Shown: positions 1 through 64,000, counted from the stretch's first letter. The stretch is 64,000 nucleotides of DNA from Octopus bimaculoides (GCF_001194135.2 NC_069000.1:17061543-17125542), one strand, 5' to 3'. The notes: generated by a model from the sequence alone, not told the origin. Numbers and translations: made by a program.

Positions 1-410
1 TTGGCACTTTTTCACGCAGCTATCCTCGTCCATTCTCGCCACATGTCCATACCAGCGCAATCATCTCTCTTGCACACCACAACTGATGCTTCTTATGTTC
101 AGCTTTTCTCTCAAGATACTTACACGGGTATGCACACTGACATTACTCATCCATCGGAGCATACTGGCTTCATTCCTTACAAGCTTACGCATGTCCTCAG
201 CCATCACAGCCCATGTTTCACTGCCATGTAGCATGGCTGTTCGTACACATGCGTCATACAGTCTGCCTTTTACTCTGAGTGAGAGTCCCTTTGTTGCCAG
301 CAGAGGTAAGAGCTCTCTGAACGTTGCCCAGGCTATTCTTATTCTAGCAGCTGCACTTTCAGCGCACCCACCGCCATTACTAACTTGGTCACCCAGATAG
401 CGGAAGCTAT
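1..410 (-). mobile_element. RTE-clade LINE fragment (post-RT C-terminal region)
   Basis: ORF 61-435 reads FRYLGDQV...ARIRIAWATFRELLPLL...RVKGRLYDACVRTAMLHGSETW, typical of RTE ORFs just after the RT domain; runs off the window edge. Confidence 0.85.
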
Positions 411-3400
411 CAACTACCTCTATATATATACGCACACAAATCTAGAATCAGGAAGTTATTCTCTGGCGACAGTTACCCAGTGTTGCAATGTCAGACTAGA
501 AGTTCAAGCGAGTAGTAATTGATAATGAGAAAATGTAACTGTAGGTAATATTGACTTTGTCGTCTAGCTCCTAGTCAACTACGACTGAGAAGTCTATGAT
601 CAAAGGGATTTCTAGCCATACCCCTATCTTCCAAAGTAGTATCTAGGTAGAACTACTTTAGCCGGTCAGTTTGAATATGGCAACGTATAATTTTAAGATA
701 ATTTGGCTGCTATTTCTAGCTTGTTGAATTAGTATTTAAAAGGAAAGACTTCCTCCCATCTCCCCATTTTCTCCCAAATTTTGTGGGGTGCTTTTTGGGT
801 GGATGCGAAAGGAAGTCTTGCCTTTAGAAGTACCTTGTTAACTGGAGTTGTCACTGTTATTGTTTTGTAATATATTTTGATAGTGTTATTAAACGACAGG
901 CGAGCTTTAAAATCAGTAGACTTGTAATCAAAGGTGTTCCATCCGTATTCATTCCTTTTTCTTTCTTTCTCTTTTTTTTTTCATCAGAATCATTCAATGA
1001 GCCTTTTATTTCTTAAAATATTAGAGAGATAGCAAACAAGTTTGATAGTACGGGTAAAGTGAAAGCGTCGCATTCTTTTAATATTTTTGTCCTTGGTCAG
1101 CCTTTTATAGGAAGAAAATTTAAAACACTCAAAATTCTCCGTGCAAAAAAATTAAGGGTGTAGCGTAGGTTATAAATTTTTATTCTAAACTGAAATGTCG
1201 ACGACTACAAGTTTCTTGTCATACCGATTTTCGTACAATCAATTGAATAAAGTATGTATTTTTGTATTTATATACTAGAATAAACCTCAAAAGTAACGCG
1301 ACGCTCTCACCAACACTCAGAAGCTTTCACTTTTGGTATGTCACTCCGATACATACTTTCATGACACAAATCAAGTAATGACTTTAACCTATTTTTGTGA
1401 AATGAAAACAAGCTTAAGTTCTGGCCGAAACTGAGTGAAAAAAAAAAAAATAATAACAGTTAAAATTTCGAAAGGCAATACAAAAGATTTTACGTCATTG
1501 AAATGTATTTTATCTGCTGTTGTGAAGACAAATCAAAACAAATCTTACCGTGAGAACAAACTAACTTTAAGACATTCTCCACAACGCCGGTTGACATGTT
1601 CAGGAGAGAAGAGAAATTGAACAATACCGGTGAAAGGTGACAGTTGTAGATGACATAAATAGTTTCCGGGCAAAGAGAGAGAGAGACAGAGAGCAACAAC
1701 AATTTACTTGAATGGCTAATGATAACGCTCTTCTTGGTTAGAAGTAAATTATTAACCTCAAACGGTGTCGATCTATTCAACGCCACCAAGAAAAATCTAT
1801 GAATTGACCGAAGCTTTACACATATTTATATATATTTGTATGGATGAAATTATATGGTGTATATATAGCAATACATATTTTTATGTGCGCCTGCGGTAGA
1901 ACTATGTACAATACATATTTTGAAACGTTAATATTGATGGATTATTTAAAAACAAAACGATTGTCACAGCTTTCATTTTTCTTTTTATGTATGTGATATC
2001 GCAGAAAAAAAAAGCTTGATATAATATCCTAGTGGGATTTCACAATCAAAAACAGGTTGGTATTACCTTCTCAATTGTTTCTAAACACTGTTATATTTCT
2101 ATGAAACTCCGTTCTCGTATATATATATATATATATACATATGAGAGAGAGAGAGAATATAGACACAGAAATCAAAGTATATATATATATATATATATAT
2201 GTATATAGTGTGTGTGTATGTATACACGCACACACGTATATTCAACATATATGTTGATGTTTCTGTGCACAGAAAACTAAACTATTCCATATATGCTTGT
2301 AAGGAATGCATTTTCATATATATTCAAGCCACCTTGTCTTTTCGATTCATATTATGTTGTTACTATTTGGCCCCAGGTCGTACCCAAATCCAGCAGATAT
2401 AAAATCAAAACGTTCTTGTAAAGATCCTATCGTTTTCTTTTTTCTTTTTTTTTCGGACGTAATATGCCAAGGACTTCATTATTTAATGCTTTTTCGCGTT
2501 ACTGTTGTTTAACCCCAACTAGTCCTGATCCAGCATTCATATAATTTAAGTATATCCACAACTATATTCTCTACGTGTCCTTTTTTTAAAGACGGTAATG
2601 TGTCCTTTGAAGGAGATTCGGTTGTTATTTCTAGCAGGCTGAGTATCTACGTTGAACAAGTATGTGAAATGTATTTCGATACTATTGCGTGACACCTTGA
2701 GCTAATGTCTTCTGCCAATGCCTCAGGTCGCCCCAACCTTGTGAGTGAAATTGGACAGCTGAGAATTGTGTGCATGATCGTCAAGTGGACTGTTCCTGTC
2801 ATTTAAATAGTTGAACCTCATACACTGAATGTTACTGATTTTAACTAAAGTTTACATCAAGGTGATAGATGTTTGTGTTACTGTCACACTTTTGTTTCTC
2901 TACTTGTGTTACTCTGCCACTTATCCTCAAGGTAGAATCCAATGCAATAGTTCCCGTGATCGAACAACTAGATTACTAATGATATATATATATATATTGT
3001 CAAATGTTACAGTTCGTAAACGAAAGAGGAAGATACTTTGGAAATTTTGACCGATCTTTCATATGACTGAAGCATTAAAGAGCTTGAAACTCGAGTAGCA
3101 ACGAAAACTTGTTTAGTTTATGATATATACGAAAGCATAACTATGATTAGAAAGTTTTGGCCCTGGTTTCAATCCCATTGCACAGCACATACGGTGGGTG
3201 GCTTCTAATAGCTTCGAGTTATACCTTGTGTGGGGGAATTTGCTGAATGGAAACTTTTCAGAAGCTCACCCTATATAAAATGTATGTATATTTATATGTG
3301 TTTGCAGTCTAAAACCTGATGTAGTTTATACTAGTAGCCCGTTTTGTGTCATGACTTAGTAAGTCCGACAGATCATTAAAAAAAACCCATCAAACTGAAA

Positions 3401-3904
3401 TAACTACTAGTGTTGATATGATTGACTAAAACCATGAAATGGACGTATGTCACAGCATGGCCACAGTCAATTGAATAAAACCATATATATATGAAAGTGG
3501 GTGTGTATTCTGTTTATGTTTTTAGGCATTGACGAAGGTGAAAGTAATGTTGTTCCCAGGAGAAATTAGCCGATCAGTCAAGCGTAAGAAGCATGACAAT
3601 GTTGCTAATTTATCCCTTTTGATACTGCTGGAAGGGTCGGACTACGTTATATATATATATATATATATAGATAGATAGATAGATACAAATAAAAGGCTAA
3701 AGGAATATTAATTTATTAATAAATTAATAATTAATAATTTTTACCAAGCACTTCGGTATGTAAACACCATTATCGGTGAAGAACTTATTTAAAAGTTCTT
3801 TGCCCTGTGTAAGTTCGGAGGTGCTGGTAATATTATGTTGATGCACGATGTCGCTTGGCCGAGCATGCATAATTGCCTGCATCTTCAAACCTGCAAACTA
3901 GAAT

Positions 3905-3964
3905 ATCATACTGATGACGGAAATGAAGGTTTTTACCATTCTGATTTAGAAACGCGTCTATGAT
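3905..3964 (+). ncRNA. Minimal type I hammerhead ribozyme-like motif, probably degenerate
   Basis: Stem I atcata(3905-3910)/tatgat(3959-3964), CTGATGA 3911-3917, imperfect stem II, GAAAC 3949-3953, palindromic ACGCGT and GTC cleavage triplet; 5 extra nt (attta) before GAAA. Confidence 0.55.
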
Positions 3965-4105
3965 TAACTAAGACTGGTTAGTTTCGTTGTTTTTTCTTCT
4001 TGTTTTGCCTTTGTGAGTTACAAGTACTGCTATCTGTTGGAGTTTTAGCACTTTAGCTGCTATTTCTGAACTTCTGTATGTGGTGAAGCAACTGTTGCTG
4101 ATCCC

Positions 4106-4136
<31 letters not shown>

Positions 4137-4457
4137 GCGTGGAGGCGCAATGGCCCAGTGGTTAGGGCAGCGGACTCGCGGTCATAGGATCGCGGTTTCG
4201 ATTCCCAGACCGGGTGTTGTGAGTGTTTATTGAGCGAAAACACCTAAAGCTCCGACGAACCCTGCTGTATTCTTCCACCACAACTTTCTCTCACTCTTAC
4301 TTCCTGTTTCTGTTGTGCCTGTACTTCAAAGGGTCAGCCTTGTCACACTGTGTCACGCTGAATATCCCCGAGAACTACGTTAAGGGTACACGTGTCTGTG
4401 GAGTGCTCAGCCACTTGCACGTTAATTTCACAAGCAGGCTGGAACCCTCGACATCGT
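4137..4457 (+). mobile_element. tRNA-derived SINE, family A
   Basis: A box TGGCCCAGTGG and B box GTTTCGATTCC; high similarity to the copies at 12716, 19920 and 44611; 3' hairpin deleted. Confidence 0.9.
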
Positions 4458-6099
4458 ATATATATATGTACACCTACCAGCACACTAAATGCCTCATTGC
4501 CAAGTCTTACCTTGTTGACATCAGCTAACAAGTCATTAATCTACAACTAGTTTTCTTAGCAGCCACACAACAGTGCATGATACAGTGTGTAAGGCCTTCT
4601 CAAGACCACTAGGTATAGTGATTTGTTCATAATTAAGAACTTCTCTTCTAATTCAATAGGACTAAGGTATTGGTGGTGCAAACCTGAACTGCATTTCAAC
4701 TATGTTAACTTTTGTCTTAATCAGTTGTACTTGATTCCACTTCACATTCTTCTTTCTAAAACACCTTTGACCTATAACACCTTTGACCTATAACACCTGC
4801 TATGTCAGTCATTGTGTGTGACACCTTCTTGCACCACATTATTGACAATGTGGGTGACTAAACACTTTCAGCATTTCAGCAACCATCCCGGATGACCCAA
4901 CTACCTTCTCTGTCTTCATATATTAAGCTATACTTTTGACTGAATAGTTGGTCTTGCTGTTAGTTTTTCTTAATCAGCCTGAGATACTTTTCTCATTCAG
5001 CAACCTTTCCTAGTAATATTTCCAAGCCTTTTTCTTCTCAGTGTCAATAAGAACAAATATGTCACTGTTATTCTATATACACTTTTCTCCAATAATGTTT
5101 TGATTCACATGCACATATTGCTTTGTAATCTGGAACAAACACCTCATGCCTCTGATCCTCTTATCACAGAATATTGCTTCTTACATCTCCTCTCCTAGTT
5201 ACCTGATGTCTAGTTTCTCTGGTTTATGCTCTGGCTCTCTGCATTCTGAATTCCTAGCAAGGTCAACTTTGACATTCATCTTTACCAAATTAATTAAATA
5301 AAATGCCAGTCCAGATCAGTAGATTGGTGGAATTGTTACAGCATTGGATGAGATGCCTTGTGGTAGTTGTTCTGGCTCTTTGAGTTTTGAGTTCTGAATG
5401 GTAGACTTAATCTGTTGCTTGGTCTAACACCACCAGCTGGTCCTCTGGTGCCTTATGTAGAGTTTGCTCTGTTGCAAGTATTTGTGCCAAGTCTCTGGTT
5501 TGAGGGTAATTTCTTTCCTTTCTCTCACCACTGTTGGTTCTTCCAAAGACTGGTATGGATTTTCTGAACTCTTAAATTACGTTTTTTTAAGAATTTACAG
5601 TGCACTTTGATACATCTTGCAGCATGCCACTTGAGAACTTTGGGCTAGGATGTGTATGCATAGCAGCAATATTGTGGGTCTTGTGCTTTGTAGAGGGTCA
5701 GCAACTGGAGAAAATTCAAGTATTTTATTTTATTTTACTCGGAAGAGTAAACCTAATGTTGAGACAAAGTTTTGATAATGTTATATATGTAATGTTTCCA
5801 TAAACAATCATAAGATTTCTTATGTAGCAACTTTGAAGGGTTATTTCCTTTCTCGTGAATATTGTGTAGTATAAGGTCATTTCCTTGATAAATGAGCCAA
5901 TTGTATTTATATTACTGTTGTAGTAGGTTGTTATGTCCCTACTAATGAGTATGTTCGGGTTGTCTCAGTTCATAGGAGCAATGCAGTGCTGGTATGAAGC
6001 TACCTATGGATGATGTCTAGATGTGAAGAAGTGATGAGTGGTTAGCACCTGTGTAAGGAGTATGTGTAGTCAGAAGTAAGAATAAGGAGATCATTAATC

Positions 6100-6430
6100 A
6101 TCATGGTCATCGGTTAAAGTCCACCTTCCGTGCTGGCATGGGTTGGATGGTTTGACAGGAGCTGGCGAGGCAGAAGACTGCACCAAACTTCTGTGTCTGT
6201 TTTGGCAAGGTTTTTACAGCTGGATGCCCTTAAAAAAAATAAATAAAACATGTTTTCAATGCTGGGATGGGTTGGACGGTTTGACCAGAATTGGTAAGGC
6301 CAGGGGCTGCAGCAGGGTCTATTTTCTGCTCTGGTATGGTTTCTACAGCTGGATGCTCTTCCTAACACCAACCACTCCACAGAGTGTACTGAATGCATTT
6401 TGTGGCACCAGCACCAGTGCTTTTTATGTG
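6100..6430 (-). mobile_element. Two tandem older copies of an RTE-type 3' end / RTE-tail repeat
   Basis: catcat...gcatgggttggatggtttgac...ttacagctggatgccctt occurs twice; related to 17335 and 22291. Confidence 0.7.
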
Positions 6431-7441
6431 ACACTAGAACTAATCCTGCTGTGGACAGATCTTCTTGAATACAGTAATGCACCAGATGCTTCAGTTCTGT
6501 GTCATAACTCTCTGTTACTATTAAGCTAAGAAACCCATGACAAGCTTGAGAGAATTAAACAAATTTTGGAATATACCAAAATTAATAGAGTATAGGCTGG
6601 AGTATTCTGTCTTATCCTAACCCTTTAACAGAAAACTTCTAGTCTAAAACAAAAGCAATTGGAGATCATAGGCAGGCAACTGAGCTAGGAGGTTCCCATG
6701 TCAGACATAATCAAAAGTTTTGCTGGTATGAAAGGTAACAATTTACATTTCTCAAATTTATGAAGTGTGATGTAGAAGAGCAAGATTTGGTTTGATAGAA
6801 AATATACTGGTAGCTATGGAAAAAAGAGATAAAGATGTTGGAAGTAAGGATGATAGATCTGTAGCTGGTAATATTTACAATCACCTCTGTCATGTTTGAA
6901 ATGTTAGATAGCTCAGTAGTTTTTTTTATGCGATGAGAATTTTCTTCTCAGCACACAACACTTTTCTTCTCATATTTTCATCCATATGAACCATCACATG
7001 CTCATATCATCCACCACACGCCTATAATACACTCATATCATCCATCACACACCCTTAGATATCATATGTTTATACCATACTGTGATCCTGAAAGATTTCA
7101 GGACAATTTCCAGAGAACAGACTGAAATGGGTTTCTGCATAAACTAGACCCATGCAGTAACTTGAGCCTAGTTCAGCAACTAGAAAATATACAAAGCTAA
7201 TATGATGAATACTAATAGCAGAGGTTATGACTGTGACAAGATTTCCATTCTTAGTTGAAGCCAATTTAAGCCATCTAGCTCTTGTATACATAACATCATA
7301 GAACAAAAACTATACACTGACCTCTTAGAACTGACCCTTTGAATGGCTCACTGTAAATTAGGAGATATTTGCATTATACATTATCAAGTGTGATTACCAT
7401 TTCTATTATTTACTGTTTTCTCAATGTTTTTTTTATAGACT

Positions 7442-7477
7442 ATGGAATCCTGCAGTATTAGTAGTAGTGGTTGTTGA
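7442..7477 (+). promoter_or_regulatory. Short upstream ORF (MESCSISSSGC*) in the presumed 5' UTR of the zinc-finger exon
   Basis: ATG at 7442 just after the 7438 acceptor, TGA at 7475-7477; only in the mRNA if that acceptor is used. Confidence 0.35.
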
Positions 7478-7550
7478 ACTGCATCACCTTGTGTGTGTCT
7501 GCTGGCAAGTTGAAAGCATTTTCCCAGTAAGTTCACTGCCTCAGCCAACA

Positions 7551-10500
7551 ATGGAAATAGAACTCCACAAATTATCAACACTGGAAACATCTTTGAATAA
7601 AAGTAAATATCCATGTGAATATTGCCAAAAGTCTTTCTCCAGACCAAGTCACCTGACACGTCACCTCAGAGTTCACACTGGTGAAAAGCCATTTTTCTGT
7701 TTGGTTTGTGGCAAATGTTTCAAGCAGTCAAACCATTTGACCTCACATGCCAAAATCCACCACAAGCCTATAGACACCAACAACAATGCCCTCTCATTGC
7801 TTACAGTTGATCCATCATTGCCCACTTTTGACACTTCAAGTTTCTTGACTCCTGGTGACAAAAGCAACCATGAAATGTCACCCATTGAATCTCCTGCTTG
7901 TTTCACTAATGGATTATTACCTTCACATGTGAAAAGAGAACCTGGTTTAAGTTTAAGGGACGATGATTGTATTATTACAAAGGCCAACACAAACAGACAA
8001 GTCGAAAACTTGATTTTAAGTGGATCGATAGCAGCATGCCTGAAAAGATCAACACCAGCATTTCTGTCTAAACAACACTTAAACTATAAGAAAGATGTTT
8101 CTAAATTAACCAACAAAAGCCCCGTCAGTAAGGAGTTAACAACATCTTTGAAGTGTGAACTATGTATGGAAGAATTCATGAATTACAATTCCTTAAAAAT
8201 TCATTTACAAACGCACACATTTCCTCCAAAAATTCAGCACCAAAAGAGACCAGTAGTAAAAAATATGAATGTCTTCTCTTATAGGGATTATTTATCACAG
8301 AAAAGTGTTTCAGAAAATAAAGATGGACATCTGCAAATTCAGATGAAAGAGAATTTGGATGTCAGTAAAGACGTTAATAATATTTCCATTAATGTATCTG
8401 ACGACATATTAAATGATGAAATATTGCTTCTTCAATCAGATGCTGAATCTGATGATGATGATGATGATGATGTTATTATCATTAAAGCAGATCTTGATAG
8501 TGAGGCAAACCTCTCTTCTGACTCAGCCCTGGAGACAGAGAAATCAAAACCAATTAAACCAACCCTTCGTACCAAAGATCCCCAACTAGATGACATCAGA
8601 GTAACATCAAAACATAAACATCTTGACTCTATGGATCTGAATGAAAATTCCTCAACACTCCAAACTTTAAGAGAAAATAATAACTTCAAATCAGGATTTT
8701 CTTCTTCAAACTTGAGGATTCTAGAGAAGATGTTATCTGGAGAAACAGTAGACCAAAGTTATTTAAATACAGCATTATCATCATCATTGACACCACCATC
8801 ATCATCATCATCACAAACTGCTAAAAGGCAATCTTTTATACACTTTGACATTGACAAGAATCATACACTCCATGTCGGCTCAAAGCCATTTACCAGAGAC
8901 AAACTTGCAACACAGCAATGGGAAACATCACACTCGTCCACCATCAGTCCAAATAAACGACGCCAAATTCTTTCATCCCTACCCAATGATGCCACAACAA
9001 CACAACAGCTGCCACATCTTACTTCAAACAAAGTGATTTCTAGTGATGCTGTTCAACTGAACCGAACACTTTTTCCATCAACCATTCCAGAAAACCAGTC
9101 ACAGACAAGTTTCTCAAGAACCTCCAAGTTTAAGCCAGATACACTTGTGTCGCGTACTAGCTTTAATGTCATCAATAACACATCTGTCCAACAGCCAGAG
9201 AGCCGAAAGAGACTTTCAAATCAATTGATTAGTAATAATAAATCTAACAACACTCTGTCTAGAACACCACTGATGACCAGCCAGCAACATACAAGCTCCA
9301 ACTTCTTGGCCTTTAAGAATCAACATCAAAATTATCAGTCAAGAATAAAAAAGCCACATTTGAGTACTTTCGGTGTATATCAAAGCCGTAATCGATACTT
9401 ATCTGGCAATAATTCTCAGAACAGATTTCGGTGTAAATACTGTCCAAAAGCATTTTCCCGCCCCAGTCATTTATTACGACATGTCCGTGTCCACACAGGA
9501 GAGAAGCCATTCAAATGTAAATATTGTAGTAAACAGTTCCGTCAGTCAAATCACTTAACAACTCATATTAGAATTCATACTGGCATCAAACCATTCCAGC
9601 ACAGATTTCACCTCAGTCCCAGACCATTTGATTGCCAGCTGTGTGGCCAAAGCTTTTTCTTACTTAGTCATTTAAATCTGCATCTTCAATCACATGTTGC
9701 CACTTTCAGTTATCCCAATACACAATTCAGCGATGATGCTCTCCTTGTGCTTGATCCTAATGAAGATTCAATTATGATAGAGGATGAAGCCCCTTCACAC
9801 AATACCACTGTAGAGAAAGCACACCCAATACAAAACGATAGCGAACACTCTATGTTGAAAAGCCAGACACAAAACTTGCATCCCTCTGTTCTGTATATTA
9901 AAGAACTGTCTGAGGTGTCCTACAACAAAGACTCAAATAATAATGAACATGTGGAACTTTTGTCAGAAGATGAAAGCATTGAGGAAATCTCTGAAACTGT
10001 CAATACTAATGGTAAGGGTTCCAGTGTACAGGACAATCAGACATCTGTTGAGTCTAACTTTGATACAGAATTCATTACACCACACGCAAATGAGGTATGG
10101 ACCTTGAGAACAGATGATTTGGATTCTAAAACGTCTGTTTCTACTCCAAATGAATTCCATAGCCAGTTATCCGCTGAAACATATACTCCTAAAGAACTGG
10201 AATGGAAATCTAGGTCATCTTCAGATTCTACAGACAATCAGGAAGTTGCCATTGAAGTTGTTAAATGTGAGGAAGATCATTTCAGTGAACAAGTCAATCC
10301 CAACCTTTCAGAAATTCAAACTTCTGTGAAGAAAGAACAGGAAACTGTTGATGAATGCAACCCTGACACTTTATCAGTGTTTACCCCAAAACTGACATCA
10401 AGTCCTAAACCAGATGAGTGTTTCATAAAGGTTAAAGAAGAGCCCTTAGAAGAGGAAGATGTAGACAGGAACGACGTGTCATTAAATGATAAATCTCTGT

Positions 10501-11921
10501 CCACTGCCTGCAAATATACCGAAAAAGACAATATGCAGGAATTTCTGGAACAAGAACAAAGTAATTTTCTTGGAAACTGCCTCCAAAATATTAAAACAGA
10601 GGCATGTGCTTCAACAAAGACAGTGTCTAGTTATCCACTTGCCATAGAAGATGAACAAGATATTTGGAAAAAATTTACACACACTTCATCCCATGCCTTT
10701 AATGACGATACACTGAAATTAAATGAGCCTAAAAAGAATGCAAAGATGTCTACCAACCAAGAACATAGACAATCTACACAAGACAATCCCAACACAATTG
10801 CATCCTTTGATCCAGGTAAAGGGATGAAGTGTCATTATTGCAACAAACACTTTGAAAATTGGAACCACTACAGTATACATGTTAAATCTCATTATACAGA
10901 CAATCAAGTTTATCTGGACAATACCTCTCTGAGATACAACCCAAATTTTGGGATTGTATCTCAGAATTTACTTATCATTGATGATGATGATGATGATGAT
11001 CCTGCACCCAATGCCAAAGTTTTAACTCAAGAATCTCAACATATTTTAGCTTCACCAAATAGATTAAGGAGAGTAGTTTATGGAAGTAACTCAGTCTCCC
11101 CTTCATCTATGTCTAAAAAGCCAATGTTTAAATGTACATATTGTGAGAAATCTTTTTCTCGACCTAGTCATCTAACCAGACATATTCGTATCCATACTGG
11201 TGAGAAACCATTCAAGTGTAACATTTGCAATAAAAATTTCACTCAATCCAACCATTTGACATCACACTTGAAGATACATACAGAAAGGAAACTTGATGAC
11301 TATTCTAGTATTCAACAGCGATTCTCCTTGCTGAGCCAGTTTGAGACACACTTGAAGACCCGTGGATCATGGCACTCTAACCCTGTTGAAGGAAAATCCC
11401 TAGCCCTCCACAATAATAACAACAATCACAGCACTGAAAATCTAGCCAATAAAGTGATTCTTAACTCCACTACTACTTCCCCAAATGAAATCAACTCAGC
11501 CAACCAAGAATCATTGTTTACCACAAATAAACAACTGGAAACCAAACCAACACCACTCACAGATAACCATTCTTTATCAGATCCTTCCAATATCAGCTAC
11601 AAAACAGCTGAGGAGTCATTATCTGATCTGAGAGAAGAAACTTCTGAACTAACAAATTCTCCAGATTCTTCAACCGGCCAGTGCAAGACTGATATTGCTT
11701 CCTTCAATTCTGGAAATAATTTCAATACTATTTCTTCCCCTGTCTTTCCATCAATTAGTATTATGCAAAATATCTTAAAAGAGCCCCAAATCAAAGTTGA
11801 AAAAAGTAACTTTGCCAGAGATTATTCGGCAGAATGGCAAAGAGAGGATAAGACAGCTACTTTGGAGAAGCAGGTTTTATATGAAGATGATGTTAAACCA
11901 GAAATTTTGCCAAACATTTGA
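7551..11921 (+). CDS. C2H2 zinc-finger transcription factor, ~1456 aa, 9 fingers, single large coding exon
   Basis: Uninterrupted 4.4 kb ORF. Finger pairs with TGEKP linkers at 7608-7760, 9426-9578 and 11127-11279, plus singlets (CELCMEEF..HLQTH, CQLCGQSF..HLQSH, CHYCNKHF..HVKSH). First ATG at 7551 in acaATGg context; in-frame stop at 7464-7466; splice acceptor ttttatag at 7438, with alternative AGs at 7527 and 7544 that could admit an upstream coding exon. Confidence 0.92.
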   Translation: MEIELHKLSTLETSLNKSKYPCEYCQKSFSRPSHLTRHLRVHTGEKPFFCLVCGKCFKQSNHLTSHAKIHHKPIDTNNNALSLLTVDPSLPTFDTSSFLTPGDKSNHEMSPIESPACFTNGLLPSHVKREPGLSLRDDDCIITKANTNRQVENLILSGSIAACLKRSTPAFLSKQHLNYKKDVSKLTNKSPVSKELTTSLKCELCMEEFMNYNSLKIHLQTHTFPPKIQHQKRPVVKNMNVFSYRDYLSQKSVSENKDGHLQIQMKENLDVSKDVNNISINVSDDILNDEILLLQSDAESDDDDDDDVIIIKADLDSEANLSSDSALETEKSKPIKPTLRTKDPQLDDIRVTSKHKHLDSMDLNENSSTLQTLRENNNFKSGFSSSNLRILEKMLSGETVDQSYLNTALSSSLTPPSSSSSQTAKRQSFIHFDIDKNHTLHVGSKPFTRDKLATQQWETSHSSTISPNKRRQILSSLPNDATTTQQLPHLTSNKVISSDAVQLNRTLFPSTIPENQSQTSFSRTSKFKPDTLVSRTSFNVINNTSVQQPESRKRLSNQLISNNKSNNTLSRTPLMTSQQHTSSNFLAFKNQHQNYQSRIKKPHLSTFGVYQSRNRYLSGNNSQNRFRCKYCPKAFSRPSHLLRHVRVHTGEKPFKCKYCSKQFRQSNHLTTHIRIHTGIKPFQHRFHLSPRPFDCQLCGQSFFLLSHLNLHLQSHVATFSYPNTQFSDDALLVLDPNEDSIMIEDEAPSHNTTVEKAHPIQNDSEHSMLKSQTQNLHPSVLYIKELSEVSYNKDSNNNEHVELLSEDESIEEISETVNTNGKGSSVQDNQTSVESNFDTEFITPHANEVWTLRTDDLDSKTSVSTPNEFHSQLSAETYTPKELEWKSRSSSDSTDNQEVAIEVVKCEEDHFSEQVNPNLSEIQTSVKKEQETVDECNPDTLSVFTPKLTSSPKPDECFIKVKEEPLEEEDVDRNDVSLNDKSLSTACKYTEKDNMQEFLEQEQSNFLGNCLQNIKTEACASTKTVSSYPLAIEDEQDIWKKFTHTSSHAFNDDTLKLNEPKKNAKMSTNQEHRQSTQDNPNTIASFDPGKGMKCHYCNKHFENWNHYSIHVKSHYTDNQVYLDNTSLRYNPNFGIVSQNLLIIDDDDDDDPAPNAKVLTQESQHILASPNRLRRVVYGSNSVSPSSMSKKPMFKCTYCEKSFSRPSHLTRHIRIHTGEKPFKCNICNKNFTQSNHLTSHLKIHTERKLDDYSSIQQRFSLLSQFETHLKTRGSWHSNPVEGKSLALHNNNNNHSTENLANKVILNSTTTSPNEINSANQESLFTTNKQLETKPTPLTDNHSLSDPSNISYKTAEESLSDLREETSELTNSPDSSTGQCKTDIASFNSGNNFNTISSPVFPSISIMQNILKEPQIKVEKSNFARDYSAEWQREDKTATLEKQVLYEDDVKPEILPNI

Positions 11922-12715
11922 AGTATTCTATTAAATCAACTTGAAAAATTTATCTGCTGAAATTTAGATCTTACAGTTTTTTTTGTTTTTTTTTTCCTGC
12001 TTCATTTGGCAAAGAATTAGTAATTAAAAGACCAAAAAAATATCCTGCAGTTTCTCAACTGGTAAAAGAAGAAACTTGGGAAAATGCAGGTAATGTCCAC
12101 ACAATTTTGACAATTAATCGAACCGACATTAGTATTTGAATTCAAACTTCTGCTCTGGTTGACCCCCACCTTTCATCCCATACTCTTGACATGGAATATA
12201 GAGGGGGAAAGTGATTTAAGTGCCAACAATCTACAATGGGCTCAAAAAAAAAATAATTAATACTAGTAATATATTGCAATCAAATCTTATTAACTATACA
12301 CAACAACAACAATAATTGATCTTGTAGCCATCTGAAAAAGAAAACACATTAATATTAATGTGTGTCCGTTTATATGTGTATGAAGATAGTGTGTGCATAT
12401 GTGTGTACTTCAAAAAATGCAGTGTTGATGGAGAGATATTGTGGTCAAGTTATGTAAATAACAAACTCATTACTGCCATTTGAATCACATACAATGACAT
12501 CAGTTAAGACAATTGCACAAACATTAAAGTGTATAATTTTGAAAAAGTAAAATATATTTTGAAATTATAAATGTATTTGTATTTAATAATATATATATAT
12601 ATATATATATATAAACACACACACATATATATAATCTTTAGAAGTTTTCGTATATAATGTATATTTATCTTCATATTTTTGTGTGTAATTTTATATATAC
12701 ATATATGTTAAAAAT

Positions 12716-13080
12716 GTGGAGGCGCAATGGCCCAGTGGTTAGGGCAGCGGACTCGCGGTCGTAGGATCGCAGTTTCGATTCCCAGACTGGGCATTGTGAG
12801 TGTTCATCGAGTGAAAACACCCAAAGTTCCACGAGGCTCCGGCTGGGGATGGTGGCGAACCCTGCTGTACTCTTTCTTTGACCACAACTTTCTCTCACTC
12901 TTTCTTCCTGTTTCTGTTGTACCTGTATTTCGAACGGTCAGCCTTGTCACACTGTGTCACGCTGAATCTCCCCGAGAACTACGTTAAGGGTACACGTGTC
13001 TGTGGAGTGCTCAGCCACTTGCATGTTAATTTCACGAGCAGGCTGTTCCATTGATCAGATCAACTGGAACACTCATCATC
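12716..13080 (+). mobile_element. tRNA-derived SINE, family A (near full length)
   Basis: gtggaggcgcaatggcccagtgg head, A/B boxes, shared body and 3' hairpin. Confidence 0.9.
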
Positions 13081-13219
13081 GAAATAGGCATGGGTTCCAC
13101 CTTTTCTTCTCTGATTAACATATTTCAAAGAAAACAAAACTTTCACACATCAAGAGTTAATGAGTATTCTCGTTTGATAACATCTGAAAAAATGCATAAA
13201 CATCATCTTGGCTGTGCAC

Positions 13220-13365
13220 AGGCATAGCTGTGTAGTTACACTTGCTTTGCAACAATATGGTCTCTGTTTCAGTCCTACTGTGTGGCACCTTGAGTTTGTG
13301 TCTTCTACTATAGCCCCAGGCTAACCAATGCCTTGTGAGAGAATTTTGTAGGCAAAAACTATATG
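13220..13365 (+). mobile_element. tRNA-derived SINE, family D, 5' half
   Basis: ggcatagctgtgtagtt...gtttcagtcctactgtgtggcaccttgag...tcttctactatagccccaggctaaccaatgccttgtgag matches the other D copies. Confidence 0.7.
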
Positions 13366-13384
13366 GAAACCTGTTGTTGTGTGA

Positions 13385-13600
13385 TTGCCTCTATGAGGCC
13401 GACCGTTTGAAGGTCATGCTTCACCACTTCATCCCATGTCTTCCTGGGTCTCTCTCTACCCCGGATTCCTTTCACTGTTTGGGAGTGTCACTTCTTCACA
13501 CAGTTTTCCTCGTCCATCCGCAGTACATGACCATACCAACGCAAACATCTCTCTTGCATGCCACATCCGATGCTTCTAATGTCTAACATTTCTCGCTGGG
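13385..13600 (-). mobile_element. RTE LINE C-terminal fragment
   Basis: Minus strand reads LRWYGHVLRMDEENCVKK...RGRERPRKTWDEVVKHDL. Confidence 0.8.
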
Positions 13601-13680
13601 CGCTTTGTCATGTGCACACTGACCCACAGCATTATCATTTCACAACAAAACTAAATGTTCTTTTAACTTATTAAAAAACT

Positions 13681-13993
13681 GGCAAGCTGTCACTTACGAT
13701 GATGAGGGCTCCAGTTGATCCAATCAACAGAAAAAGCCTGCTCGTAAAATTAACATGCAAGTGGCTGAGCACTCCACAGACATGCATACCTTTTGTGTAG
13801 TTCTCAGAGAGATTCAGCATGACACAGAATGTGACAGGGCTGACCCTTTCAACTACAACTCATTTTTACCAGCTGAGTGGACTGGAGCAACATAAAATAT
13901 AGTATCTTGCTCAAGGACACAATGCACCGCCAGGAATTGAACTCACAATCTAATGATCATAAGCTGAATACCCTAACAACTTAGCCACATGCC
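13681..13993 (-). mobile_element. tRNA-derived SINE, family B (CORE-like centre, 3' half shared with family A)
   Basis: Minus strand: tRNA-like head, tgtccttgagcaagatact CORE-like block, then the gtcacattctgtgtcatgctgaatctc...gatcaactggagccctc tail seen in family A. Confidence 0.75.
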
Positions 13994-14829
13994 TTTGAAC
14001 CTATAAACACACTTTCACATGGTGAACTGATACAGAAGGGTTCTACAAATTTCACATCATATCCCACCTTTTTTCTGTCCCCTCAAATGTATTTCCTTTT
14101 TTTCACTCTTCCTAGGTGTCCTTCTATATCCTTGATCTTTCTTTACCCTTCTATCTACCTTTCTGGCCTGACTTCCTCCTACCTCCCCAACACATCTTGT
14201 CTTGTTCCACCACCACCACTTCTGTATGATTTCTCCTCTCTTTCTCTTCCAGCTGCATATCTCTTAATATGATCTCTCCAGCTCATTCCATCTCTTGTCC
14301 CACACTCCCATATTCTCGCTTTCATGTTCCAATCTCTCTCTTCAGCCTTCTCCCAGAGTGTTCTATAGCTGTGACTGAAGGCTTTCACAAGGAAGATGTG
14401 GATTGTGCAAACTGCAATGAAGACAGCCTGTTTAGGAGAGCAGTCATTTTGAATAAAAACTGACACAATATAGAGGTAACACTTTAGTACTGACACCTCT
14501 AGTGTTGGTGACATGATAAAATACATCCAGTCTGTGCTGTAACATAGTTAATGATAGGAAGGACATCCATCCTGAAAACAATACCAAGTGATTACAATAG
14601 CCTGCTTTCATTTACACATGCAGAGTAAAATTACAAAATATTTCATTACATCAATAAATTCCAAACTACATACACAGAACTAGCACTTATCACATTAGTG
14701 CTACACGTGGTTGTGGAACAGTTAGAAAATCTTTGGACCATGTGCAAGAACACTCAATCATCATCAAGTTATCATACATTTCCTTTCAGGTGCAAAGAAC
14801 ACATTGTTGGTCAACCTAACTAATACCAG

Positions 14830-15100
14830 AAACTCAGAGCCACAGCAATCAACATTGGTACAATGAAAGGTATAGGTTGTGACATTATAGAGATGCTAGA
14901 ATGGAGAAGAGTCAATGTGTGCAAGAAAATGGAGAGGAACTTCAGCCTGATTCCTAACAGGTAGAGAACACAGGTACAAATTCTGGGTAAGGAACAATGC
15001 TGGTTAAAATGGAGTAAGCATACTAGTGGCAGAGAAATGGACAAATAGCATAACTGAAGTAGCCAGGACATGCTACAGAATAACTAAGCATAACTGAAAC
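14830..15100 (+). mobile_element. RTE LINE APE endonuclease fragment (degenerate)
   Basis: Reads LRATAINIGTMKG...EMLEWRRV...KWRG...YKFW...GVSILVAEKW with frameshifts. Confidence 0.65.
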
Positions 15101-15966
15101 ATTGATAGAAGTGATAAAAGCTGAGCTCAGGATATTGAACTTCACAAAGGTGATGACAAAATAGAACAAATGGCTAGACATTGTTGGAAAGGACCCCACT
15201 AACCCATGCAAGCAAGATATAAATCGATAAGAGATACAAAGATGAAGTTAGAAAGAAAAAATATATAAAAAGAGAAATACAACCACTTTCATAATGTTTG
15301 TTGTTTTTTCTTCATCTTTTAACCTAATTGTTAATTTATTCTAAAAAAAGGAACAAAAAGTCAACTCTGTTAACTGCCTCTTTCATGTAATATGAAAATA
15401 TATGTCTGTTGAACAAACTTGATCTCTGTTTAATGTTTCACTGTCTGCTTAGAAACATCTGTAGAGCATCTTTTCCAAATGTTTATTTAATCTCTTGCAA
15501 GCATCAGCTTCACATCCTTGTAAAAGCTTTTCATGTTTTCCAAACATTTGTTTCACATTTTTGCTATGATTTCAAAACATTTTTATGATACGTATTTAAC
15601 ATATTGTCACATATCTATTTGACTGCTTTTTAACATTTCCAATGATTTCTTAACACCAGCCTATAAAATGGATGTTAAATGTTCATGATGATGATGAAAT
15701 GAGTTGTGATTTTTCAATATTCACACCTACACTACATTTTGATTTAGTTGATATTTGACTATCATCAAGTGTGTTATAAATGAATGCCAACTAATTTAGA
15801 AACTGAGACTCTTAACTCAAATTCAGTCTTAATCTCGATTATGTACACATCCAAAACTAAGACAGCAGTTGTCAATCAGAGATTAAACCAATCAAGTTGT
15901 AAATATAATTATTTTTAAAATTTCATCTCTAACAATAAGGTTAATAATATAAAAGCTTATAGTCTG

Positions 15967-15972
15967 TTTAAT
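15967..15972 (-). promoter_or_regulatory. Candidate polyadenylation signal ATTAAA for MRPL37
   Basis: About 215 nt downstream of the TGA on the minus strand; motif match only. Confidence 0.3.
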
Positions 15973-16187
15973 ATCTTATCTTACATCTGGTTTAAAATCT
16001 CTTTTGTTGCTTCAAAAACGAACCTCTGCCACCATCGTCTCATCTTGCTTTTACTTTCTTGAATATTGTGGTGGAAGGCATGGAAAAATATCAGTCATCA
16101 ACAGAACAGCATAGAATAATAAGGCAAGGCAGTCCAAACTTGACAAGAAAAAGTGAGCACTTAGTTACAGACAGTACTCAAGCTTGT

Positions 16188-16472
16188 TCAAACATTCTGT
16201 TTCATTCCATTGAGATACATAGTGAGGAATTTTTGAAAGACTTCAGCATTATAGTCAAGGTATCTGTGGTTACGGCTAGACCTACCCAGCCACGGTTGCC
16301 GAAACTTTTTATAGAACAAAAGATTGTGTGCATCACACCACAGCAAGTTCTTAAGGCCATCAGCAGTTTGGAAGTCTAGTGTGTTCAGTTGGAAAAAGAG
16401 AAAATTAAAGGTGCAGTCGTTCATATTAATACACTGCAAATTGATCGGCTCAGGTAACTGTTGAACATTCGC
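16188..16472 (-). CDS. MRPL37: Mitochondrial ribosomal protein L37, last coding exon (8/8)
   Basis: Acceptor tttgcag, phase 0; ANVQQLPEPINLQC...FNFLFFQLNTLDFQTADGLKNLLW...EVFQKFLTMYLNG* matches the mL37 C-terminus (FQLNT...GVKNLAW...FLALYLHG). Confidence 0.93.
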   Translation of the reverse strand, partial: ANVQQLPEPINLQCINMNDCTFNFLFFQLNTLDFQTADGLKNLLWCDAHNLLFYKKFRQPWLGRSSRNHRYLDYNAEVFQKFLTMYLNGMKQNV

Positions 16473-16582
16473 CTGCAAACACAAACAAGAGTAATAAAAG
16501 ATAAACGTTAATAAAATATACATAATATAATAAAACCAATACATTGACAATAATACTGATTTCAAATTTTAGAGAAGAGGTT

Positions 16583-16742
16583 AAATGGATTACATTGACC
16601 CCCACGTCCCCCAGTGTTCAGCTGGTACTTATTTTATCAATCCCAAAAGGATGAAAAGCAAAGTCAACTTCAGCAGTTGTAATGTAAAGACAGACAAAAC
16701 ACTGCTAAGCATTTTGCCCAGTGTAATAACAATTCTGCCATC
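16583..16742 (-). mobile_element. tRNA-derived SINE, family C (old copy)
   Basis: Contains the family core ttgactttgcttttcatccttttgggattgataaaataagtaccag on the minus strand. Confidence 0.7.
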
Positions 16743-16789
16743 TCACTACCTCAATAATAATGATAACAGTAATAATAATAATAATAATA

Positions 16790-16975
16790 CTCTTTTCTAC
16801 AACAGGCACAAGACCTGGAAATTCTGGAGGAGGGGGCTAGGCAATTACATCGACCCCAGTATTTGACTGATACTTATTTTATCAACCCACCGAAAGGATG
16901 AAAGGCAAAGTTAACCTCAGCAGCATTTGAACTCAGAATGCTAAGCATTTCACCCAGTGTGGTAACAATATTAAG
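16790..16975 (-). mobile_element. tRNA-derived SINE, family C
   Basis: ttctgagttcaaatgctgctgaggttaactttgcctttcatcctttcgg...ggggtcgatgtaattg on the minus strand. Confidence 0.75.
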
Positions 16976-17076
16976 ACAAGGGAGACTCACTCATAATTTG
17001 ATTTATAGAGCTATTTTTTAATGTAAGTATCAAATTGAGATGAGGCAAGATGTTACATTTAAGAATATATATAACA

Positions 17077-17167
17077 GGCACAGGCATAGCTTTGTAGTAA
17101 GAACCATGCTTCCAAACAACATGGTTATGGGTTCAGTCCCACTGCATGGTACCTTGGGCAAGTGTCA
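17077..17167 (+). mobile_element. SINE family D head (truncated)
   Basis: ggcacaggcatagctttgtagtaagaa...gggttcagtcccactgcatggtaccttgggcaagtgtc. Confidence 0.7.
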
Positions 17168-17334
17168 AAGCGTCTAGTTAGAATAGAGGCAGCTGACGAA
17201 GGATTAATTCCAAGTGGCTATCTGTTTTCCTATGTGTTCGTTTCATTGTCTGTAGTTCATTTTTCTAACATCCTGTACCCTGATATACATCTATATACAC
17301 ATGTAGATGTAAGTATGTACATATATGTGTGTAC

Positions 17335-17515
17335 GTAAAAGCACCCACTACACTCTCTGAGTGGTTGGCGTTAGGAAGGGCATCCAGCTGTAGAAACTCT
17401 GCCAAATCAGACTGGAGCCTGGTGTTGCCATCCGGTTTCACCAGTCCTCAGTCAAATCGTCCAACCCATGCTAGCATGGAAAGCGGACGTTAAACGATGA
17501 TGATGATGATGATGA
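17335..17515 (+). mobile_element. Young RTE-type 3' end with (GAT)n tail
   Basis: aaaagcacccactacactc...catgctagcatggaaagcggacgttaaac(gat)n; ~94% identical by eye to the inverted copy at 22291. Confidence 0.8.
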
Positions 17516-17697
17516 TATATATATATATATACCTATATATCTATCTATATATATATCTATCTATCTATATCTATCTATATATATCTATCTATATATATCT
17601 ATCTATATATATCTATCTATATATATCTATCTATATATATCTATCTATATATATCTATCTATCTATCTCTATCTATATATATATATATACATATGTA
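17516..17697. repeat. Compound (TA)n/(TCTA)n microsatellite
   Basis: Direct reading. Confidence 0.95.
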
Positions 17698-17905
17698 TGT
17701 TTGTGTTAGTTCCCCACCACCAAGTGACGACTGGTGTTGGTGTCTTTACATCCCTGTAACTTAGCAGTTCGGCAAAAGAGATCGATAGAATGAGTACCAG
17801 GCTTAAAAAGAAGATAAGTACTGGGGTTGATTTGTTTAACTAAATATTTTTCAAGATGGTGCTCCAGCATGGCCACAGTCTAATGACTGAAACAAGTAAA
17901 AGATA
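17698..17905 (+). mobile_element. SINE family D 3' half
   Basis: tgttggtgtctttacatccctgtaacttagcagttcggcaaaagag...ccagcatggccacagtctaatgactgaaacaagtaaaaga. Confidence 0.8.
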
Positions 17906-18041
17906 GAAGATAATAGCTATCTAAGCAGTTATAACTTAACTTGCTTCTCCATTTCAAACTAGTGTTTATAATGTCTAATAAGATTTTATTAGATACACAG
18001 AGATACTTGTATACAAAAAAGAATTGGGCGAAAGCACTTAC

Positions 18042-18193
18042 CCCAAACCGTCGTTTTGCTTCATTAACAGCATAGCCAGTCAAATAGAGCAAAGAGCGGG
18101 CACAGTTTTGGCTACAATTCCATCTATTGTTGTATGTGATGAACAGAGTGTGGGGGTAATACTGGAGGTCATTAGATTCCCCAATGTTGAAAC
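18042..18193 (-). CDS. MRPL37: MRPL37 coding exon 7/8
   Basis: tgtgcag|GT...GGG|gtaagt; FNIGESNDLQYYPHTLFITYNNRW...AKRRFG; YPHTL motif conserved. Confidence 0.93.
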
Positions 18194-18293
18194 CTGCACA
18201 CAAAAAAAACATAATGATGTTGAAGGTAGTGGGTAAATATTCTCAATATACACACGCACACTTATACTCACATACACACTGAAAAGGTCTTAC

Positions 18294-18479
18294 CACTAGT
18301 TTCATCAGTTCTGTAGATGTGCATCTTAGGAATGTCAATCATTGGAGAGACTGGATAGATGTTTGGAAGAGGGTCATTTGCACTAGCTTCAATAATGTCA
18401 TTGGTGGCAAAATTCGGCAATGGCTGTTTAGAGAGCAGCAGCGCTTCACTGTTACCAACTATTTGGATGCGTTTGTTAT
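18294..18479 (-). CDS. MRPL37: MRPL37 coding exon 6/8
   Basis: ctttctag|AT...AGTG|gtaaga; NKRIQIVGNSEALLLSKQPLPNFAT...NIYPVSPMIDIPKMHIY aligns with human LQVRG...KDPLPTIAS...FYPISPIIDLHECNIY. Not in the ORF track. Confidence 0.92.
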
Positions 18480-18597
18480 CTAGAAAGATAGTGAAACAAT
18501 AACAGCACCCATAAGAACATCAACAATATAAGCCTACCATTCCTTCCATTATGTTTCAATCCACAATAACAAAAACAACATTAGTAATTAACTTAAG

Positions 18598-18815
18598 GTG
18601 GTCACCTGGCAGAATCAGCAACATACCAGGCATAATGCTTACCAGCATTTTGTCCAGCTCTACATTCTGAGTTTAAATTCCACTGAGGTCCACTTCGCCT
18701 TTCGTCCTTTCAGGGTTGATAAAATAAATACCAGTTCAATTCTGGAGTCGATGTAATCAACTTACCACCTCCTCTAAAATTGCTGGCCTTTGGCCTTGTA
18801 CCAAAATTTGAAACC
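18598..18815 (+). mobile_element. tRNA-derived SINE, family C (full length, old)
   Basis: tggcagaatcagcaac A-box region, ttctgagtttaaattcc B-box region, core cgcctttcgtcctttcagggttgataaaa. Confidence 0.8.
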
Positions 18816-18902
18816 AATATTAGTACTTAACTTTGCAATTCCAGAGGACAAAATACCACTACAAGAAATTATCATTATTTTATACACTAGAAGAAGCACT
18901 TC

Positions 18903-18970
18903 AGAGAGAGAGAGAGAGAGAGAGAAAGAGAAAGAGAGAGAGCGAGAGCGAGAGAGAGCGAGAGCGAGAG

Positions 18971-19030
<60 letters not shown>

Positions 19031-19055
19031 TATGTGTGTGTGTGTGTGTGTGTGT
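18903..19055. repeat. (AG)n-rich then (TG)n microsatellite
   Basis: Direct reading; source of the spurious ERERE/SLSLS ORFs. Confidence 0.95.
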
Positions 19056-19647
19056 TTTTAATTAGAGGATGTGTAAACCTCATGAAGAGATGGTTTCATC
19101 CATGGAAATACTGACTTAATGCCTAGTAGTTTGGGGGAATGAATTTCCTTAAAGTAATAGTTATATATGAAAAATATACAGTTTATATTCATTTAACAGA
19201 AGAAAAGAAAATGGAAATTAGGAAGTTAATAATAAACAATTATTAACTTCCTCATCCCCATTTACTTTTCTTCTATGTACAAATGTACAATATGTACACA
19301 CATACATGTACACATATACTTACATATACACAGGTATACAAATGTACATGCAGTTAAAATATGCGTTTTACTCCATTCATTAAATTTATATATACTCAAG
19401 TACCCAAAATATCAAGGAGTTTCTACCTCATAAACAGGAGTTACACCACAGTTATTTTGTGATCTTTGCTACCCTGGTATCTATTAACCAATTTATTTTG
19501 TCCGAGTTATTTATTAATTAGGAGAAAATAAATACATATAATAAAATAGATATATACATGTATGTGTGTGTGTGTGTGCGTGTGTGTGCAGGCTGATATT
19601 TACACATACATATACATGCATATACACACATTAAAAGTATTACATAC

Positions 19648-19766
19648 CATATGTTATGTGGCTACGAAGAAAAGAGTTCTTGACCATTTGGTAATCTGTG
19701 AGAATATCAGGAAAGATTTTGGTCTGAGTATTACACAGACGTAGCAGGTTAGATAACAATAATTGT
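19648..19766 (-). CDS. MRPL37: MRPL37 coding exon 5/8
   Basis: ctgtttcag|A...TATG|gtatgt; QLLLSNLLRLCNTQTKIFPDIL; phases fit both neighbours. Confidence 0.9.
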
Positions 19767-19919
19767 CTGAAACAGAGAAAGGGAGAGAAAATGAAGGTAA
19801 TATGATACAATATAATACAATGAGAAGTAGTCTGGTTTTATTTTAGTATATGGTAGTTTGGTATATTATGTGGTTTGTATTGATACAGTGTAGTATGACA
19901 GGATTCAGTGTGATGTAGT

Positions 19920-20309
19920 GTTGGCACTCCGTCGCCTACGACGTCGAGGGTTCCAGTTGATCCGATCAACGGAACAGCCTGCTTGTGAAATTAACGTGCA
20001 AGTGGCTGAGCACTCCACAGATACGTGTACCCTTAACGTAGTTCTCGGGGGAGATTCAGCGTGACACAGAATGTGACAAGGCTGACCCTTTGAATTCCAG
20101 GCACAACAGAAACTGGAAGTAAGAGTGAGAGAAAGTTGTGGTGGAAGAGTACAGCAGGGTTCGCCACCGCCACCATCCCCTGCCGGAGCCTCGTGAAGCT
20201 TTAGGTGTTTTCGCTCAATAAACACTCACAACGCCCGGTCTGGGAATCGAAACCGCGATCCTATGACCGCGAGTCCGCTACCCTAACCACTGGGCCATTG
20301 CGCCTCCAC
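19920..20309 (-). mobile_element. tRNA-derived SINE, family A, full length with 11-bp TSD
   Basis: TGTGATGTAGT at 19909-19919 and 20310-20320 flanks the element; lies in an MRPL37 intron. Confidence 0.93.
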
Positions 20310-20449
20310 TGTGATGTAGTATGTAGTATGCAACAAAGTGATGTTGCTGTATTTATTCAGGTCTTTTCTAACCAAGGAAACCTATGATCAATGAAGGCAT
20401 TATAATAATTCCTTCCATTTCTTTCAGACCATACACTATTGCGTAATGC

Positions 20450-20708
20450 AATGTTACTCAACAATTTTGTTTCAGTTATAGACCCTTTGATTCCTATTTT
20501 ACTCAGATGGACCCTCCTAGCCATTCGATGTTTAAAAAAATCATATATTTTTTTAAAATTAAATATTATTAAGAATTGTATTAAAAAAAACTTCTAAACA
20601 TTTTTGTATATTGTAGAAGTATAACCAATTTATTGCAGACAAATTTTAACAACAAAATCTTATCTGGATCCCCCAACGGCCATAAGGACCCCAGTTGAGA
20701 ATGACTGG
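20450..20708. mobile_element. hAT (Charlie-like) MITE
   Basis: Decayed gttactcaac...gttgagaatgactg ends; internally similar to 54983-55240. Confidence 0.6.
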
Positions 20709-20794
20709 TCTAATGTGTCCTTTTTTTTTTAGATGGTCAAGTTTAATTTGAAAGAGATTTTGCTTTAGTGTGAAATACTGTAGTGGATGGTGTC

Positions 20795-20981
20795 TTTTAC
20801 TTGTTTTGTTTCAGTCATTAGACTGCAGCGCAAACAAATCAACCCCAGTAACTATTTCTTGCTCTTTTTTGAAGCCTGGTACTTATTCTATCAGTACCTT
20901 TTGCCAGTCTGCTAAGTTACAAGGATATAAACACACCAATACCAGTTGTCAAGCAGTGGGAGGGGAGAAACAAACACAAAG

Positions 20982-21037
<56 letters not shown>

Positions 21038-21052
21038 GACAGGCTTATTTCA
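20795..21052 (-). mobile_element. SINE family D 3' part with internal (CA)n(TA)n
   Basis: Reverse complement of the D tail; internal microsatellite at the conserved position. Confidence 0.75.
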
Positions 21053-21747
21053 GTTTCTTATTTCGTTATTGCCCACAAGGGGCTAAACTTAGAGGGGACA
21101 AACAAGGACAGACAAAGGGGTTAAGTCGATTGAGCTAAATAAAAAGCAACCAAGTTTCCCTCAGATCACACCCTACCATCTCAGAAAAGAAGGATGTGTT
21201 GGGTAATGTCACTGTGTCTAGAAGAAAGAGCAGTTGGTCACAGCTGGAATTATTTTTTATCATAAGTTAGTTCAATCAAGGCTGACCTGGGTCCAAACAT
21301 CATATGAGCCTTAGTTGTTCATATGTCTTTTGTTTTAAAACAGCAGAGACAGACTTAGCAGTCGTGTGGAGCAAGTCTTAACTATTACACACAAACTCTC
21401 TCACTGACTCATGTAACCTCTGTATTTTGAAGACAGCAGGAAAATTACTGAAGGAGATTTGGTTGTCCAATTAAGCAGGTCAAGTAAAAAGCACCCCCAC
21501 CTCTCATTGCATTTAAAGATAGAAGTGTTTTAAGGAAAGCTTAATGGATAAATCTAATAGGTTTAGTGACTGCATAATAGCTTTGTCACTAGCTTGTGTG
21601 TCAAAGTTTAAAGCTGCTACAAGGAGTAGATCAGGCAACTACATAACAACACCCTTACTGTTTTGTCTCATGGGTCAGAGGGGCTCAACAAGCTAGCAAA
21701 AAGGGTCAACACAACAAACAAGAAAGCAAAAAGACTGACACACTTAC

Positions 21748-21884
21748 GAGGCCTGTAAAGTGGGGATGCCGTATTCACGTGTGAATTTAAAACCGGGCTT
21801 CGATTTGTCAATTCTTTTCGGTAGCTTTTTATAGTTGCTGTGCCAGACTTGAGAGAACATTATGTTACGCTGTACTAGAAGGTC
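21748..21884 (-). CDS. MRPL37: MRPL37 coding exon 4/8
   Basis: gaacttag|GAC...GCCTC|gtaagt; DLLVQRNIMFSQVWHSNYKKLPKRID...REYGIP. Confidence 0.9.
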
Positions 21885-22290
21885 CTAAGTTCAAACAGAA
21901 GAGACATTAGCTGTATTATTGATATTAAACAAAACAACTGAAACCAGAACAACCCAAAACCTACCCAGTTATCTCTACTTTCTGAGGCTAAAACAATCTA
22001 ATATCTTTTATCTTTTACTTGTTTTAGTCATTAGACTGTGGCCATGCCGGGGCACCACATCACAATTTATGAACAATAGCATTGTTGGTTACAGGTCCTC
22101 AAAGCGTCAAGCATTAAGCTGAGAATGTAAAGTAATGTAATTATATTCCATAAAGTATTATTTTCTCTGGCACTCTACCATTTCCATTTGTTGTTAACGT
22201 AGTAGGAGGAGGAGGAGGAGGAGGAGGAGGCAGCGCAAGTGGTGGTGGTAGTAGTAGTAGTACACTCTACCAATTGTGCTAATTTACTAA

Positions 22291-22650
22291 TCATCATCAT
22301 CATCGTTTAACGTCCGCTTTCCATGCTAGCATGGGTTGGACGATTTGACAGAGAAATGGTGAAACCAGATGGCTACACCAGGCTCCAATCTGATTTGGCA
22401 GAGTTTCTACAAATGGATGCCCTTCCTAATGCCAACCACTCCGAGAGTGTAGTGGGTGCTTTTATGTGCCACCAGCACGAAGGCCAGTCAGGAGGTACTG
22501 GCAACGGCCACGCTCGAAATGGTGTATTTTATGTGCCACCTGCACAGGAGCCAGTTCGGCGGCACTGGCAACGATCTCGCTCGAATGTCTTTACACGCGC
22601 CATCTGGCACAAATGCCAGGAAGGCGATGCTGGGCACAGGTGCTATAGGC
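22291..22650 (-). mobile_element. RTE-type 3' end with internal ~67 bp tandem units and (CAT)n tail
   Basis: Inverted relative of 17335; repeated ttttatgtgccacc...gccagt...ctggcaacg...gctcgaa units. Confidence 0.8.
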
Positions 22651-22689
22651 ACAAGGCTGATAGTAGACCTTTTGCTGGAGGTGGCTAGT

Positions 22690-22860
22690 TGATTATATCG
22701 ACTCCAGTACTCAACTGGTACATATATTATCAATCTTATATTATCAATCTCAAAAGGCAAAGTCAACCTCGGTGGAATTTGAACTCAGAACATAAAGACA
22801 GATGAAATACCACTACGCATTTTGCCTGGTGTGCTAACGTATCTGCCAACTCACCACCTT
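22690..22860 (-). mobile_element. tRNA-derived SINE, family C
   Basis: aaaggcaaagtcaacctcggtggaatttgaactcagaac...gctaacgtatctgccaactcacc. Confidence 0.8.
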
Positions 22861-22893
22861 CTTAATAATTGTAATAATAATAATAATAATTAC

Positions 22894-22991
22894 CTGGTTT
22901 GGAATTGTTACTTTACCAATTTTCTCTTTCAAATCGGGAGGAAATCCTGTGAATTGTAAACACTTGGTAAGAATCCGTGCTTGCTTCAGAC
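22894..22991 (-). CDS. MRPL37: MRPL37 coding exon 3/8
   Basis: ctgacag|GT...CAG|gtaatt; LKQARILTKCLQFTGFP...IPNQ versus human VKQALWLTKTKLIEGLP...IENQ. Confidence 0.92.
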
Positions 22992-23396
22992 CTGTCAGGG
23001 TAAGTATATAATTTAAAATATTTGTTAATTAAGATATTATAAGATAATGGTTTAAATTCATTCTCATAGGCCTACTTAATAAGAACCAACTTGAGGCTAA
23101 ACAATAACACCTTAAAAAGGCTACCAATGATAGTGGAAGATACAGGTGATTTGAACCAACCTCAGTACTTAACCAGTAATCTATTATATCAACATTCCTC
23201 TTTAAAAAGGAAGAATACATTATTGTAGTCTTAAACAAACAATGTCTATATAAAGGAGAGGATGATGATTAAAATATCTTTGATCATAAGTCTGTTAGAC
23301 CAGGGTTAGCCTGGTGTTAACAACATCCACCACAAAACCCTAAACACAGTTGTGAATCAATAAACAAACCCCACCAAAAAAAAAAAAGGATGATAC

Positions 23397-23558
23397 CTTC
23401 CAGAAGCCGACATTTCTGAAAGTACAAGTACATAGGGTCTTTATGGTAGTTGTCCTGCTCTTCTAGAGGAGGTGCCTTCCACCATCTGATGTCATCTTTC
23501 ACAGGAGGTTCCCATGGAGGTAACTTTGGCTTCGCACATGGGTCTATGATCTCTACAT
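23397..23558 (-). CDS. MRPL37: MRPL37 coding exon 2/8
   Basis: ctacag|AT...GAAG|gtatca; VEIIDP...PPWEPP...KAPPLEEQDNYHKDPMYLYFQKCRLLEG versus human PPWDR...SPPLHEHPLYKDQACYIF..CRLLEG. Confidence 0.93.
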
Positions 23559-23669
23559 CTGTAGATAGATAGAGATTGATATGTGTAGTATAATAATCAC
23601 AGGTGTCCACACACATATATATATATATATACATGGATTCAAAATTAACACACAAACAAATGTATGTTG

Positions 23670-23850
23670 TCGTAGTGAAATGACAAAAAAACAGAGCTGT
23701 AAAAGCTAGGAGACAGGCTCAGAAAGTCTGAGAGAAGTGGTAATAGAGAACATTATCATGTAGCTAGAAGGGCAGCTATGTGTAAAGTGTACTTGGCTAA
23801 GAAAGAGGCAGAGAGGAAGAGATTTGCACATGTCCTGTGAAGTGAGGATC
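23670..23850 (+). mobile_element. Degenerate RTE fragment (APE-RT linker)
   Basis: Reads ...YHVARRAAMCKVYLAKKEAERKRFAHV. Confidence 0.5.
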
Positions 23851-23949
23851 AGAGAGAGAGAGAGAGAGAGATAGACATGAAGTCTGTAGGATTGTGAAAT
23901 AGTGTGTAAGAGAGAAGAAAGGCTTTATTGTGTAGAAGTGCTGGTGAAA

Positions 23950-24120
23950 CATAAAAAGCACCCAGTACACTCTGTTTAGTGAATGGTGTTAGGAAGGGCA
24001 TCCCACCATAAAAACCATGCCAGAACAATGGATGCTTGTGTACCCCTGGCCTTCCTAGCTCCAGTCAAACCGTTCAACCCATGTCAGCATGGAATACAGA
24101 CATTAAATGATGATGATGAT
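23950..24120 (+). mobile_element. Older RTE-type 3' end with (GAT)n tail
   Basis: aaaagcacccagtacactc...ttaggaagggcatcc...acccatgtcagcatggaatacagacattaaa(tga)n. Confidence 0.7.
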
Positions 24121-24699
24121 CAAGTCTAACCAAAATTATGAAGGCACACTTGCCATAGCTGCTGCTACCAAGGGATATTTGTGTGGCACTACCACTAGGG
24201 AGGTAGCCTCACTCACCATTCACCTGTAAAAAGAATGCAGTATGTTTTTCCATAGTACCAGCAAAGAGATGTACACAATAACTGTAGAAAGTACTCACAG
24301 ACCACGAAGGGGAATAGGAGAGAGGAAAAGTAACAGCAAAGAAACTAGAAATGAATAGTCGAAGATGGGGATAGGAGTGTAGAGAATACACAATAGTCTT
24401 TGGAATATACATTTGTTTAGGTGACTGAGAAGAATAGCGGAGAGAGAGAGAGAGAGTAATAGCAAGGACCAGAATTGGTGGAAGAATGGAAGGAATAAGA
24501 GTATGATGGGAAAAAAGAAAAGGATATTGGGGGAGGGTGTGAGAAGATGTGTGATTGGCAATAGTAGAAGTGAATACAAAGGTAAGGATAGGTGATTGGA
24601 TAACAGCAAGAGTAAATATTAAGTGATAAAACAAGTGACTCAGGGGAGAGAGTGCTGGCTCATAGTAGAGTAGCACAAAGTTAATATGTTGAGTAGAGA

Positions 24700-24763
24700 G
24701 GATGAGGTTGTATGTGGGCCTTGTGAAGGATGAGGTTGTATGTGGGCCTTGTGAAGGATGAGG
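24700..24763. repeat. Perfect 28-bp tandem duplication
   Basis: ggatgaggttgtatgtgggccttgtgaa x2 plus a partial third unit. Confidence 0.9.
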
Positions 24764-24989
24764 GTCAGAGAAAAGTGAAATGGGTGGTATGGTCAGCACA
24801 CATGATGGAGAGATGAAAAATGGTAGATTATGAGTGATGAGGAGACAGGAGATTGGAGAGGGAGTGAGTAATAAGTAGATGAGACAGAGTGAGGTTGCAA
24901 GGTGAAGGTGCACTAAAGGCAGGCTTCTAAGCACTATCCTTGTGCTGAGGAACATTTTTCCATGGAGTACACTAATCGCTTTTCTTGAA

Positions 24990-25075
24990 TTGCTAAGTTA
25001 TAGGGATGTAAACACACCAACACTGGTTGTCAAGTGATGGTGGGGGACAAACACTGACACAAAGATACACACAAA

Positions 25076-25132
<57 letters not shown>

Positions 25133-25142
25133 NNNNNNNNNN

Positions 25143-25203
<61 letters not shown>

Positions 25204-25345
25204 GGGTTTCTTTCAGTTTCCATTTACCAAATCCACTCACAAGGCTTCAGTCAGCCCAAGACTATAGTAGAAGGCACTTGCTCGAGGTGCCGTGCAGTCG
25301 GACTGAAACCAGAACCATGTGATTGGGAAGCAAACTTCATACCAC
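24990..25345 (-). mobile_element. SINE family D with expanded internal (TG)n/(TA)n and a gap
   Basis: Head (tggtatgaagtttgcttcccaatcacatggttctggtttcagtcc) and tail on either side of the microsatellite. Confidence 0.8.
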
Positions 25346-25384
25346 ATGTTACTTTGGAAATCTATACCTACTCATTGGATCTTC

Positions 25385-25770
25385 TGCAGTACCACATACC
25401 ACCAATCAGTAAGGTCCTTTGTCATCCCCTCCATGAGATGCAGCATATTCAGGTCAACCTTCACCATTTTGCTGCGAATCATCCTTGGTCTCCCTCTTCC
25501 ACAGGTTTCACTAACTTGGAGTGTATGACACTTCCTTATGCAGCATATTCCCGTAGCAGTGAAGTCTACTCTCCCCTCTAATCCTAATTCCTCTTACATC
25601 CAACTTTTCACTCAATTCATATGTACTCTGGCATTCATGCACACTAACATTATATGCCCTTCAAAACATACTGGCTTCATTTCTTTCAAATATTCCCAAA
25701 TCATCTACATTCAAGGCCCACATCTTACTGTTATGCAGCATTGCAGATCTAACAAAAGCACGTTTTAATG
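25385..25770 (-). mobile_element. RTE LINE 3' coding fragment (degenerate)
   Basis: Similar to 1-410 and 13385-13600 (...GRGRPRMI...KVDL...). Confidence 0.65.
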
Positions 25771-26021
25771 GTTTGATTTAGAGAAAGTATCTTTGGTTCA
25801 TTAACTTAGCAGTGTCTCATGGATTCACATGCTAACAAGGTTTTATTTGAAGTTTTCAAGCAAACTGATTTCACCTGTCAATACAGATAACCTAATTTTT
25901 TGGTAATCAGACAGCAACAATAAATCTCAGCCAATGAATGAATGTGAAATTGCTCTCAAACTATGCCCAGCTGTCTTAAAAAAAAACATACACATTGAAT
26001 AATGTAATTGAAAGAACACTC

Positions 26022-26240
26022 ATCATCATCATCATTTAATGTCTGTTTTCCATGACGGCATGAGTTGGAGAGTTTGACAGGAGCTGACAAGCCTGAGGAC
26101 TGTGCCAATCTCTACTGTATGCTTTGGCATGGTCTCTATAGCTGGATGTCCTTCCTAACACCAGCCACTTTACAGAGTGCACAGGGTAACTTTTAATTGG
26201 CACCAGCACTGGCAACGTCACCAAGTAACTTGCAAGATAA
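26022..26240 (-). mobile_element. Older RTE-type 3' end with (CAT)n tail
   Basis: catcatcatttaatgtctgttttccatgacggcatgagttgg...gctggatgtccttcctaacacc. Confidence 0.7.
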
Positions 26241-26639
26241 AGACCAGTGAACGAAGAGGGGGAATGGTATTGAGGGAGGTGGTTTTGTGCCAGTTGATGA
26301 GAGGTTAAAAAGTATAATAGAAGGATAGAGATAGATGTCTTGCTATAGAAAAGATACATGGCTACCCTAGTTGGAAAAGAGAGAGAGATAGAGAAAGTAT
26401 GGTGGTGGAGATGTGCCAGAATATAATCTCAAAGTACGGAGCAGGGGGTGAATATAAGGGAAGTGATACAGTGTATTGGATTGGGTGAGTGGGCAGGGGA
26501 GGACAGAGGGGTATGTTCATTAAGAGTGTGAGGAGAGATGGAGTAGAAAAAAAGATGGTCACAGTTGTTATGCCTTTCATCATAGATCAGTTCAATCAGG
26601 ATCAACCTAGGGTTAAACAACAAGAAATTCATGCCTTAC

Positions 26640-26760
26640 TAGATTTTAATAAAGGTTTTGGTATGACTCTCTGTGGTTCCACAAATCTGCCACGAGTTTT
26701 CCAGAGTCTCTTGATCAATGGCCCACGATGTAGAGCACATACAGCAACTGTTATCCTCAT
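26640..26760 (-). CDS. MRPL37: MRPL37 coding exon 1/8 (start codon, mitochondrial presequence)
   Basis: Exon 26771-26640 with acceptor ctttcag and donor gtaagg; MRITVAVCALHRGPLIKRLWKTRGRF is basic and acid-free. The eight exons total 1260 nt = 419 aa plus stop, with no internal stop. Confidence 0.88.
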
Positions 26761-26879
26761 TGTAATTATATCTGAAAGACAAAGACATAAATAGTATACT
26801 GAGTTGAATGCAGGGATTAATCTAGGATGGAACAGAGAATTTTGTGCTTTAAGCAAAGGCTTGCATACATGTGATGGAC

Positions 26880-27110
26880 TCTCCCATCGAAGATGATGTA
26901 TGAGGGTTCAGCTTTTGCTGAACGACTTGCACAAATGATTTGTTAATAGTGATCAAATGTATGTGCGGTATATTAGCTCACTCCCTCCATCAAATTGACA
27001 TTGCCTGAACAGGTGCACTGTACCATGCGTCAGGTGTCAAAGTGATCGCAGAGCAATGTAAGATGAAGTGTTTTGCTCAAGAACACAACACACCACCTGG
27101 TCTAGAAATG
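26880..27110 (-). mobile_element. CORE-like SINE fragment (further family)
   Basis: Minus strand tgtgttcttgagcaaaacacttcatcttacattgctctgcgatcac. Confidence 0.55.
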
Positions 27111-27344
27111 ATTTTATTAAAAAAAGAATTCTAAAAAAAGTCAATCAAATTCACGCTTAATACTTATTTGTTAAGTTTAGTATTTATTCTATTGCTCACT
27201 ATTTTGTTGAACTAGTAACTTACAAGCACAAAAACAATTAGTATTACAAATCATGAAGAGAGAGAGATACAAACAAACACATACATACATGCACATATAT
27301 ATATTCTTTTAATTGTTTCAGTTGTTAGACTGTTGTTATAGGAT

Positions 27345-27640
27345 CACCAACCATCACACAGTGACGCCCTGAGAGAATCCAGCGTTCGTTCAATCAGGGC
27401 AGATAAAGTCTGTACGGTCAGCCACTTCAACTAGGATGCATTTTTTTTTTTAATTCTTTCGATGCCACCGAAAACCCAATGGCCAGGGTGCCATGCACCG
27501 CGATGATATTTTCGATGAAGAAACTTACTTTCATCAATTTCCACAACTAGTGGTCGCCCATTACCATCAACACCGCAGATTTCCATTGGGTTTTGTTGAA
27601 GCCAAACGTCACAGACATCACGGCAAAAATGACTTCCCAT
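27345..27640 (-). mobile_element. Merlin (IS1595/ISXO2-like) DDE transposase fragment
   Basis: VVEIDESKFLHRKYHRGAWHPGHWVFGGIER, then after frameshifts LVEVADR..TLSALIER....CDGW. Confidence 0.8.
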
Positions 27641-27845
27641 TCAATTTTTATTTACTTTTTTTAAATCCCCCATACTGAAAGATTACAAAAACGGGTAAAG
27701 TTATAAAAAAAAACAGATGATGACCAAGACGAAGATGCTGATATTTACAAAAAAAAGATTAAGAAATAAATTCTAAGTTTTGAAAACTCAGGAATAATTG
27801 CAATTGTCCAAACTCAGAAAAAGAAATCTGTGAAATAAGATCTTT

Positions 27846-28168
27846 CGGCATTCCGTCGGTTACGACGACGAAGGTTCCAGTTGATCCGATCAACGGGACA
27901 GTCTGCTTGTGAAATTAACGTGCAAGCGGCTGAGCACTCCATGTATGCGTACCCTTAACTTAGGTCTCAGAGAGATTCAGCATGACACAGAGTGTGACAA
28001 AGATGGCCCTTTGAATTACTGGTACTACTAATTTTTGCCAGCTGAATGGACAGAAGCAACGTGAAATAAAGTGTCTTGCTCAAGGACACAACGCGTCGCC
28101 GGGAATCGAACTCACGACCTTACGAACGTGAGTCGAATACTCTAACCAGTAAGCAGAGCAGCTTCACA
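27846..28168 (-). mobile_element. tRNA-derived SINE, family B
   Basis: Minus-strand B box gagttcgattccc, CORE-like tgtgtccttgagcaagacactttatttcacgttgc, and the family-A-type tail with hairpin gttccagttgatccgatcaac. Confidence 0.85.
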
Positions 28169-28448
28169 TAACAAGATTTGAGTGTTGCTAAAACCAAATT
28201 CTTAGTAATACCGGATGTCTCGTTGAAACAAAAAACTTGTGTAGTAAGTAATAAGACACCGGTGTCTAGCAAAACCCAGGTGCGTGGTTTTAGTCAAGGT
28301 TATAGAAAAAGACACGTGAAGAGGTAGAAATGCATGAAAATAAAATCACTAAACGAAAGACAATGAGATAAAGAGACATAAAATAACAGTTATTATAAGA
28401 ACAATTAATAAAAATAATAAACAATACAAACACAACATTAAGACTTAC

Positions 28449-28520
28449 GTTGCTGTTTTCCTACTCAAGAGATTGATAACATTTGACGAGATCAGGGATG
28501 ACATACACAAGGGAGATAAC
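28449..28520 (-). other. MRPL37: Probable 5' UTR exon of MRPL37 (5' end unknown)
   Basis: Strong donor AAC|gtaagt at 28449; the first coding exon has an acceptor only 11 nt before its ATG, so an upstream exon is required. Confidence 0.5.
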
Positions 28521-29220
28521 TGTAGTTGCCGGTGAAGAGTAATTGTTAGTTTCCGATGAGGAATGTCGTTTATTATTAAATAAATCACTGAAGGGAAATA
28601 ACTCAGTTGGCATAGTCTATTCCAATGTTTTCCAACATATTTTCCCACTGGCCTCGCTATAACTTTCTATAAAAATGTAAGCCACACCGGTGATTGGAAA
28701 AAATACTTTATTTTTAATATTTCATAATTATATATTTTCTTTTGTTTTTAGCTGACAACTCATGCTGTCACGTACAAAATGACAGCTTCCAAATCCTGTG
28801 TTCTGACTGGGTGAAGATGATCAAACTTTAAACCTCTATAACTTTTTTTTTTTAATTTTTCCGGAAAAAGTGAAATATCTCTTGATATTCATCTTGGAAA
28901 ACTACATTATTGTATCAGGTTTTAAAATTTTCAATAACTCAGAATTTTTGAAAATTGGCAGCTAAACTGAAAAAATCCCATGAATTTGCTTTATTTCATT
29001 TCATTTTATAATTATTCAACACACTAACCGAAGAGCGAGTTTCTGCAGAATCAATTGATCTATAAGAGATGGCAACTAAATTTCCCTAAAATCACACTCT
29101 AACCCTTTATAATATCATTCCATATATCCCTAAATAGGCCGGTCGATCAAGGCCGGAATATTTTTGATAACCGGCTTGCTCGATCAGAGATAATCTGGAC
29201 TTAACTAATTGTACAATCCA

Positions 29221-29880
29221 CTTCTTATTTATCAACGACCTACTTGCAGCCACCTCCAACACCGCCCAGATAGATAGTAGTACCATTCACTGCTCACTAA
29301 ACTTCCATACCCAAGCGTCGAGACAAATACTGATTCCATACCCAAGCGTCAAAACAAATTCATAATCAGATACCGTGAGAGCATTCTCCAAATTAGTCTC
29401 CTTCAACAACACAAGGACACAATCACTGCACATACTATGAAAACAATAAGAGCATTGTAGTTCGCTTGGAGTATTGTACTGCAAAAGTTAAAAAAGAATG
29501 TAAATAGATATTTCTTAGACTACTTCCTTGTGAAGATAGGGTTTTGTGCCCGAAATATAAAGGATTTTGTAAAGCTTTCTGCATTGTTCGAAGCTTTCTT
29601 CATTTCCATTTTCATTTTCTACTTATGAAAACAATATTGTAATGCCTGATTCTTCTAAACATTAACAACATGCAACTAGAACTCTTAAAGACACAGCAAA
29701 TGCTAGGCGTCACCATCACTGTCGGTTTCTAATGATGGTCTCACATCCTCAACATAACAAAGATTGCTTGCAAAGGCTGGCCTTTCTCTGCGGGAGTAGA
29801 AAATACATTAACTTCCACAATTACTAACCCTTTACAAAGTTCGTGAGAACCAAAATGAAATACTTCCTGACATTGCGTGT
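29221..29880 (+). mobile_element. Jockey/CR1-group LINE RT fragment (degenerate)
   Basis: LLFINDLL..TSN, MLGVTIT...SHILNITKIA, QRLAFLCGSRKY and QLLTLYK..VRTKMKY across frameshifts. Confidence 0.6.
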
Positions 29881-29960
29881 GTATAAATATATATTTAACT
29901 GTCGAACAATGAGAATGAGAGTTCAACACTACATTGGTGGATAAAAATTTCTTTATATGT

Positions 29961-30030
29961 GTATTAAGGCTACCATTGGTTTCATGTCAAGAAAAATATC
30001 TTAACATGAAACCAATGGTTGCCTTAATAC
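29961..30030. repeat. 70-bp palindrome; TTAA-flanked 56-bp mini-element with GG..CC ends
   Basis: 27-bp arms with one mismatch; TTAA at 29964-29967 and 30024-30027. Confidence 0.85.
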
Positions 30031-30164
30031 AGAAATAAAGAAATTTTATCCATCAAAGCGGTGTTAAGCACTCATTTTCCTTGTTCGACATTTGCATATC
30101 ATTGCTTCCGACGTCCCCAAACACCGGATAAGCACCAAATAGAGAATCAAAACAAACCATATAA

Positions 30165-30390
<226 letters not shown>

Positions 30391-30429
30391 TGGCTTCATG
30401 CAGGCATAGCATGGATTCGATCGTCAAAT

Positions 30430-30690
30430 TTCACTGCGGTACTTACCGTTACCTAATTGAGGGACCAGAATTTAAATTCAAAGACGGGCAAACCTTCAAA
30501 GTTAAGTCCAATCTCACCTGCAACACAGAAAACCTGATCTACATAACTCCGTGCAATGATTGCCAGCATAATTACATAGGTCAAACAGGCGGATCGTTAC
30601 GCAACTGAATGGTGACCCATCGCCAACAAATCCGAGACAAAAGCACGAGGAAAATTCCTCTCAGCAGTCACATTGCAACCTGTGCAGGGA
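30430..30690 (+). mobile_element. Penelope-like element GIY-YIG endonuclease fragment
   Basis: FKVKSNLTCNTENLIYITPCNDCQHNYIGQTGGSLRN*MVTHRQQI: the PLE C..NLIY...C..C...YIGQT pattern with a stop. Confidence 0.85.
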
Positions 30691-32195
30691 CTATGAAAAC
30701 CTGCATCGATGAAACAAAGAAGTTTTTCGAACAGTAAATTCAAAGGAAAGGGTCCCAGACATTTTGGAGGCAGAAGTTAGAAATTTTATATACGAAATGA
30801 AAAACAATAAAACTACAGGTTCAGATGGGATTGAAATAGAATTGTTAAAAGTGGTTGAACCAAGTAGAGAGAAGCGAGTAGCTAAACTATATGCAAAATG
30901 CCTGCGGGAACATAAGATACCAGATGTGTGGAAAACTTCCGAACTGATCCTTCTTTATAAAAAGAGGGATGCCAGAGATCTAAAGAATTGCAGACCAATC
31001 AGTCTTCTATCACATATCTACAAGATCTTCTAAAGTATATCAAAAAGAATTGAGAGAAAGCTGTATGAGAACAGTACAGCAGAGCAGGCGGGCGTCAGGA
31101 AATCTATTGTACATTAGATCACATACACGCTATAACCAACTGGGGGAAACTGAAAGACTTACAACATACCATTATGCCCAATATTTGTAGATTTTGAAAA
31201 ACCTTTTGCTTCCGTTAAAATTGATGATATACCAAGAGCACTAAAGGAAAAGGGAATCGAAAGAGACTACGTGAAGTTATTAGAGAATGTACGCACCAAC
31301 TGCAGACCTTCAGCGACTATAAACAACAAAGCGACTAATATCAAAATTGGTAAAGGTGTCAGACAAGGGGACACCATATCACTCAAATTATTCACATCTG
31401 TATTAGAAAAGGTTTTTAAGAACTTATATTGGTCAGATGAAGGAGAAAATATAAACGGATGCATATTAAATCACCTCAGATTTACTGATGAAACTGCATT
31501 CATTTTCAGGGGCATTAAAGAATTAACAGAAATGCTCTGAGAAATAAAAGAAGAGTAAAAAATGTGGACTCAGAATTAATATTAGTAAAATGAAGACAAT
31601 CTCCAACAATTTAATAACAGCTGGAAATGTAAAAATAATAATCTGTTTAAAGGATAAAAATCAGACCAAAGAAATTGAATGATGAATACAATTGGGATTG
31701 ACAGCCTTTGGTAAATTGAATCACACCATGAGCAATAATTTGCCCATGTATCTAAAAAGAAAGGTCTTAACTAGTGTGTGCTGCCTACCATTATGTATAC
31801 ATAAGACACATGGACTACCAACAAGAGCATTGAAAATAGATTAAAATCAACACAAAGAGCCATGGAAAAGAGAAGTCTAAGGATTAACAAAATGGATAAG
31901 TGGAGAAACAACAGAATAAGAGCGGCAACAGATATTATGCGTAAGATAAAAACTCTGAAATGGTTTTTCGCGAGACGTGTTTAGAAAGGACAATAGATGG
32001 AATAGCAAATTGACAGAGTGGACAACACACCCAGAAAAAAATGGAGGGGAAAACCATGCAGAAGGTGGAATAAAGACCTTTTTAAATTCTTCGGCCTCCA
32101 AACATGGATGAGTAAAACATTGGACCGTGATCGGTGGAGAGAACATACTGAGGCATTCGTCCAGCAGTAGACTGAACATGTGCAAGGATGATCAT
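30690..32195 (+). mobile_element. 5'-truncated RTE LINE (RT domain to 3' end), pseudogenised
   Basis: KTTGSDGI...WKTSELILLYKK.D..DLKNCRPISLLSHIYKIF*, GKGVRQGDTISLKLFT, LNHLRFTDE; many stops and frameshifts. Confidence 0.9.
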
Positions 32196-32979
32196 ATATA
32201 CGTACGTGCGTACATACACAATACGTTTAAATTTTGAATAAAACGTACAAGTTACGTCATAATTATTGAGAAAGTGTATTGAGAAAAAGACATTTAGAGA
32301 CTCAACGCAGACACAAGCACACACAGGCACGCACAAACTTTAGTTTAAACAACTAGTTAGATTAGATAGATACATTCTTATTATTTTTCTAGAACATTCA
32401 GCAAATAAACTAACCATTCTATGAAGAAAGAATGATCAGTATAGTCACTTGCCTACTTGCCTGTGTGTGCATTAGTTTGTGTTGCTTTTGTCTCTAACTG
32501 GTTTTATTATTATTTGTTATAGTCTTCATCATCACGGTCAGCAAGGATGCTGCTTTCGCCGTTTTCTTTAAACATAGAGTAAAACAATTGTGAATCATTA
32601 CATCAAGATGGTGAAGATGATATCTTTATTAATACTTTTATATACCGTTCCTTGATAGGAAAAATATACTGGAGCAAGAATTTCGTGTCTGCAGTAGCTA
32701 ATATGCTAACATAGTCATCATTTTCAGGTATCGTTGTCAATAGATTCCTCATATTTTCGATTCTTCTAATGTTTTATCCTAACAACAATGCAAAGTATTT
32801 TCCTCTTTCGCTCTTCTCTCCTTCCTTCCTTCCTTCCTTCCTTTTATTCTTTCTTGCCTTTTCCCCTTTTTCTTGTAACTGTATTTCTCTTTTCTACTTC
32901 CTGTTCCGAGGTCCAACTCCTAAAACTGAATTCTTACCCAAACCCTTACACACTTACACACACACACACACCCTCCCCC

Positions 32980-33017
<38 letters not shown>

Positions 33018-33499
33018 NNNNNNNNNNNNNNNNNNNNNNNNNNNNNNNNNNNNNNNNNNNNNNNNNNNNNNNNNNNNNNNNNNNNNNNNNNNNNNNNNNN
33101 NNNNNNNNNNNNNNNNNNNNNNNNNNNNNNNNNNNNNNNNNNNNNNNNNNNNNNNNNNNNNNNNNNNNNNNNNNNNNNNNNNNNNNNNNNNNNNNNNNNN
33201 NNNNNNNNNNNNNNNNNNNNNNNNNNNNNNNNNNNNNNNNNNNNNNNNNNNNNNNNNNNNNNNNNNNNNNNNNNNNNNNNNNNNNNNNNNNNNNNNNNNN
33301 NNNNNNNNNNNNNNNNNNNNNNNNNNNNNNNNNNNNNNNNNNNNNNNNNNNNNNNNNNNNNNNNNNNNNNNNNNNNNNNNNNNNNNNNNNNNNNNNNNNN
33401 NNNNNNNNNNNNNNNNNNNNNNNNNNNNNNNNNNNNNNNNNNNNNNNNNNNNNNNNNNNNNNNNNNNNNNNNNNNNNNNNNNNNNNNNNNNNNNNNNNN

Positions 33500-33571
<72 letters not shown>

Positions 33572-33869
33572 CGCAATATGCTTGGTTGTGTCAATGTCTG
33601 CTGAACTATTTGAAGATTCTTGTTTCTGGTACACTTCGGTCAGTAAGTAGGACGTAACTGATAGGTATCAACTTGTAATAGTTGGATTCGACCCCACATT
33701 TTGCCACATAGTAATCATAAGTTGGTCATGCGCGCAAATTCGATTTCGGTCCAGTCAACGGCTGTTGTTCGCATGATAGTCTGGTGGCATGACTAGAACC
33801 TTCCGTGAACAGAGCCTACAAATATAGCTCACTAGTGGCTTCTAAGATAGTATATAGCTGTTAAGCAAC

Positions 33870-33970
33870 TGACCCCGAATGGGAAGATCCGCAAACAGAT
33901 CTCTGACTTGTTCTGGAGAATTTGTTGCAATTGCTTCCTCCAAAGTCATTTCCCAATGATGACCAAACTT
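33870..33970 (-). mobile_element. Possible Helitron Rep/helicase fragment
   Basis: HWEMTLEEAIATNSPEQVRDLFA resembles the Helitron W..TL.EA.....P.Q.R.LFA motif; short. Confidence 0.4.
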
Positions 33971-33999
33971 GTCGCAAAAAAATCAGGCAAAAAAAAAAG

Positions 34000-34270
34000 A
34001 AATCGCCGCAAACAATCGCAGTAATGAAAACATAGGAATCCAAAATTTCAGGATCGCAGGTCCAGATTCGGCCCGGAATGTTTTTAATTTACTCATGGAG
34101 TTAGCTTTTAGATTATAAAAATTGTTATCGTACAAAAAAATTCGTTGCAAAAAGTCACGTAAAAAAATCACCGAATACAATCACAGTAATGAAAACTTGA
34201 GAATCCCAAATTTCAGGATTGTGGGTCCGGATTCGGCTCGGAACGTTTTTAATTTACTCACGGAGTCAGC
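34000..34270. repeat. Two diverged ~105-bp direct repeats, ~165-bp period
   Basis: caatc(g/a)cagtaatgaaaac...aatttcaggat...gattcggc.cggaa.gtttttaatttactca.ggagt.agc at 34000-34105 and 34165-34270. Confidence 0.8.
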
Positions 34271-34394
34271 CTGATTCCAAAATACTTCAGAGCCCAGTTT
34301 ATAATTCGATGACAATTCCTAGGAAAAGGAAATCGTAACTGACAGCACAGTGTCCCCTTTCTTCAGCATGGAAACAAAATCGCCTTATAATGCT

Positions 34395-34572
34395 TTCAAA
34401 CTTTGGTACAAGGCTAACAAGTTCGGTGGAGGAGCTAAGTCGCTCGACTGCTACTTAACTTATCGACCCCGAAAGGATGAAAGACAAATTCAAACTCGGC
34501 GGAACATAAAGACGGACAAAATGCCGCTAAGCAATTTGCCCGGTATGCTAACGATTCTGCTAGTTCATCGCC
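34395..34572 (-). mobile_element. tRNA-derived SINE, family C
   Basis: ttatcgaccccgaaaggatgaaagacaaa...gctaacgattctgctagttcatcgcc. Confidence 0.75.
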
Positions 34573-36315
34573 TTATAATAGCTGCAGAAAAAGAAAGCCA
34601 AGAATCAAGAATGGAGCCAGGCAACCAACGTGTAATAAGAAGTTTCATGAACAACCACAGTAATGACCACAACCTATGTGGTTGCAAAATGGGGGTTAAC
34701 TTCACTTAAATATACTTTGTCTAACATCCTCTCAGGTGGCTATAAAATACGTCTGAGTTGACCGAATCAATCGAATGAATTTTTTCTTTACACATCTGCC
34801 ACACGGCTGATTAAAAAAGATTGATGCGGCACCAAACCTTTATCCGGCATCGAGAAATCCGAGAATACTCTGCAGCACCGTGTAGTATACTGTACCCTGT
34901 ATTGAATAAACTGGCTCCGTTTCTGAACTCAGATAGTTTGCATACGTTGTGTTAAAAATAGTTTTGTTTTGTTTTTGTTTTGTTTTTTTTACTTTTAAAA
35001 GTGGATAAAGCGTAAGCAATCTCTTCTTTAGAATTATAATAATTTGTATCTTCATCTGTTAAATAAATTCATGTCCGTTATTTTTCTTCATATGATTTTC
35101 ATCTTATAAATATTATACATGATCGTGTATGATGTATCATAAAAATTTTTAATGGATTAATAAATATCAAACAGATACTACATTAGAAGTAAATTAATAT
35201 GAATCTGTTAAATACAATTTAGTTCTTTACTTTTCATAGTTTATTTTATATTTTAAATATATATCTAAGCTGTCTCCAGAAAACTGGAAAATCCAGAAAT
35301 CCAGTACTTCTGGTCCCCCAGCTTGCCAGATAATTTGTCCAGTAATGTATTTACTTCCATGACTCGATGTTAAGAGTTCCAGTACCACCAAGAGATTAAC
35401 GTTCAATGGATAAAATATTTGATAGTAATATATTGACTTAGATTTTGTCTCAGTGACCTCCTTGCCCAGCAATAAATAGTTAAGTGTTTACATATTTCAT
35501 ACAGCGAACATCAAAAACCAAACGAGAAATAAATAAGGATAATATGTTTTTTTTTTCTTTTTTAAAAAAAAACTTCTTCCCCTCGTTCACGCTGAAAAGT
35601 ATGTGAGACAATTCAGAACAGGTTTTAGTCTTATTCTTTCTCAGCCAAATTAGTCACCTAATGCTTATTTATAGAATTTGAGGTGTGCAACGCTTTCTAT
35701 AGATCTCAAACTGAAAGTTATTTTTTTTTAAATAACTATTTAGATGTTTGGGAAAATATATATACACAGACTTTCAAAAGTAAATAGACACATCTCAACA
35801 TAACGTTTTATCTGTGTGGACACTATCTGGTGCTCGGAACGTGTTAATGTATTATCATTTTCATTTCCCTGGCGAAGTTGATGGACATACCTCACAAAAG
35901 CATTACAACTCATCTGGAGTTACTAGACAACATCAGCTGCCTTACAACAGGGATTATTTTCAACAATCTACTTGAGAGCCTGAAGACACCTGCCAGAGGA
36001 TCCAGATTGACCTGAGGGGGATGCTGTTGATGTCTTTTCTTCGCTGGTGCAGTGTACAATCACTTTGTTTTATACAATGATGGCTAAATCTACCCTATTC
36101 TGGCTAAATCTACTTTAAGATTGACCCACATTGCACCTTTTTGGAATATCAGACAACTCTTTTGTTTATGGTATTCGCTGCATGACTAGTAACTATAAAC
36201 AGTGAATATACTGTAATCTGAAATGAAAAAGTAATAATACATCAATAAGTTTGAAGCACCTGGTAGTGTCTGCACAGATAACACTGTGTAACACGATTTT
36301 TGTCCTTGGGTAGCA

Positions 36316-36728
36316 ACTGTTATTTCCTATTTGCTTACCCCTAGAAAGTATGAAAAATGGCTAATATTTCCTTCAGACTTTACTTTTGATTCATTTATTC
36401 AAACCCCAAAGAATCCCTCTCAGCACATGGCTATGATGCTCCCCCACTACTCCTACTCATGATCAGAAATGCACATATTGTCAGCCACTAAGGGACATGT
36501 TCAAGTGGTTATGGTCAAGCAACTGACAAGCAAATCTGTGGTACTGTGCAGAATATTTGCTATAACGATATCTCTGCTTCGGCAACTCAGCGCTGAATCA
36601 GTCTGAAATGTAATGGGAAATAGGTCAGTTTCAAAACATTGATGTTCAGGTCACAAAAGCCAAGTTCAAGGTTCGAATAGTAGTCATTTCCTTTGATTTC
36701 TAGATAGAAGCAAATAGGAAATAATACT
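36316..36728. mobile_element. MITE with perfect 17-bp inverted repeats
   Basis: ttatttcctatttgctt (36320-36336) / aagcaaataggaaataa (36708-36724). Confidence 0.7.
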
Positions 36729-37738
36729 TATTGACTGAAGAATTTTTAAAAAAAACTGTTACAAATTGGGGTTTGAAGAGGTATTTATTTACTTTTGAGA
36801 TGTCTGCGTATATTCATTGGAAAATATTTTATATAACCTTTTGTCGCTTTTATTCATTTTNNNNNNNNNNNNNNNNNNNNNNNNNNNNNNNNNNNNNNNN
36901 NNNNNNNNNNNNNNNNNNNNNNNNNNNNNNNNNNNNNNNNNNNNNNNNNNNNNNNNNNNNNNNNNNNNNNNNNNNNNNNNNNNNNNNNNNNNNNNNNNNN
37001 NNNNNNNNNNNNNNNNNNNNNNNNNNNNNNNNNNNNNNNNNNNNNNNNNNNNNNNNNNNNNNNNNNNNNNNNNNNNNNNNNNNNNNNNNNNNNNNNNNNN
37101 NNNNNNNNNNNNNNNNNNNNNNNNNNNNNNNNNNNNNNNNNNNNNNNNNNNNNNNNNNNNNNNNNNNNNNNNNNNNNNNNNNNNNNNNNNNNNNNNNNNN
37201 NNNNNNNNNNNNNNNNNNNNNNNNNNNNNNNNNNNNNNNNNNNNNNNNNNNNNNNNNNNNNNNNNNNNNNNNNNNNNNNNNNNNNNNNNNNNNNNNNNNN
37301 NNNNNNNNNNNNNNNNNNNNNNNNNNNNNNNNNNNNNNNNNNNNNNNNNNNNNNNNNNNNNNNNNNNNNNNNNNNNNNNNNNNNNNNNNNNNNNNNNNNN
37401 NNNNNNNNNNNNNNNNNNNNNNNNNNNNNNNNNNNNNNNNNNNNNNNNNNNNNNNNNNNNNNNNNNNNNNNNNNNNNNNNNNNNNNNNNNNNNNNNNNNN
37501 NNNNNNNNNNNNNNNNNNNNNNNNNNNNNNNNNNNNNNNNNNNNNNNNNNNNNNNNNNNNNNNNNNNNNNNNNNNNNNNNNNNNNNNNNNNNNNNNNNNN
37601 NNNNNNNNNNNNNNNNNNNNNNNNNNNNNNNNNNNNNNNNNNNNNNNNNNNNNNNNNNNNNNNNNNNNNNNNNNNNNNNNNNNNNNNNNNNNNNNNNNNN
37701 NNNNNNNNNNNNNTATATATATATATATATATATATTA

Positions 37739-37896
37739 CAACAGGCTTCTTTCAGTTTCTAACTACCAAAATCCACTCACAAAGCTTTGGCCGGCTCGGA
37801 GCTATAGTAGAAGATACTTGCCTAAGGTGCTACGTAGTGGGACTGACCCAAAAATTATGTGGTTAGGAAGCAAACTTCTTATCACACAGCCATGCA
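37739..37896 (-). mobile_element. SINE family D 5' half abutting (TA)n and a gap
   Basis: Minus strand gcatggctgtgtgataagaagtttgcttcc head. Confidence 0.8.
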
Positions 37897-40157
37897 TTTT
37901 TTGTTTGGTGTTGTCGTTGTTGTTGTTTTTTTCTGGAATTCTGTAATTATTTAGTGTAGTAGTATGCTTTGTACGTACATACAAATGAAACAAATTAATG
38001 TTGGCGAAAGTATATGAAATGACGCAAATGTAAATTATACTATCACGTACCCTATTGGCAGAAGGAAATAGAATTTTAGCTATCAAAACTATTCAGTATA
38101 TATAGATACACAGCCTCATCACGAAAGAGAGGGAGAGAATAATACAGTGCGTAACAGAGAGAATTAAAAGTTAAGAGTATGATCAAAATAGTATAAGTGA
38201 GGGAGGGACTAGTTGAAGAGAAATATAGAGTCAGAAGTAAAAACAGAGCAGAAAATTTATGGTAGAGAGAACGATAGGGAAAACTCTAATAGCAATATAA
38301 CTGTCAGTCTTTCAAAAAGACAATAAAGTGACCCAGCAGAGTGTAAAAAAAACTAGGAAGATGTGTAGTAGGGTCAAATAACTTCTTATACTATTCAGAG
38401 AATGAACTCTTGGATATCTGCCTATCTAGAAAAAAAACTGCATCAGGTTGCTGGACCCTGGTTCAGAAGTACCAGGGCTTTGAAGAGTGTGGAACCAACT
38501 CTTAGCCAATGTTGTTCCGAGGTCTACACTGACCCAGGGTAGAAGCACTTGTCAAGGTCCCAACTATGGATTAAATATTATGTAATCACTTGATCCAGTA
38601 TACGTTGAAATCGTGGTGTATAGCATGGTGAATGTGAACTATTTAGGCAAATTAACATGTTAAGTCAATGGCGAATATCACTAGATGTTGAGCAGATGAA
38701 CAGTCAACAAACTGTTAATGGCCAGGGTCAACCAGCTCAGTTCGCGAAATACTGCTATCATCTGTAGTCGTAGTGTGTGCAGATGATGCATTTCAGCTAG
38801 AGAAATACTAATGTGCCTAAACCTCAGACCAGATATTCATGCCCTGTTGCTCAATCGGAATGTCTGGCATGGAATAGCTTGCATTGGTCCGAGCAAGACG
38901 CGCGACCAGATTGCTTCGTAGATGAACTAATGCTATGAAAAATTACCTGAATTCTCCTAATTTTTATTAGTAATATAACTTTCCGGACACCTATCTATGA
39001 AGAACTACTATGGACTCCCAGTTTCTGCATATTATATTTTCCTGTCTATCTACTTAACGATACACTGCACTTATACTCACTTCTGTATAACTAATTTATA
39101 AATGCTTTGATGCCATTAACAACTGCTTGTCCATCTTTAATTTCATTGTACTTTCATTAGTTTCACCACTACATTTCCGGTAGCTAACTCTTGTTTGCTT
39201 GGATTCTGTCTCCCATCGTTTGACGCTAGATTTTAGGAATTTGATCCAGTTTGAGTACTAATATTTGTCTGTACCTATTCTCCGCCTTTCAACGTAGACT
39301 TATCCTATGTAAGTCAGTAGTTCATAAATCCAAAAAGAAGCACACTCTCAAAAAACTTTAGATCAGTATTAACATAATTGTTGGTAATGGCCGGTCAGGT
39401 AGTTACCATTGGTTTCCAACCTATAAAGCTCGTAGTGATATAGGTGACTCGTTAGACTCGTTGGCTGGAGGTACAAAACTTCTCTTACAACTGGAGGCAG
39501 GAATACAGTCTTAGTAAGTCAGGGCCTTGAAAAAAAAAACAACAACCTCAAAACGGAATTCTACAGAGAACTATATCTCTTCTAGACGAGATGAAGTTAT
39601 CTCCCCTTGACGGGTTCCGGTTGAGTCCAAAACAGGTCAGCACACCCAACAGCAGTATATATAACAGTAATATATATAACACCCATAGGGACATGTATGT
39701 ATGTGTATGTATGCACACACACACACACGCACATATATAATAACATATGAGATGGACGTGGCCTACGAGCCCACGAAACTTCAAAAAGTCATGCGGTGTT
39801 GAGTGAAACTGTTATTAAAAGTATATCTAACTCTTACCAAATATGAGTGCCACTTTCTTTCATCTGTCCATTCACTCGTATGTATATATGATAGGATTGC
39901 TTCAAATTACTCCTGCATATCTCACACCATGAACTTTAACATACTTCTCAACATTCAGAAGAGATCTGCCAAACCATTTGGCATATCGAAACGATCGTAA
40001 ATGACTCATTATATAATCTCCACATAATTAAATCAATGGCTAACTAGCCCAATTCACTTGCTTCTTCTTGTGTTTGTTTCTCCATTCTCCACNNNNNNNN
40101 NNNNNNNNNNNNNNNNNNNNNNNNNNNNNNNNNNNNNNNNNNNNNNNNNNNNNNNNN

Positions 40158-40203
<46 letters not shown>

Positions 40204-40677
40204 CGTGTGTGTGTGTAAGTATGTATGTATATGCATATGCATGTATTTATATATATATATGTATACACGCACACACACACACACACACACACTCACACTT
40301 AGTCATATATATATATACATATATATGTGTGTGTGTGTGTGTATATATATAAGCATGTAGGTATGTATATATGTACGTATTGACAAACCACGCATGATGA
40401 CAAAAGAGATGAGCATCACTCAATATCGTTTAGAAATAGAGGGTTATGTGTATTGAATGATACAGTTATAGAGATTCACATACAGGACTTTAAGTTTCCC
40501 AACGATATAATGATCATCACACTTCTTCAGCTGTCGTAAGACTGGAGCTCTCTTAGTATCAATAACACACGAAAAAAGCCTGCACCGCCAGTGGGATGGC
40601 AAAACCATTAGGCATCATTCCGTACAAGAGAAACACCTCTCTTCAGCTTGATTTCCAGAATATATATATATATTTAC

Positions 40678-40922
40678 ACTATAGCCTCGGGCCTACCAAA
40701 GCCTTGTGAGTGGATTTGGAAGACGGAAACCGAGAGAAGCTTGTATACATGTATATATACATGCGTGTGTGTCTTCGTGTCTGTGCTTGTCCCCTAGAAT
40801 CGTTGACAGCCGATGTTGGTATGTTTACATCCTCGAAACTTTACTGATTGCAAAAGAGACCGATAGAATAAGTACCAAGCTTTAAAAAATAAGTACTGGG
40901 GTCGGTTCATTTGGCTAAAAAT
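40678..40922 (+). mobile_element. SINE family D (5'-truncated)
   Basis: actatagcctcgggcctaccaaagccttgtgagtggatttgg...aaaagagaccgatagaataagtacc. Confidence 0.8.
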
Positions 40923-41010
40923 TCTCGGATTTTCTGGAGAGTAGAGGACAGCTGTGTATGCGTGTTTCTGCTTTAACAGGAGTCATATTAGCACACAGGA
41001 GTTGTCCTAC

Positions 41011-41032
41011 CTTGTTTCCAGCATTCGGGCTA
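41011..41032 (-). CDS. Candidate 22-bp micro-exon of the Ctr gene (loop after TM1)
   Basis: tatgtctaag|T AGC CCG AAT GCT GGA AAC AAG|gtagga; phase fits the preceding exon. No homology support. Confidence 0.3.
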
Positions 41033-41099
41033 CTTAGACATACACAAAAAAGAGCAGTACATACTCACACACATACATACTTATCTCTCTCTCTTTCTT

Positions 41100-41171
<72 letters not shown>

Positions 41172-41245
41172 NNNNNNNNNNNNNNNNNNNNNNNNNNNNN
41201 NNNNNNNNNNNNNNNNNNNNNNNNNNNNNNNNNNNNNNNNNNNNT

Positions 41246-41377
41246 ATACGTAGAATCTCTGCCAAATCAGATTGGAGCCTGATGTAGCCATCTGGTTCAC
41301 CAGTCCTCAGTCAAATCGTTCAACCCATGCTAGCATGGAAAGCGGACGTTAAACGATGATGATGATGAAGATGATGA

Positions 41378-41380
<3 letters not shown>
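41246..41380 (+). mobile_element. Young RTE-type 3' end with (GAT)n tail
   Basis: Near-identical to the 3' part of 17335-17515. Confidence 0.8.
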
Positions 41381-41436
<56 letters not shown>

Positions 41437-41670
41437 TGTATGCATGTATGCATGCATGCATGTATGTATGCATGCATGCATGCATGTATGTATGTATGTA
41501 TGTATGTATGTATGTATAGGGTAGTTGAACATATTTGTGCACGGTATTTTTATTTGTAGTGTCCAACACATCATGTCAAAGGGAAAGAAAGAAGAAAGTA
41601 AACGAGGAGCTAAATAGATAATCAAGGGGATACCTCAGATATTTTAACATAAGAAAATAAGACTGCTTAC

Positions 41671-41791
41671 ACTGTGTTGTCATCCCCTTTCTTCTTCTTT
41701 ACAGAACGTTCCATGTGCATTTCTCTGAGCACTTTGAATCCCTCGTAGAAACCTGAGAGAATGAACACCAAAATGCAGGCGCCAATGATTT
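41671..41791 (-). CDS. Ctr/SLC31 family copper transporter, TM1 exon (rest of gene not located)
   Basis: ctcttttcttccag|AA ATC...ACA GT|gtaagc; (E)IIGACILVFILSGFYEGFKVLREMHMER aligns with CTR1 [24 protein letters not shown]. Not in the ORF track. Confidence 0.75.
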
Positions 41792-42054
41792 CTGGAAGAA
41801 AGAGAGACATAGCCAGGAAATCTAGGGTGCGCAAATATATGGTTTAGTTAACAACAGAAAGACGATGTAATGCGGTTAGTAAGCGGTTACAGTGTTTGTG
41901 CAATACCGTTGATAGATAATTAGGTATTAAGAACTAATTCTTCCTGGACGATTGAGCAAGATGATCCATAAACAAAAATGGGAACGTTATGGATACCATT
42001 AGGAAAAAAAATATTTATATAAATAAATCTATCTGTCAACATTAATTCTAAAAC

Positions 42055-42700
42055 AGTAAATTACCTAGATATTACCATATCGGGTCTCCTCCATAAACCA
42101 AATAAAGAAACTACTTATATATAAAAAGGAAAAGGCTCTGACAACCCACAATCAATTATCAAAAAGATCACGGAAACATAGGCATATAACCAGTTTATCA
42201 TGAGATGAAGGCACCTTCCATTAAGCCACCAGCACTAAACAATGCACAAGCGAGGTCCAATTTCAGCGAATCTATCACTAGAACGAGTTCACCCTAACTA
42301 GAGCTAGATGTTGAGGTATTGTGGTTCAATCCACCATATAGTTTGAGCACAGCTACAAACATTGCAGGAAGTATTTCATATATGCCGGCACTCTTTCCAC
42401 GAACACATAGATATCACAAAATATTCAGAAGAAACATTACTGTAGTAAGTTACAGCTGCTTTCTTAACATAGGTTCACAAACCTTCTGTCACAACCAAAA
42501 ATATTAATTTCAGTAAACTCCGCTTTCAAAACATTCATGTAGCTTCAGATCCTTCAATCACAGTCCTTTGAATAAAAAAAATGCTTTGAGAAGTAACTAG
42601 TATGCACAGCCGACATCCCTGATGTACATGATGCAATAAAATCCCATAATGGACTCAATATAGATTTTAAGGAAGGATTCACGCAACATATGGCTTTGTA
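42055..42700 (+). mobile_element. Penelope-like element fragment (RT C-terminus to GIY-YIG), degenerate
   Basis: YLDIT..., HKPNKETTYI, WFNPPYSLSTATNI...FPRTHRYHKIFRRN...SYSC..NI and FKEGFTQH. Confidence 0.8.
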
Positions 42701-43939
42701 GCAGAGCTACATATTACATAGTAATATGTGAGTCGACCTGCACAGCAGACATCGATGAGGCGTCTAGCCTCGCTTTGATACACTGGCTTCTCTCTGAGAC
42801 ACTAGCCTCGTTTCTACACCGTAGATAAGACCCCATTTCCTGCCAGATTTCGGTCAAAGACACATGTCTTCTCATCAGCTCCACGCGCAATCTCCCACGT
42901 GCGACTCACATGTCTATTCACCTCGACACAAGATATGTGGTTCGTAAACGAAGATATTTTATCACACACACATTCTCAAAATGACTGTTCTCATTACACA
43001 CATGCATACATACTGTAATACAAATATCATATGTTACTTCTTTCAGTGCAAAAGCAAAAATCAAAACTTCCTTTGTATGTAAACACATATTTTTGTATCA
43101 TACTACATGCTTCCACTACAAAAGGTGAACACAGAATAGCCAATGTATTTATACACAAAAATGTCTTATGATGATTAATACTAACCATTTTTTCCTATTT
43201 AATAACACGCACTTGAACAACAACAGCCGCTATAGTTTCAATCAACGATAGAAAAATTTGTATGGAGTCTAAAGGACCGCGGAGTGACGAATCCACTCTT
43301 TAACTAGAGCGCGGTTTCTAAAACAAGTCCCCAGGCGTAATCTCTGCATCAAAAACGAAAGAGCTAAAAAAAATATTGACCTTGACATTTTCTCCTACCT
43401 AACACATAAAGCATTTCAAATTTTAAACACAATCCTCTCCCAGTCGAACTGCAACCTCAAACTAGGTGATCCGGCTGTTTCCTCATCCCCCACTCTACTC
43501 CCAAACCTACAACAACTCTGCCACATTCCTCAATTCCAACCCAAACATTATTTAGTTAATAGTCCACACTCCTAAATTGTCCATATATACTCATTTCACA
43601 CTTAACATCAATACATAACAATATAACAGCCGGAAACAACATACAATACCCCAAATCTGCCACAATAATCAACCTAATTCACCTTCCCCTTCACCCCCGC
43701 ATCCACTATCTTCAAGACACCCCCGAAGCTTGCCAACTCTAGCAACTACATGATATTCCACAGTATCCAAGACTACACTAATGCTGCAATAATGGTTCCT
43801 ACAAATAACTTAAACACATAAACCCTACAGTAATTAATACACTGGATTACCATAGCCAAGCATACAACCCTGCTCAAACTTATGCATTAGTATGAACTAC
43901 AGAACAACAAATATATGACGTCAACTACGAACATAATCT

Positions 43940-44056
43940 TTTCTACTCTAGGCACAAGGTCCGAAATTTTTGAGGAGAGTGCCAGTCGATTAAATCGGCC
44001 CAGGTTCGCAACTGGTACTTAATTTAGCGACCCCGAAAGGATGAAAGGCAAAGTCG
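43940..44056 (-). mobile_element. SINE family C 3' part, cut by a gap
   Basis: ctggtacttaatttagcgaccccgaaaggatgaaaggcaaagtcg. Confidence 0.75.
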
Positions 44057-44156
44057 NNNNNNNNNNNNNNNNNNNNNNNNNNNNNNNNNNNNNNNNNNNN
44101 NNNNNNNNNNNNNNNNNNNNNNNNNNNNNNNNNNNNNNNNNNNNNNNNNNNNNNNN

Positions 44157-44203
<47 letters not shown>

Positions 44204-44610
44204 GTCGGACAGACAGACTAACTGTTCTGACAGACAAACATAAATATCGCTATAACTTAAAATTCCTCTCCACATCTACTTGAGACGTAATATTTTTTTT
44301 AAATATTTTAATTACTTTAAAGTAATGAACAAAAGAAGTGTTATTGCTTTCACACTATCACCTCTTGAACAACCACCAATCAACACCATCTTCACAAACC
44401 GCACTCACCACACCACCACCACCACCACTAGCTAAAAGATCATCACATCTACTATTACCACTGCCACCACAACCACCATTACATCCACCACTACTATAGA
44501 CAACAACAATAGCATCAATAACGGCAACCATTGAGGAATCCCTTGCCTGGTTGTTCGTATTCTAGAAACAATAGCCATATCGCTAATAAAATCATACTAT
44601 CTTTAAAAGA

Positions 44611-44958
44611 GTGGAGGCGCAATGGCCCAGTGGTTTGGGCAGCGGACTCGCGGTCATAGGATCGTGGTTTCGATTCCCAGACCGGGCGTTGTGAGTGTTT
44701 ATTGAGCGAAAACACCTAAAGCTCCACGAGGCTCCGGCAGGGGATGGTGGCGAATTCTTCCACCACAACTTTCTCTCACTCTTACTTCCTGTTTCTGTTG
44801 TGTCTGCAATTCAAAGGGTCAGCCTTGTCACACTGTGTCACGCTGAATATCTCCGAGAACTACGTTAAGGGTACACGTGTCTGTGGAGTGTTCAGCCACT
44901 TGCACGTTAATTTCACTGGAACCTTCGACGTCGTAAGCGACGGAGTGCCAACAACAAC
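44611..44958 (+). mobile_element. tRNA-derived SINE, family A, with (AAC)n tail and hairpin deletion
   Basis: Same head and body as 19920; ends cggagtgccaacaacaac. Confidence 0.9.
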
Positions 44959-45236
44959 TACCTTTTTAAAACATTAGGGTATCATCTGAGAGTGAATTGG
45001 CTGCTATTTCTTGTAGAATTTACGGTCACGTGGTGTTGCTGCTGATACCAATAATATATTACAGTTTTGCTGTTGAGATAATTGCTTTAGTTATGATATG
45101 ATATTATCATGAATGGCGCTGTTTTTAACGCAACCTGACAATAAAAGTAAGCAATAACAAATTTTACGAGTACAATAAACATTTATTGCTGTACTTGTTT
45201 CTGTTTTTATTAATCACCATGGCATTAAGAAAAACA

Positions 45237-45271
45237 TTCTTCTTCTTCTTCATCTTCTTCTTCTTCTTCTT

Positions 45272-45364
<93 letters not shown>

Positions 45365-45373
45365 TTTTTTTTT
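45237..45373. repeat. (TTC)n(TTA)n microsatellite
   Basis: Direct reading. Confidence 0.95.
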
Positions 45374-45634
45374 ACTTCTCAGAGCTTTCGGTCTTACTTG
45401 CTCAGGTCGATGTTGTGAGAACGGCCAACAACCTGTTGTCAGATGTCTCACAGGGTCTATTTCCGCAAATTATAAGCTTTGGTACTTGGATATCAACTTA
45501 TCGTGAAAGACACTCAACACTTAAGCACCAATCTCAAAATCTTAGCTGTCCCCCAATAAAGCAGGTTTTTGAGCCAGCTCTGCTCTCAAGTCAATTCCAA
45601 TTTCTCCGACATATTTCTCGAACCTGGTTGTTAA
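45374..45634 (-). mobile_element. R4/Dong-like RLE non-LTR retroelement, 3' end (a)
   Basis: Minus strand FEKYVGEIGIDLRAELAQKPALLG/TAKILRLVLKC*, then 3' UTR; (TAA)n on both sides. Confidence 0.7.
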
Positions 45635-45635
45635 A

Positions 45636-45668
<33 letters not shown>

Positions 45669-45690
45669 GATTATTATTATTATTATTATT

Positions 45691-47007
45691 GTTCAGTAGT
45701 TTTATTTTTATAACGTGCTTTCACTTCACTACCGAGCACAGCTCTGTGTGCCTTGGGTATGTGCTGTGGTTTGCTGTGNNNNNNNNNNNNNNNNNNNNNN
45801 NNNNNNNNNNNNNNNNNNNNNNNNNNNNNNNNNNNNNNNNNNNNNNNNNNNNNNNNNNNNNNNNNNNNNNNNNNNNNNNNNNNNNNNNNNNNNNNNNNNN
45901 NNNNNNNNNNNNNNNNNNNNNNNNNNNNNNNNNNNNNNNNNNNNNNNNNNNNNNNNNNNNNNNNNNNNNNNNNNNNNNNNNNNNNNNNNNNNNNNNNNNN
46001 NNNNNNNNNNNNNNNNNNNNNNNNNNNNNNNNNNNNNNNNNNNNNNNNNNNNNNNNNNNNNNNNNNNNNNNNNNNNNNNNNNNNNNNNNNNNNNNNNNNN
46101 NNNNNNNNNNNNNNNNNNNNNNNNNNNNNNNNNNNNNNNNNNNNNNNNNNNNNNNNNNNNNNNNNNNNNNNNNNNNNNNNNNNNNNNNNNNNNNNNNNNN
46201 NNNNNNNNNNNNNNNNNNNNNNNNNNNNNNNNNNNNNNNNNNNNNNNNNNNNNNNNNNNNNNNNNNNNNNNNNNNNNNNNNNNNNNNNNNNNNNNNNNNN
46301 NNNNNNNNNNNNNNNNNNNNNNNNNNNNNNNNNNNNNNNNNNNNNNNNNNNNNNNNNNNNNNNNNNNNNNNNNNNNNNNNNNNNNNNNNNNNNNNNNNNN
46401 NNNNNNNNNNNNNNNNNNNNNNNNNNNNNNNNNNNNNNNNNNNNNNNNNNNNNNNNNNNNNNNNNNNNNNNNNNNNNNNNNNNNNNNNNNNNNNNNNNNN
46501 NNNNNNNNNNNNNNGTTATGTTTCTTTTCATTATATGTTTTTGGTAATTTCTGGTGGGGAGGCTTTGGTCTTGTGCAGCAATTAAAAATCCTTCAGTCTC
46601 TGCTTTGAGTCCTGAGCTTCTCAACCATTGCTGGGATTTTTCTCTGTCTATTTCTTTTGCATGTTTAGCCCAGTAGGGGCTTTTCTTGCCATCGTTTTAT
46701 CATGGTCCGTTGTTGTTCTAGTTTTAGTTTGGATTTCATTTGTTTTATAGCTTTTGTTGTTTCTTCTTCTTCGTCTTCGTATTTGTTAGGTAGTATGATT
46801 TCTTGTTTGTATTTTTCAGCTTCCTTAAATACTGAAAACAGTTTTTTGTTTTGCTCGTGTTTTGTGGCTATTTGTATTAGTTTTCCTTGCTTCTGGAGTA
46901 GGTATTTTTGCAGTCCTACGGTGGTTATTTTCCAGCTGTATAAGACCCCTGCCACCTTCTGTGCGTTGTATATATAACCTTTGTCAGATTTTGGATGGTA
47001 TCCTGTC
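45691..47007 (-). mobile_element. R4/Dong-like RLE retroelement, 5'-truncated, partly in a gap (b)
   Basis: YHPKSD, KRWQEKPLLG, SGLKAETEGFLIAAQDQSLPTRNYQKHI; 3' UTR matches copy (e). Confidence 0.85.
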
Positions 47008-47130
47008 CATCATCATCATCATCAATCAATCACCAATCATCAATCACCATCAATCATCATTCATAAATCATCATCAATTAATCATCATCAATCATCAATC
47101 ACCATCAATCATCATCAATCACCATCAAGC
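47005..47130. repeat. Imperfect (ATC/AATC) low-complexity tract
   Basis: Direct reading. Confidence 0.85.
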
Positions 47131-47134
47131 TTAA

Positions 47135-47300
47135 CGGTATTTCGTCTGACGCTAAGTTCTAAGTTCAAATTCCGCCGAGGTCGACTTTGCCTTTCATCCT
47201 TTCGAAGTCGATAAATTAAGTACCAGTTGCATACTGGAGTCGATGTAATCGACTTAATCCCTTCTCCCAAATCTGAAGCCTTGCGCTTCCAGTAGAAAGG
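47135..47300 (+). mobile_element. tRNA-derived SINE, family C (young, 5'-truncated)
   Basis: aagttcaaattccgccgaggtcgactttgcctttcatcctttcgaagtcgataaattaagtaccag, ending in (ATT)n. Confidence 0.85.
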
Positions 47301-47367
<67 letters not shown>

Positions 47368-47368
<1 letters not shown>

Positions 47369-47651
47369 GTTTGACTTTTGCTTTGCATTTGTACAAGTTG
47401 GATCCAAGTCTCACCCAGAGACCTCAAGAGACCACAAGTTAGAAGTTCATGTAGGTGTTATGCCAAGGGTACCATATATTTGGATTTGTACATAGTGTTG
47501 TTCTACTCAATGTTTAAGAAACCATAAGAAAATTATGTGTTTGTTTTAAAATTTGAGATCACATAGACAGTATTTTACGTAGGATATGGGCAGTTTCCAT
47601 GAGCACTATTTTTTGAACTTCAGCCATTTTGGGGTTTCCTGGTATCTGAGC

Positions 47652-47652
<1 letters not shown>
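47368..47652 (-). mobile_element. R4/Dong-like RLE retroelement, 3' end (c)
   Basis: Minus strand AQIPGNPK/MAEVQKIVLMETAHILRKILSM*, with its own 3' UTR; (TAA)n on both sides. Confidence 0.75.
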
Positions 47653-47706
<54 letters not shown>

Positions 47707-47714
47707 CATTATCA

Positions 47715-48795
47715 TCTTTCAATTCTGTTTCCTTCTCTTGCTGACTGTGTTCTTGACACCTAGGGCAGAGAAACGCACGGTATACATTGGCAGGACATTA
47801 AAATAAACACACCAGATTGTTTATTTACAAAGTTATGTGATAGAGAAAAAGGGAAAGAAAGACAGAGAGAAAAGGAAAAAATTAAAAAAAAAAAACATAG
47901 AAGTAAACAAAGAAAATAAAGGGAAAAAAGGAAATAAAATTCACAACGACAATGTTCTTCTCAATACGTGAGACGTACCAGTTAAGACAATCTTTTGCAT
48001 TTCCCGCACGGATGGTAAGCCAGGAACCATTCTTAAATAAGTTTCAGTTCCTTTCTTGATCATTCCAAGCGCTCCTACAATTACTGGTATTGTAACCGTC
48101 TTGAGATACCACATCTTTTCGATTTCGATTAGTAAATCTTTACATTTTCTGAGCTTATCAAATTCTTTTGCTGAGATATTATGGTCACAGGGTACGCTCA
48201 TGTCATTCAATAAACAGACTTTATTATTTTGGTCTTTCACAACAATATCTGGTTAATTAGCTTTGATGATCCAGTCTGTACATACTGGGAAGTCTCAAAG
48301 AATAGTTACATTTTCTCCCTCAGTTACAGCCTCAAGAGCGTGCTTGTACCATTTGTCAGCAATTTTAATTTTATAATACCGCCTCATTATCCAATGTAGA
48401 TATTGTCCAACTCTGTCATGTCTTGATTTGCACTCTACAGGTGCTAAATCCTTACACCCAGAGATTAATTGGTCCACTGTTTCAATCCCAGCATTGCAGT
48501 ATCTACACCATTTTTCATTATATTGGCTTGATAGTCCCCAGTCAATAAGCTCTGATTTTGAGCGGCCAAGATAAAGCCGACATTCTCTGCTTTTAGCCCT
48601 GAGCTCCGTAGTCATTGGTGTGTGTGCTTATGGTCTACATCAGCTTGTTTGCTACGGGCCACATATTTGCCATGCAGAGGATTTTTGTCCGCCAATTGTT
48701 CACACGCATTTTGCTATTGATTTCACCTTCATTGCAACTAAAGTTGCCGCACTTCCATCATACTGTTCAACCTGGGTATTATACATAAATTCACT
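47715..48795 (-). mobile_element. R4/Dong-like RLE retroelement, 5'-truncated (d)
   Basis: CCHC knuckle CRYCNAGIETVDQLISGC..RHDRVGQYLHW, then RLE domain CLLNDMSVP.D.NI..KEFDKL..KDL.IEIEKMW..IPVIVGALG..MQKIVLTGTSHVLRRTLSL*. Confidence 0.9.
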
Positions 48796-48830
48796 TATTA
48801 TTATTATTATTATTATTATTGTTATTATTA

Positions 48831-48874
<44 letters not shown>

Positions 48875-48880
48875 ATTATT

Positions 48881-49075
48881 CAGTAGTCTTATTTTTATCA
48901 CGTGCTTTCAATGCACTACCGATCGCAGCTCTGTGTGCCTTGGGTACGTGCCGTCGTTTGTTCTGATGCTCTTATTTTCAGTGTATTGAAAGTGTTTTAC
49001 GTAGGTTGTGTGTGGTGCCTAGTAGTGCTATTTTCTGTATGTTATATATACTTGTAAGTCCTGTAGGTTTTTACT
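48881..49075 (-). mobile_element. R4/Dong-like RLE retroelement, 3' end (e)
   Basis: Minus strand GLTSIYNIQKIALLGTTHNLRKTLSIH*; 3' UTR nearly the same as copy (b); (TAA)n tail. Confidence 0.8.
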
Positions 49076-49475
49076 CTACTCTAAACGTTTTGCAACGTTT
49101 GCTTTTGAAAATACTGGTTTTCTGATTGCAGCCCTTCCGTGAAATCCGGCTTTATGCAACTCCCGACGAGCAGTTTCTGTGGAAACTGGGTTCTCGAGGT
49201 GGTCATTAAGCTCTGCAGTAATTTTAGGAGCCGTACTTTTGTGATCCTTTCTAACAATTCGCGCCAGAGTCCGACAATCCCTATTTGAAAGTTTTGGTTT
49301 TCTTCCGGAGTTTTGTTCGACAGGGGTGGTGGGGTTCCTCTTTCTCAAAGGCTGTCATTACTTTCGAGACAGTACTTCTTGACACAACAAACATTTCGAC
49401 TGTTTTCGCTACGCTAGCGCTTGCCATACGAGCACCAACAATTTGACCTCTTTGAAAGTCCAATAGATCTGTCAT
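49076..49475 (-). mobile_element. Tc1 transposase N-terminal (paired HTH) fragment
   Basis: MTDLLDFQRGQIVGAR...VSRSTVSKV / NSGRKPKLSNRDCRTLARIVRK...AELN...VSTETARRELHKAGFHGRAAIRKP; one frameshift. Confidence 0.9.
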
Positions 49476-50339
49476 TTTAATGAATTTTAATTACCTTTTT
49501 CTGATGGTATCTGAAAAGAAACAGCAATTNNNNNNNNNNNNNNNNNNNNNNNNNNNNNNNNNNNNNNNNNNNNNNNNNNNNNNNNNNNNNNNNNNNNNNN
49601 NNNNNNNNNNNNNNNNNNNNNNNNNNNNNNNNNNNNNNNNNNNNNNNNNNNNNNNNNNNNNNNNNNNNNNNNNNNNNNNNNNNNNNNNNNNNNNNNNNNN
49701 NNNNNNNNNNNNNNNNNNNNNNNNNNNNNNNNNNNNNNNNNNNNNNNNNNNNNNNNNNNNNNNNNNNNNNNNNNNNNNNNNNNNNNNNNNNNNNNNNNNN
49801 NNNNNNNNNNNNNNNNNNNNNNNNNNNNNNNNNNNNNNNNNNNNNNNNNNNNNNNNNNNNNNNNNNNNNNNNNNNNNNNNNNNNNNNNNNNNNNNNNNNN
49901 NNNNNNNNNNNNNNNNNNNNNNNNNNNNNNNNNNNNNNNNNNNNNNNNNNNNNNNNNNNNNNNNNNNNNNNNNNNNNNNNNNNNNNNNNNNNNNNNNNNN
50001 NNNNNNNNNNNNNNNNNNNNNNNNNNNNNNNNNNNNNNNNNNNNNNNNNNNNNNNNNNNNNNNNNNNNNNNNNNNNNNNNNNNNNNNNNNNNNNNNNNNN
50101 NNNNNNNNNNNNAGATAGGTGGTAGTTATGGCAGTTGCCTGCCATAACTGTCACAACTGCCATCTCTGAAGAGCGCAAGGTTACATAATTGGGTTATTAC
50201 CTAACACTCCGTTGAATCCCAAGTGCGAAACCGATTGGTAAGATCGGCCGTAATGGAGATATAATATTGTACACTTTGATTAATATATACCCATTCTATT
50301 GACAAATATTTTTTTTCTGACTTATGGATTCTTAGATGG

Positions 50340-50379
<40 letters not shown>

Positions 50380-52189
50380 TACGTAGATGAGATAAAATGA
50401 TAAGTGAAGAAGAACCCAGCCACAATTCTGTACAAATAATAGCTATATATCTACTTCATTTCAACTTCAAATTGCATGGTTAATGATGTATCCATTTTAG
50501 TAATTGAAAAAAAAAAATCTCGGACGAAATCGTGGTAACACTCGTCTATGTGAGTGTGTGTTATGTTATTGTTAATGATATGACTCAATGACAAAAACTG
50601 AAATTTCAAGTAAAAATCCAGCTCCGGTTGATTCAATAAAAACTTATAATTGTCACATAAAAAATTCACACGCTTCCCCTACACACACGCACACACACAC
50701 ACAGATAGATACATAGATGCATATACATGCATACGCACACATATATTCATACATGCACTTAAATGAACTTAAATGGGCATTCAAGTAACTTATACACGGG
50801 CAAACTCAATCCTCACCGTACCACCAATGATGGGAGAACAAAATGTGTGTATGGGTGCGTGTATATATATATATATATATGCATGTATGTATATATGTGT
50901 TTATGTATTATCTATCTTTCATGAGACCGGTGTTCGGCCAAACCTGACCTTTCTTTCTTGGTTCATCTACCATCCATGCAACATCTATATTCCTTCTCAT
51001 GCCTGTCATCTCTAATGTCCCTGCCGTAAGGCTTTACTTCCACACACGCCAGCTTAATTTAATTCGTCCTCAGTCGAAAGACACCTGCTGTTTGCAATTG
51101 TATTTGTGTACCATTTCTCAGTTTTTTTCCGTCCTTGTTTTCGTATACATTCGCGGCTTTCTTCCAATGAATCTAGATTTTCCTTGGGGCTGGCCAAATT
51201 GGAACAATCTTGAATATAACCAGCCGAAACTGCAAAGATAATCTGGTACTCGACTGAGGAAAGAAAACTCCGAATGACCCGTCCTTGCTTTTTCTTGTCC
51301 CTTTTTGTATCATCTAACTGTCTGGATGTTTTGTTGTCGCCAGTTGCGTTCTTGTTCCATTTTTGTATTCTTATATATATATATATATNNNNNNNNNNNN
51401 NNNNNNNNNNNNNNNNNNNNNNNNNNNNNNNNNNNNNNNNNNNNNNNNNNNNNNNNNNNNNNNNNNNNNNNNNNNNNNNNNNNNNNNNNNNNNNNNNNNN
51501 NNNNNNNNNNNNNNNNNNNNNNNNNNNNNNNNNNNNNNNNNNNNNNNNNNNNNNNNNNNNNNNNNNNNNNNNNNNNNNNNNNNNNNNNNNNNNNNNNNNN
51601 NNNNNNNNNNNNNNNNNNNNNNNNNNNNNNNNNNNNNNNNNNNNNNNNNNNNNNNNNNNNNNNNNNNNNNNNATATATATATACATATATGTATGTATGT
51701 ATGTAGCGGGGCGAAAACCGGAGCAAAATGAGTAACTTCTGATTTCTATTTATGTTTCTACTACCTGTTTGAATTCGTTACAATGCAAGTATTGCAACAT
51801 CAGTTTGTATTGCTACATAATATTGAGGAGTAAAAATTGGTCTACTAGTTGTTGTTGAAGTTGAGAGAGTCCGAAACATAGCTAGGTGGCAGGTACATTG
51901 ATGGGATTTAAGCAAAAAAATCGGACTGTCCGTACTTTAAAATTTCATTTTATTTTTAAATTCGAAAATGAGTGGAACTTTTAAGGAGGGGTTTTAAAAT
52001 TTAAAAAATTTTTTTTCTTTTTTCATAATCATATGATTTCCTGTCTGTAGAACACAAATTCGCAAAAACTTTCTGAAAATTTCACCCCTCAAAATGTCAT
52101 GATGTCTTATATGGGGTTCTTAAAACAGAACCCCCACCTATATATGTATAATATATGTATGTGTAGATGTGTGTGTGTGTGTGTGTGTG

Positions 52190-52570
52190 TGTTTAATAAC
52201 GTATCTAACGCGGAAAGACACACAGACTGAGACACATACACACTCGTACACTTACGCTCACAGACCGATACACAGTCATATACAAAATGTGATGTCATTG
52301 TCGTTGTGGTATAAAATGTCCTGTTGACAATAGAAAGATTATCTCTATGAAATGTTATATAGTTTTAATCGGAATGAAAATAAAATTTCGTATTGACAAT
52401 GACCAGCCCTCACATACATATAGTATGTTTAATAACGTATCTAACTCGGAACGACACACACACGCACTGTGAGACGTATACACACTCATACACTCACATT
52501 AACAGACAAATACACAGTCATATAGAAAATATGACGTCGTCGTCAACGTTGTGGTTAGAATTAAACGTAA
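52190..52570. repeat. Two diverged ~130-bp direct repeats, ~236-bp period
   Basis: gtttaataacgtatctaac.cggaa.gacacac...atacacagtcatata.aaaat.tga.gtc at ~52190 and ~52427. Confidence 0.75.
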
Positions 52571-52721
52571 AAGTATAAAAGTGAAACATTATATCACATT
52601 GCAATATAGATGTTATTCTTTCACTTTTATTCTTTGACTTTTGACACGTAATACTGAATAAGTGTCAATGTAGCATTGTTTTAATGCAAATGACAAAAAA
52701 AAATTACATGTTGACACTCAC

Positions 52722-52792
52722 GGGGTTTGATACTATTGCCGTGTAAAATTTGATTTGATTTGGTTGAAACGTTTGAGAATGAATTGGGAACA
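52722..52792 (-). other. Candidate spliced exon (possibly 5' UTR of the Ctr gene)
   Basis: Acceptor tttgtctctttctaag and donor CCC|gtgagt; no ATG, no homology. Confidence 0.35.
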
Positions 52793-52962
52793 CTTAGAAA
52801 GAGACAAAGGATTATATATATATATATTATTTATTAATTCATAATAGAATATAAAGATAAAAATCATGTTAATGATTTTTATCAGGTAGTCAGTATGCTA
52901 TAAAAATTCATAGGCAATTTATACATTAAATTAATGACGATATAAATATGTATATAATTATT

Positions 52963-53066
52963 TTAAGGGAGCAAGGATGAAAACGACCTGTCTTCAGCAG
53001 TGCCGATACCTTCATCGGCACTACAATCATGCTGGAGATAGGCCGTTTTCATCCTTGGTCCCTTAA
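52963..53066. mobile_element. 96-bp palindromic mini-element flanked by TTAA (Kolobok-like ends)
   Basis: TTAA|GGGAGCAAGGATGAAAACG...CGTTTTCATCCTTGGTCCC|TTAA; 37-bp arms with 4 mismatches plus an inner 9-bp hairpin. Confidence 0.75.
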
Positions 53067-53321
53067 TATAATTATATACATATGTACATTATTATTAATT
53101 ATATAAACGCATATACCAATGCCTTGTGTATTTACCAAATACACAAGTTATCAGTCAACATGGGTCTATAATAGAAGACATGTGAACATGATGCTACTAA
53201 TCTAGAACCCCCTTATTTTGAAGCAAAATTAATCCCGTATTATAGGGCTTTCCTATAAGGTGTTATCCACCCCTGATTGGAACTCTCCCGTATGACATGT
53301 ACGCATGCTCAGTGACTTGCT

Positions 53322-53825
53322 TTAACAGTTGCAATCAGCTGAATGCACATTGCCAGTGACATTTAACATAATTACCCACACTCTGTGGTCAGGATTCTTT
53401 TTTTGGTTTGATGTCGGTATCGAAGGGATTACCAGACACCGGACAATACAGTGAGAGCAGCTTTCNNNNNNNNNNNNNNNNNNNNNNNNNNNNNNNNNNN
53501 NNNNNNNNNNNNNNNNNNNNNNNNNNNNNNNNNNNNNNNNNNNNNNNNNNNNNNNNNNNNNNNNNNNNNNNNNNNNNNNNNNNNCGAGAGCAGATATAAG
53601 CTTCTGCTTATTCCTGTCTGAAGTATCGTCTGATACTTCAGGCTTATCGTCCGATGAATTTACTTTGTTGACATTCTTCATCGACAAAATTTTTATTCCT
53701 TTCAACCTTTCAGTCAAGTCCGCCTTTCTTCCAGTAACATACTGTCCATATAATCTTAAATATTCCTTTAACTCAGACACAGTAAGTACTTCGATAGCTG
53801 AATCATCAAGCTGCTTTATATCCAT
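53322..53825 (-). mobile_element. SAP-domain + SWIM-like ORF fragment, probably transposon-derived
   Basis: LTVSELKEYLRLYGQYVTGRKADLTERL (SAP) and HRVWVIMLNVTGNVHSADCNC (start of a SWIM-type motif); gap in the middle, stop after CNC. Confidence 0.6.
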
Positions 53826-54507
53826 GATAAGACGTAAAACAATAACAATGGCGTGGGTTAGCCTCCGGAAGTTTAATTATCTACATGGAGCGCCGCCTAG
53901 CCAAGGGAGATAACCTACTTATAGGAAAGCCCTATGCAGTCGTATTTCCGCCAAATACCCAATCTTTCTGCTGTCTTCACGGCTATACTGCGTTCGAAAT
54001 ATTACTTCCTTGTCTCTACAATACGTTACACATTCGACGCTTCCAAAACTAAAAAAAAAAAAAAGTTTTCTGTTTCCTGTCTTTCTATGACCCTCAGCCG
54101 AGCTCTCAAACTTTTAAGTGATAGCTCACACATATACCACTAACCAGCTAACGCATATCACTTCAGCACTTACTAGGAAGAGCCTTTTATATCAGAATAG
54201 AAAGTGCAATTATATATTAATGAATTTGCAGTAAAATACCCTCAGACCTACTTGTTGTGAAGAGAAAACTTGCACTCTTTTAATATCCAGTTCACACGTT
54301 GCGTTTCTAAGTTTCGACTCTGGAAATTATGATAAGCCTAATTATAGGTCTGGTTGATAAGGGCCGATTTGAGACTAAATAAACAATCCCCACCATTATA
54401 CACCTATAATAATTATACCACCATCACTTTCAGTATCACCACGCTCATTACCATCACCACTATCAATGCTCATATCAGTCTCTCAACCATTCGGCTACTT
54501 AACATAC

Positions 54508-54763
54508 CGTTGTAGTAACGCCGTGCGCATGCGTAGTCTCACGCATGCGTGGAATTAAACAAGCAAGCTTTCCCGCTTAATTCTATCTCTTTCTCGGTCG
54601 GCCGGCCATGAGCATGGACGTGTCAAGCAGTGTCTCCAGCATTCCAACTCTGGAGACAGTCTCTTTACGTGTTTAGCTGTCACTCTCCATCTTTCGGACT
54701 TACATCTACATAACAACGTCCCAACAACTATGCTCACACACACAGAAGCTGTAACAACAAGAG
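54508..54763. promoter_or_regulatory. CpG-richer candidate promoter with NRF1-like palindromes
   Basis: TGCGCATGCG 54524-54533 and ACGCATGCGT 54541-54550; donor-like sites on both strands (minus at 54508, plus at 54763). Confidence 0.35.
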
Positions 54764-54982
54764 GTAAAGATATATATATTCACCACCTGAATAAATGTTG
54801 TTTAAGTTGATAGTCTGGAGTTCAGCGTTTCGTTATATTTCTAATTTTATATAGGAAAGTCAGGTATACATCTAATGATGTATAACCAACTTTCCTATAC
54901 CGTCTTCTTCGGCTTGACATTATCGAGGTCAATTCAAAAATATACCTAACTCATTATGCATTTTATGATTTCGCTCTGTTTA

Positions 54983-55240
54983 GTGCGGTGTTTCTCAACC
55001 ATTTTTTTAATCTATGAAGCCCTTTGATACCTATTTTGACTGGATGTATCCTTCTAACCATCTGATGTTTTAAAAAAATCATATTATATTATTATAATTA
55101 AATATTGGGAATTGTTTAAAAAGAAGTGTTAAAATATTTTCTGTATTGTAGAAGTAGAACCAGAATTGATTGCAGTTAAATTTTAACTACAAAATCTTAT
55201 ATGGATCCTAAGGACTATATGGACATCACTGGTTAAGAGT
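54983..55240. mobile_element. hAT (Charlie-like) MITE
   Basis: gtgtttctcaacc start; body similar to 20450-20708. Confidence 0.6.
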
Positions 55241-55954
55241 GTTTAATATCTTTCACATATATTCTTCCGTCGAAAAAACAATAGAAAATATGAATAATAT
55301 ATTTGTGTTCAGGAATATGACCGATCGGCATGTAGTTTGTCTACTCCCGTCCTAACAAAGGAAATGAAAAGTCAAGTTGTTCCCGCCTCAGGAAACACAA
55401 TGAAAACTAAATTAGCAGCAGTAGTAGTAGTAGTAGTGATGGTGGTGGTGGTGGTGCTGTTGTTGGCGGTGGAGGTGGCAGCAGCAGTAATTGGATGAGG
55501 AAACTCAAGTATGATAAATGGAATTCTACAAGTGGTGGCGATATCATGTTATTATTTATATTTTTTTTTAAAGAAGTAATCAAAGCGTACATTATATAAT
55601 AGGCCCTTCCTTTTCTGTTAAAACGATGGGTTCTTATTTGATAAACGTTTGGTTGCTTGCTAGAACTAGCCAAACGAATGAACACTTTTGTTCGTAAAGA
55701 TAACTCTGGAGTATGTTTGTGCGTGTGTGTGTTTTGTGAATGTGTGATTCGTGTGTGAGTATTTGCTTTGAGTGAGTGTGTGTGTGTGTATGTGTGCTGA
55801 TAATTTTAGTTCTGTTTAACATCACAGTAACTTCTGATTGAAGTCAATTATTATTTCCATCACCATCACCACCACGACGGTAGCAGAAATGTTACAGGCA
55901 CTGGAAAAAAAAAAACGCATTTCATCTGGGGTTTTTCCGTTGTTAATTCACATT

Positions 55955-56065
55955 ATACCGAGGTCGACTTTGCCTTTCATCTTTTCGGTTGGGCACTGAG
56001 GTCGATGTTATCGATTAGCCTATTCCTCCAAAATATCAGGCCTTCTACCTATAAGTAGAAAATTT
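55955..56065 (+). mobile_element. SINE family C fragment
   Basis: ccgaggtcgactttgcctttcatcttttcgg...gaggtcgatgttatcgatt. Confidence 0.7.
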
Positions 56066-56427
56066 ATTATCTCTTTCTTTCTCACCTTCACTCCCCCCTC
56101 TCTCTCTCTCACTGGAAGGAATCGGACGCATTCAAACCGAGAGAGAGACGTGACCCACCAGGTACAAAATGATCGCGACAACTCTGTATCTCACAACTTC
56201 ACTACGGCTCCATTAGAACTTTATAAGACTTCAAAGAAGGACACTTATGTTATCAAGACAGAAAGCCAAAGCATAAACTAAATACTGTTAAACGTTTAAT
56301 CTCGCACTCTTACATCTCTCACTACACAATTTTTCGAAGAATTGGAGATAATTTATGCATATTTTACATGGTTTAATCAGGTAGCTACAAGCTAAGCCTG
56401 CAGCATCTGCAAGCATTCTGAGACAGT

Positions 56428-56593
56428 CAGGGTCGGCCATAGGGTTGCTGGCGCCCCGGTCAAGTTGAACTTTGGCGTGTATAAGCTGACGGTCGTGGAA
56501 ATTTTCTTGTCTTTGTAACGCCCAGCTTGGCGCCCCCTAGCACATGGCACCCCAGGCGACTGCCCGAGTTGCCCGTACCTTGAGCCGACCCTG
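56428..56593. mobile_element. 166-bp hAT-type MITE with 8-bp TSD
   Basis: TIRs CAGGGTCGGC / GCCGACCCTG; TSD GAGACAGT at 56420-56427 and 56594-56601. Confidence 0.92.
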
Positions 56594-56618
56594 GAGACAG
56601 TTGAGATTGATATAGTTG

Positions 56619-56900
56619 ATTATTTACAACTGATGGATATTTGTCCTCATTTTGTTTGTTGTTAACACAACGTTTCGGCTGATATACCCTCCAGCCTTCA
56701 TCAGGTGTCTTGGGGAAATTTCAAACCTGGGTTCTCATTCCTATGGTATTTTTCGAAGTTGTTGTTGTTGTTATTATTATTATTATTATTCAGGTCACTG
56801 CCTGGAATTGAACTCAGAATCTTGGGGCTAGTACCCCGCGCTCTTAACCACTACGTCATATGCCCAAGATGAGGACAAATATCCGTCAAATGTAGATAAT
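56619..56900 (-). mobile_element. tRNA-headed non-autonomous element carrying a hammerhead ribozyme, with an inverted copy of its 3' tail at the 5' end
   Basis: Head at 56865-56791 (A box TGACGTAGTGG, B box GTTCAATTC), (AAT)n(AAC)n spacer, hammerhead at 56709-56664; inverted 32-bp repeats at 56619-56650 and 56869-56900 (28/32 identical). Confidence 0.85.
56664..56709 (-). ncRNA. Minimal type I hammerhead ribozyme
   Basis: GACAC-CTGATGA-A-GGCTG-gagggtatat-CAGCC-GAAAC-GTT/GTGTT: stem I 5 bp, stem II 5 bp, palindromic ACGT in place of stem III; predicted cleavage between 56669 and 56668. Confidence 0.8.
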
Positions 56901-57004
56901 GCATTCTTAATAGGTCAAGCAACTGTGCAAGCAAAGTAGATGTGGGGAGCCCTATTTATACTAGGGACAAATTACGATCAAACTCCAGCAAAAAAAAAAT
57001 TAAA

Positions 57005-57197
57005 AAATAGTGCAATGGGTGTAAAACAACGTAGTAAACGAATATGAAAATAATGCGCGCTAGCGAATGGGGGGGGGGGAGAACTCGGAAAATTCACATC
57101 GGGAATGTTCCGAGTCTTCTTACCCCGCTCGCCAGCGTACATTTTTGTTTTTTCATATTCGTCTACTACATGTTGTTTTACACCGATTGCACTATTT
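57005..57197. repeat. ~190-bp fold-back (long imperfect inverted repeat, ~9-nt loop)
   Basis: aaatagtgcaat.ggtgtaaaacaac..gtagta.acgaatatgaaaa...actcggaa.att pairs with the right arm around the loop at ~57095-57103. Confidence 0.85.
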
Positions 57198-57309
57198 ATT
57201 AATATTCTTCTTCTTTTTTTGCTCGTGTCAAACACTGGAGTTTGACCCAAATTACAAGTTCATAAGAGCTTGTGGGGGCACTTCTATGATGAGAAAAAAT
57301 AACGAAACT

Positions 57310-57655
57310 ATATATATAAGTGCTGAAAAGTTCCTTTGTTGGAACCTCCAACAAAGTAGCTTTGTTGAGACAGTTTCGAAGCTGATGTATGCGGATTTCA
57401 ACTGTATTTCGTTTGACTGTTCGGAACGAGCGATGGGTCAAAAATGCAAGTGGACGCCGATCGCTAATCATTTCTTTTAGATTGCCAACTAGTTTCCTCC
57501 CTAATCTATTTCTCTCTATCATAAACTCTTTCATAAGCGTTATAGGAAGCTTCCTCGCCTGAAAGTACAACCACATTAACTCCAACTGCAACAGCAACGA
57601 GCAGCAGAAAAAAAGCCAAACCACCGTTAGTGAAGGAACTTACTACTATCACTCG
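57310..57655. mobile_element. Possible decayed mariner-type MITE
   Basis: ta..gtgctgaaaagttcctt start and a weak inverted gaaggaactta end. Confidence 0.3.
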
Positions 57656-58659
57656 AAAGAGGAAGCCTCATAAAGGAGCCCTGTTCCTCAAACCAACACA
57701 AATACCATCAAGAAACTACGTAAAGGTTTCGTTTTCATTGTCTTATTCTGATTTCTGGTACGTCGACAAAGTAGGTTTCCGATTGGTTAAAATTGCATAA
57801 TTTAAAGTGCTTGTAACTTTTTTTATTATCAATTTCTAGGAAAATGAATGCAGCTTTTTGTCATCAGCATGCAAAACTACATTAGGGTAGAACATTTGAA
57901 GAGTATCTAATGAAAATTTGAAATATTTTCAGTGACTGGAAAGAATCTAACAAGATTCTCAATTACATATATTTTAGAATGTGGGATAAAATAGAATGAT
58001 GAAGAATACCGAGACAAAAAAACGCACCAAAAGATTCTTTTTCATTTGTGATAGCTATTCCGTAAATCTGCCAGGAAAGCGTTAGTAATGTAGTGTTATT
58101 AGGTTCATAATCAATCGATTGTCAGCAGATGAGATCGGTAACATCTTCCCGTTGTTAATGTGGAGACGGGGTCAGCTTGATGTAACAGTGAGTAATTGGA
58201 ATATTTTCTTCTGGCTGCTAATATAACTACCAAAAATAGCCTGATAGGTGATACTTAGGTGATATTTCGTTATTTGGAAAATTGTTTTACAGGAGCTGCT
58301 TTCATTTCACGTTCTTTATTGCTTGAAGTAATGCCTTAAATAACGAGAGAATAATAAAGCATGACTACTGTGATGTGGTGATTTCAATCAGTTGTCTCCT
58401 TCAGAAAATTTTCTTGCTTTATTTACCCGTTGGGTAACACCAAAATTTAGCATTTCACACCCTTCAGAATTGTCCGACAGTACATAATGCTTTCTCTCCA
58501 CCCAGCCTCCCTTCATTCTTTCCTCTCCTCCTCCTTCGCTCTCTCTTCAGGTAGAGGACTCTCAGAGACAAAGTAAAAAGCCTGCATTATTCAACATTTA
58601 ACGCATTAATCTTAACAGCCTTAAATAGCTCACGATATCCATGGGCACTGCCCCTAATA

Positions 58660-58872
58660 CTTTCTACTGTAGGCATAGGGCCTGAAATTTTGAGGCGAGG
58701 GTCAGTCAGTTACATCAACCACAGTACTTGGACTGGTACTTCATTTCACCAACCCTGAAAGGATAAAAGGCAAAGACGACCTCGGCGTTTTTTCAACTCA
58801 GAACGTAGAGCTAAGAGAAATGCCGCGAAGCATTTTGTCCGACATGCAGAAGTTTCTGCCAGCTCCCCGCCT
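58660..58872 (-). mobile_element. tRNA-derived SINE, family C (full length)
   Basis: Minus strand ggcggggagctggcagaaactt...ttctgagttgaaaaaacgccgaggtcgtctttgccttttatcc. Confidence 0.8.
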
Positions 58873-58949
58873 CTATAATTATAGTAATAATAATCCTTTC
58901 TTATTTTAGAATGAGACCAGCAATTTTGAGAAGTGGGGCAAGTCGATTA

Positions 58950-61420
58950 TATTGGCCCCAGCGCTCAAGTTTCAAATACTGAATTTCGTGAGAAAATTAT
59001 TCCAGCATTAGACCAATATAACAGTTACAAACCTGTAAATGCACCAAGAAATATTATAAAACAAAAATCGTTGACAGACATTGACCAAATAAAAGAAAAT
59101 ACAAAATCAGAATTGAGAAACTACCCAGTGAATACAACTCACAAATTAACAGACAAAAACTAAGTCAAAGTCATACAAGAAAAATGTTCACGTGAAGAAG
59201 TAAATATCATGAGACATACTATCAGAAATAATCTAACTGGTGAGCAAACTATTGCAGCTGGATATACTAAAGAGATTACCAACAATTTATTAATGCTGGT
59301 AAAATGACAAGTGATCTGAGACAACTTGAAGAGCAAGTAATTGCTGAATGGATCAAAGTCCAAAATATGAACTTTTTGCTCCCCAAAACGATGAAACAAA
59401 CAAAGAAAAAAAAATTAAGAACTACAAACCCATAATATGCTTTACAACGATATACAAGATCCTTACATCCGTCCTAAAAGAATGCACATATGCTTTCCTC
59501 ATCAAAATTTCCCTGGTGAACAAAAAAGGCCATAACGTGGATCATATGGCTGCAGGGATAAACTGTTAGGGGAAAAAAAAATGATTTCTAAAGATCGTCA
59601 CTGCAGTAAAAATACTCTGAGTGGCCTGGAGAGAGTACATGAAGGCATTTTATAGTCGTCCTCAGAGCTGGATAGAGGGATGCCTGGAGACATTCAAAAT
59701 TCACCAGCAATCAGGAATTTTGCATCATCTTATACCACGAAGCTCTAGAAACCAACATTAATTCTAAATACGGACCCTACAAATATAAATTCTGGATACG
59801 CCAATATTAATTGTGGAATCTTTCAAGGAGACTCATTATCTCCTTTGTTATTCTACCTAGCACCGTTTTCTTTATGCAAGCTCCTGAATGTACAGATTAT
59901 AGATATAAGATGTATGAAAAACCCATAAATTATCTAAGATTTAAAACCTTGCGCATATATGATTGACAACTGTAGGCACTCCTAATCGGTCAGGCAATTT
60001 AGTGATGACTTCAAAATGGAATTTATGGTTGGCAAATACACCAATGCTACATTGCCAAGAGGAAGCTATTAAACACAAAGTATTTATGAGTATGTCAAGG
60101 AGACAGCATAAATACAATCACAAATAAAGAAAAAGATAAAGGAGTGCTATGGAAGAGAAAGAGCTATTCTGAAAACCAAGTTGAATACCGGAAACAAAAT
60201 CGATGCCTTAAACACACAAACCACACTTGTAATCACATAGAGCTTCAATATTATAAACTGGTCCATCCATGTTTGAAATCAACAAAGCTTATGTCAAAAT
60301 TCGAAAGCTGATGACAATGTATCGTATTCATCATCCAAAAGCAGACACATACCAAATATACCTCTTCAGAAAAGAAGGTGGTCTGGTCTTATACAATCTT
60401 AGTTCTCATTGAAAATTGTAACCATGGGACTTTCTGCCTACTTGCATCCAGTAAAACGACTAGATGTTAAAGCTGGCTCTGAAATATGAAGGTACTAAGA
60501 AGTTGCACTCAGTGAACGAAAATATATACCCTCGAGTATGAACCAGTACCCGAAGAAAATGTATCCCCAACTGATCATATAAAACAAATAAAAAACAACC
60601 AGACAAACCAGCCTCTACTATACTAAGGAGAAATGGGAACAAAAGCTACTGCATGGCAAATACCCCAATAGAGTCAGGGACACTGATGTACATAACATCC
60701 TTACTCACTGGTACCTGATATCTTCTGGTCTCAAACCAGGGACTGAGGGGCAAATCATTACTGCTCAGGATTTGTCCCTTCTAGCTAGGAATTACCAAAG
60801 TAATGTCCTGAAAGATGAAAGGAGCCAATCTTGCCGCATTTGTGGAGATCATCCAGAGACAAGAGACCACATAATCTCTGGATGCAGCTGACTGGCACCA
60901 AGAAAATACTTGCTCAGACATGACTGAGAAGTTCAGTAAATAAACTAGTCAATATGCCTCACATACATATTTTCTCACAGCAGTAAGTGGTGCGAACACA
61001 AGCCATCACAAGTTGTGCAGAAAGCAGACGGTTGCCATCCTTCGGAATTTCAATGTTTAGACTGAGAAATGTAGGCTAACCGACCTGATATCATTGTTAA
61101 AAAAGACTTGTCTTCTGATTGATGTTGTAACCTCAGCTGACATTAAGACAGCTCTGAAAACGTTTGAGAAACTGAGTAACTTGGAGGTTGAACTCAGAAG
61201 ACTGTGGCATCTCAAAGCAACAACATTATCCATTGTTATTGGGGCATTTTGATGGCTACGGAGATTCAGCAGGTTTACCAGACAAATAGATAGTATCATA
61301 GATGTCTTAACTGATATTGCTGTTGCTGACTGTTACAGGATTCAGAATTTCTCAATCAAGCACAAACTACAATTTCCAGCCCCATTAGTGTAGGGGTAAC
61401 CCTATTCACCATATACCAGG
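58950..61420 (+). mobile_element. Older R4/Dong-like RLE retroelement (RT, CCHC, RLE), heavily decayed
   Basis: YKPIICFTTIYKILTSVL, CGIFQGDSLSPLLF, HGKYP, GLKPGTEGQIITAQD, CRICGDHPETRDHIISGC, RPDIIV, LRRLWHLKATTLSIVIGAF; many frameshifts. Confidence 0.85.
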
Positions 61421-61519
61421 TAGTTCCTTAGTTTCCCAAAATAATTGGGATAGAGTTATTTCTCTCTGATCAGAATGATTGTATATATCGGTTATATCGA
61501 TTTTTAAAGCTAGTTTCCA

Positions 61520-62520
61520 GCTAGTCTCGTATCATTCATCCCGATGTAACAGCAGGTGTTGCAATTGCTCTATATATATCAGACTCTAAGAGCAGGACTA
61601 TTCCCTGAGTAGGAAGTTTGAGGGGCTTTTACAAGTTTGTTGGGGTAGGGGCTGTCTGGATGAGCGTTTTAGATTAAGGTGAGAAATCTGGACAGTGGTG
61701 CCATTAGATGCAGTCTTTAACGTTATTGTACTGAAAAGTTTGTGGTATTTATACGTATTTGGGAAATGGCATTTTACTAGGGATAAACACTAATGTTGGT
61801 GACAATATTCATGTTGTATGGGGGATTGAATGAAATTATTTGCCTTTCTAAGGTTACTTCTGTTGTATGTCTGTGGTTTGTGGTAGTTTTTCATTAAAGC
61901 TATTTTTTGTATGCCATTATAACAGAGGTATCCTTGTCTAAAGATAGATTGGAAATTTCTAACATCTTCCACAACATCCTTAATTACAGGTGGAATGCAA
62001 TGCTTGTTAATGAATACAGTTTTAATTTGCTTTCTGTAAAAGCGATGTCTACCTCTGGTTAAATCTAGTATAATGTATAAAAAGAAAGCTATTGTTAGGT
62101 GTGTTACAATGGTCATATTTAAATTCAATTGAATTATTTGAATGTTTCAATTGGCGCTTTTCTAAATCTGTCATAGTGTTGTCGTTCATGTGGCATCTAA
62201 TCATTAAACCGTCATCTCCATACATTCTCTGGGACAATGAAGAATGAGGGTTAATTTCCTGAAGACGTTTTGGATGAGTAATCCAAAACCTGAACAGGTT
62301 AACACCCTATACAAGAAAGTAGGGTATAATTTAAGGGAAGTCTGCAGTTATTTCTAAAAAATCCAATGATCACATAGGGGGCCCATGTTGGTTGTGATAG
62401 TGTGAATAGTGTGGGGTGACTACAACGATGTGTAGTCATTGTCTTTACTGTGCATTCAATACATACAACTTCCCGTTCTCCCAAAATAAAATCAAACTTA
62501 GAAAAAGACAAGAAAAAGCT
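61520..62520 (-). mobile_element. Penelope-like element fragment (RT to GIY-YIG), degenerate
   Basis: YGDDGL catalytic-like motif, LDLTRGRHRFYRK, IISFNPPYNMNIVTNI, HFPNTYKYHKLF, SLIYRA across frameshifts. Confidence 0.8.
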
Positions 62521-62554
62521 TTGATATATATAGCAAGTGTGACATAGTATCTTC

Positions 62555-62860
62555 TGCTATAGCCTTGGGCTGACCGAAGCTTTGTGAGTGGGTTTGGTAG
62601 ATGGAAACTGTAAAAGGCCTGTTGTATATGTATGTGTGTGTGAGTGTGTGTATGTTTTTGCGTCTTTGTTTGTCCCCCACCACCACTTAACAACCGGTGC
62701 TGGTATGTTTACGCCCCTGTAATATGGTGGTTCAGCAAAAGTATCAGGCTTTAAAGAAAAAAAAAAGAGAAAGTACTGGGGTCGATCCATTCTACTTCAA
62801 ATTCCTTAAAGTGGTGCCCCAGCATGGTTGCAGTCTAATGACTGAAAGAAGTAAAAAGGA
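62555..62860 (+). mobile_element. SINE family D (5'-truncated) with internal (TG)n
   Basis: ctatagccttgggctgaccgaagctttgtgagtggg...ccagcatggttgcagtctaatgactgaaagaagtaaaa. Confidence 0.8.
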
Positions 62861-63219
62861 AAAAAGATAAAATATACAATAAAATCAGAAGTGAAATAAA
62901 AACAACAAACATAAATACAAAAATACATTGTATATAAAAAAAGGCAATATATATTAAAAAAAATTACAAAGACGAAATAAGCAAGTTTTTTCCAGATGTT
63001 TTTGTTACAGATTTAATTTCTTTTTTTTTACTAAAAATTATTACAATACAGTTGTTATCACCATCGTTTATGTTAAAAAATATGATAAAAATAGTTATAT
63101 TTAGGGATGGTAATTTATTTATTTTTTCGTTTTGCCAAATAACCACAAGAACTATATACTTGTACTTCACTTCAGCTTTGATATAATTCCTATTTTAATG
63201 TCCTTTGTCTGACATCCTG

Positions 63220-63890
63220 TGTCTTCTTCAGTGACTCTTCATCACATATTCTGTGACTTCTTCAGTGACTCTCCATCACATATGTCTCCTGTTCTGTTTA
63301 GTCCATTAGAATGGACTCCAAAGGTTCTCAACGGGGNNNNNNNNNNNNNNNNNNNNNNNNNNNNNNNNNNNNNNNNNNNNNNNNNNNNNNNNNNNNNNNN
63401 NNNNNNNNNNNNNNNNNNNNNNNNNNNNNNNNNNNNNNNNNNNNNNNNNNNNNNNNNNNNNNNNNNNNNNNNNNNNNNNNNNNNNNNNNNNNNNNNNNNN
63501 NNNNNNNNNNNNNNNNNNNNNNNNNNNNNNNNNNNNNNNNNNNNNNNNNNNNNNNNNNNNNNNNNNNNNNNNNNNNNNNNNNNNNNNNNNNNNNNNNNNN
63601 NNNNNNNNNNNNNNNNNNNNNNNNNNNNNNNNNNNNNNNNNNNNNNNNNNNNNNNNNNNNNNNNNNNNNNNNNNNNNNNNNNNNNNNNNNNNNNNNNNNN
63701 NNNNNNNNNNNNNNNNNNNNNNNNNNNNNNNNNNNNNCTATGGTCAAAATAGATTGAGAACTTTTGAACTAAACAAAACAGAAATCCATTAAAATGGAAT
63801 AAGCAGAACAGGAGGAGTCACATGGGATGGAGAGACATGTGGGATGAAGAGATCACAGGATGTGTGATAAAAGATTTCAGATGAAAGATA
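63220..63890. repeat. Inverted similarity on both sides of the gap, with hAT-like TIR motifs at the gap edges
   Basis: Left ctcctgttctgtttagtccattagaatggactccaaaggttctcaac versus right (reverse complement) ctcctgttctgcttattccattttaatggat...caaaagttctcaat. Confidence 0.55.
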
Positions 63891-64000
63891 CTAAAATAAT
63901 AATAATAATAATGATAATAATAATTCAACACTCAACTTCACATCAGGAATTTTGCAAAGCAAAATATAAATGTAAAAATAAAAATACAAATTCACAAAAA

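What the first reader, a model, noticed from the sequence alone, without database searches (positions are those of the whole stretch)
56619..56900. tRNA-headed SINE-like element carrying a complete minimal hammerhead ribozyme, with Penelope-style inverted tail
Seen: on the minus strand, a Pol III tRNA head (A box TGACGTAGTGG, B box GTTCAATTC), an (AAT)n(AAC)n spacer, then GACAC-CUGAUGA-A-GGCUG(10-nt loop)CAGCC-GAAAC-GUU^GUGUU and a ~45-nt tail. An inverted copy of that tail (28/32 identical) sits directly against the 5' end. Established: minimal hammerheads whose stem III is replaced by a palindrome and that cleave as dimers occur in the terminal repeats of Penelope-like elements (PLEs); short inverted 5' duplications are a hallmark of PLE insertion; schistosome SM-alpha is a precedent for tRNA-SINE plus hammerhead. 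Inference: a Pol III-driven, self-cleaving non-autonomous element mobilised by PLE RT/GIY-YIG rather than by a LINE, possibly with circular RNA intermediates as in retrozymes. Three PLE fragments lie in the same window. I cannot tell from here whether this family is already catalogued.
Basis: partly seen in the sequence, partly recalled or inferred. Interest (0 to 1): 0.9.

Follow-up and report, generated by a model that had tools for sequence, protein, structure and literature searches.

The report
tRNA-headed octopus retroposon with Penelope-type hammerhead
A 282-base mobile-element copy in the Octopus bimaculoides genome joins a tRNA-like Pol III promoter to a minimal hammerhead-ribozyme motif of the kind carried by Penelope-like retrotransposons, and it sits in a Penelope-style inverted-end arrangement, which suggests a short parasite of Penelope elements rather than of LINEs, although only this one copy could be examined.

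Summary
On the minus strand of 56619-56900 (Octopus bimaculoides, chr CM046620.1) there are, in order:
- a 36-nt inverted copy of the element's own 3' end (31/36 identical);
- a tRNA-like head that starts exactly where that copy ends, with A and B boxes 33 nt apart;
- an (AAT)n(CAA)n run and a 49-nt spacer;
- a complete minimal type I hammerhead;
- a 45-nt tail.

The hammerhead meets every published feature of Penelope-like-element (PLE) minimal hammerheads. The same core and helix II occur about 255 nt downstream of the endonuclease ORF of a degraded PLE in an unrelated metagenome contig. Rfam's hammerhead models miss both, so that negative result is uninformative.

The best reading is a PLE-mobilised, Pol III-headed non-autonomous retroposon copy, roughly 20 My old.

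Not shown:
- that it belongs to a repeat family; every route to further octopus copies failed;
- that it cleaves;
- that an octopus PLE shares its 3' end.

No target-site duplication was found. There is no tandem arrangement, so it is not a retrozyme. Only one PLE fragment was verified in the window, not three.

I rate it a new variant of a known kind (SMalpha, non-autonomous PLE derivatives), of moderate interest, resting on a single locus.

The parts
56865..56900 (-). Inverted copy of the element's 3'-terminal 36 nt. Its inner end abuts (overlaps by 1 nt) the predicted +1 of the tRNA-like head.
   Evidence: the repeat finder I2, 86% complementary. 31/36 identical, JC distance 0.154. Score 23.5 against a shuffle maximum of 11.5.
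56791..56865 (-). tRNA-like Pol III head. A box TGACGTAGTGG at 56858-56848, B box AGTTCAATTCC at 56814-56804, 33-nt gap. Predicted +1 at 56865, 7 nt before the A box.
   Evidence: A/B scan finds it together with five other SINE heads of the window, all with a 33-nt gap; 0.1 expected by chance. 44/69 identical to the head of the SINE at 13987-13919, 0 of 20000 shuffles. Not called as a tRNA.
56759..56790 (-). Internal microsatellite (AAT)n(CAA)n linking the head to the 3' module.
   Evidence: Sequence. Its only other matches in the window are (AAT)n arrays.
56710..56758 (-). Unique 49-nt spacer upstream of the hammerhead, presumed part of the PLE-derived 3' module.
   Evidence: Sequence. No other match in the window.
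56664..56709 (-). Minimal type I hammerhead. Helix I 56709-56705 with 56668-56664. CUGAUGA 56704-56698. Extra A 56697. Helix II 56696-56691 with 56682-56677, loop 56690-56683. GAAA 56676-56673. Palindrome ACGU 56673-56670. U17 at 56669. Predicted cut between 56669 and 56668.
   Evidence: Descriptor scan and shuffles. The centroid fold shows helices I and II. Features match PMC4209133. Identical core and helix II in L007-L012. Helix I covaries across the three lineages.
56619..56663 (-). 45-nt 3' tail after the hammerhead. Its last 36 nt (56654-56619) form the direct arm of the inverted repeat and mark the 3' end of the unit.

Best explanation
This is one old copy of a short, non-coding, SINE-like retroposon of about 247 nt from +1 to its 3' end.

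Composition:
- The 5' module is a degenerate tRNA-derived Pol III promoter of the kind used by other octopus SINEs.
- The 3' module (spacer, minimal hammerhead, 45-nt tail) derives from the 3'/pseudo-LTR region of a canonical hammerhead-bearing Penelope-like element.

Proposed mechanism (inferred, not shown):
1. Pol III starts at the head's +1 and reads through the element, which contains no TTTT terminator.
2. The PLE-derived 3' module is recognised in trans by a PLE reverse transcriptase / GIY-YIG endonuclease.
3. Target-primed reverse transcription reaches the RNA's 5' end.
4. The PLE-specific resolution step leaves a severely 5'-truncated inverted second copy (the last 36 nt) head-to-head with the full copy.

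Role of the hammerhead (inferred): it came along as part of the PLE recognition or processing module. As a single unit with only an ACGU helix III it should be essentially inactive. It could cut after U17 only by pairing with a second copy, in trans or in tandem.
For: Shown:
- Anatomy and coordinates.
- The A/B boxes have tRNA spacing and the head is homologous to another octopus SINE head.
- The hammerhead has the extra nucleotide between A9 and 10.1, the G10.1-C11.1 pair, the palindromic 15.2-16.2 pair, a 5-bp helix I and a 6-bp helix II. These are the hallmarks listed for PLE min-HHRs.
- CUGAUGA-A-GGCUG...CAGCC-GAAACGUU recurs in three independent loci in JGI metagenomes. One lies about 255 nt downstream of the GIY-YIG ORF of a degraded RT+EN PLE. 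Helix I there pairs with different sequences.
- The inverted arm ends exactly at the head's predicted +1. This is expected if the unit is a full-length Pol III transcript copied to its 5' end and then given the inverted 5'-truncated partner typical of PLE insertions.
- There is no TTTT in the 247 nt.
- Octopus genomes carry many PLE families, some recently active, and hundreds of unclassified SINE families.
Against: - Only one copy was seen. No second copy is in the 64-kb window, and no further octopus DNA could be reached.
- No target-site duplication.
- No octopus PLE with a similar 3' end was found.
- The closest relatives of the one PLE fragment in the window (contigs of unidentified source) show no hammerhead downstream of the endonuclease ORF.
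- No Rfam hammerhead hit, although the PLE-linked control is missed too.
- The head does not fold as a tRNA.
- The modelled double-hammerhead dimer is not more stable than two monomers (-24.3 against -26.0 kcal/mol).
- A microsatellite sits at the head/3'-module junction, so two events cannot be excluded.
Confidence: 0.5

Rival explanations
1. One-off chimeric retrocopy. During PLE-mediated reverse transcription of a 5'-truncated PLE RNA (or a solo pLTR transcript), the enzyme switched template onto a small tRNA-like Pol III RNA. The result is a single head-plus-PLE-tail pseudogene that never propagated as a family.
For: - Single copy in the window.
- No related ORF-derived sequence in the protein collections.
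- The modules join at a microsatellite.
- The PLE-type inverted end is equally expected under this reading.
Against: - A template switch would normally land on the 3' end of the second RNA. That requires an otherwise unknown 75-nt head-only RNA with an (AAT)n(CAA)n tail.
- The abundant octopus SINEs in the window have long bodies and no such tails.
- The absence of copies was not actually tested genome-wide.
Confidence: 0.2
2. Juxtaposition of independent insertions. A PLE-derived fragment (hammerhead plus tail, with its inverted partner) and an unrelated short tRNA-SINE or SINE fragment with a microsatellite tail lie nested by chance. PLEs prefer microsatellite targets.
For: - PLEs show a microsatellite insertion bias.
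- (AAT)n arrays are very common in this region.
- The 18 nt after the tail (CAACTATATCAATCTCAA) look like a decayed CAA repeat.
- The locus is TE-dense, with MITE-like palindromes on both sides.
Against: - If the PLE fragment had inserted into the microsatellite, its inverted partner should abut the spacer at about 56758. It abuts the +1 of the head 107 nt further upstream.
- A SINE landing exactly at the inverted/direct junction is an extra coincidence.
- There is no target-site duplication around the head plus microsatellite.
Confidence: 0.13
3. An ordinary LINE-mobilised tRNA-SINE whose body contains a hammerhead-like motif by chance, with the terminal inverted repeat unrelated to PLEs.
For: - A relaxed descriptor gives about 0.01-0.02 chance motifs per 64 kb, which is hundreds per 2.7-Gb genome.
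- No Rfam hit.
- A second, weak descriptor hit at 50162-50244 does not fold as a hammerhead, which shows that false positives occur.
Against: - The motif carries the bulged nucleotide, the G10.1-C11.1 pair, the ACGU palindrome and a helix II identical to PLE-linked hammerheads elsewhere.
- It lies within a 247-nt unit that also has a PLE-type inverted 3'-end copy.
- L1-type twin priming inverts upstream sequence and does not duplicate the 3' end (established knowledge).
- The tail has no hairpin or poly(A) like the other octopus SINE ends.
Confidence: 0.08
4. A MITE-like DNA transposon with 36-bp imperfect terminal inverted repeats that happens to enclose tRNA-like and hammerhead-like sequence.
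For: - Terminal inverted repeats bound the unit exactly.
- MITE-like palindromic elements flank it on both sides.
Against: - No target-site duplication of any length.
- The inner end of one arm coincides with a Pol III +1.
- The interior has retroposon-type modules.
- Two independent functional-looking motifs would both have to be coincidences.
Confidence: 0.04

Closest known systems
Minimal type I hammerheads of Penelope-like elements (Cervera & de la Pena 2014, PMC4209133; Lunse, Weinberg & Breaker 2017)
   Same: - Core CUGAUGA...GAAA.
- Unpaired nucleotide between A9 and G10.1.
- G10.1-C11.1 pair.
- Helix III reduced to A15.1-U16.1 plus a palindromic C15.2-G16.2.
- Short helix I (5 bp) and longer helix II (6 bp).
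- Expected to act only as a dimer.
- Identical core and helix II found here in a PLE 3' region (L009/L010).
   Different: - It sits in a 247-nt non-coding unit with a Pol III head, not in the pseudo-LTR of an RT/EN-coding element.
- One motif only, with no second copy in tandem or nearby on either strand.
SMalpha SINE-like elements of Schistosoma mansoni (Ferbeyre et al. 1998, as cited in PMC8490949)
   Same: A short, non-coding, SINE-like retroposon that carries a type I hammerhead.
   Different: - From my own knowledge, the SMalpha hammerhead is a canonical, highly active type I motif with loop-loop contacts and a real helix III, and SMalpha is very abundant and often tandem.
- Here the motif is the minimal PLE type, and copy number is unknown.
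- No sequence comparison was made.
Metazoan non-LTR retrozymes (Cervera & de la Pena 2020, PMC7229834; Li, Clavereau & Pollet 2026 preprint, 10.64898/2026.07.22.740005)
   Same: Non-autonomous, non-coding, hammerhead-bearing elements proposed to be derivatives and parasites of PLEs.
   Different: - Retrozymes are tandem 170-400-nt repeats with canonical type I hammerheads, expressed as circular RNAs, and no tRNA head or Pol III promoter is reported for them.
- This element is solitary, has a minimal hammerhead and has a tRNA-like head.
Classical tRNA-derived SINEs (SINE2), including the octopus SINEs in this window
   Same: - 5' head with A and B boxes 33 nt apart.
- The head is homologous to another octopus SINE head.
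- Short and non-coding, with no internal TTTT.
   Different: - The 3' module is not LINE-like. There is no terminal hairpin of the kind seen in the abundant octopus SINE, no poly(A) and no target-site duplication.
- It carries a PLE-type hammerhead and an inverted 3'-end duplication.
Short non-autonomous PLE derivatives (Chlamys MRC1 in Chlamydomonas, PMC8557442; short non-autonomous Penelope elements in Heliconius, PMC6685494)
   Same: Non-coding elements that share 3' ends with autonomous PLEs and form PLE-type terminal arrangements.
   Different: None of these is reported to have a tRNA-derived Pol III head, and Chlamys elements lack canonical hammerheads.

Membership tests
PLE-type minimal hammerhead ribozyme | Conserved core CUGANGA ... 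GAAA with H17 (not G) at the cleavage site | tested here: met
   CUGAUGA 56704-56698, GAAA 56676-56673, U17 at 56669.
PLE-type minimal hammerhead ribozyme | Helix I of 4-5 bp and a longer helix II, flanking the core in type I order | tested here: met
   Helix I is 5 bp (GACAC/GUGUU) and helix II is 6 bp (GGCUGG/UCAGCC).
PLE-type minimal hammerhead ribozyme | Unpaired nucleotide between A9 and 10.1, and a G10.1-C11.1 pair | tested here: met
   A at 56697; G at 56696 pairs with C at 56677. Criteria from PMC4209133.
PLE-type minimal hammerhead ribozyme | Helix III reduced to 15.1-16.1 plus a palindromic 15.2-16.2, so that two copies can pair | tested here: met
   ACGU at 56673-56670. A double-hammerhead pairing can be drawn, at -24.3 kcal/mol.
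PLE-type minimal hammerhead ribozyme | Covariation that preserves the helices among family members in the same genome | not testable with these tools
   No other octopus copy could be retrieved. Across three unrelated lineages, helix I keeps pairing with changes on both sides at 3 of 5 pairs. Helix II was fixed by the search pattern.
PLE-type minimal hammerhead ribozyme | Location in the pseudo-LTR / 3' region of a PLE | tested here: inconclusive
   No RT/EN lies next to it. The same core is in the 3' region of the PLE in L009. The octopus partner is not identified.
PLE-type minimal hammerhead ribozyme | Self-cleavage, as a dimer | not testable with these tools
   Needs in vitro transcription of monomer and dimer constructs.
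Rfam hammerhead families | Match to a curated covariance model | tested here: not met
   No hit at the gathering score, nor at E<=10 on 900 nt or 91 nt. The PLE-linked hammerhead of L009 is also missed, so these models do not cover minimal variants.
tRNA-derived SINE (SINE2) | Internal Pol III promoter: A and B boxes at the 5' end with tRNA-like spacing | tested here: met
   A box with 1 mismatch, B box with 2 mismatches, 33-nt gap; 0.1 expected per window.
tRNA-derived SINE (SINE2) | Head recognisably derived from a tRNA | tested here: inconclusive
   ARAGORN and the Rfam tRNA model find nothing. The head is homologous to another octopus tRNA-SINE head.
tRNA-derived SINE (SINE2) | Dispersed multi-copy family | not testable with these tools
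   One copy in 64 kb. No access to the rest of the genome. Protein-word, metagenome, GTDB and viral scans were all empty for this family.
tRNA-derived SINE (SINE2) | 3' end shared with an autonomous partner retrotransposon | not testable with these tools
   No octopus PLE or LINE 3' end similar to 56758-56619 in the window or in the fetched loci.
tRNA-derived SINE (SINE2) | Target-site duplication | tested here: not met
   The best direct match between the 40-nt flanks is 4 nt, below the shuffle mean. The age of the copy and neighbouring MITE-like insertions may have erased it.
PLE-type insertion | Inverted 5'-truncated copy adjacent to the 5' end of the direct copy | tested here: met
   36-nt inverted copy of the 3' end abutting +1 of the head. 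Criterion from PMC8557442.
PLE-type insertion | Partial tandem copy forming a pseudo-LTR | tested here: not met
   No direct repeat of the unit within 1.5 kb, and no tandem array.
Non-LTR retrozyme | Tandem 170-400-nt repeats, each with a canonical type I hammerhead | tested here: not met
   Single unit, single minimal hammerhead.
MITE / TIR DNA transposon | Terminal inverted repeats plus a fixed-length target-site duplication | tested here: not met
   Inverted repeats are present, but there is no target-site duplication.

The most novel reading that the evidence does not exclude
This copy represents a genuine, propagating family of Pol III-transcribed, tRNA-headed SINEs that parasitise Penelope-like elements and not LINEs. 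The minimal hammerhead-containing 3' module would act as the handle recognised by the PLE reverse transcriptase/GIY-YIG machinery. That would be a SINE-PLE partnership, a class not found in the SINE literature I could search. It would also recast SMalpha-type elements and retrozymes as members of one continuum of PLE parasites.
Probability: 0.4. Interest if true: 0.75.

Novelty: new variant of a known kind. Interest (0 to 1): 0.55.

Why it matters
SINEs are defined as parasites of LINEs. PLEs are a separate retroelement class with a poorly understood integration mechanism, and the role of their hammerheads is unknown.

A tRNA-promoter SINE that borrows a PLE 3' end would do three things:
- Extend the SINE concept to a third class of autonomous partner.
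- Give a small, easily engineered substrate for dissecting what PLE RT/EN recognises, and whether the hammerhead is a ribozyme or a binding handle.
- Help to classify some of the hundreds of 'unclassified SINE' families reported in octopus genomes.

If it is a one-off chimera, it is only a curiosity that illustrates how such families could be born.

Tried and rejected
1. Rfam at the gathering score and at E<=10 gave no hammerhead and no tRNA. The negative result is uninformative for minimal hammerheads, because the PLE-linked motif in L009 is missed too.
2. A search for a second copy in the window found only microsatellite matches and a B-box match to another SINE.
3. I tried to reach other octopus copies through spurious ORFs. 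Frame translations of the element gave no word-sharing protein in 5.8 billion clusters. HMMER against 1.84 billion representatives returned only a poly-Leu repeat protein, which is an artefact.
4. Exact look-ups of window ORFs, to obtain the same or other loci, found nothing on record.
5. Pattern scans of GTDB genomes and IMG/VR with hammerhead, tail and head patterns returned nothing. The metagenome scan found the same hammerhead core in other animals, but no octopus copies.
6. The PLE fragment in the window (30.42-30.69 kb) and its homologues L002-L006 show no hammerhead downstream and no similarity to the element.
7. A target-site duplication search found none.
8. A second hammerhead-like hit at 50162-50244 was rejected as probably chance. 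It has no Rfam hit and its minimum-energy fold is not a hammerhead.
9. The MITE reading and the L1-type twin-priming reading were considered and rejected; the reasons are given under the rival explanations.

Full report
**Source.** The 1456-aa zinc-finger ORF at 7551-11921 is encoded on chromosome CM046620.1 of assembly GCA_001194135.2. By my own knowledge that accession is Octopus bimaculoides. The window is 35% G+C with 3.7 kb of gaps.

**Observation.** Read on the minus strand, the unit consists of:
- 56900-56865: an inverted copy of the element's last 36 nt.
- 56865-56791: a tRNA-like head.
- 56790-56759: (AAT)n(CAA)n.
- 56758-56710: a unique spacer.
- 56709-56664: GACAC-CUGAUGA-A-GGCUGG-(AGGGUAUA)-UCAGCC-GAAA-CG-U-U^GUGUU.
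- 56663-56619: a 45-nt tail, whose last 36 nt are the direct arm of the inverted repeat.

The arms are 31/36 identical. They score far above 500 shuffles (23.5 against a maximum of 11.5).

A hammerhead descriptor written for this check recovers the motif with a bulge after A9, a 6-bp helix II, a CG insert and a 5-bp helix I. Markov shuffles of the window give 0.01-0.02 such motifs per 64 kb. That is rare per window, but it means hundreds by chance in a 2.7-Gb genome. The motif alone therefore proves nothing, and the context matters.

**Head.**
- A scan for A box (at most 1 mismatch) plus B box (at most 2 mismatches) finds six pairs in the window, against 0.1 expected. All six have a 33-nt gap.
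- Four belong to an abundant octopus SINE, one to a related SINE at 13.9 kb, and one is this element.
- Its head is 44/69 identical, ungapped, to the 13.9-kb SINE head (0 of 20000 shuffles).
- It is too degenerate to be called a tRNA by ARAGORN or Rfam. No Rfam family, tRNA included, reaches its gathering score anywhere in the window, so the other SINE heads are not called either.
- Counting back 7 nt from the A box puts +1 at 56865, which is exactly the inner end of the inverted arm.
- The 247-nt unit contains no TTTT. It could therefore be transcribed through by Pol III.

**Hammerhead type.** Cervera & de la Pena (PMC4209133) list features of PLE minimal hammerheads that were not imposed by their search:
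- a G10.1-C11.1 pair;
- palindromic 15.2-16.2;
- a short helix I of 4-5 bp;
- a long helix II.

All of these are present here.

One scan of JGI metagenome contigs with CTGATGAAGGCTG-N6-14-CAGCCGAAACGTT found six contigs, which represent three loci:
- In L009/L010 the motif lies about 255 nt downstream of an ORF ending in a GIY-YIG motif. That ORF is preceded by RT motifs (RPIVS, FDVVSLFTSIP, GTAMGSPVS, YVDD; RVT_1 at 25 bits, E = 1.7e-5). This is a degraded canonical PLE.
- In the two loci represented by L007/L008 and L011/L012, a roughly 410-nt element ends 14 nt after the cleavage site.

Helix I was not part of the search pattern. It pairs in all three lineages with different sequences (GACAC/GUGUU, UCCC/GGGA, GCC/GGC).

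Rfam finds no hammerhead in the octopus motif. It finds none in the PLE-linked L009 motif either. The Rfam negative therefore says only that minimal variants are outside those models.

**Insertion architecture.**
- Craig et al. (PMC8557442) describe PLE insertions as often carrying an inverted 5'-truncated copy immediately adjacent to the 5' end, a 30-40-bp terminal 'tail', and a bias for microsatellite targets.
- Here the inverted partner consists only of the last 36 nt. It sits head-to-head against the head's +1.
- This is the strongest argument that head-to-tail is one RNA-derived unit integrated by PLE-type machinery.
- If only the hammerhead module had inserted into the microsatellite, the inverted partner should lie at about 56758, not 107 nt upstream.
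- From established knowledge, L1-type twin priming inverts upstream sequence rather than duplicating the 3' end.
- There is no target-site duplication and no tandem partial copy.
- If the arms were identical at birth, their JC distance of 0.154 (0.077 per arm) corresponds to roughly 20 My on the scale used for O. vulgaris repeats (JC 0.065 at about 18 My and 0.09 at about 25 My; PMC13282606).
- MITE-like palindromes flank the unit on both sides. They may have disturbed the original target.

**What could not be done.** The decisive test is whether this is a family, and whether its consensus keeps the hammerhead. That test needs the rest of the octopus genome, which these tools do not expose.
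- Translations of all frames found no related predicted protein.
- Exact-ORF look-ups failed.
- GTDB and viral scans were empty.
- The only PLE fragment I could verify in the window is a GIY-YIG piece at 30.42-30.69 kb, followed by a 5'-truncated LINE RT.
- Its nearest relatives, on Logan and TARA contigs, show no hammerhead downstream.

**Mechanism.** I propose a Pol III transcript from +1 through the tail. The hammerhead-containing 3' module is recognised in trans by a PLE RT/EN. Target-primed reverse transcription then runs to the RNA 5' end, and PLE-type resolution leaves the inverted stub.
- Shown: the anatomy.
- Inferred: transcription, the partner, and the order of events.
- The hammerhead as a monomer has only an ACGU helix III.
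- A double-hammerhead with a second copy can be drawn at -24.3 kcal/mol, against -26.0 for two monomers.
- Published PLE min-HHRs cut weakly, and only as dimers.
- In a solitary SINE the motif is more plausibly a recognition or processing relic than an active ribozyme. Cleavage would detach the 50-nt 3' end.
- Nothing here supports circular intermediates.

**Comparison and novelty.**
- Hammerhead-bearing SINE-like elements (SMalpha) and non-autonomous PLE derivatives are all known. The derivatives include retrozymes, Chlamys MRC1 and short Penelope elements in Heliconius.
- None of the papers I could search describes a tRNA-headed SINE with a minimal PLE hammerhead, or a SINE-PLE partnership.
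- Whether this family is already in Repbase or Dfam is unknown.
- I rate it a new variant of a known kind. Interest is 0.55, held down because the evidence is one degraded locus.

Noticed in passing
window 50162-50244 (+): A second hit of the relaxed hammerhead descriptor (AUCU-CUGAAGA-GCGC...45-nt insert...GUGC-GAAA-CC-GAUU-GG-UA^AGAU), directly after an assembly gap. There is no Rfam hammerhead hit and its minimum-energy fold is not a hammerhead. Probably chance, but two descriptor hits against 0.02 expected per window is odd.
   Followed up: partly
window 56970-57253 and about 56420-56600: Two MITE-like palindromic elements flank the unit. The first has arms 56990-57030/57172-57212 (88%) and 57031-57050/57150-57169 (95%), and gives weak plant-miRNA-precursor Rfam hits. 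The second is G+C-rich, with ends CTGTCTCCAGGGTCGGC.../...GCCGACCCTGACTGTCTCAG.
   Followed up: no
window 4151, 12728, 44623 (+); 20297, 13987 (-): At least four copies of an abundant 330-370-nt tRNA-SINE (A box TGGCCCAGTGG, B box GTTTCGATTCC; 3' end with a CGTCG...CGACG hairpin; visible target-site duplications), plus a related SINE with a different head that shares the same 3' body.
   Followed up: partly
window 30420-30690 (+), then 30700-32300 (+): A PLE-type GIY-YIG endonuclease fragment (LIYITPCNDCQHNYIGQTGGSLRN) starts right after a (TA)n(TG)n microsatellite and is followed by a 5'-truncated RTE-like LINE reverse transcriptase. Homologues at 77% nucleotide identity occur on Logan contigs from SRR1186938x-9x runs.
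   Followed up: partly
window 45237-48880: Five long (AAT)n/(ATT)n arrays and an (AAG)n array lie within 4 kb, interleaved with a roughly 260-nt unique segment. This may be a microsatellite-bounded repeat.
   Followed up: no
L007/L008 and L011/L012 (JGI metagenome contigs Ga0181466, Ga0115856): A roughly 410-nt non-coding element, present at two independent loci (90% identical), ends 14 nt after a PLE-type minimal hammerhead. It may be a non-autonomous PLE derivative in an unidentified animal. No A/B boxes were detected.
   Followed up: partly
window 7551-11921 (+): A single-exon 1456-aa protein with several C2H2 zinc-finger clusters separated by long low-complexity regions, called as a gene in the public assembly.
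   Followed up: no
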